Assembly: GCA_965153355.1 (NCBI GenBank)
Contig: OZ231126.1
Coordinates: forward strand, 46,190,001-46,254,000
Origin: Flaccisagitta enflata
Taxonomy: Eukaryota
DNA: 64,000 bases
Direction: 5' to 3'
Within the stretch, counting starts at the first letter, position 1; every line of letters starts with the position of its first letter. The position numbers were made by a program, and so were the translations under genes. A model generated the notes under the pieces. The model was not told the origin of the DNA and did not search any database. It was given only the letters and a program-made list of their open reading frames with translations. Positions 1 through 64,000 of the stretch are shown piece by piece.

Positions 1-2428
1 TCTTTTTGAATTTTTGTTGTATTAAAAAAATCAAAGAATTACAGTGCTGACTGCAGTATGCAAATGAGGCTGGAAATTGTCAACAAAAGGGAAGGAAAAA
101 TTGTAGGAAATTCTAGATGATCTTATCAGTAATTTCTACCTGACATTATACAGCCAGCCTTTTCAGGCCTTCAGAAATTGCTAGGTGGACTATATTTCAA
201 ATCCTTCCTAGCGGGGATTGGATTAAGTTTTCAATTAGCAATAACCACGCCTCAGTTGTTACTTCACTGGCTATGGTATCGCCACTGCGCAAAGCTACTT
301 ATTATTGTTTTTTGATCGGTATGGGCCAAGCCATTGAAATTCATCATAAGATTGAGCCCTGAGCAGATGTGAACTTTGTTTACCTCAATAGACAGTATTA
401 TGTAGGCATAACATTTCAAACTTGGATGTTCTGCCTATTTCCTCCTAAATCAGCAATGATTATCTTTTTGAATTTTTGTTGTATTACAAAAATCAAAGAA
501 TTACAGTGCTGACTGCAGTATGCAAATGAGGCTGGAAATTGTCAATAAAAGGGAAGGAAAAATTGCTGGAAACTCTAGGTGACCTTATCAGTAACATCTA
601 TCTGACATTATACAGCCAGCCTTTTCAGGCCTTCAGAAATTGCTAGGTGGACTATGTTTCAAGTCCTTCCTAGCGGGGATTGGATTTAGTTTTCAATTAG
701 CAATAACCACGCCTCAGTTGTTACTTCACTGGCTATGGTATCGCCACTGCGCAAAGCTAATTATTACTGTTTTTTCATCGCTATGGCCCAAGCCATTGGA
801 ATTCATCATAGGATTGAGCCCTAAGCAGATATGAACTTTGTTTACCTCAATAGACAGTATTATGTAGGCATAACATTTCAAACTTGGATGTTCTGCCTAT
901 TTCCTCCTAAATCAGCAATGATTATCTTTTTGAATTTTTCTTGTATTACAAAAATCAAAGAATTACAGTGCTGACTGCAGTATGCAAATGAGGCTGGAAA
1001 TTGTCAACAAAAGGGAAGGAAAAATTGTAGGAAATTCTAGATGACCTTATCAGTAACTTCTATCTGACATTATACAGCCAGCCTTTTCAGGCCTTCAGAA
1101 ATTGCTAGGTGGACTATATTTCAAGTCCTTCCTAGCGGGGATTGGATTTAGTTTTCAATTAGCAATAACCACGCCTCAGTTGTCACTTCACTGGCTATGG
1201 TATCACCACTGCGCAAAGTTACTTATTACTGTTTTTTGATTGGTATGGGCCAAGCCATTGAAATTCATCATAAGATTGAGCCCTGAGCAGATGTGAACTT
1301 TGTTTACCTCAATAGACAGTATTATGTAGGCATAACATTTCAAACATGGATGTTCTGCCTATTTCCTCCTAAATCAGCAATGATTATCTTTTTGAATTTT
1401 TCTTGTATTACAAAAATCAAAGAATTACAGTGCTGACTGCAGTATGCAAATGAGGCTGGAAATTGTCAACAAAAGGGAAGGAAAAATTGTAGGAAATTCC
1501 AGATGACCTTATCAGTAACTTCTATCTGACATTATAGAGCCAGCCTTTTCAGGCCTTCAGAAATTGCTAGGTGGACTATATTTCAAATCTTTCCTAGCGG
1601 GGATTGGATTTAGTTTTCAATTAGCAATAACCACGCCTCAGTTGTCACTTCACTGGCTATGGTATTGTCACTGCGCAAAGTTACTTATTACTGTTTTTTG
1701 ATCGGTATGGGCCAAGCCATTGAAATTCATCATAAGATTGAGCCCTGAGCAGATGTGAACTTTGTTTACCTCAATAGACAGTATTATGTAGGCATAGGCA
1801 CAATTCGCGGTTTCCCAGGCGGAGCATGAGTTAAATAAGCCATTTTTGAAATCAATTAAATTCAACATATCTATACATCATTGTGAAGGTTATACTTTAC
1901 TGTATATGAATTCACAGTTGAAATTCGTTAGCAGGGTCAAATCTGTATGCAAATTAGGTTATAATAACAAAATCTAAAATTTTCCTTTTTTTCAAAATTT
2001 GATCATTTTATGAAGTAAGATCGACCAGTAAAGGTCTATAATGGTGCAAATACTCAAAGGTAGATGTGTTTACACTATAATGATCATTGGGCAGGTGAAG
2101 TTTTGAATGAAAATGAATGCAACAACTCCAAAAGTCCCAAGAATCAATGTTTTGCATATAGACTAAACAGTTTTGAACAGAGCTACTTTAAAGACCGGAT
2201 ATGAATTTTGAATCTACATGTACATATCTGAAAACCCTTTCATAAATCTGACATTATTGAAATGGATCTATATACATAAATGTATATATTTATATATATT
2301 TGAGGGTTCTAAACTTGCCCACATTGGTGTGAAAACTACCAGTTGTAAAGATTGGGATCGTGCCATACGTCTCTCTGACAAAAAAGTCGCTTAAGTCCAA
2401 ATAAAAACTGAAAATTTTCATAGATTTC

Positions 2429-2581
2429 CTTCATTCATTCATTCATTCATTCATTCATTCATTCATTCATTCATTCATTCATTCTTTCTTTCTTACTCTA
2501 GCTTATTAAGTGACGCTAGATGTCGTCTGTAAATTGTTGAAATATGATTTTGATAACCACAATAATTGCAATCCTTTCATG

Positions 2582-2612
<31 letters not shown>

Positions 2613-2778
2613 CTTCTTCTTCTTCTTCTTCTTCTTCTTCTTCTTCATCTTCTTCTTCTTCTTCTTCCTCTTCAAATTTTGTCTTGTTCTCTTTTATCTC
2701 TTTTATCTCTTCCATCTTCTTCATTTCCATGTCTTTTTTTCTCTGTTTTCTTCTTCTTCTTCTTCTTCTTCTTCTTCA

Positions 2779-2809
<31 letters not shown>

Positions 2810-3079
2810 CTTCTTCTTCTTCTTCTTCTTCTTCTTCTTTGTTTTTGCCTTTTTCTTCTTCGTTTTTGCCTTTTTCTTCTTCTTCTTCTTCTTCTTCTTC
2901 TTCTTCTTCTTCTTCTTCTTCTTCTTTTTCTTCTTCTTCTTCTTCTTCTTTTTCTTCTTCTTTTTTTTTCTTCTTTTTCTCGTTTATCTGCTTTATCTGC
3001 TTTATCTCCTACATGGCTACAACTTCTTTCTTTTCATCATCTTCGTTTTCTTCTTAGATCCGTTACTGCGAGATGGAAC

Positions 3080-3144
<65 letters not shown>

Positions 3145-3160
3145 TTCTCTCTCTTTCACA
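2429..3160. repeat. Compound microsatellite (TTCA)n, (CTT)n, (CT)n
   Basis: Seen directly; explains the poly-L/S/F/E ORFs at 2506-3185. Confidence 0.97.
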
Positions 3161-3235
3161 AAATTGTAGAAAAGAGATTCTGTGAAATAGAAGTGTACAT
3201 AGTCGGTGTAGGCTTTAGTGACAGCATAAGCGTCA

Positions 3236-3435
3236 GTTGACCGGATACACGGCTAACAAAGTCGCTTGCGGGTGGGCAGGGGTCATATTTGAGGTCGCCT
3301 CATCCTTTGGGTAGGAGCATTGAGGCCAAAGACCGCAAAAAAAAAACAAAGTAAAGTGTGATGGACCGACGGACCAACAGACGGACCGACGGACCGACAA
3401 AGCGGGGTGTGGGTCGCTTAGCACGCGACTAAAAA
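3236..3435 (-). mobile_element. HINE/DINE-1-like Helentron non-autonomous element, family A
   Basis: Same structure as the copies at 17754, 29078, 41954 and 49013: subterminal IR AGTCGCGTG, (GTCY)n tract, 3' hairpin GCCGTGTATCCGG. Confidence 0.8.
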
Positions 3436-4301
3436 GGTCTGTAAGAAGTCATCATAAAATAATATTTAGTCGTGGACATGTTACTCAACACCCTGTCATG
3501 TCGGTTGGTAGGTCGGTCCATCCATCCACCACATTCTAGAATTTACAAATGTTTTTTAGACGCGGACACACTTCTCTACACCTTGCCGTTTTGGTCGGTC
3601 CGTCTGTTGGTTGATCAAAAATATTTCTAAACTTGCGAGCGGTTTTCTCATTACTGCTCCTGCCCAACCATCCGCGACTGGTTTGCCGTGTATCCAGCCT
3701 TGTTTTTCATTATTGCCCATGACCAAAAGGCAGGGGTGTTTTACATTCCTATTGAAAAGTTGTACTGCTCATCTTCATCCTCATCCTTATCCTTCGTCTC
3801 TTTCCTTTTTCGTGTCTCTGTCTCTTTTTTCTCATTTCTGTTTCACCTGATGAATACAATTTTTCAATGTTATACGAAAATGTCTAATCATTTCCATCAT
3901 ACCAAATCTACAACCGTCCAACTTTCACTCTTATTCTATAATAACGCATTGAAATACTGTTGTTTGTCATCTCGCTAAAGGCATTATTCGATTAAGCTTG
4001 AACAAAAAGCAAGAATAGTTGATGTTTTGTTTTTTAGTCGTTCTTTAGTTGCGTACACATTACTCTATAAGAGGCTTTGTCCGTCCATCCGTCGGTAGGT
4101 CTGTCCATCCGTCGGTCTGTCCATCGATCGATATAATCTATTTTTTCGCCCATCCGGTGGACGAAACGGTGTTGCCTTTTTAGGACTTCTCGAAATAATA
4201 CAATATGGGACATGAACCGCCAAAATCATGCAAAATGGTGCTGATCGATTCCACTATCTTTTTTTCTCTTCTGTAACCTATTCCTCACCATTTTATCCTC
4301 A

Positions 4302-4388
<87 letters not shown>

Positions 4389-7342
4389 CCGCATCACTTG
4401 TTATCTCTCATACTTTGTTACTACGACTGTTTAAGCATGATTTTGCTGAAACATAAAAAATACCTATAATTTTGCTGTTTTACAGCATTTTACAGCATAT
4501 ACCGATACTAATTTTTTACATCTATAGATCAATTCTTTTCAAAATAGTGTCCCTAGACCAGTTACACTAATTTTGAGTACGGATGAATCAATGCTGCCGT
4601 ATATCAATTAAAACCGAAAAAACAGTAAAAAATGCTGTTTTTACAGCATTTTTACGGCATTTTACAGCACTTATTCAAAACTCAATCAGGAAATTTTTGA
4701 GAATTTAGTAAAAAGTGATATAATAAGTATTTCCGATGCCCATCCCATTGGTTGTTTTTACCTCCTAATCTTTTTTGACAGCCTAAAGCCTCCAACAATA
4801 CGCGATTATTAAAAAAACTTGAGGCAGCTATAAGAAATGTGTTCACACCTAAAGACATGGAATCACAAAAATACTCATAAATCGAGAATGCCTTGACTGA
4901 TGGACTTGAAATTTTAGGGTTGGACGCAGAATTTGATGCTCTTTCAGACCATACCCAGTGCAAACTTCCCTAGTTTCTTATGAAGGGTCTCAATACTAAG
5001 AATCACAGCGTGACATAAGCGTGACAGGGTGTGAACACATTTCTTATAGCACATTGAAAATTTCATATTTCTACATTGAGACATGGCAAAGTCACGAAAT
5101 TTGACATGAACACTCTCATATGTCTTCACTATACGGGCAAAAAAGAAAAAGTTGAAAAATTTAAGTAAATCTGATGTTTTTTTATCAACAATTAAAATTT
5201 TTCCCAAAAATTGTCAAAAACAGTACTTTTAAAAAAAAATTTAAATTTGTAATTTATTATGAACAAGGACCTGTCAACGAATGGTTTTAAGTCCTCAAAA
5301 CCATAACCAGGCCCAATGAAAATGCCCCATTTCTTCATGTCACATTATGTTTTTTCTGATATTTTACAGTGGAGATAGTCAGTGGGACCTAAAAAGGACG
5401 TACAGAAATTGGCCAAATCAGCCCTTTTTTGGGTCTCAGGTCCTAATAATATGTCGACACTGAAGAAAGTAGGTTGTTACCAGAGTGCTACCTGATGTCC
5501 CTGACCACCTAGGGACACTTTTCTCCCAAAAGAAATTGAAAAAGGATACTTTATATGTCATCCTGTAAGGGTATTTCCTTGGCCCGGCGAAACCCGAATC
5601 TTACCCATAACATTTCAAACTTGGATGTTCTGCCTATTTCCTCCTAAATCAGCAATGATTATCTTTTTGAATTTTTGTTGTATTACAAAAATCAAAGAAT
5701 TACAGTGCTGACTGCAGTATGCAAATGAGGCTGGAAATTGTCAACAAAAGGGAATGAAAAATTGTGGGAAATTCTAGACGACCTTATCAGTAACTTCTAT
5801 CTGACATTATACAGCCAGCCTTTTCAGGCCTTCAGAAATTGCTAGGTGGACTATGTTTCAAGTCCTTCCTAGCGGGAATTGGATTTAGTTTTCAATTAGC
5901 AATAACCACGCCTCAGTTGTTTCTTCACTGGCTATGGTATCGCCACTGCGCAAAGCTACTTATTACTGTTTTTTCATCGGTATGGGCCAAGCCATTGAAA
6001 TTCATCATAAGATTGAGCCCTGAGCAGATATGAACTTTGTTTACCTCAATAGACAGTATTATGTAGGCATAACATTTCAAACTTGGATGTTCTGCCTATT
6101 TCCTCCTAAATCAGCAATGATTATCTTTTTGAATTTTTTTGTATTACAAAAATCAAAGAATTACAGTGCTGACTGCAGTATGCAAATGAGGCTGGAAATT
6201 GTCAACAAAAGGGAAGGAAAAATTGTGGGAAATTCTAGATGGCCTCATCAGTAATTTCTATCTGACATTAAAGAGCCAGCCTTTTCAGGCCTTCAGAAAT
6301 TGCTAGGTGGACTATGTTTCAAGTCCTTCCTAGCGGGGATTGGATTTAGTTTTCAATTAGCAATAACCACGCCTCAGTTGTTACTTCACTGGCTATGGTA
6401 TTGCCACTGCGCAAAGCTACTTATTACTGTTTTTTCATTGGTATGGGCCAAGCCATTGAAATTCATCATAAGATTGAGCCCTGAGCAGATATGAACTTTG
6501 TTTACCTCAATAGACAGTATTATGTAGGCATAACATTTCAAACTTGGACGTTCTGCCTATTTCCTCCTGAATCAGCAATGATTATCTTTTTGAATTTTTG
6601 TTGTATTACAAAAATCAAAGAATTACAGTGCTGACTGCAGTATGCAAATGAGGCTGGAAATTGTCAACAAAAGGGAAGGAAAAATTGTAGGAAATTCCAG
6701 ATGACCTTATCAGTAACTTCTATCGGACATTATAGAGCCAGCCTTTTCAGGCCTTCAGAAATTGCTAGGTGGACTATATTTCAAGTCCTTCCTAGCGGGG
6801 ATTGGATTTAGTTTTCAATTAGCAATAACCACGCCTCAGTTGTCACTTCATTGGCTATGGTATCGCCACTGCGCAAAGTTACTTATTACTGTTTATTGAT
6901 CGGTATGGGCCAAGCCATTGAAATTCATCATAAGATTGAGCCCTGAGCAGATGTGAACTTTGTTTACCTCAATAGACAGTATTATGTAGGCATAACATTT
7001 CAAACTTGGATGTTCTGCCTATTTCCTCCTAAATCAGCAATGATTATCTTTTTGAATTTTTGTTGTATTACAAAAATCAAAGAATTACAGTGCTGACTGC
7101 AGTATGCGAATGAGGCTGGAAATTGTCAACAAAAGGGAAGGAAAAATTGTAGGAAATTCCAGATGACCTTATCAGTAACTTCTATCTGACATTATAGAGC
7201 CAGCCTTTTCAGGCCTTCAGAAATTGCTAGGTGGACTATATTTCAAGTCCTTCCTAGCGGGGATTGGATTTAGTTTTCAATTAGCAATAACCACGCCTCA
7301 GTTGTCACTTCACTGGCTATGGTATCCCCACTGCGCAAAGTT

Positions 7343-7637
7343 TTTTTTTCTTTTTTTTTTCTGAAATAGAAGAAGAATGGCATGTGTCATTTTATGCATT
7401 TAGTAGCAATGTCTTTTTTCTTGAGAACCAAATATCTATAGACTACTGACAATCAGGATGATAATTTATGATACGGTTCGAACTACTCCTTTCATGATTA
7501 AAATGCGTTTTTATTCCTGACTGCTGAGCTCCCATTGGAATGTGTGGCAACCCTCCGCAAAAGAGACTCAGTGAGGTCGAGGGCTATCTAGATAAGAGGA
7601 GTCAACCGGAAAGAAATGTCCCATGTCACAGAAAAGA

Positions 7638-7668
<31 letters not shown>

Positions 7669-7759
7669 GCGTGTGCGTGTGTGTATGTGCGCATGTGCGT
7701 GTGTGCATGTGTGTGTGTGTGCATATGGTTGATCATATGCATCCCCATTTCTCTGTCGG
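7343..7759 (-). mobile_element. Retroposed insertion (SINE, 5'-truncated LINE 3' end or retrocopy) with poly(A) tail and 13-bp TSD
   Basis: TSD ACTGCGCAAAGTT at 7330-7342 and 7760-7772. The T-run at 7341-7360 is a poly(A) tail on the minus strand. The satellite resumes exactly after the second TSD. Contains (CA/TG)n. Confidence 0.85.
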
Positions 7760-8186
7760 ACTGCGCAAAGTTACTTATTACTGTTTTTTGATCGGTATGG
7801 GCCAAGCCATTGAAATTCATCATAAGATTGAGCCCTGAGCAGATGTGAACTTTGTTTACCTCAATAGACAGTATTATGTAGGCATAACATTTCAAACTTG
7901 GATGTACTGCCTATTTCCTCCTAAATCAGCAATGATTATATTTTTGAATTTTTGTTGTATTACAAAAATTAAAGAATTACAGAGCTGACTGCAGTATGCA
8001 AATGAGGCTGGAAATTGTCAACAAAAGGGAAGGAAAAATTGTTGGAAATTCTAAATGACCTTATCAGAAACTTCTATCCGACATTATACAGCAAGCCTTT
8101 TCAGGCCTTCAGAAATTGCTAGGTGGACTATGCCTCAAGTCCTTCCTAGCGGGGATTGGATTTAGTTTTCAATTAGCAATAACCAC

Positions 8187-8524
8187 TAGGCTGGATTCAA
8201 TCTGGGCATACAAAAGAAAAGATAATCTCCAAGCAATTTTCATGTTCCACATGTATAATTAGAGGCCTATCTACAAGCAAAATCAATTTGGACTTGATCT
8301 AGTCAGAACGTCATCAATGCTGTAGTTGTATAGAATTACTATGGGAGAAATTTCTTTCACAACTACAGCAATCAATTCTATACAACTACAGCATTGATGA
8401 CGATCTGACAAGATCAAGTCCAAATTCATTTTCCAAGTAGATAGGCCTCTATATATACAAATGGAACATGAAAATTGCTTGGAGATAATTTTTCTTTTCC
8501 AAAGCCTAAAATGAGCCCAGCCTA
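8187..8524. mobile_element. 338-bp palindromic hAT-type MITE with 8-bp TSD
   Basis: Termini TAGGCTGG...CCAGCCTA; TSD ATAACCAC at 8179-8186 and 8525-8532; arms of ~150 bp are near-complementary (e.g. CATCAATGCTGTAGTTGTATAGAATT / AATTCTATACAACTACAGCATTGATG). Confidence 0.92.
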
Positions 8525-8891
8525 ATAACCACGCCTCAGTTGTTACTTCACTGGCTACGGTATCACCACTGCGCAAAGCCACTTTTTACTGTTAATTTCA
8601 TCGTTATGCGCCAAGCCATTGAAATTCATCCTAGGATAGAGCCCTGAGCAGAAATGAACTTTGTTTACCTCAATAGACAGTAACATGTAGGCATAAAATT
8701 TCAAACTTGGATGTTCTGCCTATTTTCCCCTCAATCAGCAAAGATTATCTTTTTGAATTTTTTTTTATAAAAAAAGGATAGAATTACAATGCTGACCGCA
8801 GTATGCAAATGAGGCTGGAAATTGTCAACAAAAGGGGAGGAATCAAGGACAATCGAGGACAAAAAAACAAGCAACCTTTTTTTTTTCATAG

Positions 8892-11690
<2,799 letters not shown>

Positions 11691-12029
11691 AAGATAAGAT
11701 GACTGCTACCGGTCCTAACAAGTAGATACAGAAAAACACGTAATTAAAAGATGGACAGAGAGAAAGAGCCTGAAAAATATATCTATAGACACATCGAAAC
11801 TGACCAAATGAAACTGAAAACGTTGGACCGACCTCCTAAAGTGCCAGTGCAGTGGCATCCCGAGGAGACCAAGCATGATGTTCACGCTATTAAGGAATAA
11901 AAAAAATGAATGAAACAATGAATGTATGAAACAATAAACAACAGCGATGAACAGATAAAAAGAAAGACTGAGGAAGAACAAATGCATGATTCAATGGATG
12001 AATCAGGCAAAAAGAGAATGAAAGAATGA

Positions 12030-12760
<731 letters not shown>

Positions 12761-14582
12761 TAAGAAAAGGAACGAGGCCAGATACCCGACCAATACCGAT
12801 CGTGGACGCGTGGGCAGGGGCGAAATTGCCCAATTTCACATTTTTAAACTCATGCATTTTAGACGGATGGACCAATGTACACAGCTTTCGAAAGAGATGA
12901 AAGTCAGCAATTAAAAAAGAAAGAATAGAGAAAAGATAGCAACTGGACAAATATGTTATTTAGTATAATCGATGTATATATTGAAATCAATATCAGGAGT
13001 CTAACAACAACCAAACCTTTTTTCATTTTGTTCAGTATGGAAAGTGGACGGAGGAGATCAATTTGAACATGAAGATAGTTCATCGGCATTGGAAAAATTG
13101 GGTCACATGGAGCTTACATGCATTCAACGGATCAGCTGTAGAAAAAAAGTAATACAGAAAAACCGATTCAACCGCGATGACAGATTTTTAGAATTCTCAA
13201 AAATCCAAAATGGCTGTTTTGTCGATTTATTCACACATAGTGTTGCATTGGAACAAAAGGGGCCGTAAAAAAAAACATTAACACATGATACAACTAATTG
13301 GGGAAAGGTTGAGAGAAGTTATGCTATTTGAATCCATGAAACTGAAGTGGATTTTGATAATTCTAAGGATAGCTGTGAGGGGTCCGGATGAAACACCAAT
13401 TAGAGCTCCCAAGGCTCTTGTCCTTATTCTAGATTTTTGGTTATAAAGTAATGTTGTCCAACTCCATGTTATTGTGGTGGCCAGGCGTTGTTTATAATGC
13501 CCCTCATTAAATTCTTTTATTATTTTCCAACATTTCTCTAATGTTTTTTAATATTTTTCAGAGAACAGTATTGATGGGAGGCTATGAGAATCTTTTGACC
13601 CACTTGTCGTAGACCATAGCCAAACACCTAGGTTTTACTATAATTTTAATGATTATTCCTAATATATTTTTTAAAAAAGATTTTTTCCTATAATAAAGAA
13701 TTTTGAAAATGATTGGGAAAACTCATGATATTCCTTTTTATGTCATGGCGTGTTCCTGATGATTTCTATATTCTACAAACCATGCAGTGAAGGACACCTT
13801 CAAGGTGTGCCCCACCTGTACTTGGGTCTTGGTGAATATATACATGTGTATTTTAAATATATATGTATATATGGGGCGAAACCCTTTTTTTTGGGTACAG
13901 GACACCAACTGATGACCAGAAGCTGAATGGTTTGTTATTATATCAAATTATATTAATTAGATCAATTTTTATTAATTTTTATGGACATGTACAAAACCTT
14001 TTACCCCTCATGGTGACCTATCATCCCATGATATATCTTCTTTGAAGATGAAGGCTTTTTCCCTTTAATCACTAAGAAGTAATTATAACCTTAACCAATT
14101 TTAGTAAAAATTCACCTTTCTCCCACCCCCCTAATTAGGATAAAGGGGCTCAGCTGGGGATATGGACACCCTGGTTCCTTTTTTTCAGTTAGGTAATTTT
14201 AACCAAAATTGGGCTGAGTTGATGGTCCCGATCAATGCCAGAGGACAGCTCTAACAATACCCTCTCCCTAAAATATTTTTATATTTTTTTAAAATACACT
14301 TAAAATTTTGTTTTAAATAGAAGAAATATGACACATTTAGTAAAAAGTATATACCTGAGGAATTTTGATAGCGTTTCAAAAAACCATATATTAGGTATGT
14401 ATGTGTATGTAATGGAAGCTTACACTATATAAATGTCCGTATTTTTTCAGATTTTCTTTAAAGGTAAATGTTTCTTATTTGGATAATTGTATGGGTTTTA
14501 TGTAGAATAAATTGTTGCACACATCATATAGCTAAAGATGTTCTGGAGAGGGATGCTGTAAGTGGCCAATGACTAAAACATT

Positions 14583-15093
14583 CGGGTGTGTCAATACGCA
14601 AAAGGTCTCCTGATCAGCTCATCATCATCAGGGAGTATGAAGTCGATAATTTCAAGACACCATTTTTATTTTTTTCAATTTCAGTCATCTTCTGTTTTTT
14701 TAGCGCATGTAAAGATTGACAAAAGTATATGTACTTTTAGCGGCTATACCTAGTTTTGTTTAAAATCAGATTGATATATCATTTAGAAAATTCTATTTTT
14801 TCTATTACTAAGTCTTCTTCTATAAAAGCAGAAGATTTTCAATTATTTTTCACAGTGAAAGGAATAAAAAAACCAATGGGTTTTGATTTTTTTTCCTTAT
14901 CATTAATAATCCAGGTGCAAAACCAGCTGCACTACAATATACAAATTAGGGGCTAAATAGGGATTTAGAAAAAAAAACGGAAGATGAATGAAATTTGAAA
15001 AAAAGAAAAATGGTAAGTGTCTTAGAATTAATATTCCAACACTCCCTGATGATGATGATCTGATCAAAAAACCTTTTGCATATTGACACACCC
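14583..15093. mobile_element. MITE with ~55-bp imperfect TIRs
   Basis: CGGGTGTGTCAATACGCAAAAGG...CATCATCATCAGGGAGT versus ACTCCCTGATGATGATG...CCTTTTGCATATTGACACACCCG. TSD not clear. Confidence 0.7.
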
Positions 15094-15654
15094 GACTAAA
15101 ACATAGAGGCTGTAAAGGCATTAGATGGTTAGCGACAATCGTTACCTCTAATATTGCCGTTGGCGAAATGGTTTGTACATTGAGCTGCATTAGATTTGGT
15201 AAAAAATGGCCTGATAATGAAGCTGATTTGCATATTGCAGCCAATTAACCATAAGTATTCGTTGGTGTAGTGAGTGCATTTGTGAGGCATTTTTTCACTG
15301 TTATTACCGTAACTATTTGTTTTTGATTTAGGATAGAGACCGAGCAAGGCAAAAGCGATTTTCATTCTGAGTCGAAAACGCCTTTTGTTCTAAACTCAAC
15401 TACCAGTAAGAAGCGCCCCGTGTGACCGCTAATCGCTACGGAATGACGTCAGACTTGGATTTTCAGAGAGCAGACGTCACGCGCTTTCTGACTTTTTCAA
15501 AATTCACTACAAAATAATGTTTCTCTCGTGCGTATGAGACGCTTTATTAAATACTTTTCCTGCTACGCCTCATTCTTCTGCTGTCACGGAATGAAAAAAA
15601 CCAAAGTCCAATCGATCCTTAACGAAAGCACTCTTCCGTTGGATAAAAGGAAAT

Positions 15655-16545
15655 ACGGCTCGGCAATTTAAGAAGCCCCAGAGCTGGAAGCCCCGGGTGA
15701 ACGTGAGAAGCCCCAAGTGGATGTGAGAAGCCCTAGGATTTAAGAAGCTCTTCTAACTATTGTATGTGGGGGCTTCTCATATCCTCTGAGAGCTTCTCAT
15801 ATCCAATAAAGGCTTCTAACTATGGGGCTTCTCACAGTAAATAAGACTGGGTTTGGCAATATAAGAAGCCTCTTTGTCGGAAGCCCAAAGTAGATGTAAG
15901 AAGCCCTCTAGATATGAGAAGCCCTCAGTGAACGTAAGATGCACAGCATTTTCAAGCGTTCAACCCGTGATTTTAACTCAGGATAAACTGGTGAATTATC
16001 TCACGAAGTAGAAAACTGAGTAATAGCCAAGAGCATACTATTAATGAGGCCAGTTACATGGCTTCCTCAATTGAGTGTGGGTAAGCAAGATCATTATTTA
16101 AAGCCGCTAGACAATTTGGGCAGAAGCAATGAGGTAAAACATTATAAATTAAAAAGTAAATTGTGATGGATGAATGGACTGGCCAACAGCCGGATGGACG
16201 AAGCAAGGTGTTGAGTTGCGTAGTATGCAACTTAAAATATATTGTGTGGAGTATTTCTATTTTGAGTTTACATACTATATTTTAAGCATATTAGTTACAA
16301 AAATAATGAAATGTTTATTTTTCATTTTTTTTTTTATTGATAGGCTAATTTGGCCAATTGGGGGTGAAGAAAAAGATAAAGTGCATAGCAAAATTGAAAA
16401 ATTTAAGAAAAACCGTTTATTTTGAAGAGGGGCTTCTTATATCCACCCGGGGCTTCTCACATCCTCTCGGGCTTCTGCGCCGGGGCTTCTTACGGATTTT
16501 TCCCAGGAAATACGCGCTTCTTCGGCTCTTCGCAGGTGCGCCGTG
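15655..16545. mobile_element. Probable DNA-transposon relic built from repeated (G/T)AGAAGCCCC motifs in both orientations
   Basis: AGAAGCCC recurs at 15670-15925; the inverse GGGCTTCT occurs at 15770-15835 and 16430-16490. Confidence 0.5.
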
Positions 16546-17303
16546 GCCGTTGGATTTTTTCCGTCGATATACACTTTTTATTTTTTATAAGAACCTAGTT
16601 TATAAGAACATCAAGCCTTGTAATCACTAAAAAATTAAGAACGTTGTAGTTACTTTACTAGTAGCTGTCTCTATTTCTTTTGAATGTTTCAGAACAAAAA
16701 TGTTTTTATAAAAAACAAAAAGTGTATGTTCTTTGCATGCTTTTATTTTTAGAACAACACTGTTCATAAGGATACCAGTTTCAGATTTGGCAAAAGAATA
16801 TCTTTGATGCTAATTTTTTTAACTTTTTTTATTTAGTAAACTATGTTATTTTTAACAAAAATTTGAAATAATTAAGTTTAACTTTAACCTTAACCCCACC
16901 TCTTTTTGAGGCCCTAAGCATAGCCCAAGCTCTTACACTAACTTAGTCCATCCTTGCCCCTGTCACTTTACTGGAGAGTGTGAAGGTCAAGGTACAAAAC
17001 ATAAAATCTAGGGGTTTTATTCTTCAATATTACAAATTTGGTTCTTGCATAATAAATTTATAAACTGATAAGATTATAAATATTTTGATATATTATTCTG
17101 TTTTGATAAATTTTTTAAGTAAATCTTTGTTTATATAAAATCATATTCATAAATAATTTTGGAAGATTTACACATATTTCTTGGTTCTTATGAAATAAAA
17201 GCGATTGCCGGTAGCCTTAAGGAAGGCTCGCTATTGGTCACTATTCGCTGGGCAAATTCAAGATGATTTGAGAACAGGTTTCACCGGGGACTGGACGTCC
17301 ATG

Positions 17304-17391
<88 letters not shown>

Positions 17392-17753
17392 ATGGTCGCG
17401 CCTAGGTAATAAAAACTATGCCATACTGGACAACGTAACCTCTTTCATAAAATGACAATTCCCATCTCCGTCCGCGATTCTGATGGTTACCTCAGGTTTT
17501 CTCTATTTATACAGGGTCATCATATAAGCTATGCCTTCCTCACTTTCTTTTCCAGGGTGAATATTTTTCATTCAATTTGTCTCTTTTTCGTAATCGGCGG
17601 CACCTCTCGATGAAGGCCCAAAAACGCTGATCCGGTTTTCAAATTCGATCTCGAGAAGATGAGACGCGATATGGCGGAGCTCCGATCAACTGACCATTGT
17701 AGAATGTAGGTAGTGTCATATGAGGCGGTGTTTGTTGCACACTATGATGTTAG

Positions 17754-17955
17754 AACAAGGCCGGATACACGGCTACCCCAGTCGCGTGTGGGTGGGCAGG
17801 GGACGTAATTGAGGCGACCAGAAAATTTGGGCAGGAGCAGTGAGGCCAAAAACCGCAAAAAAACCAAAAAAGTAAAGTGTGAGGGACCGACGGACCGACA
17901 GACCAACGGACGGACCGACAAAGCGGGGTGTAGTCGCGTAGCACACGACTAAAAA
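17754..17955 (-). mobile_element. HINE family A copy
   Basis: AACAAGGCCGGATACACGGC...AGTCGCGTG...(GGAC/CGAC)n...GTCGCGTAGCACACGACTAAAAA. Confidence 0.85.
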
Positions 17956-18009
17956 TTCGGCATATTGTATTTAGATGATCATTGATCCAGATTCTGCTCG
18001 ATATCATTT

Positions 18010-18580
18010 GGGTGCTTCACATAACAAAAGTTGGGAGTATCCCCTAACTTGAGTTGCTTAACATAGGGGGAAAAATGTAAAAGTAATTTAAAAGAAAAAA
18101 AATAAATAAGAATATATGTCAATAACGCGTTTAAGGTTGTTGCTAAAAAAATAAAATAGAAAATAATTAAAAAAAAAGAATAATAATTATATTAAAAAAA
18201 ATTTTCTCACAATATATATTTATATACTGATTTAATTATCTTAACAATGAAGTCAGATATACGGCAAAATAGTCATGGACAATTGAGCAGGAGCATTAAT
18301 GTAAAATTGGATCACAATTCAAAAATTAAAAAAAAAAAAAATAATAAAATAATAGTAAAAATTAAAAAAATCATATTAAATTAGATAAAAACAAGGGTGG
18401 ATACATGTCAATCAAGTTGCAGACAGTTGGGCGGGAGCAGTAATGCAAAAACCGCTTGCAATTTTAAGAATATTTTGGACAGACGGACGGATGGACAAAC
18501 AGAGTAACATGGCAAAATGTAGTCAAATGTCGGCGACTAAAAACAAAAAAATCCCTAACTTGTGCTATGTGAAGTACCCA
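18010..18580. mobile_element. MITE family with GGGTGCTTCACATAGCAAAAGTT termini (second copy at ~20814-21322)
   Basis: Inverted terminal motif pairs at 18010/18580 and 20814/21322; an extra end at ~18816. Confidence 0.6.
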
Positions 18581-18589
18581 AACCCTTTA

Positions 18590-18745
<156 letters not shown>

Positions 18746-18824
18746 AGTCTGACAGACTGACTGGGTGTCTGCTCTAAAAAAAAAAAAATCCCCAACATGT
18801 GTCATGTGAAGCACCCTCTCCATG

Positions 18825-18957
<133 letters not shown>

Positions 18958-19498
18958 TTGACAGACTCGCGACTTCGTTCGTTGATCAGCGCTGACATTC
19001 GAAATGAAAGTTTGCAAAAGCGGGAAGCTGGAGATGCCGCCTAGAGGATCAAGTAGACAAAGACGCCTTATGGTACGGTAATTACACGAATTATGTCGGT
19101 CCTTCCGGCTAAATTGCGCGATCCTATTTTATAAGAACCTCAAAATAATGTTAGACTCATATGGATACATTGAGCCTTGTTATTTGAATAAATTGATTTG
19201 AATTTTAAGTCAATTTCATTCGATAAATAAGTGTCGACTCAAGAAAAAAAGAGCCTTGTCATTTCCAAAAAATTGAATGCAGAAGCAAAAATCAGTTGAT
19301 TTAGCCTCGGAAACAAGAGACGAGACATCAATTGACTGAAATTTTCCAACTCGATCTGCACTCAAAAAATGCCATCCCATGGCCACATTTCACCCAAGTT
19401 TGAGTCTTTTTCTCTTTCTCTTTCTCCTTTCTTTCTCTTTCTCTCCTTCCTTCCTTCCTTCCTTTCTTACTGCCTTTCTTCCTTCCTTCCTTTTTCCC

Positions 19499-20025
19499 CT
19501 TTTTGGGCAGCCCCAAAGGGCCGATGTCTGTAGGATACAGGGGTGAATTTCAAGACGTCCGTCCATCCTTCCGTCCGTCCGTCATATCCGTCCCCCTTGG
19601 CATTGGAGCCTCAAGTCTGCCAACTTAGGCCTGATTTTGACCCTCTGAGCCCTCAAATTAGCCCTTTCAGACCTCAATTTAGCCTTAAAGAGCTCAAATC
19701 TGCCCTCCAGACCTCATATCTGCCCTCAAGACCTCAAATCAGCCCTCTAGACTTCAAATCTGCCAAGTTTGACCTCAAATTTGGCCTTGAATTTGACCCT
19801 TAGACCCCAAGCCTCCCCCTAAAACCTCGAATCTGCTCTTTTGGACTAAATTCTGCTATCCCGATTTCAAATCTGCCTCAGGACGTCTCGAAATTCACCC
19901 CTGTGTCCTACAGGCCATTGGCCCTTTGGGGCCGCTGCCCTGCTCTCACTCCACTACTTCACTTGATCACTCCAAGCAGGGCATCGGGTACCGCTGACCA
20001 TGTGCGATCCTTGGATGACTAGTTT
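19499..20025 (+). mobile_element. HINE-like family C3 with internal ~21-bp minisatellite
   Basis: 5' TTTTGGGCAGCCCCAAAGGGCCGATGTC; inverted copy near the 3' end; tail GGGTACCGCTGACCATGTGCGATCCTTGGATGACT shared with 42974-43542, 44952-45470 and 62375-62798. Confidence 0.8.
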
Positions 20026-20313
20026 TTCCCTTTTTCCTCCCTCAAATTGATAAGTCCGACTCTTGATCCCCGCGTTCCCCTATTTCTGCCACCCTGCTTA
20101 CTAAACCTAGTCACATGCAAAAGCCCGCTTCCATTATATGTTTTTGTTTTAATTGCAGCCTTGTTTCCGGGAATTGGTCTTCCAAAGCGCGTTTTCGAGC
20201 CATGTGGGACTGTTGGACACCTGGCTTCTGCAAAGACGACGATTTGATCAATGCTCAATGGAACCAAAGTCAAAGATGCAGTGACATCGAGGTGTGTGTG
20301 TGTGTGTGTGTGT

Positions 20314-20392
<79 letters not shown>

Positions 20393-21970
20393 TGATAGAC
20401 GCGTCTTTTGGTTTATTGGTTAATGAGTCACATTTTTAGTCACAGATGCGCGGCTCTTCAAGCCACTTTTGCGTCTTTCCGTCCGTCCATCCGTCACAGT
20501 TGTTTAAGGTTTTCCGCTACTGCCCACACATCCTGATAAGATGTGTATATGGCCTTGTTATCATGTGATCTCCAATTTTCTTCATATTGTTGTTATCTCC
20601 ATTTACAGGGTAACCCACTGCTATTTGATGCCATCCTATTCAGTGGCGTTTTCCGCATCATCCCTGTCTCAATCGTCCGTTCATAAAAGTCAGCGATCCC
20701 AAGGAAGATCCATGAAGAGAATCAAATATTTAACTAAGACTACTTGGATATTAATCTTTAACTAAGACAACTTGGATTCCCCCCTGCCTTTGATTTCCTT
20801 CCCCGCGACGCTTGGGTGCTTCACATAGCAAAAGTTGTTTATTTCTTCTTGCCCTCTTTACTTAATGTGGAGTGGCCAATTTTAGGACCCTTACCATTTT
20901 TCTTTTATCATAAATTGTTCATTTTCCGTTATTTAGAAAATTGTTTTTGAGGGCCTACTTTGCATAATGCAGTGGGATAAAACAATATGCTGATATTGTT
21001 TGAATTAGCTTTTATAAATTTTTTTTTTTAAGAATTACAATTCTGCCTTTTCATAAGCTTTTTCATAGCTTATGTTATAAGATTTTAGTTTCTTTTTACA
21101 AGTAACATAATTTTCTAAAACAAATAATTGTCCTTTTTGTAACAAAACTACAGAGGATTTTGCTGAATTTGGGGAAATCTGTGGAAATTTTAAAGCCAAA
21201 ACAAAAATGGAAGATGAAGGAATTTTGAAAAAAGGAAAATGGTCATCTTAATGATTTTTGTATCTCCACATTACCTAAGCAGGGTGAAGGGATACTCCCA
21301 ACTTTTGCTATGCGAAGCACGCAACCACGACGCATTAAAAAATCTGATGTTCTACCCCACATTGTTTTTGAGATTTATTGTTAAGTTGTGTATTACTAAT
21401 TTGCCTGAAAGGGCCTGGGGGGATTGATGGACGGACAGACGGATGGACAAACGAAATTCCCCCTGTGTTCTACAGGACTTCGTGCCCTTCTGGGCTGCGG
21501 CCTTGCTTCCTCTTCTCCAATTCACAATCATGCAAGGCAGGGCAACGGGTATCGCTGACCACTTATTGCCCTTGGGCGATCTGTATGATTTGGTACTGTA
21601 TGATTTGGTACTGTAATTTAAGTTTTATTTTCCCCAAATTTTCTTTTTTTCCCCTTTTTTTTCCCCTTAGATTTCCTTCCCAATCTCCAAACCCTTTGAT
21701 TGATTTCCTTTTGTGCCTTGACTTACTTTTCAGTATTAACACGAGGAGATCAGTGTTTTGTTACACATTTGATATCTTTGCATGTCTTCTGGTTATGTAA
21801 AAAAAATTGTTGCAATGAATTATGGGCTTACGTCAATAATAAAAAACTTAAAAAGACAGTTATAAAAATTTAAAAGGTATTTTCAGAAAAAGCTGTTGGG
21901 TTCATTGGGAAAAAGGCAAAAATGGGCGGATATAAGAGAAATTAGTTTTGTCACCTCTCTTTTTCTCTCT

Positions 21971-22070
<100 letters not shown>

Positions 22071-22869
22071 CATACTTTAATGTCGGCCTTGTTTTTATCA
22101 AAATACACTTTTTTTTTAATTAGAACCAAGTTCATAAGAACGTAAAATCTTAAAAAATTTAGGAATATGCTCAAAATATTAAAATGCTTCTTTTTATCAT
22201 TGAATGTAATTAGCCAGGACATAATTTATAAGTTTTTACCGCATGCTTAATTCTATTTTCATTCACTAAGAATTTTTAACTTGCTGCTTTGTTGTTTAAT
22301 TGACATTTTCTTTCATTTTTCTGAGAAGACAAACTCGAACCAATGAAATAATGTATTAGACAAAGAACAATTTAAGAACATTTAAGTCTTAAATCTGCCC
22401 AAAATATAAGAACATTGAAGGCATGCCCATAAAGTGATGTTCTTTTAAAACAAGTGACGCGGGGTCACAATATCGTTGCGGATGGGTGGGCAGGGGCATC
22501 CAACCCTAAACCCACCTCCAACACTCAAACATACACAAAAAGTATCGAAAACGCTCGTTTTCAACTCGATCACCATGACGGACCGACGGACGGACCGACG
22601 GACGGACAAAGCCTCTTATAGAGTTGCGTGTCCGCATTTAAAAACATCGAAACATCGAAGCTCGAGATTTGAACAGGTTGATTACTGAAGTGAACAGTCG
22701 GCGATGCGGTCATGCGGAGAAGACAGAATTACAGCAGTATTTACAGTGTCAGGATCTGCAAGGGCGATTTTTCGGACTGCCAGGGTGATATGTTGGACAT
22801 ACACTTCATTCTACGTGTATCAATTTCTCTGTCTATATGTCTTTCTGTCTGCCTGTTTGTCTGTCTGTC

Positions 22870-23640
22870 CTTTAGTCGGGAAAAAAAGTCGAAGTCAGTC
22901 TTCGACTTTTTGACATTCAAGAGAAACATGGTTTTAATTTTTTTAATAAAAAGTTTCAAAATTCGATCAACTAATTGAGGCCATTAATGAAATTGATAGG
23001 GTAAGTAAATTTGATAATTTTCCTTCATTTAGCACTAAGCAGAATGCTCTATGACAAATATTTTTTGCGTTATGATTTTTTAAAGATCTATTTGCAGAAA
23101 ATTCAAATTGAATCTTTCCAATATATTATAATTTTAAGTAGGATCAATGAAGGAGTGTATTTATGTTAGAGTATGCAAATACAAGATAACATGTTAAAGA
23201 TTATAGCTGCTCATCTGTGAGGGTGTTAAGGGGCTCATTAAGCTTATTTAGCTCAATCGTTTTTTTTTTCAAATGCAATAAATGAATAAATGTTTTGATA
23301 CATGCTGATACAAAAAAGTATATTCGTGAGCATAGCTGCTTATCTTTTTTTGTTTGATGGGATAAATAAATTAATGTTTTGATATGAGCATGCAAATACA
23401 AAAAAGCATATCAGTGAGCATAATTGGTTGTCTCATTGAGTTACTTTGATTAATCTAGTTCATCTAGCTCATATGGCTCAGTCCGTTTTTCTCTGATTTT
23501 TAGTGTGATCAATATACACAATTGCTCCTAATTTGATGTAATAGATAAAAAAAATTTCAGTGACTGAAGCCAAAAGCTTAGTAAAAAGTGATCAATGATT
23601 ACAACTTTTTTCCTCACAGCGACAGCCGCCATTACTGGTA
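22870..23640 (+). mobile_element. HINE-like family F (~770 bp, GAGCTAAAT/ATTTAGCTC internal repeats)
   Basis: 5' TTTAGTCGGGAAAAAAAGTCGAAG-TCAGT-CTTCGACTTTTT hairpin; 3' subterminal IR ACTTTTTTCC followed by a short GC-rich motif GCGACAGCCGCC. Other copies: 27846-28490 (-), 28497-28728 (+, partial), 61425-63822 (-, interrupted). Confidence 0.7.
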
Positions 23641-23815
23641 AGAGGCGCACAAAATCACATTTTCAAGGAAAAACAATAAACAGGGAATGAATGACGCTAA
23701 TTAGGAAAAGTTGTGCAAGACCAATAGTTTACTCATAAGGCCTTAATTACCACCTTCTCCCTGTTTTGATTTATCGGAAAATACGCAAGGTCGATAATTC
23801 CGAGAGAGCCAAACA

Positions 23816-24130
23816 TTTTTAGTCGCGGACACGCGACTCTACACCTTGCCATGTTGGTCCGTCGGTCCGTCCCGTAACATTTTTAGTCGCCGACACGCGA
23901 CTCTATAATCCACTTTTCGGTCCGTCGGTCCATCGGTCCGTCCGCCCGTCTGTCCGTCTGTCTGTCGGTCCGTCGGTAACAAAGTCACTTTTTTGAGGTT
24001 TTCCGCTCCTGCCCACCCATCCGCGACTAATGCTGCCGTGTATACGGCCTTGTTGAATTCCGAGTGGTTTTCGCACTACTGCTCCTGACCAACCAACCGC
24101 GACTGTATTGCCCTGTATCCGGCCTTGTTT
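23816..24130 (+). mobile_element. HINE nested in a HINE
   Basis: A complete copy at ~23879-24054 (TTTTTAGTCGCC...GGCCTTGTT) splits an outer copy whose 5' end is at 23816 and whose 3' hairpin ends at 24130. Confidence 0.75.
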
Positions 24131-27100
24131 CTGATCTATTGATAGCAATTTTCACCATGAGTGTATATAGTTCCATAGGACGGCGAATTTTCGAAGGAAA
24201 ATTAAGTGTTTCACCATACTTTTTGCATCATTATCAGCACAATAATAATGTAGGAATGTTTTTAATAGACAAATTATCTTTAAAAACACTTGGTGTATAC
24301 ATATTTATCATATTCTGACCGCAAAAGTAATTTAAACTGTGCATTTTACATAAAAAAAGACAAGAAAGTTAAGGTTTTAATGAAATCTCGCTTACATTTT
24401 TTTATTTTTTCTTGCCGTTTAAATTTCAAGACTTTCAAATGCAAGGAAATTTTGTATTTTAAAAAATATAGTTCTCTCAGTAATTGTTTTTGGAAGAAGA
24501 CTATGTTTTTTATTTTTTCATTTTTTCATTTTCTATGCGATCTAAGAATTTAAACGGGCTCCCTGTCAGTGACCAAATATGAAATTTTCTGCAGTATGCA
24601 ATATATTTTCTTTATCAACTTTACTATTATTTGGTGCTATTTCATGATTTAATGCAAATTTTGCAATAAAATAATAAATGTGACTTATTTCAATGATTAT
24701 TTTTGTATAATCATTCAGTTTTAGGTTAAATTTTTTTTCAGGGGGTTAAGGTAATTTTTTTGCATTTTTCTTCCGTCTCAGGTACTGATTAATCCATGAA
24801 GTGGTTTCATGTACTAGAAACGATTCACCAAGTCCGTATTTGAGTATATGCATCAAAATTTTTTAAAATAATCGCATTTTTTTCTTTATTTCAGTCCAAA
24901 ACCATGATAGATTATTGCTAAAAAATGTGTACAAATATGTAACACATAGAAATGAATAAATTTCTAGCTTATTTAGCTTCCAACAAATCAAAGAAGGCGT
25001 CTTACTATCTCTGTTGGTCTCTGAGAGAAAAATAAAAAAAAAATTATAGCGATATCTTCATTTTTACTTGAGATATTCTTCTTGAAAGTTGGAAGTATCA
25101 ACTACGCGATACAAGCATTAATTGAGTCAACTCCATGCAACCAACTTTCTTTTTCTTCTGGGCATCATTCAGTGATTTAAGGCCGTTTTTCAATTGCGCT
25201 CCCTAGGCCTGTGCCTTAGTGAGCAAAAACAACCGTTGGTTTTGTCGCAACCTTCGCAAAACTCATTTTTTCTCTCGCTACAAGACTGACCCTATTTCCG
25301 CTTTTTTTAAGACGTTGTGTTCCATTTTGTCACATGAGCCAATATAGTGTCATATTCCGTGGTTTGACATTGAAAGTTGATTTTAACCTTTCATATACCT
25401 CGATTAATAAGTTTTCTTCACTGCGAAAAGAGAAAACAGAATCATTGAATCATAAAGTATCAAGAGGGCCACGAAGAACAATGCCCCTATTTCCGTTTTT
25501 TTTAAGACGATTGGCTGAAAATAAGCGTAAAAGGCCCATAACTTCTGTAACGTACTTTAACTATATTTTTAGTGTTCTGACGGATGGAAATGCGTGCTAA
25601 TGATGAGGAAACGCCAGTAGATGCTTCCAATTAGTAATTTTATCATAAACTCGTCGTCGTCGTCGTCGTCGTCATCGTCATTGTCCGAACGTTAAAGAGT
25701 GGGATAACTTTGAAAATACAAGAGTAAGGACGATTAATTTTCGCATGTAGGCTCCCTCAGACAAACATTTCTAGTTGCGGATACCCAACTTTGTCTGTCC
25801 GTCCGTCTGTCCGTCCGTCCGCTAAACTTACCTTATGCTTAACTTAACAATAGCGGATCAATTTGGTTGAAAATCGATGTGAATAGCGTTGACGCAAGTG
25901 AGTCTAAATCACTAGATCTCATCGCCAAAAGTAACAATTCGACAGAATAGAACATTAAGAGTCGTATTCAGGGAGAAAAATATAGGTTAAGGTAGATTTT
26001 TTTTTCAGGCGGCCTGGTGTTTTTATGCCATTTGCAATCGAATTTTGCGCTTCACTTTCCATCCAAGGCTTTTCAGCACCCAATATCATTTCCAGAGATC
26101 GTATTTGAGTCTAAGAACTTAAGTTTTTTAAAAAATTAGCGATTTTCATGTGATTGCAGTTAAAAATAATGATCAATTTTTGGTAAAATTTGTGTAGCAA
26201 ATGTGTAGCACAGAGAAGTACTAATATTTTGGGGCAAATTTTACTTCATTCATACCGTGAGAAACGCGGAATTATATCAATTTGCTTTTTAGAGAAAGAT
26301 GAAAAAAAAAGGCGTTATGTATATTTTGACGCGAAAAAACTTGCTCAAGAGATGCAGTATCAGAAACACCAAAATTGCTTTGAACCCATCAATTCTATGT
26401 GTTATTTCATAATCTTTTAGAGGGGATCTGGCAAGTTAATTAAAGTGATTTATCTGTCGCAGTCCCTAGATCTAGGCCTAATAGACTGAAGACGACCGTT
26501 GATTTGATCATCACAATCGCAAGAGATATTCCTTATCCGCTTTTCCGACCAGCCATATTTCGGACGCTTTAAGAAGACATGTTACATTTTGTCACAGATG
26601 TTGCTATCATGTCATATTCTGTTGTTAGGCAATCTATGTTGAATGAAACTTTTTTTTACCCTCGTTGGCATGTTTTCTACTCTGCAAAAAAAGAAAACGA
26701 AACAATTGGACGTAATGATATCAGAGTTGATCACGTGACAGGTTGACCGTATTTCGGACGTTTTAAGAAAATAGGCGGAAAAAAGTGAAAGTTGCCAGCG
26801 CCAATTTTAATACCTATAAGGTTGCTCAGAAGTCCGTATTTGCAAGCTAATGAATAGGAAACACTGAAGAATGTCGTTGTCGTCGTCGTCGTCGTCACTA
26901 TGTTTGAAAGAAGCGTAAATTTTTAACGCCTCGGTTGGGAACGTTGAAATTTGGTATGGATACTCAGAAAGGGTTAAGCTAATGCATTTTAACGATTTCT
27001 TGGGCTTTGCTCATAAACACTTGCCAAACTGGTCAAAAAACCGGTCAAAACTGGTCAAAATTGATTGAAACGGGAGCAAAGAAAGAATGACATTGACAAT

Positions 27101-29077
27101 CATTTAATGGTTTTGAGAATAAAGTTTAACAGTATAGATCTACATGATATGAAAGTTGAAACAACATTGCCCTTATAAAAGGAGGCCAGAATTCTCCAAT
27201 TAACAAAGGATGAAAGCCTTGCAAGCTTTCAATGGTGTTTACTCCGGATTGCTCACAACTATCCTTTACTGCTGACAAAAAAAAGCTTACCTGACAAAAC
27301 AATCAGCTTGACTGCATACCTCATTAGTATAGGGTTGGACAGGCCTATACCATTTAGTATACACAAAATATCTTACAAAAGTTACAATCAAAGATTACTA
27401 ATGTACTGATGGAAGTACTGACACTAGCAATATTGATTAGAAAACCATACCCATATATAGGAATTCCTCTCATAAAGAGCTCTAACATGAAGATAGAGGG
27501 ATCAAGCTGGAGAGAAAATTAAGAAAGACCTATTAAATTTCTAAGAGATAAATTCTACATCAATTACTCGTTGATTAAAGGTTTAATTTTTTGTCAGGGG
27601 GTTAAGGTAATTTTTTTGCGATTTTCTTTCGTCTCGGGTACCGATTAGTCCAAGTGGTTTCATGTGCCCGAAACTATTCAACCAGTCCGTATTTGAGTGT
27701 ATGCATCGAAATTTTCTAAAATAATCGCATTTTTTTCTTTATTTCAGTCCAAGCTAATGTTAGATTATTGCTAAAATTGAATAGTTTTTATATTTTTATA
27801 TTTTATATCTTTATATTTTATATCTTTATATTTTTTATGATTTTGTACCAACAATGGCGACTGTCGCCGTGAGTAAAAAAGTCGTAAACCTTGGTCACTT
27901 TTCACCAAACTTTTGTTTTTAGTCATTGCAAATCAAATCAAGAGCAATTGTATGTATTCATTTCACTGAAAATCAGAGAAAAATATGACGTAGCCAAATG
28001 AGCTAGATGAGCTAAAATGCTCAAAATCACCCAACCAGACAATCAGCTATGCTCACTGACATGCTTTCTTGTATTTACATGCTCTCATCAAAACATTTAT
28101 TTATCCCATTAAAAAAAAAAAAAAAAAAAACTGAGCTAAATGAGCTAAGTGAGCTAAAATGCTTAAAAAGACCCTCACAGATGAGAAGTTGTGCTCACTG
28201 ATATGCTTTTTTGTATCTGCTTTCTTAAACATGTATCAAAATATTTAATCATTTTGAATTTTTTGTAAATAAATCTTTAAAAAATCATAGCGCGAAAAAT
28301 ATTTTTCATAGAGAATTCTGCTTGGTGCAAAATGAAAGGGAATTATCAAATTAACTTACCCTATAAATTTCATTGGAGGCCTCAATCGCTCGATTGAGAC
28401 CCACAACTTTCGCAGAAGAAAATGAAAACCTTGTTTCTCTCGAATATATCAAAAAGTTGAAGACTGACTTCAACTTTTTTCCCGACAAAAAAACATGTCA
28501 GTGAGTATAACTGGTTGTCTGGTTAAGTGATTTTGAGTATTTCAGTTCATCGAGCTCATTTGGCTCAGTCCTACTTTTCTCTGATTTTCAGTGCGATCAA
28601 TACATACCATTGCTCTTGATTTGATAGAACAAATGAAAAAGATTGCAGTGACTGAAAATAAAAACTAAGTGAAAAGTGACCAATGCTTACGACTATTTTC
28701 CTCACGGCGACAGCCGCCATTATTGGTAAACTTGTTCTTACTCCAAAAAAAAGTGTAGTAACGGCGATCTGACTCACGTTTCTTTTTCAGTCCAGCATCT
28801 TCTGCTTTTCTAGGTCTATCCCTTGGCTTTCTAGGTTTTTTTTTGGTCATGATGACCGTCAAAATATGAAGAGCATTGAAATTTACCTTAGGTGGCAGAA
28901 AAAAAAAACATTTCGAAAAAATGTTAAAATGTTTGAATCAGAGACCTTTTAATACAGAGAGCGTAGTAACATTGTATTCCATGCTAGTCAGCGCGAGAGC
29001 AAGCCGCAAGCATTTGAGCTGAAGATGAAAACACTTTTGTACGCAGTTGTGGGATAAGAGTTAGTAGCTATTCTGTG

Positions 29078-29262
29078 TTTTTAGTCGCGTGCTACGACCC
29101 TGCTTTGTCTGTCGGTCCGTCCATCCATCCGTCACACTTTTTGTTTTTTTTTGTTTTTGCGGTCTTTGGCCTCACTGCTCCTGCCCAAACAATGGAGTGA
29201 CCTAAGATATAACCCCTGCCCACCCGCACGCGACTGTGGTAGCCGTGTATCCGGCCTTATTT
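29078..29262 (+). mobile_element. HINE family A copy (a related family copy follows at 29348-29593, -)
   Basis: TTTTTAGTCGCGTGCTACG...CACGCGACT...GCCGTGTATCCGGCCTT. Confidence 0.8.
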
Positions 29263-32211
29263 CTTTCATCTCCTAGTTATGCACTGGTGACTCTGTGAGC
29301 TGCCCTCTTTGCGTCGTTTTGGCAAGTGGAGCCAAGCTGGCAAGTGTCAACAAGTGACGAGGGGTCACAATATCGTTGCGGACGGGTGGGCAGGGGCAGC
29401 CAACCCCCATCCCCACCCATCGCCTCACCCAACTCCCATCCCCACCCAACGCCTCACCCAACCCCCCCCCTTCCGACACTGATACATACACAAAAAGCTT
29501 TTAAAACGCTTGTTTTCCTACTTTTTGACTCGTGCTTACGGACCAACGGACGGACGGACAAAGCCTTTTATAGAGTTGCGTCTCGGCAACTTAGAAACAA
29601 ATTTGTGCATTAAATGAAATAAAAGGCTCTTTGGGCAAAACACTGAACAAGTCCGCTTTGTGCCGCCAATAACTTCCATTGATTTTCTTAATTTGCATAA
29701 TTGAGTAAAATCTGTAATTTGCCAGCGAACTAAGCTTCGTTAAGCGCCAGATTTCCCAGAAATGATGTCGGGTGATCAATAGGAAAGGTTAAGAGCAGTT
29801 TCGGACAGATTCGAAAGATGAAAATTTTTCCAGTTGCCTTACCGCCTGACTACGGATCTTACCTTTATTCATTTTTCATTTTTGATTTTAGCCTCCATTG
29901 AAACACAAATTTTTTTTTTTTTCATGCTTGCCTTCGGAAGTACGCCGTCATAACCTCTGATTATTCCCCCCCCCTGCCTTTGATTTTCTTCCCCGCGACA
30001 CATGGCGCTGCATTTACAAATCTATGATTTTTTCCCCATAAAGCAATAAAACAGTGTAGTTCAGGTTTAAATAGTGTTAAATTGTGTTTTGCTTATCATG
30101 CTCTATGATTTGTTACTGCCAAAAGATACATTTCTCCCAAATTTTCTTTTCTCTTTTTTCCTCCTTTTCCTTCCCTTTCTCCAAACCCACGGGGGGGAGG
30201 GGGTCGGTCCATCACTAAATTGTCTTTCAAGGTATTCTGCTCCTATCCACTGCACTCGTCCGCGACAAATGCCGCCGTGTACATGGCCGTGTTTTCCAGT
30301 TTTTTTTTCTTTCCCCCAGATTTCCACTTTTTTTCTTCCTCTTATCTTTTCCTTTTTAGTCGCGGACCCTCAACTCTAAAATGAGGCTTTGTCCGTCTGT
30401 CCGTTGGTCCATCTGTCGGTCCGTCCGTTAGTAATGATCGAGTTCCAAAGTGTGAAAACGCGCATTTCCGCTCTTGCCCACCCGTACGCAACGGCTTTTT
30501 TTTTCGAAGGCTTCATGTTCCTATTTTCAAAGCCAAGTAAAGCCTTCAACGTTCTTAGAGCATTCTAAATTCAAAATATTATATAAACTATAGGAAACCT
30601 TATATAATACTATTATTGATTTATACTAAATATATTTCTATAAAGTACTGTTAAACAAATGTTAAACATTAGTCTAAGGATGTTATCATAGTATTTATAT
30701 CAAAAGTTATGAAATATCATCTTGATTATACTAAAATTCAAGTATTTTATTAATGTTTTTCAAATCATACCTTGAGAGAAATTTTCTCCTCAAGATTTGA
30801 AACCTTGTATGTTCTTAAGATGTTCTTAATTTTGAGGCCATTCGAAGCCTTGATGTTCTTATAAACTAGGTTCTTATAAAAAAAAAGTGTATTCCCTTGT
30901 TTTTTTTCTCTCTCTCTTTTTCCTGTTTTCTTCTTCGTCCTCGTCTTCGTCTTTGTATTTGTCATCGTCGTCTTCGACGTCTTCATCGTCTTTCTCATTA
31001 TCGTCTTCGTCATTGTCTACATCATCTTAGTCATCATCTTTGTAGTCTTTGTGTTCTTCTTCTTCTTCTCCTCCTCCTCCTCCTCCTCCTCCTCCTTCTT
31101 CTTCTTCTTCTTCTTCTTCTTCTTCTTCTTCTTCTTCTTCTTCTTCTTCTTCTTCTTCTCTTTCTTCTTCTTCTTCTCCCCCGCCGCGTCGTACAATTTG
31201 ACTTGCGTTTAATCCGCCGCTGAATCGACGGCGCCGCCCTGCTCTAGTTCATGCTGTTACGGCATTGTTTCATAATTAACAGGTAATTCGTTAACACTAT
31301 GGGAAAGAGGGGGAAATTCTGTACTCTCAGTTTAAATCTTAAGTGATAACTCCAATTTGTTTGGTCACTGTGAAATTTCAAAGTTGATCTTCACAATTAC
31401 AGAAATAGAGATTGAATTGTATTTTACGTTGCGCAGAAAATTTATCGCGCGCGTTCTTAAGCAGGCTGCAGTCGATTCTCGTCTTGTGCAGAATTCAAAC
31501 TTGTGTTTGAAACTTAAGAATTTGTCAAGGCAGTTGAGTTCAAAGAAGAAAGAAAGTTAAAGTGGGTCGCCTTCAGAGAGGTTGATTACGATAAGTAAAA
31601 TTGACATAACATCTAAACTATTTAAGCAATCAACATGAAATTTGAAACATAGACGATTGATGATATGGCGGACATACGGTTAAAAAATGATGATCGTGAG
31701 CGGACATTAACAACGGGTGACCTCGATCTCTATTTAGGAATGACGGCATAGAAAAGAAATGTCCTCTTGTGTCAGTCAGCTTAAAGGTAGAAATAATTTC
31801 CTTGATTCTCAAATCAATATACAGCTTTGGCATCTTTTTGCATTTGTTGTGCCTATTTGCATGGTCCTCGACTGCTGGCCAGGCATGAACCGGTGTTGCG
31901 GTGGCGAATGAAAGTTGGACAACAAATACGTATATGTCACGCTTGAAGGAAGCGTACTCCGGTAAGAAGGATGAGCAACGTAATTCATTACTAAGTTTCC
32001 CATTGAGTGGAGAGTAGTGAGTCGTGAGTCCGCCATTAAGAGGGGAGGGGGGGAATTAAAATTTAAGAAAAAAACATACTCCTTAGGAAAGCCCACTCGA
32101 TATGCTCTTATGATACTCGCCATACCAAAAAGTAAATATCTATCTTGAGGCATTCACTAAGGGGCCGTTGCTTAAAAGAAGCTGTTCAGACGAATACAAA
32201 AATTCTTCGGT

Positions 32212-34985
32212 CTATCCAGCGATGATTCTCTTGAAAGTCGTCGCCGCTCTGCTGACGCGCTGGAATCCCGCAGTGGCGGCGACGCTTCCGGGCTTCACGA
32301 ACTCAGCCTCGACGACGATTTCCTTCAGCTTGGGATATCGACGGAATATTTGCGGGTCGAAATCTGTCTCAGCGCTTCCATTCTGCCGCTTTTCATCGTC
32401 CTTGTTCGCGCCTCCTTCTGTTATTCCGGTCATCATCTTTGCTGATCCAAACGGATTTCCGATCATCCACAGACTCCTCAACTCGGCCATGGAACTCGAT
32501 CCAACGGCTCGATTCAGATCCGATACGGACGGGATTTGATTGAAGGAAATGTCGAGAAAGTTGAGATTCGGTAAATGCCGGAAAATGGGCCGGATATCGG
32601 CGATGCCGCAATTACGGCAAGTCAGCGAGTTCAGATAAGGACCAAGATGTTCGAGAATCTCCTCGTCTAAATCCTGGAGATTCGCGTTAAAGGAGACGTT
32701 GAGAGAGACGAGACTCCAGTTGGCGCCCGTGCCGCGGATCAAACATTTCGGCAACGTCAGCAGATCCACGTCAGCGAGGTTCAAGGACACGCGACCCAAT
32801 CGATCGCGGTTGTTACGTTTGGGTTTCTGGTTCCTATTGTTGTCGTCGTCGTTGTCAACATCCTCGTCCTCGTCAACCGGTTTAAAATGCTGCTTCAATT
32901 TCGCATAAGGCCATTGTAAGGTCGTGATGACCTCCTCTAATTCCTCGCGAAATTTTGGGTTTTGATAATCGCTTATTTTATCCGCGGCGTCAGCGTCAGC
33001 GTCGCGCAACAGCAGCATCAGGAAGCTGACGTCAGCGGCGCCGCGATCCTCGACAGTCGTCCACGTGTGCAACCATTTTGAGAAACTGAATTTTTGACGA
33101 TTTCCATTTCCGATGATGAAATCAACCTCATCGTCGACTGGAACGTCTCGATGCTGTTGCCGTTGCTGCAGCAAAGGGATATCTCCTCCTGGTGGGAGTC
33201 TTTCAGGGGAGGGAGACGATGAAGAGGGGGTGTATGGCTGGGCGCCCGTGACTTGCATGCATTTGAGAAAACCGAAAAGTTCGACGGTTCCATGAAGAGC
33301 AACGACAACGATAAAGAGCAACTGAAATTTGATGAAGGAGAGGGAAGGTCAACAAGATTATTTTGGATTGAGAAAAGTAGTTATCTACAGGGAATAGACA
33401 CAAAACGCCACCGAAGAAAACATCATATTTCCACTTCTAGAATTGATAATCCAATTCTGAAAAAAGTCCCAGAAAGCGCTTTTAAACCGATTTCATAAGA
33501 TGCAAAATAAGTGAGCACAAATTCAAAACTGCAGCTGCACTGTAGCAATGAAAGAAACTTAAAAGTTGGCGAGGCATGCATTTTCTTGTTTGCGGGTTTT
33601 GGAGTGGTTACACTAATTTTGATGAAATTTTTCAACCTATTGAGCCAGAACCAGGCGGTCGGGCTTGAATCAAAGATATTTTGAGGTAGAGTATGAAATC
33701 ATAAAATGACCAAGCTTTTAATCTATGTAGAATCAGATATTAGCCCATCGAAGGCCAAAAACAACATTACATTTTGCTCTAGAAACCCTTGTGAAAAATG
33801 TATAAATTTGATGGAAATATGATGGGAAACTCACAAATCATTTCGGAAACTAAATTTTCATAAAAATATCTTCAATTTGATACCGCTTTCAGCTTTTTTT
33901 GCACAATTTGAAAATAGATAGCAGTGAATTAGAGTGCGTCCCTTGATAGTTTTCTGAAGAACAAGGCCGGATACACGGCCACCAGTTGCGGACGGGTGGG
34001 CAGGAGCGGTAATACGCGTTTTCCCACTTTTCGACTCGATCATTACGGACGGACGGACGGACCAACGGACGGACAAAGCCTCTTATAGAATTGCGTGTCC
34101 GCAACTAAAAAAGGTGATTTTTCTTTAACAAGGCCAAGTAGGCCAACGATGCGTCCTCTTTGAATGAATGTTTTTTATGAATGAATGTTTTTTTATGAAT
34201 GAATGTCATTTATGAATGAATAAATGATTTATTGAATGAATTTGAAGTTGTATGCTTCTTTTACTGGGTCAGGACCACTTTTCTGTTGAAAAAATGCGTG
34301 AATTTTATGTTTTTAATGAATGCGTTACCGACCAACCAACCAACCGACCGACCGACCGACGGACAGAGCCTATTATAGAGATGCGAGGACGCATCTAAAA
34401 ATGGGCGTATTTTACTGTAATTATTTTTTTTTCAAAACCAATGATGTTTTTCTATCATAGACAAAATCGGTTGGAAAGTTCTTCCAGGAACTTTTTTCAG
34501 AATTAGATTATCATTTCTAGAAACTGAAATATGATATCTTCTTTGGTGGCTTTTGGCGGGGTACTCCCTGTATATTCGTTTTTTCGAAATTCATTCTTTA
34601 ATGTTTTTGTTTTTGTTTTTTTTTTGTTACCTGTAAAATATAACTTGTGGTAGTAGTTTTATTGACGCAAATGAACTCGTATTGATCGATAAGAGCATCG
34701 TGTGTGGCTGGGTCGAGTGAGCATGGAAAGAAAAAGTCGAAATCTCCCTTAGTGACCTGATGAAGAAGCATAGTCGATTACAAAATACTTTCGCTCACTA
34801 GATCACTCGCAGACAGATGGAGCCTGTAAAACAAAAGCTTTGAACAGGGGCGGCTTTGTACAGGGGCGGTGTTGAGGATAGAAAAGAAAAACAATAACAG
34901 CAACACCAACACCAACAACAACATCAACAACATCAACAACAACAACGACGACCTAGAGAGAGAAATTCATTGAGTCAACAATAAA

Positions 34986-35067
<82 letters not shown>

Positions 35068-35243
35068 CAGAGAGAGAGAGACAGACAGACGGACAGACAG
35101 CATAGTCGATTACAAAATACTTTCGCTCACTAGATCACTTGCAGACAGACACACAGACAGACAGAAAGCTTTGAACAGGGGCGGCTTTGTACAGGGGCGG
35201 TGTTGAGGATAGAAAAGAAAAACAATAACAACAACACCAACAC

Positions 35244-35330
<87 letters not shown>

Positions 35331-35350
35331 CGACCTAGAGAGAGAAATTC

Positions 35351-35449
<99 letters not shown>

Positions 35450-37059
35450 AAGTTGAAGAGACAGATTGACTAACGAATTGAAAAAAAATCGGGATGAAAC
35501 AAAACATTCATATAAAGACAGTCGTAAAGATAACCGATGCGGAGGCTAATCAAGACAAGAGAAGAAAAAAGAAGGAATGAGAGTGGTTACATCACCTGGG
35601 ATGCGCCCCATCCGACGATGAGAAATGACAACGCGACGCCAATCAAACTCTTTCCTTGATAAATGAGGCTGACGCTCTTCAAACTACTCAACTCATCCGG
35701 AAGTTGGCGCAAGCTATCGTGAATTTCGAGTGCCGTTGATATATGCGCTTCGTCCCATTGCAGTCCGCGGACAGAAACGTAGCTCTCGACGGATCCGGCG
35801 TGAGAATTGTCATCGGCGTCATTTTCGGTGTCGCTTCGACTGCGCCGGTAGTAATCGAGGAAATTTTCCACTTTACGTTTTGTAACGGCGCCGTCTTTGC
35901 AGCGGCTCACCAATTCGGCGAATGTGCGCAGCTGATGCTGGCAGCTGCGCTGCCACGCCGACCGCAGTGCCAACAGCAGGAAGCACTGCAGCGACAGGAA
36001 GTAAGGAAAGTATTTGGCGTAAAGAGGCCATAATTCCGTACATTCCTGTTCAATGAAGCCCACTTGTTGGAGAAGCGGCGCGTTGGTTTGATTTGTCGAA
36101 ACGCATTGGAGATCGCCCGCACCTGATGATTTGGAGATATCCTAAGACATACTACGCGAATAAAAAAAACAGCCGCACTTTTAAATGGCAATTTATCATA
36201 TCAAACTTTAAAAAAAATCAAACAAAATCTTAGACCATTTTGAAGATCTCAAAAAGATCTTTCATTTGGCTCCAATCTGGTATTTCTAGCTTTTTTCGTT
36301 TAAAAATGGCATAAAAAAGAGTAAAAACATTGCCACTTTCAGTTTTGCAATCCTATTGAAAAATGAGCATTTTTGCAAAAGAGAGGTTCACTTTGGCAAG
36401 CTCTAACTTCTAAACGGTTTGAGAGACAGACCTGGGATTGGTCTAGAATGGAAGAAAATTCAAAAATCTTTAAAATCAGTTGAACAAAAAAATTTTGAAT
36501 TGATTTCTTGTGTCTCTTCTACTTAGCTATAAAAGGTGCGGCTTTTTTTTTTGATTCGCGTAGTACGTATGCCACATCAAGAACAAGGAGTGGATATCCG
36601 TTCGTTAAAGAATTGACAAAACAAAGCCTGAGAACAGCGTTAATCGGTGTGGTAAGCCATGTCCATGGGGCATGGGTAGAAGATACGGAACCATAACTAT
36701 ATCTCTGAACCGTTTTTGGTTGCGGAAACTCTTTAACAGGCTTTGTCCATCCGTAGGTCCATTCGTCCATCCGTCCGTCAATGGGACTCGAGTTTAAACG
36801 TGTAAAAATGTGTTGACCTTGAAACTTTTTTTCTTTTTTTTTGGGGTGGCATTTTTTTTTAAGGATGGACAAAGTAAAATTTTTATCTCATCGTCAACAT
36901 ACCTTCGAAAATGTCTGACGTGACGGAAGTAAGAGAGACGAGCATGGCTATATCGAGGGTGAATTTCACTATCACGTCCCACCATGGTTGGAGGACGCTG
37001 AAACCGTCATCCGTCGGTCCTGCCGACGCAATACGAAACAATCCGTGTATAAATGACAT
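32212..37059 (-). CDS. LRRC8 (VRAC subunit)-like protein, 639 aa, 4 exons: 37059-36903, 36122-35596, 34756-34631, 33321-32212
   Basis: All three introns are GT-AG with matching phases (1, 0, 0). Motifs align with LRRC8: FSVLQPWWDVIV (~YRILKPWWDVF), LQQVGFIEQEC...YAKYFPYF (~LQQYSFINQMC...YAKYFPYL), four extracellular Cys, ADVSFLMLLL (~NDFAFMLHLI), LQWPYAKLKQHF (~NEWTLDKLRQRL), then LRRs (LVSLNVSFN, LNSLTCRNC, LNFLDISFNQI, LRSLWMIGNPF). Paralog identity not assignable. Confidence 0.9.
33388..34570. mobile_element. Tc1/mariner-type MITE in LRRC8-like intron 3, carrying two HINE insertions (33960-34112, ~34128-34402)
   Basis: TA|CAGGGAATAG...TACTCCCTG|TA with ~85-bp imperfect TIRs. Confidence 0.8.
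34768..35448. repeat. ~332-bp tandem duplication in LRRC8-like intron 2 with (AAC)n and (AG)n tracts
   Basis: GCATAGTCGATTACAAAATACTTTCGCTCACTAGATCACT at 34768 and 35100, followed by the same downstream blocks. Confidence 0.9.
36152..36563. mobile_element. TA-flanked MITE in LRRC8-like intron 1
   Basis: TA|CTACGCGAATAAAAAAAACAGCCGCAC ... GTGCGGCTTTTTTTTTTGATTCGCGTAG|TA. Confidence 0.82.
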
Positions 37060-37881
37060 TCTCAATCGTTGATATTCCGCTCAATTTTATGCGACTTTCA
37101 AGAGAGAAAAAAACTTTTTTTTGAGGGAACTCGAAAACACAATTTGAGGTTCTTAGATTCGTGCTTCGTCAACTTAAAATAAGCTGATAGCGTCCTTATC
37201 AATTGCTCCTTGCGTTCTCGGGCCGCAGGGGTGAAGTAAATAGCTTCAAAATCAACCGGTTTCTGATCTATCGTAAACAGGTTCTTAGTCGCGTGTTCGC
37301 GACTCTATAACCCGCTTTGATGGTCGGTCGGTCGGTCGGTCGGTCGATCTGATCGTCCGTCCGTTTGTTGGTCGCCGTTAGGTTTTTTAGCGTTTTTGGG
37401 TGTCTTTTGCAATACTGCTCCTGCCCAAATGCTTGAGTTGGCATTTCTGATCACTGCCCCTGCCCACCCGCAAGCGACTTTGGTAGCCGTTTATCCGGCC
37501 TTGCTTTTCCATTTTGATTGAAAGACCTGATTCCTGGGATGATTACTGTGTATCAAATGCGTTGATTTTATTCGGGGGAACATAAAATTAACTGAGAATT
37601 AATTCTTAGAATCTTACGACAAGAGTAAAAAGCGCAACAGCATCAGTGGACAAGATAAGTGTAATTGCATCTTTTTAGATCAAACTAGAAAATCCTGGTC
37701 AGGTCAATATTTGTCGAACCAGTTGATGTTGAATAAAACAATTGGCTGTTCTGCCTTATGCTCTCTCTCATTTTCTGTCTGTCTGTCCGTCTCTCTCTCT
37801 CTCTCTCTCCTAGTTTTCGCCATTGCCCTTCCATCCGTAACGATATTGTAAACCGGTCTTTCTTTCTATCTATTTATCTAC

Positions 37882-37959
<78 letters not shown>

Positions 37960-38196
37960 GTCTGTCTTTCTTTCTTTCTTTCTTTTTAGTCGCGTGCTAC
38001 GCGACTCTACACCCCGCTATGTCGATCCGTCGGTTGGTCGGTCAATCGATTGGTTGGTCGGTCGGTCGGTCGGTTGGTCGGTCAGTTGGTCACCTTTTTG
38101 AGCATACTGCTCCTGCCCAAATGCCCTTGCGAGCTTCTACAGCATTGCTCCTGCCCACCTGCACGCGACTAGAGTAGCCGTGTCTCCGGCCTTTTT

Positions 38197-38239
<43 letters not shown>

Positions 38240-39465
38240 CTCTTTCTCTCTTTCTTTCTTTTTTCCTTCTTTCTTTCTTTCTTTCTTTCTTTCCGTCTTA
38301 TTCTCTCTTTTGACATTTTTTCTTCTATCTTTATCCTTTTTTTTTTTCGTTCTTTTTTTCTTTCTTTTTTTCTTTCTTTCTTTTTTTACATCATTTTAGA
38401 GGTGCACAATTTACTCAACCTTTTGTTAGTTATTTCGGTCGCCCAACTTTAAAGCAATCCTTGTGTGTGTCACTTGCAAAGATATCATGGCATACCTACA
38501 AAATCTTCCTGCACTTGTGTCTGAACATGTTCTTGTAAAATAAAACTAACTTGACTGTCATCCAATTACTGATAAAAATTTTTCCATTGTACAAATCAAA
38601 TGTGCCAGCAGACAGCTGGGGAGTAACAAAGGTAGTAGAGCTAATTACCTGTAATTTTGTGCTTTCTTCTAGCCGTGCAATTGCCATGTTAACTTTAGTC
38701 AAACATTATAACTGATTGTTTGTTAGAAAGTCCATATCAAAAACTTCATTTTGATACCATTTTTGACATGTTTGACCATATCTGGCTTGGCTTGTCGACC
38801 CAGACAGAAAAAAGTGAGGAAAAATGTTGCTGATGAGGGTCCGATAATTTTACCAAAATTATAGCAGACGTACACCTTGTCAAGGGCTGCTAGTGGGTGA
38901 AATCATTTCAACTCGGACTCACCCCCTTCAGGGTCAGATTAGGCATTTAAAGGTGGTGGTTATCAAGCCTAATTACTTTCCGCAGGAACTAGGCCTAACA
39001 CCCTGCTCTAAACGCAAAGTAACTAAAGGTATTGACTCTAATTACTTAGAAGTAATTAAAGCTAGTGACTTTTTTTCAAAAACTGATTCAACTATCCAAT
39101 TGAGGGAAAAAAAACGAATCAAAACCAAATGTGATTTTATCTGGGAACCTAGATATGCACAAGAGACGATGTCTGTCAGTCTGTCATCTGATTTGCCTAT
39201 CTGCCTGTTCCGTAGTTGTTCAATTGAGTCATGTCTTGACTTGAAAAGCTGCAGATATTGCGCCGATTGTACAGACTAGTCCACTCAGCAATGTTATGAA
39301 GGTTTTTTTTCTTTCTGGAATTACGTTCGCACACCAATACTTCGGGAAACAAATAAGCTCTCTCTTTTTCCATTGGTAAACAAACGATGTGTTCTCAACA
39401 AAATATAAGCCATTTTTATCTTAGTGCACGTAAATCTCCATTTCAATCATTATCATAGCGTCGCC

Positions 39466-39573
<108 letters not shown>

Positions 39574-39812
39574 AAGAGAGCGAGAGAGAAAGCAAGAGAG
39601 CGAGAGAGTGAGAGAAATTGAACTAAAAGATGGAAAATAAGGTGGAATTTTCAATGAAACGTTTCAATCTCGCAAAATTGTCGTTGGTTAGTAAATGCAG
39701 ACAATGTGTAAATCTGTAATCGCCTGTGTGAATATCCCTATCGCATCCATTGACGCACTGAAGCCAGACAAATTCCAAAAAAGAATCATGATGAACTTAA
39801 ATCTTTTTAAAG

Positions 39813-40382
39813 AATAGTCGCAAAAGCGTCAAATGGTCAGCGGTACCCATTGCCCCTAAGTAAGTGTATTTAAGATGTGAGGGTGAGAAGGGCAGCGGCC
39901 CGGAAGGCGCCAATGACCTATACTGGGCTAAGATTTGAGCATTGAGGCTGGGATTTGAGCCACGAGGCTGAAGTGGAGCCATCAGGCTGGAGTTGGAGCC
40001 TCATGGCTAAGGCCCTAAGCTCAAGGCTGGAATTGGAGCCTGCAGGCAAGGAATGATGCCTCAAAGCTGGAATTGGAGCCTTGAGGCAGGGATTGGAGCC
40101 TCAAGGCTGGGATTGGAGCCTCAAGGCTGAGATTGGAGCGTCACGGCCGCAATTTGAGCCTCGAGGCTGGAATTGGAGCCTCAAGGCCAGGATTAGGACC
40201 TTGAGACTAGGATTGGGGCCTGGAGGGTGGGATTGGAGCCTCGAGGCGGGGGGAGGGGGAATGGAGAAGGAGAAGAAGAAGAAGAAGAAGAAGAAGAAGA
40301 AGAAGAAGAAGGAGGAGGTGAAAATCTCCCATATGTGTGAGAGCATAGGTCATTGGCCCCTTTGGGGCCGCTGCCCAAAAAA
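39813..40382 (-). mobile_element. HINE-like family C2 with 21-bp GGATTGGAGCCTCAAGGCTGG minisatellite
   Basis: GGGCAGCGGCCC subterminal IRs; tail matches 44870-44907. Confidence 0.75.
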
Positions 40383-43300
40383 GGAGCTTAACACCTAACA
40401 CAATTTGGACCCCAAATCAGGCCTATCAGGCCCTAAATTAGGCCTTTCATGATTCATACCCTAAATCGGACCCCTCAGTCCCCAAATCAGGCTTTCCAAA
40501 CCCAAAATCAGGCTTTTCAGACCCATGTTCAGGCCTCTCAAACCCCAAATCAGGTCTCTCAAACCCCGAATCAAGCCTTTCAGACCCCAAATCAGGCCTC
40601 TCAGTCCCTCAAAATTAGCTTCTCAAACCGGAGAAAATTGTCCTATGTGGAATCATATGTCATCAGCTCCTCCAAAGCTGCTGCGCCTCTCATCTCATTC
40701 CCACATAAACCAACTTAGGGGCATGGGGTACCGCTGAGTTGCTGACCATGTAACGCTTTGGCGACTATTCATCAGTGTGCCCCAGCCCACTTGCATGCGA
40801 AAGGGGCAGCTATGTATCCAGCCTTGCTTTTTAAAATCGAATTCTAATCCCAAGCAATGCGCTACATTTGATTTGGCTAAAAACATTTTGAATGATGATT
40901 TTTAGTCGCGTGCTACGCGGCTCTACGCCCCGTTATGTCTGTCCGTTGGTCGGTCGGTTGGTCCCCATTTTATCTTTTTATGGTAATGTAGTTGTTAGCT
41001 TCACTGCTCCTGCCCAAATGCTCCAGTACAGTAACTCAAATGCTGCCCGCACCCGCACGCGACTGGAGAGGCCGTGTATCCGTTCTTGTTTTTGTCATCT
41101 CGCTTCTTTATTTGTCGCAACTTGCGTCAAAATGTTTTCTGCAGACCGCAATGCTTCAACCAGTCACAATATCGTTACAGACGGGTGGGCAGGGGCATCC
41201 TACCCCCATCCACACCCCATGCCCCTCTCACATACACAAAAAACCATCTAAAATGCTCATTTTCGCACTTTTCGACTCGTGTCCACGAACCGACGGACCA
41301 ACCAACCGACCGACGGACAGACAAAGCCTCTTATAGAGTTGTGTGTACGCAACTAAAAACGCCTTTCTTCCCGTTTAACCTGATTACAGCATGAACCCAT
41401 ATTTGGCTTTAAAAATGAAAATTTTATTTCTTATGAAAACTATATAGTGCGACCTATCAAATGAAAGGGAATCTTATCAGGATTAACATTATGCTGTCTA
41501 AAAATAGATAAAACCAACCTGAAAAATAATCTATACAAAATGATGCAAAAGATCTTGAATTTTTCGTTTTTTTAGAAAATCGCCTTGGGAAAGATTCTCA
41601 GAGTAATGGTTCTTTATTTGAATACTTATAAACTCTGCAAAAATGCAAAAACCCGCTTAGTAATATCATTCTTGTCTCAAACCTTATGTGAGTCAGCAGT
41701 GCAGGTAAATTTAAGTCGAAAGCGCCAAGAGATAGTCAGTGACAGCATGAAATGATTCATCTTCATGCAATAAAAGCGGCTATCGCCGACCAGAAACAAT
41801 TTGTATAAGTGGGACTCTTGTTCTCTGTAAAGGCCCTTCTATTAGTTTTCTCCTCATTTCCAGCAATTCAGTTTCTCAATAATGAGCTGCTTAATTGCCG
41901 TTCTTGTTGCAAGGTCATGTCAGTCAAACCAGTTAAATCAGTGAAGAATGACATTTTTAGTCGCATGCTACGCGACTCTACACCCCGCTTTGTCAGTCCA
42001 TCCGTCAGTCCATCGGTCCGTCCATCGGTCCATCACACTTTACTTTTTTTGGGTTTTTGGAATTTTGGCTTCACTGCTCCTGCCCAAATGATCTGGTGAC
42101 CTCAATTACAGCCCCTGCCCACCCGCATACGACTGGAGTAGCCCTGTATACGGCCTTGTTTATATGTTGGCCAGTTTTTAAACCAGTTTTCAGCCAAATG
42201 GGTAGGCTTGCAGCTTTTTCAAACCCACTGGTGCAATTACTTTGTTACTAGCACTTCAAAGTTTGGATATATTTCAACTACCTCATTTTTGAAAAAAATG
42301 CAAAAAATGCAAAAAAGATGATGTTTTGAAAGTTGCATTCATTCACAGCTGATAAAATACTGATTGCGATGAAATTTTGAAATACTGAGGAAATATTAAT
42401 GAAATCTACCAAAAAAAAAGTCCTTTAGTTACCCCCCCAGGCCCTTTGAGGCCTGGAATCTGCCCTCTCACTCTCAGGCCTGAAATCTGCCCTCTCAGGC
42501 CTGAAATCTACCCTCTTAGGCCTGAAATCTACACTCTCAGGCCTGAAATCTGCCCTCTCAGGCCTGAAACCTGTCCTTTCAGGCCCTGAATATGCCCCCT
42601 CAGATTCAAGACCTGAGAGGGCAGATTTCAGGCCTGAGAGGGCCTGGGGGGACTGACTGATGGATGGACGGACGAACGAACAAACAAAAGTCCCTCTGTG
42701 TTCTACAGGACTTCGTCCACTTTGGGGCCGCTGCCCTACTTCCTCTCACTCTGATTCACAACCATGCAAAGCAGAGCAACAGATATTGCTGACCACATAT
42801 TGCCCTTGGACGACTTGTTATGTTTTTTTTTTGTAACGGTAACTGGAAGTAAGGAGTCACTCATTAAAGTGTTGAAAGCTTTTTAGTTGCGGACATGCAA
42901 CTCTATAAGAGGCAACGTCCGTCCGTCAGTCCGTCAGTCCGTTGGCCGTTGGTCTGTCCATCACACTACTTAACTAGTCATCCAAGGATCGCACATGGTC
43001 AGCGGTACCCGATGCCCTGCTGGTAGTGATTCAGTGAAGAGGTGGAGTGAGAGCAGGGCAGCGGCCCCAAAGGGCCGATGTCCTGTAGAACACAGGGGGG
43101 AATTTCGAGACGTCCGTCCGTCCTGAGGGGGCAAATTTCAGCTTTTAGATGGCTGATTCAGGCCACTGGGGGCATATCTCAGGGCTGGAGGGCAGAATCA
43201 AGGCTTGAAGAGCAGATTTGAGGTTTGCAGGGCTGATTTAATGCCTGTAAGGCTGATTGAAGGTCTGGAGGGCAGATTTGAGGTCTGGAGGGTGGATTTG

Positions 43301-43583
43301 AGGCATGGGGGAGGCAAATTTCAAGTTTTGAGGGCTGATTTGAGGCCTTGAGGGCTAAATTGAGGCCTGGGAGGGCTAATTTGAGGCCCTGGAGGGCTAG
43401 TTTAAGCCTTGATGCTCAACAGGGGGGGGGACGGACGGACGGACGGACGGACGGACGGACGGAAGGACGGACGGACGGACGTCTCAAAATTCCCCCCTGT
43501 GTTCTACAGGACATCGGCCCTTTGGGGCCGCTGCCCAAAAAATGTCTGTGGGTTTGTACTACCTGGAATTGTTGGCTAACCAC

Positions 43584-44907
43584 TTTTGGGCAGCGGCCCC
43601 GGAGGGGCCGATGACCTATGTTTCCACATAGGGCAATTTTCTCCGGTTTCCGTCCGTCCGTCCAACCGTCTGTCCGTCCCCCCCCCAAGCCTCATATAAA
43701 GCCTCTCAGACCCCAAATCGGGCCTTCTCGACTCCAATTCAGACCTTTCTGACCCCAAATCAGGCTTCTCAGACCTCAAATCAGGCCTCCCAGACCCCAA
43801 ATCAGGCCCTCCAGACCCCAGATCAGGCTTCTCAGACCCCAAATTAGGCCTCTCAGATCCAAATCAGGCCTCAGACCCCATGTCAGGCTTTTGGGCAGCG
43901 GCCCCGAAGGGGACGAAGTCCTGTAGAACACAGGGGGACTTTCGTTCGTCCGTTCGTCCGTCCGTCCGTCCGTTCGTTAGTCCCCCCCTTCATCAGACCC
44001 CTCAGGCCTCAAATCTGGCCCCTCAGGCCTCAAATCCAGCCTCTCAGGTCTCAAATCCAGCCTCCCAGGTCTCAAATCTGGCCTCTCAGGCCTTAAATCT
44101 GGCCTCTCAGGCCTCAAATCTGGCCTCTCAGGCCTCGAATCTGGCCTCTCAGGCCTCAAATCTGGCCTCTCAGGTCTCAAATCTGGCTTCTCAGGCTTCA
44201 AATCCAAATTCTCAGGCCTCAAACCTGGACTCTCATGCCTCAAATTAGGCCTCTCAGGCCTCATATCAGCCATCTAAACCTCAATTTATTGCTCCCAGGC
44301 TTCAAATCAGTCCTCTGGCCTTTCAAGCCTTAATCCAGCTCTCTCAAGCCTCAAGTCAGCCCTCTCAAGCTTCCAATCGGCATTCTGAGGCCGTCTATCA
44401 GCCTTCTTAGACCTCAGTTTAGGCTCTTGAATGCCTTCAGTCAGCCCTCTATAGCATCTCATCCACCTCTTCAGGTAGGACGAACGAAAGTCCCCCTGTG
44501 TTCTACAGGACTTCGTCCCCTTCGGGGCCGCTGCCCTGCTTCCCCTCACTCCTATTCACAATCACTCAAAGCAGGGCAACTGGTATCGCTGACCACATAT
44601 TGCCCTTGGGCGACCTGTTCAGCTCCCAAATTAGACCTCTCAGACCCAAACAAGGCCTTTCAGACCTCAAATCAAGCCTCTCAGACCCCAAACCATGCCT
44701 CTCATACCCTAAATCAGACCTTTCAAAGCCAAAATCAGGCATCTCAGCCCTCCAAACCAGCTTCTCAAACTGGAGAAAATTGTCCTATGTGGAATCATAG
44801 GTCATTGGCCCCTCCGGGGCCGCTACCCCTCTCACAATCTCATTCCCACACACACTAACTTAGGGGCATCGGGTACCGCTGACCATGTAACGCTTTTGCG
44901 ACTATTT
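43584..44907 (+). mobile_element. HINE-like C2 copy containing a nested complete C1 copy (43889-44619)
   Basis: The outer ends are TTTTGGGCAGCGGCCCCGGAGGGGCCGATGACC and GCTTTTGCGACTATTT. The inner copy has ~55-bp subterminal IRs and 21-bp GGCCTCTCAGGCCTCAAATCT repeats, and is nearly identical to 47369-48009. Confidence 0.82.
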
Positions 44908-46000
44908 CTTATGCGCTTGGTCTGAATTATTTCCAAATTAGCAATTTCACAACAAGTCATCCAAGGATCGCACATGGTCAGCGGTACCCGATGCCCTGCT
45001 TGGAGTGATTAGCTGAAGAAGTGGAGTGAGAGCAGGGCAGCGGCCCCAAAAGGCCGATGTCCTGTAGGACACAGGGGTGAATTTCCATACGTCCTAAGAG
45101 GGCATATTTAAGGCCTTAGTGGCAATTTTCCATGATATTCAATGGGAATTTTGCATTTTTTTCAATTTCTTGTCAATTTGCCATGTTATTTAATGGGAAT
45201 TTCATATTTTTCTTAGTTTATCAATTTTTTCATGTTATTCAATGGAAAACATGCATTTTTTTGTTTTTTTCTGTAAATTTTCTATGTTTATCAATGGGAA
45301 GTTTGCATTTTGACAATTTTCCATGCTATCCAATGGGAAATTGAGGCTTGAGAAGCTTTTGGGGGGGGGGGATGGACGGACGTACGGACGTACGGACGTA
45401 CGGACGGACGTATGGAAATTCACTGCTGTGTCCTACAAGACATCGACCCTTTGGGGCCGCTGCCCAAAAACTGGAAGTGGCGTGCCGATACAAGGCGTCA
45501 TTTAGCACCATCTAGCGTCAGTCAAACTCATTTTTGGCGCCAGATTTGGATTCTGCATGGTAAGTTACGTTAGATTCGCTGGAGAATGAAGATTTCTGCC
45601 CAAGAAACATAAGCTTTTGCAGAGATATAGAGGAATTTGTCCAAAATTTTATTTTATAAGTTCATCAATTTGCTCTGGCGTGTAGTCCTTGACGCAATAT
45701 TTTTTCCATTGACAGGATGACAAAAGTTAAGGAATTTTTATAAATTTTATATCATAAGAGCATATCTGGTCATCTTTTAAGCCGGTGGTTTCGGGGTTTT
45801 CAACTTTTGATAATTTCCCAACGTCCAGTGGTTGGTCATTTTGCGTACACCTGCATCTATTTATATATTGATTTGCTTATCTGTTCATCTGATTGTGTGT
45901 GATAGATTGTAGATTGTTCACATATTGTCAGTAAATCTATAAACATCATCGCAAACAGGTTGGCAGGGGCGCACAGTCCAACCCCCCCCCCACTCTCCCT

Positions 46001-46083
<83 letters not shown>

Positions 46084-47368
46084 ATGAATACGCATTTTCA
46101 AACTTTCCAACTTGATATGCTTCACTTTGTTTGTGACTAAATGACATACAGAATGACTGACAAACCAACCAACAGATGGATGGACGGATGGACAAACAAA
46201 GTATTTTAATTACATATCTTTGAGTAGAATACACACTCTATCCCTTGTATGACCCTCTGTCTCTTGCCTGCGTAAACAACAGACAAAGAGGCATTAGAAT
46301 TGATACCTCTAGTTACTTCAACAGACAAAGAGGCATTAGAATTAATACCTCTAGTTACTTCAAGTTAGTTTAAGTCCCCGACTGGGTATTAAAGCTAATG
46401 ACTGTGTTGAGTAATTAGGCCTAATTACCATGTAATTTTGGAGCTCAATTCGACTATCTAGGGGGTGAGTCCGAGTCAAAATGAATTCACCCATGAGAAA
46501 CCCTTGGCAAGAGCTACTTCGGGTATGATTTTGGTAAAATTACCGGACCCTCATCATCGACATTTTTCTTGACCATTTTTTATGTGAGGTACACAAACAT
46601 GCCAGATTTGGTAAAAAATGTTAAAATTGGTACCAAAATGAAGCCTACGTCAGGGGCTTTCTACTAATAGGTCGCTTATAATGTTTGACTAAAGTTAATC
46701 TGGCAAACGCACGGCTTGAAGAAAGCACAAAAATACAGGTAATTAGCCCTACTACCTTTGTTACTCCCCAGCTGGCAGATCTGTTTTCCAAGTAGCCAAT
46801 CACAGTAAATCACTACGAAAGTGTATCAGTTAGATATTAAGATCAAGAGACATTCCTTCAGAAACTTGTTTGGGGCAGAGGAACAGCTGAAAAGATGCGT
46901 GAATATTCTGATATTAGTACCGAGGTTATTGGTCCGAGTGAAACATGAGGTACTTGATTTGATAGTTTATTTGATTTGATAGTTTGATAGTTTGATTCGA
47001 TAGTTTAATAAAACATTATCATTTATGAAATCTTGGCATTGAACAAGGCCGGATACACGGCCATCAGTTGCGGACGGGTGGGCAGGGGCGGAAATGCGCG
47101 TTTTCCCACTTTTCAACTTGAGCGTGACGGACCAACCAACCGACCGACCGACGGACAAAGCCTCTTATAGAGTTGCGTGTCCGCAACTAAAAAAGCGGTC
47201 TTATCTCGAGACGCGCTCTTCTAGCTAGACCCTGAACTCGCCCACAACTGCCCTAAAGAAGAATCTTTCATTTTCATCGCATGCATACAATACCTTCAAG
47301 CCACTTTATCCATCGATCAGTCTGTCGGCGGGCCCAGATTGATGGTCCATCCCCCTAAAAAATAGCCT

Positions 47369-48009
47369 TTTTTGGGCAGCGGCCCCGAAGGGGACGAAGT
47401 CCTGTAGAACACAGGGGGACTTTCGTTCGTCCGTTCGTTCGTTCGTTCGTTCGTCCCCCCCCCCCCTCATCAGGCCCCTCAGGCCTCAAATCTGGCCTCT
47501 GAGACCTCGAATCTGGCCTCTCAGGCCTCAAATCCAGGCTCTCTGACCTCAAATCCAGCCTCTCAGGCCTCAAATCCGGCCTCCCAGGCCTTAAATTAGG
47601 CTTCTCAGGCCTAAGACCTGGCCTCCCAGGCCTCAAATTAGGCCTCTCAGGCCTTAAATCAGCTATCTAAGCCTCAATTTATTGCTCTCAGGCTTCAAAT
47701 CTGTCCTCTGACCTTTCAAGCCTTAATCCATTTCTCTCAAGCCTCAAGTCAGCCCTATAAAGCTTCTGATTGGCATTCTGAGGCCTTATATCAGCCTTCT
47801 TAGGCCTCAATTTAGGCTCTTGGAGACCTCCACTAAGCCCTCTATAGCATCTTATTCACTTCAGGCAGGACGAACAAAAGTCCCTCTGTGTTCTACAGGA
47901 CTTCGTCCCCTTTGGGGCCGCTGCCCTGCTTCCCCTCACTCCAATTCACAATCACTCAAAGCAGGGCAACGGGTATCGCTGACCATATATTGCCCTTGGG
48001 CGACCTGTT
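47369..48009 (+). mobile_element. HINE-like family C1 copy
   Basis: Collinear with 43889-44619. Confidence 0.85.
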
Positions 48010-49012
48010 AGTCCATTCAGACCTTGACAGGGAGTTTTGTTTCTAGAGGTCCCTGCCCAATAATCAAGATTGTCTCTGTGTTGTCGCCCCTGCCCACCGG
48101 CACGCGACTAAAGGCATCGACCAGATTTCCACTTAGTCGATCAACTCACATGAATTTTGTCCCTTCTTATCAGCGGTGTCGTTCTTCAAGATTCTCGCCT
48201 AAGGAGAGACACAGCATCAAAATCGAGTCCTTAAGTCACGCGTCATAAAGCTTATCTATTTTTTTAAAGAGTACAGCCACACATCAGCGCATCTTACCGT
48301 ATTAGACAAAAAAAAATTATGTGCGCCAACGCACATCCATAAGAAGCTTAGTCCGCCGTTCGGTCTGACGGTCAGTTGGTCAGTAACGCATTCATTCGAT
48401 GATCCACACGGACTCGGCGCACATATTGGCCTACTTGGCCTTTTTAAGTCACATATTCTTCATCTAGCGAGGTGCACTTTTTGGCCACAACTTGGCCTTG
48501 TTTTAGAAATATTTGGTGGTATCTAAAATTTGAAATTCGATATAACAACATTCAGATATATGAGACGAAAATAGCCAGTCATTTCAAAACCTTTCTTGCT
48601 AGATACGGAATCATCCTGGAAGGGAAGGGCCGAAGGGGACTGTTTTTCAGGCTCAACATGCCATGTTAATCTTCAAAGAGGGTTTGCTGAAGTGCATCAC
48701 GATTCTTTTCTTCAATGAAAGACGTTAGCAGACAAGAACCTATCAAAAGAAATGTCAAATGATATGAAAAAAAAATTTCATTAATAATTCGTGTTTTACG
48801 GCAGCCATAAAGGAAAGATATTTTTTTTCTTAACTTTTTCAACAATTTCGATTGAGGTCCACTTTCTCTAGGTCTTGGGTGTATTGACATGTCTTTCAAT
48901 AACTATCTACAAGAATTGTGTAATAAAAATAATCCATTTCAATACTCGTAATTCAGTAAATTTTCGTTCTTGACAAAATCTGGAATAAAGAAAAGCACTC
49001 AACATTGAGAAA

Positions 49013-49204
49013 AACAAGGCCGGATGCACGGCTACCCAAGTCGCGTGCGGATGGGCAGGGGCCATATTTGAGGTCATTCCATCATTTGGGCAGGAGCAGT
49101 ATGGTCCAAGACCGCAAAAACAAAAAAAAAGTAAAGTATGACGGACGGACGGACCGACGGACCGACAAAGCGGGGTGTAGAGTCGCGTAGCACGCGACTA
49201 AAAA
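49013..49204 (-). mobile_element. HINE family A copy
   Basis: Ends GAGTCGCGTAGCACGCGACTAAAAA. Confidence 0.85.
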
Positions 49205-49334
49205 TCTGGACAGACATGTCTTTTTTACGTCTGCAGCTTCTATCGACAGTACACGCTACTCACTCCCTCATGCCTTACATCCGACATCGTCCGTCGAAGG
49301 AAAGGAAACAGAAGAAAGAGATAGACAGAAACAG

Positions 49335-49443
<109 letters not shown>

Positions 49444-49496
49444 AACTGACAGACAGACAGACAGAGAGAGGCCGACAGATAGGCAAAGCGAGAGGC

Positions 49497-49663
49497 AGTT
49501 GAACCCCACTCTAACGGACCCGCTTTTAACGGAATTCCGCTTATAACAGATACTAATTCTTTAACCGTTTTCTTTCATTTCATATGATTGCTATAATATA
49601 ATTCCGCCTAAATCAGAGGAAATTTGTTAGTCCCCTGAAATCCGTTGGAGCGGGGTTTTACTG
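49497..49663. mobile_element. Short pogo/Tc1-type MITE
   Basis: CAGTTGAACCCCACTCTAACGGA ... TCCGTTGGAGCGGGGTTTTACTG|TA. Confidence 0.7.
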
Positions 49664-50559
49664 TATTTGTAAAGATAGAGAGAAAGATGAAGATAGACAG
49701 ACTTACAGACACACGCACACATGAAGACTTTTAAAGACAGAGAGTAAAACCGTAGAAAAAGAAGAGACAGAAAGAAAGTGAAAATGGGAAAGTGCTTTAG
49801 ACTAAATTAGAGAAAGAATATCTGTAGAGGGGCGGAGGGGGATTTGTTGTTGCTTGGAAACAAAGCGATTTCCCTTTCGTTTTGAGTCATCTCATCTCGC
49901 CTTCTTTTTACGCCCACCGTCGAGGGAAAAAAATTATTCAAAATAATCGTCTAAAAAAGCATTTTTAAGTTTTACCAATTATAAAAAAAATTGATATATT
50001 CTTACAAATCCATTCATAAGCTTTCGAAGACAAACGCGATTCCCGGGAATGCACTGCATTTTTTTCACAAAATCGCGGTCACAATGATATAAACTCACAA
50101 TATTGTTGCGGACAGGTGGGTGCAGTGGCGTCCAGTCCCCATCCTCCCCCCCCCTCCATACACAGAGACAATCACAACTGCAACATCATAAATGAATTTT
50201 TTTCGCATTTCCTACTTGAGCGTGACGGACCAACAGACCGACGGACGGACAAAGCTTTTTATAGAGTTGTGTGTCCGCAACAAAAAATGTTCAAACTCTA
50301 GCCTCAACGTCGTATAAACATCATGTAAAAGATACGAAGCACAAAACCGAGCGGCGTTTTATCGTTGAACAATCGTAAACCTCACGTTATGGCTTGATAT
50401 TAAGTTTTCTTCTGCCTCAGAACTAGAATCTCTGCTTCATATACATTAATATTGTTATCTTTCCATTCCAACTGTTTTGAAGAAGAAAAAAATATACAAC
50501 TCCGCCGTTGGTTGTTTTTTTGTTTTTTTTTTAGCAAAGGAATAGAACTTCGTATTAAA

Positions 50560-55562
<5,003 letters not shown>

Positions 55563-57319
55563 GTAGTAACACGCTTCTATTTTTACACAAAACTTCTTGC
55601 TTCTTTTGGGAAACCTCAATGTTTCGATTTATCCAATTTTCATCGAACCAAGTGAACTAACGTCTTTGTTTGTAAAAATTCAGTGTGACAACCACTAACG
55701 CTTTTCCCTCCTTTACCCCTATTAGCTTGTTCCTACTATACAGCCTGTACGTAACGAATTACCGCATAGAAAATCCGAAAAACCTCAAGGTAGCACTACG
55801 CAGAATACAATATTTAATTCAAGAAAACACTGATTATGATCAACTAACGCCGCATCGAACACGAACATGACTAACATTCATTTGTTTAGAACACAGCAAA
55901 CGTACAAAAATAAAAATCCGTTGACACTGAAGTATACGTGTATGTTTGCCAGCCCTATAGATCGATATTCGAATTCGATTCTCGCATCGAATGGTCTTTG
56001 CTATTTTAGTCACGGACACACAACTCAATAAGCCACTTTTTTGTCTATTAGCCCGTCTGTCGGATCATACTCAAAGTTCTTTTTTGGTGATTGCTGCCCC
56101 TGCCAATTTCACGTATCTGTCAGGTTAATCTAGTTGCTATTCATTATTGCCTATTCTGCCATTCATTTGGTAATTGACACTCAGGGCACAACCACGCAGA
56201 GAACAGAGACGGTTATGTAGTCAATTACCAAGCCAATCGCTACGACGGACATCAGGTAATCAATTCTTCTGTTTGGTCGTTGTTTCAATCCAAAGATTTC
56301 TAGGCCTCGCGATTTTTTTTTTTTTTTTTTTTTTTGGTACATGCATGCAAATATGAGATTTAATTTAAGTATGAAAAACTGATGTTGAAGCATTGAATTC
56401 GACTTATTTGCTTATTTGCTTATTTGCTCGAAATTTGGGACGAAGTTATTGCACTTTACTCTGTCAATGTATAGTTCAATAAAAATTATCATTTTAGTCG
56501 CTTGCTAAGCGAATCTATATGAGGGTGTGTCCGAAGGATGGCATGTATGTCGCTAACACAGGATTTTGGATGACGCTGAAATAGTGGTTTCTGAGCTACA
56601 TTATACACAGGCCCTGATCTGCCACATGCTGCCCCTGCCCATCCGCAAGCGACTATCTATTGGTCGTGTATCTATTGGTCGTGTATTCCTGGAAGAAATC
56701 TCCCGCGCGACATTACACGTTTACTGCCGTTGGGACACATTTATCTTTTAATGTGCATTTTTATGAGTTTACATAGTGAGAAAAAAAGATTAAAAACACC
56801 ATCAAACTCACAAGAAACAGTTTATTTTCAAATACGGCAATGTTGCTTAGTGATGTAAAAATCAGAATAAACATGAGAAAGAGTTTAAAGTGTATTTTTG
56901 TTAAAAAAGGCTTTTTTCCTTACATAATTAGCTATTTTCAAATTGGGGCTGTGTTTTTGATCTTGATATTTACAAAAATCTGTCGCTAAAAACGAGAATG
57001 AAAATATCTGAGGATTCATTGAGCAAAATTTTGTCTTTTTCCTTTAAGTACAAAACATAAAAAATAAGCAAAATATTAAAACATTCATTAGGCCACTTTC
57101 AACTTCCAGAAAATCGCTAGAAATGAATGAGTATGTTCACATGATTTGCCTTTACACAATAGCAAACGCTCAGCCCACTCCTAGCTGTCGCATAGCGTCG
57201 CAAGCCTGTCGAATGCAACGCTGTCACTCAAATAGTCAGTACCACAAATTAAAACCTAAGTTCAGATTTAGTCAGCCTCTTTTACTGACGTCTCTGAGAA
57301 TTACTGACATCTCTGTCTG

Positions 57320-57520
<201 letters not shown>

Positions 57521-58094
57521 TTTGAAGTCAGTCTCGGAATCACATTTTAATGCGACTTTAAACAATACACTGAAGTTTCAAAGTGATGAGTTTCTAACCT
57601 GTTACCATCGGTAAGTAAAATGGCGGTAAAATTTTCGAGGGTGGGACTTAAAATAAGGAGTGAGATTTTCAATCTCGGTTTTGCCAAAAAGCCACAGTTT
57701 TTATGTCTTCCTACTAATTTTCGACGAGGAATCCAAAAATCGCAGCCTCGAAGGCCTCAGAGAAAGTATTAAAGATCTTTTAGGAAAGCTTAGTAGTAGA
57801 CAGTCACTTACGCTACCGGCAATTCCTAAGGGTTTTTTTTCCTTTGCTTAAAACAATGTATTTCACTATTTCCATGAATATTCTCATATAATTCCATGCT
57901 TTTTTTTTCTTGCCAGTATTACCCCTACGCCTCAGTGGACTCTAACAATCACAGCGAAGAAAGATTTTGATATTGATCAAACCACGGATCTTTTCAAGAA
58001 TGTAAATGCAGCAACCAAAAATTTTCTTTCATTGAAGTATTGTCTCAGATGCTTGCAGGCGAATTTCAAGGAGACTTTGACGATCTGTCCATCC

Positions 58095-58197
<103 letters not shown>

Positions 58198-58870
58198 AGA
58201 CAGAAACAGACACACAGACAGACACAGGCAGGCAGAGAAAGGAAGTCAAAGCAACTATACTAAGGTGGTTGTCTACCCTATAAAGAAAATAGGTGGTGTG
58301 CATAGAGAAATTTCATCCTGGTTATTTCAACTTATCCAATTCATGTGTGCCGATAGGACAAACAAAGAGTGATGATGACAACAAAGTAATGTTGGGGTAT
58401 TTTAAGACTGGGCCACACTATCCTCATGAAACCATATCAGCTGACTTTGTACAACAGGGAGAGGTGGCCATGAGGAGAATCGATCGTTTGACTGTAAGTA
58501 GTTGTTGTTACTAATAGCGCAAAGACAATTGCTGCCGTTATTAGCCATAGGCGTGCTATAACCCATTGGCCCAGTCTGCTGTACACATTCCTGTTTACAT
58601 TAAATTTCTGTCATAATTCATCTCCTTAATTTCCCGTGAATAAAAAAGGTCGACATTCCTTGTCGCTCTCGATGGGTTTGGGTTCATAATACTAGATATT
58701 CCATGACTATTTTGCCTAGAAAAAAGTTAAGTGTCCATTCAGATTGTAACGTAGTATACGTTTTAGCTAGTAAGATGAAATTTCTTGAAGAAAAGATCCA
58801 GTAACGCAGGATTACAATATCGTTCCGAGCAGGAGGGCAGGAGCATGTAACTCCCTCCCCGTTTCCACAC

Positions 58871-60276
58871 TAGGGCCAACGGTTTTTGCATCAAGTCAAT
58901 TGAACACCCCAGCCTGCAGCTTTTTTAAACAGACTATGTCTATACTGTTGAAAACTACTCGCTCTATGACTTTTCTCCGTGATTTAGAGGTGCCAGATTT
59001 GATATTTTGATCATAACTTGATGGTGGTTGTGGTAAAAATGTCAAATATAGGTTATTTTGGCCGCCAAATTGGGCCACTTAGCCTTAGAAATCAAACCTA
59101 AAATCCATGAGATAATAAACCTAGAGCTCAAGATCTCACTAGTGGTGCAATCTGCATGTTTCTAACATTTTTCGTTTAGATTTGAGAGCATTTCAAAGAT
59201 GAAAGGGTTTGAAGGGAAAATTGTGGCTTCAATTTCAGTGGCAATTTTGACATTTTTCACAAATTTCAATATTTCATGACTTTGGTTGACCAATAAAATT
59301 GGTGATCAAATTTTTTTCAGCTGATGGTAAAGAATTTTGATCGATATTCCCCAAAAATTTTAGAGACTGTAGCAGGTGCAAAAAGTCGATTTTTTTGCAA
59401 ATTGGTCAATTTTGGATAAGAAATTAGGCCACTTCCAATTCATAAAAAGACTTACAATCCATGAGCAAAATAAAGTACTGCTCAGGAGCTAACCAGTGGT
59501 GCAATCGGTGTGTCAATATGTTTTTGCATTAAGATTTTATAGAACTTCAAAGATTAAAATACCCAAAAACTGTTATTTTGACATACCCTTAGTTCTTTGA
59601 AGTTCTATAAAATCTAAATGCCAAAACATATTGACACGCCGATTGCACCACTGGTTAGCTCCTGAACAGTACTTAATTTTGCTCATAGATTTTAAGTCTT
59701 TTTATAAATTGGAAGTAGCCTAATTTTTCATCCAAAATTGACCTGTTTCTACAGTCTTTAAAAATTTTTAGGGGGAATATTGATCAAAATTTTTTTTACC
59801 ATCAGCTAGAACAGGAAAAACTCTTCAATTTGATCACAAATTTTATGCAGATTGGTCCATCCAAAGCTGCAAAACATTGAAATTTGTGAAAAATGTCAAA
59901 ATTGCCACTGAAATTGAAGCCGCAATTTTCCCTTCAAACCCTTTCATCTTTGAAATGCTCTCAAATCTAAACGAAAAATGATAGAAACATGCAGATTGCA
60001 TTACTAGTGAGATCTTGAGCTCTAGTTTTATAATCTCATGGATTTTAAGTTTGATTTCTAAGAGTAAGTGGCCCAATTTGGCGGCCAAAATGACCTATAT
60101 TTGACATTTTTACCACAACCACCATCAAGTTATGATCAAAATATCAAATCTGGCACCTCTAAATCACGGAGAAAAGTCATATAGCGAGTAGTTTTCAACA
60201 GTATAGACATAGTCTGTTTAAAAAAAGCTGCAGGCTGGGGTGTTCAATTGATTTGATGCAAAAACCGTTGGCCCTA
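58871..60276. mobile_element. 1.4 kb hAT-type foldback element (near-complete palindrome) with 8-bp TSD, inserted into a HINE
   Basis: TAGGGCCAACGG...CCGTTGGCCCTA; TSD TTCCACAC at 58863-58870 and 60277-60284; arms of ~680 bp with a short spacer near 59553-59593. Confidence 0.95.
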
Positions 60277-61981
60277 TTCCACACACACACACACACAAGC
60301 TCACACACACACACACACCCGCGGTAACCTAATAGGCTAATTGCGTGTTTTCCCATTTTCCGACTAAAGCGTGTCCTACGGACATCGGACAGACAAGCCT
60401 CTTATTGAGTCTCGACTCCGCTCGCGCTCGTATGAACCAAGCGCAAGCCCACCTGGAAAAAGCCATGGAAAACATTTGCCCCTCTGAATCACCACCCTGT
60501 CTCCGAAACTGAGTTTGGCCTGTTACTGCCTGATGGAGGCGCCTGAGGACGATTCTTTTCATATCGAAAAAGTAATTGCAAGAAATTCGTTGCCCAAACA
60601 AAGCCACGTGATTCCATGTGATTGCAGGCGCGCTCTTGAAACAAAGATGACCTGAAGACGGGACCAAGAAGTAAACATCATCGGCAACCAGGGATGTATA
60701 TAATTGAGGGGGTGGGAGGAATCGAAGGGTATGGAGATAGGGAAGGAACGGAAGGGGATAATGGAAGGGGATAAAAAGAAAAAAAAACAATTTTTGGCAG
60801 TACCAAAACATGAAACATGATTAGTGCAACACAAACATTATTAGAACATAAAACGTTCTGTTTTAATGCTCTCTAGATCTCTGAGGAAGAATATGTTAAT
60901 TTTGTTACGCGATGCTACACATTGCGGGGAAGAAAATCATAGGGGGGGGAAGCGACTTAATTCTATACACCCCTGTTGGCAACAGCAGTTAGTGGACAAA
61001 TTCCATTCTTCTCCATTGTGTAATACACATTTTTATCTCATAAGATTTGATGGATAAATGGAACGAAAAATCACAGAGAAAGATGTCCATACATTTTTGA
61101 TCAATGAATGTTTTTATTAATGAATGGTTTTCACGAATGGATGTTATTTAGGAATGAATGAATGATTTGGTGAATGAATTATCTGATGTATGCAGTATGC
61201 TACTTTTACAGGATTGGATCCACTTTTCTGTTGAACAAGGCCAGCACCTATAAATCGCGTGTAGGACATAAATAACTTAGGATGACTTGAATTGACTTGA
61301 AATGACTTAAGATGACTTAAAATGACTTAAAAAGACATAAAATGATGATAAAGACTTATACGACTAAATTGACCAAATTGACTTGAGTGATTTGATGTAT
61401 CGTAAAATGACAAAAAATGACTTGCCAGTTATGGTGGCAGTCGCCGTGAGGAAAAAAGTCGTAAGCATTTATCTTCAGTCCCTGCATTTTTTTTTGTTAG
61501 ATCAAATCAAGAGCAATTGTATGTATTGATTGCACTGCACGCGACTAAAAATAGAACTGAGCCAAATGAGCTAGATGAGCTAAAATACTCAAAATCACTT
61601 AACCAGATATCCAGCTATGTTCACTGAAATGCTTTCTTTGATTTGCATGCTTAATTAAAAATTTTATTCATCCTATTTAAAATATAAAAAAAAGATTAAG
61701 TCAAATGAGCTAAATGAACTAAATGAGCTAAATGAGCTAGAATACTAAAAAACATCATCTTAGATGAGCAGCTCTGCTCACTGACAAGCTTTCTTACATT
61801 TGCTTGCTTAAACATGTATCAAAATATTTATTCATCTATTGCATTAAAAATTAAAAAAAACTGAGCTAAATGAGCTAAAATGCTCAAAAACACCCTCAAA
61901 GATGAGCAGCCATGCTCATAAATATGTTTTCCTGTATTTGCATGCTCAGACAAACAAAAATACACTCCTTTATTGATCCTA

Positions 61982-63580
61982 CACCCCCCTCTGGATAGCC
62001 CCCCAAAGACAAACCAAAAAACCCATTCTGGGGACCCCAAGAACTATCATCTAGAATGTCTTGGCTACACAAAACAATATCAGACTAAATCATTTGAAGG
62101 CAAAATTTGGGAAAAAGTCACTTTTTATGCAAAATCAAGCATTTTTGGCCATATTTGGCACTTTCATGGTTCATACAGCTTCCAAAACTTTAGAAAATAT
62201 CTAAAAAGTGTAAGATTAGCTAATGTGTAACTAGTTTTACCTTTTCAAGCTAGTTTGGATGGATATTTTAAAGATTAGAGCAAAAAAAATCACTTAAAAC
62301 CAGAAAATTGAGTTTTTTTCAGCATTCTTTTGCCTAAAATCATTCAAGCTACATCAATAAGCCTGTAAACTATAAAAAGTCATCCAAGGATTGCACATGG
62401 TCAGCGGTACCTGATGCCCCACTTGGAGTGAGAGTGGAGTGAGAGCAGGGCAGCGGCCCTAAAGGGCCGATGTCCTGTAGGACACAGGGGTAAATTTTTA
62501 AACGTCTTGAGAGGGCATATTTGATGCCTTTGGAGCAATCTTCCATGATATTCAATGGAGGTTTTGCATTTTGTTTCAATTTGCCATGTTATTCAATGGG
62601 AATTTCACATTTCATTCATTTTTCTTCAATTATCCATGTTATTCAATGGGAAGTTTGCATTTTGTCAATTTTCCATGTTATTCAATGGGAATTTGAGGCT
62701 TGAAAACCTTCGGGGGGGGGGACGTATGGACAGACGTACGTAATGGTTCACCCCTGTGTCCTACAGGACATCGGTCCTTTAGGGCCGCTGCCCAAAAAGT
62801 GTGTGGGAACAGTTGAAATTTATATGGTTTTGCCATTTTAAGTAAGTTTGAAGAAACACTTAACTCTCAAAAGCTAAAAAAATGACTTAAAAACTATAAA
62901 TTTAAATTTTTTTTTAGTATTTTCAGGCTGAAATGTTATCAATCCTTCAAAACTATTTCATGCAAGTAAAATATATATATTACATACAGTAAAGTATATA
63001 AACATACATTTCACTATTACATATATTCTTATGTATATGTCAATATTCTGTATTTTTGAATATATCTAAAATCAGATTAAATCTTCGAAAAAATATTATT
63101 TCATTTGTTTTTTTTTTCATTTTTAAATTTTTCAGTGATATCTCTATTAAACACTTTACCCTCCTGAAGAGTCGAAAAAAATTCTTGTTTTTACTTTTGG
63201 GGCCATGCAGAGAGGGGTGTATGGATGACCGACATGGTAGCAAAAGAATGCTAAAAAATGTGGGTTTTAAATGATTTTTTTTGCTGTAATCTTTGAGATA
63301 TCCATCCAAACTAGCTTGAAAAGGTAAAACCAGTCACACACACATCAGCTATTCTTACACTTTTTAGATATTTTCTTTAGTTTTGGAAGCTGTATGAACC
63401 CTGAAAGTACTAAATAAGGCAAAAAATGCTTAATTTTTGCATAAAAAGTGACGTTTTTCCCAAATTTTGCCTTTAAATGATTTAGTCTGATGTTGTTTTG
63501 TGTAGCCAAGACATCCTAGATGATAGTTCTTGGGGTCCCCAAAATGGGTTTTTTGGTTTTTCTTTGGGGGGCTATCCAGA
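61982..63580. mobile_element. Long-TIR MITE (~340-bp arms), right tip truncated, containing a C3 HINE (62375-62798)
   Basis: TCTGGATAGCCCCCCAAAG...GGGGACCCCAAGAACTATCATCTAG is mirrored at 63500-63580; the left end is TA|CACCCCCC. Confidence 0.82.
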
Positions 63581-63907
63581 ATCCAAAATCAAAAAAAGAA
63601 TTCAATTTGAATTTTTTATAAATAAATCTTTAAAATTTCATAACACAAGAAACATTTGTCGTAGAGCATACTGCTTGGCGCCAAATGAAAGAGAATTATA
63701 AAATTTATTTAGCCTATTAATTTCATCGGATGAGATTCACAACTTTCCCATAAGAAAATGAAAACCCTGTTTTTCTCAAATATGTCAAAAGTCAAAGACT
63801 GACTTCGACTTCTTTCCTGACAATAACTTAAAATGACTAAGAATGACTTAGAATGACTTTGAATGACTAAAAATGACCTAAGATGACTAAGAATAACTAA
63901 AAGTAAT

Positions 63908-64000
63908 AAACAGGTCGCCCAAGGGCAATACGTGGTCAGCGATACCCGTTGCCCTGCTTTGCATGGTTGAAAATCGGAATGAGAGGCAGGGCAGCGGCCC
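63908..64000 (-). mobile_element. 3' end of a C1-type HINE, cut off by the window edge
   Basis: AACAGGTCGCCCAAGGGCAATA...GGGCAGCGGCCC is the reverse complement of the 44530-44619 tail. Confidence 0.8.

Follow-up and report, generated by a model that had tools for sequence, protein, structure and literature searches.

Within the window, that is, the whole 64-kb stretch of DNA analysed here, lies a gene on the minus strand whose four exons join in frame to encode a protein of 639 aa with one terminal stop, as obtained both by reading the sequence and by rebuilding it from the coordinates with a script (Table 1). The coding sequence comprises 1920 nt, the introns fall in phases 1/0/0 and all three are bounded by GT...AG, with exon 1 closing in phase 1 at the donor AG/GTATGT. 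The start codon is the first ATG past an in-frame stop at 37083-37081. The first-pass annotation had proposed the same four in-frame exons and a protein of identical length, and had observed that the open reading frame (ORF) track misses exon 3. Indeed, standard ORF tracks miss the gene because this exon, with its 42 codons, is too small for them. We also note a 332-nt tandem duplication in intron 2 that adjoins the exon 3 acceptor, as well as interspersed repeats in intron 3 that are abundant in RNA runs. The window stretch itself occurs in marine metagenome runs.

Table 1. Features of the LRRC8-like gene in window coordinates
Feature	Position	Strand	Length	Content
Exon 1 (CDS start)	36903..37059	-	157 nt	N-terminal cytosolic segment, PWWD motif, TM1
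TM1	~36907-36975	-		in exon 1
Intron 1	36123..36902	-	780 nt	GT..AG; interspersed repeat inside
Exon 2	35596..36122	-	527 nt	extracellular loop 1 (C59, C80), TM2, intracellular loop 1, TM3
TM2	~35953-36021	-		in exon 2; contains YAKYFPY
TM3	~35596-35664	-		in exon 2
Intron 2	34757..35595	-	839 nt	GT..AG; packed with (CT)n and (GTT)n microsatellites
Exon 3	34631..34756	-	126 nt	42 codons; extracellular loop 2 with C240, C258
Intron 3	33322..34630	-	1309 nt	GT..AG
Exon 4	32212..33321	-	1110 nt	369 codons plus TAG stop; in order TM4, Pro/Ser/Gln-rich insertion, cytosolic helical linker, acidic low-complexity insertion, six LRR units, C-terminal tail
TM4	33259-33321	-		in exon 4
Cytosolic helical linker	~32893-33135	-		in exon 4
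Six LRR units	~32302-32796	-		in exon 4
Stop codon	32214-32212	-		TAG

The N-terminal part of the protein has the layout of an LRRC8 pore domain. Hydropathy locates TM1 at residues ~29-51, TM3 at ~206-228 and TM4 at 271-291, and TM2 (~87-109) is placed by alignment alone. The PWWD and YAKYFPY motifs claimed for this region are both present in the spliced protein, within QPWWDV at residues 25-30 and at residues 87-93, respectively. The four extracellular cysteines, likewise claimed beforehand, are distributed as two in loop 1 (C59 and C80) and two in loop 2 (C240 and C258), where they align with the invariant cysteines C57, C94, C249 and C281 of the protein family described below, which are themselves matched by cysteines in LRRC8C. 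Loop 1 is short, and Leu70 within it occupies the position aligned with residue 105 of LRRC8C, which we take to be the outer constriction, contributed by Arg103 in LRRC8A. Loop 2 is encoded by exon 3, the translation of which, VTKGDFDFFFPCSLDP...YEFICVNK...SYILQ, aligns with loop 2 of the relatives P0011, P0012 and P0028. The C-terminal part contains six LRR-type strands, as counted from an AF2 model of exon 4 and from the alignment, in line with the 5-6 LRRs anticipated. The exon 4 model is poor (pLDDT 53.8) and consists of helices at 63-143 followed by the six strands; the Pfam family LRR_4 matches exon 4 with 33.1 bits.

The LRRC8 pannexin-like domain (PF12534), the absence of which had been named beforehand as refuting the assignment, is matched by exon 2 with 30.0 bits (cut-off 25) over profile positions 104-193. 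Exon 1 scores 20.2 bits against the same domain, below the cut-off of 25, over positions 9-47, such that the matches of the two exons cover adjacent parts of the profile. Exon 3 alone has no Pfam match. Among the 27 PDB sequence matches of exon 2, 26 are LRRC8A, LRRC8C or LRRC8D (best E 3.2e-4) and the 27th and last is innexin-6 (E 0.027), and the Innexin profile (PF00876) has no match for any of the exons at E<=1. When taken alone, exon 4 is without LRRC8 signal: all 40 of its sequence matches in the PDB belong to generic LRR proteins, its ESM Atlas neighbours are LRRC51, DNAL1 and U2A'-type clusters, and its model returns no Foldseek matches at E<=0.001. The weaker Foldseek hits are to generic LRR proteins, with LRRC8A in eighth place (E 8.4e-3), and were left out of account. 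Once spliced, the protein matches the family profile with 201 bits (E 1.9e-63) in a single stretch spanning residues 1-536, with residues 537-639 lying outside the match. This stretch runs unbroken across all three exon junctions, which are thereby backed by gap-free alignment to homologues, and in the cytosolic helical linker the protein aligns to the same profile positions as the 'FLsplFHddL...W' linker that is collinear with LRRC8C.

The match to the family profile is specific to these exons. Among the 2044 stop-to-stop ORFs of at least 20 aa in the 64-kb window, only the four that bear the exons match, with E values of 1.2e-9, 7.3e-19, 3.2e-3 and 1.3e-21 for exons 1-4, the next best ORF reaching 0.49. 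The matches are collinear with the profile (positions 1-51, 65-234, 232-288 and 340-482 for exons 1-4), and a chance match is therefore excluded. Intron 1 is without any ORF that matches the profile, and three neighbouring long ORFs have no Pfam match.

The family behind this profile was assembled from protein searches. An exhaustive HMMER search with exon 2 yielded seven proteins at E<=1e-3, two of which, P0011 (547 aa) and P0012 (564 aa), are relatives of full length. Another hit of this search, P0010 (347 aa, E 2.1e-4), is internally repetitive and without PF12534 and was dropped as spurious. The search with the alignment of P0011 and P0012 returned 26 proteins, 12 of which (556-624 aa) bear PF12534 together with LRR families; alignment A3 was built after removal of 14 matches without PF12534, which are generic LRR proteins. 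The family thus defined comprises 13 full-length proteins of 547-624 aa (P0011, P0012 and P0018-P0028) that have the same architecture as the window protein, and neither NCBI nor UniRef is the source of any of the 13. PF12534 matches 12 members, with a best E of 7e-30, the exception being P0011, and the Innexin profile matches a single member with E 0.0086, below its cut-off.

Against LRRC8C, the family profile scores 226 bits (E 7e-66). Profile positions 15-499 align with LRRC8C 16-524 in one stretch that takes in all four TM helices and the loops as well as the linker helices and the first LRRs, and a second stretch aligns positions 411-546 with LRRC8C 673-810, reaching the C-terminal end of LRRC8C. 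Residues 1-400 of P0012, which constitute its pore domain, have 26 PDB sequence matches, all of them LRRC8 and none pannexin or innexin. Besides four long TM helices, the AF2 model of P0012 (pLDDT 75.7) has strands in the loops, helices in the linker and six strands in the LRR domain. When the PDB is searched with this model by Foldseek, the top matches are LRRC8 chains throughout, with E values down to 1.3e-18, a pore-domain TMt of up to 0.79 and ~15-20% identity in the Foldseek alignments. The ESM Atlas neighbours of P0012 are the chordate LRRC8A-E clusters (score 0.97, 219-225 of 256 features shared). The prediction of a pair of P0012 residues 1-400 (score 0.00, mark 0.32), in which the controls were unfolded and the alignment was unused, counts neither for nor against their association. 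By sequence and by fold, the window protein is a member of the LRRC8 family, and the earlier proposal of a divergent LRRC8 lineage is supported by the PF12534 matches, the PDB matches and the profile alignment to LRRC8C; the lineage is presumably a non-vertebrate one.

Within the LRRC8 family, the window protein falls into a conserved group of ~550-640 aa proteins that is as yet without a name. It shares with the 13 members the architecture, a similar length, the six LRR strands, the invariant cysteines and comparable N- and C-termini, but is only 22.5-25.0% identical to them over 503-556 aligned residues. Three insertions set it apart from the members, namely 38 Pro/Ser/Gln-rich residues that follow TM4, an acidic segment preceding LRR1 and a further segment ahead of the final repeat, and its loop 1 is shortened. 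Closer relatives are fragments only, namely P0007 and P0008 with 58-61% identity and P0009 with 46%. Two further fragments lie on other contigs: P0005 is 96% identical to exon 4 and has an open frame with the same C-terminal residues and stop, and P0006 is 99% identical with the frame open. Word-seeded protein searches recovered only P0005 among 5476 candidates of near length with exon 4, and nothing among 1147 candidates of longer length with exon 2, while scans of metagenome contigs with P0004 and with alignment A3 produced 248 and 128 pattern matches, respectively, none of which was confirmed by tblastn. A literature search of limited scope found no description of a short-LRR LRRC8 family.

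The overall organization is similar, but distinct, to that of LRRC8A-E, the subunits of the vertebrate cell-swelling channel (VRAC), to which the window protein is distantly related. Common to both are the four-TM domain PF12534 with its PWWD and YAKYFPY motifs and four aligned loop cysteines, a helical linker past TM4 and, at the C-terminus, an LRR domain in the cytosol, and a single profile alignment covers all of these collinearly; in addition, the predicted fold of the relative P0012 is best matched by LRRC8 structures. In contrast, the window protein has six LRRs rather than 15-17, its 639 aa and the 547-624 aa of its relatives compare with ~800-860 aa in LRRC8A-E, and the first of its extracellular loops is much shorter. 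The coding sequence is split into four exons, whereas vertebrate LRRC8 genes are mostly single-exon. With pannexins and innexins, the window protein shares the four-TM topology of the large-pore superfamily and two cysteines per extracellular loop, but, as described above, the Innexin profile matches none of its exons and neither protein type occurs among the PDB matches of the P0012 pore domain. Pannexins and innexins are not known to carry an LRR tail.

Reviews describe LRRC8 proteins as hexameric channels with 15-17 LRRs that are homologous to both pannexins and innexins, and call LRRC8 a chordate or vertebrate innovation, in agreement with the 'largely chordate' distribution given in the first-pass annotation. 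One of these reviews also reports LRRC8-like genes in the cnidarian Nematostella vectensis (Abascal and Zardoya 2012, as cited in PMC9399500). These genes resemble the present locus in being LRRC8-like outside chordates.

Taken as a whole, we interpret the locus as an intact gene encoding a divergent subunit of the LRRC8 family. In this reading, the protein combines a pannexin-like membrane domain of four helices, whose two extracellular loops bear disulfides, with an LRRC8-type helical linker and a naturally short domain of six LRRs, and is a member of a conserved unnamed family; we assign this reading a probability of roughly 0.8. An LRRC8-type domain of 15-17 LRRs is absent, as the models of exon 4 and P0012 each contain six strands and the alignment agrees. 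Because the profile matches none of the ORFs in the 64 kb besides those of the four exons, there are no hidden LRR exons in the window, and the tail of about six repeats is thus real and conserved. The 15-17 LRRs of vertebrate LRRC8 proteins, together with the poor conservation and low confidence of the last 100 residues of the model, could nevertheless be taken to mean that the model is incomplete and that the true protein acquires a long LRR array via alternative splicing or exons beyond the window. This is very unlikely given that the 32 kb of the window past the stop contain no further ORF of at least 20 aa that matches the profile, the LRR part included, and that all 13 full-length relatives, encoded on contigs of ~2 kb, end after the sixth repeat, at the place equivalent to the end of the window protein. 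In addition, P0005 ends with the same residues, and the tail itself is weakly similar to that of P0011. The much shorter LRR domain originally proposed therefore holds. We consider it similarly very unlikely that the protein is an innexin or pannexin that independently gained a short LRR tail, and hence a separate fusion lineage convergent with LRRC8. Such an origin would fit with innexins being the usual superfamily members outside chordates, as stated in PMC3928549, with the marginal innexin-6 match of exon 2 and with the resemblance of the exon 4 LRRs alone to short LRR proteins of the SDS22/U2A' type. It is, however, at odds with the one continuous LRRC8C profile alignment, which runs from TM1 through the linker helices to the LRRs in register, with the near-universal occurrence of PF12534 in the family as opposed to a single sub-threshold Innexin match, and with P0012, for which every PDB match of the pore domain and all best Foldseek matches of the model are LRRC8.

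The remaining alternative concerns expression, namely that the locus is a young pseudogene, a silent or decaying copy of such a short LRRC8-like gene in which the frame is still open but use has been lost. None of the four exons has any read depth in a polyA RNA run from the same organism (X24, sampled to ~6%), and a script found no AATAAA or ATTAAA signal in the 712 nt 3' of the stop; the two low-complexity insertions and the shortened loop 1 relative to the family point in the same direction. Metatranscriptome contigs are sparse. Two of them, X11 record 8 and X12 record 14, cross the exon 1 donor into the intron and therefore represent unspliced RNA or DNA, while an X23 contig (record 22) covers exon 3 almost exactly and continues for 28 letters that do not follow the intron, which is compatible with splicing, albeit no proof of it. 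This contig counts against a pseudogene, as do the 639 open codons with three canonical introns, the retention of all four loop cysteines and of the family's invariant residues, and the open frames of P0005 and P0006 on other contigs, the former with the same stop. On balance, we regard loss of function as unlikely and favour an intact gene.

For such an intact LRRC8-family subunit, we infer the oligomeric state, conductance, gating and physiological role from sequence homology. By comparison with LRRC8 hexamers, at ~20% identity, the subunits may surround a large central pore, the lining of which would be formed by the N-terminus and the final part of loop 1. The LRRs would form a small cytosolic 'skirt' that may act as a regulatory module, with six repeats being probably too short for the extensive LRR-LRR packing of vertebrate VRAC. 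If gating by swelling or ionic strength is present, we suggest that it would consequently depend more on the helical linker and the loops. In a marine animal, the channel would probably let out anions and small organic osmolytes or release molecules used in signalling.

The short-LRR proteins may represent an old non-vertebrate sister lineage of LRRC8 that lies near the original pannexin-LRR fusion, with the 15-17 repeats of vertebrates arising by later internal expansion, a scenario that we put forward only tentatively. It fits because the profile alignment places the first LRRs of the family after the linker and its final repeats at the C-terminal end of LRRC8C. The novelty lies in a short-LRR variant of the LRRC8 family, tempered by the LRRC8-like genes already noted in Nematostella (PMC9399500). 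One review asks whether addition of the LRR domain to an ancestral pannexin gave rise to volume sensitivity, and the conserved six-repeat family, with 13 unnamed full-length proteins and the window locus, offers a natural test object for this question. It also raises the questions of whether subunits with a short LRR skirt can still oligomerize and be gated by ionic strength or swelling, which of the LRRs are dispensable and when the fusion arose. If the short LRR domain is indeed ancestral, LRRC8-type channels, possibly with a swelling-activated anion or osmolyte conductance, would be older than vertebrates, and the family would provide a natural minimal LRR module with which to test the contribution of the LRRs to VRAC gating.

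The exons were joined by coordinates on the minus strand (region read, 37200-32100), and this rebuild reproduced the 639 aa, the coordinates and the motifs (QPWWDV, YAKYFPY and the exon 3 peptide) of the first-pass annotation, confirming its observation of a four-exon, short LRRC8-like gene. All three introns are GT...AG, with phases 1, 0 and 0, and the spliced coding sequence of 1920 nt, which begins at the first ATG past an in-frame upstream stop, translates into 639 aa with its sole stop at the end. TM1, TM3 and TM4 are marked by hydropathy peaks, QPWWDV and YAKYFPY occupy residues 25-30 and 87-93, and loop 1 contains the cysteines C59 and C80, loop 2 the cysteines C240 and C258. Intron 2 harbours a 332-nt tandem duplication rich in (CT)n and (GTT)n microsatellites, the 51-nt anchors of which are 98% identical; its proximal copy stops 11 nt short of the acceptor of exon 3, which is not itself duplicated. 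Elsewhere in the window lie a tandem array of U4 spliceosomal snRNA genes and a long open frame encoding acidic and Ser/Pro-rich low-complexity sequence with a repeated 'LP.WW..R' motif, for which Pfam gives no family at E<=0.01.

Coordinates within the window of the LRRC8-like gene and other features
Feature	Position	Strand	Detail
Exon 1	37059-36903	minus	157 nt
Exon 2	36122-35596	minus	527 nt
Exon 3	34756-34631	minus	126 nt
Exon 4	33321-32212	minus	1110 nt including TAG stop
Intron 2 duplication	34767-34817 and 35099-35149		51-nt anchors
(GGAC/GGTC)n repeat, intron 3	33913-34514		
(GGAC/GGTC)n repeat, intron 2	34816-35116		
(GGAC/GGTC)n repeat, further copies	e.g. 36700-36800, 37300-37450, 41200-41390		
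U4 snRNA array	157-8215	minus	
U4 full copies (n=8)	157-1682 and 5818-7342	minus	two blocks of four, period ~462 nt, 103-112 bits
Weak U4 copy	8095-8215	minus	46.7 bits
Open frame	8813-11533	plus	907 codons

The proposed LRRC8 pannexin-like domain is borne out by PF12534 ('Pannexin-like TM region of LRRC8'), which exon 2 matches at 30.0 bits (profile 104-193), above the cut-off of 25, and exon 1 at 20.2 bits (profile 9-47; same cut-off). Exon 4 matches LRR_4 (33.1 bits), and exon 3 by itself is without a Pfam match. Among PDB sequences, 26 of the 27 matches of exon 2 at E<=10 belong to LRRC8A, C or D, with a best E of 3.2e-4, the last being innexin-6, and the LRRC8 alignment extends from the end of loop 1 through TM2 into the beginning of the intracellular loop. 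Exon 4 alone finds generic LRR proteins only, and in the ESM Atlas it neighbours LRRC51, DNAL1 and U2A'-type clusters.

With single exons as queries, word-seeded searches yielded P0005, a 316-aa fragment (96% identical), and nothing else. An exhaustive HMMER search with exon 2 returned seven proteins at E<=1e-3, comprising P0006, a genomic fragment of this type of locus (99% identical), three fragments of 46-61% identity (P0007-P0009), two full-length matches, P0011 (547 aa) and P0012 (564 aa), and P0010, rejected as a repetitive false positive. P0007 (164 aa) and P0008 (182 aa), exon 2 relatives from other contigs, are 58-61% identical and retain 'FIEQECTELWPVYAKYFPYFLSLQCFLLLALR' almost unaltered, which points to relatives or paralogues, seen as fragments only, that are probably nearer to the window gene than the 13 full-length proteins. 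The P0011-P0012 alignment, used as query, retrieved 26 proteins, all of them unnamed and from Logan or JGI contigs of ~2 kb each; 12 of them carry PF12534 together with LRR families at lengths of 556-624 aa, and the remaining 14 were set aside as generic LRR proteins.

The profile of the 13-member family alignment (A3) matches LRRC8C at 226 bits (E 7e-66), with profile 15-499 covering LRRC8C 16-524 in a single stretch that takes in TM1-TM4, both loops with their cysteines, the linker helices and the first LRRs, and a second stretch (profile 411-546) covering the C-terminal end of LRRC8C (673-810). Of the 13 members, 12 have a PF12534 match (best E 7e-30) and one has an Innexin match (E 0.0086). 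The pore domain of P0012 (residues 1-400) has 26 PDB matches, every one an LRRC8, and its AF2 model (pLDDT 75.7) displays four long TM helices, loop strands, linker helices and six LRR strands. The top Foldseek matches of this model are LRRC8 chains throughout (E down to 1.3e-18), with TMt up to 0.79 against chains of the pore domain only, and the ESM Atlas neighbours of P0012 are chordate LRRC8A-E clusters (0.97).

In a local hmmsearch, the A3 profile matches the spliced window protein at 201 bits (E 1.9e-63), profile 1-482 aligning with residues 1-536 in one stretch that is gap-free at junction residues 52/53, 228/229 and 270/271. A MAFFT alignment is likewise unbroken at the junctions, and the window protein is 22.5-25.0% identical to each of the 13 relatives. 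Its N-terminus (MSF..., compared with MAF... in the family) is aligned with invariant positions, on which the four loop cysteines also fall. Relative to the family, loop 1 of the window protein is shortened, and there are three insertions, one Pro/Ser/Gln-rich after TM4, one acidic before LRR1 and one before the last repeat. Judged from these alignments, the window protein is a family member and the proposed junctions are right. The profile match, together with the family's match to LRRC8C, supports the interpretation as an LRRC8 lineage.

The first-pass estimate of ~5-6 LRRs agrees with the AF2 model of exon 4 (overall confidence low at pLDDT 53.8, moderate in the linker and LRR1-4), where six strands at exon-4 residues 178-182, 202-208, 232-234, 255-257, 286-289 and 334-337 align with the six repeats of P0012. 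Extra downstream LRR exons, which had been named as grounds for refutation, were sought with the A3 profile, all filters off, among 2044 stop-to-stop ORFs of >=20 aa in the 64-kb window, which continues 32 kb past the stop. No further LRR exon was found among them; only the four exon-bearing ORFs match, collinearly, the next best having E 0.49. In addition, P0005 has the same C-terminal residues as the gene model, and the sequences of the relatives stop after six repeats. The shortness of the LRR domain thus belongs to the family and is no artefact of a truncated model.

The window sequence occurs mostly in one DNA run (share of words 0.78) and partly in marine metagenome and metatranscriptome runs. 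From the marine occurrence, and because none of the relatives found comes from NCBI or UniRef (the searches covering close word-sharing relatives and a 175-aa query), we infer a non-vertebrate origin of the gene. Four RNA runs were mapped onto 30000-39000. In the polyA run of the organism (~6 in 100 of the run sampled), depth was zero on exons 1-4, the reads being confined to interspersed repeats within introns, and few metatranscriptome contigs map to the gene. Exon 3 is matched almost end to end (34633-34754) by a 151-nt contig, X23 record 22, which also carries 28 letters that diverge from the flanking intron and is compatible with splicing at this exon; a second X23 contig (record 23) falls within exon 2. 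In X11 record 8 and X12 record 14, the sequence continues from exon 1 past the donor into intron 1, and X12 record 13 spans the exon 3 acceptor; these three represent either unspliced RNA or DNA. None of the four RNA runs thus confirms expression or the junctions. An interspersed repeat with a (GGAC/GGTC)n core and the translation ...PTDRPTDGQSLL... reaches very high abundance in each of the four RNA runs (thousands deep in the contig runs, ~20-40 in the raw-read run), with none on adjacent exons, and looks like a transcribed SINE-like element.

The sequence and fold show that the window gene encodes an LRRC8-type subunit. Leu70 aligns with LRRC8C position 105, which we take to be the outer constriction (Arg103 in LRRC8A). 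The family carries Trp, Tyr, Ile or Leu at this position, suggesting that selectivity may differ from that of LRRC8A-containing VRAC. Movements of the LRR domain are implicated in VRAC gating. The LRR domain as the source of volume sensitivity is raised only as a possibility in a review, which also describes LRRC8 as hexamers, and by homology with these the window protein would form an oligomeric large-pore channel. PMC9399500 places the origin of LRRC8 at chordates and gives it 15-17 repeats, compared with six in the window protein; it also notes LRRC8-like genes in Nematostella, citing Abascal and Zardoya 2012, and 'Lrrc8a' appears among Nematostella candidate genes in PMC10491807. No description of a short-LRR LRRC8 family was found in the literature searched, which covered cnidarians, protostomes, Nematostella, Ciona and Branchiostoma. 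The window protein represents a new, short-LRR form of LRRC8 that is conserved as a family; its helical linker and short LRR domain would lie on the cytosolic side and be regulatory. With six repeats the cytosolic assembly would be much smaller, so that subunits should be coupled via the LRRs more weakly or not at all.
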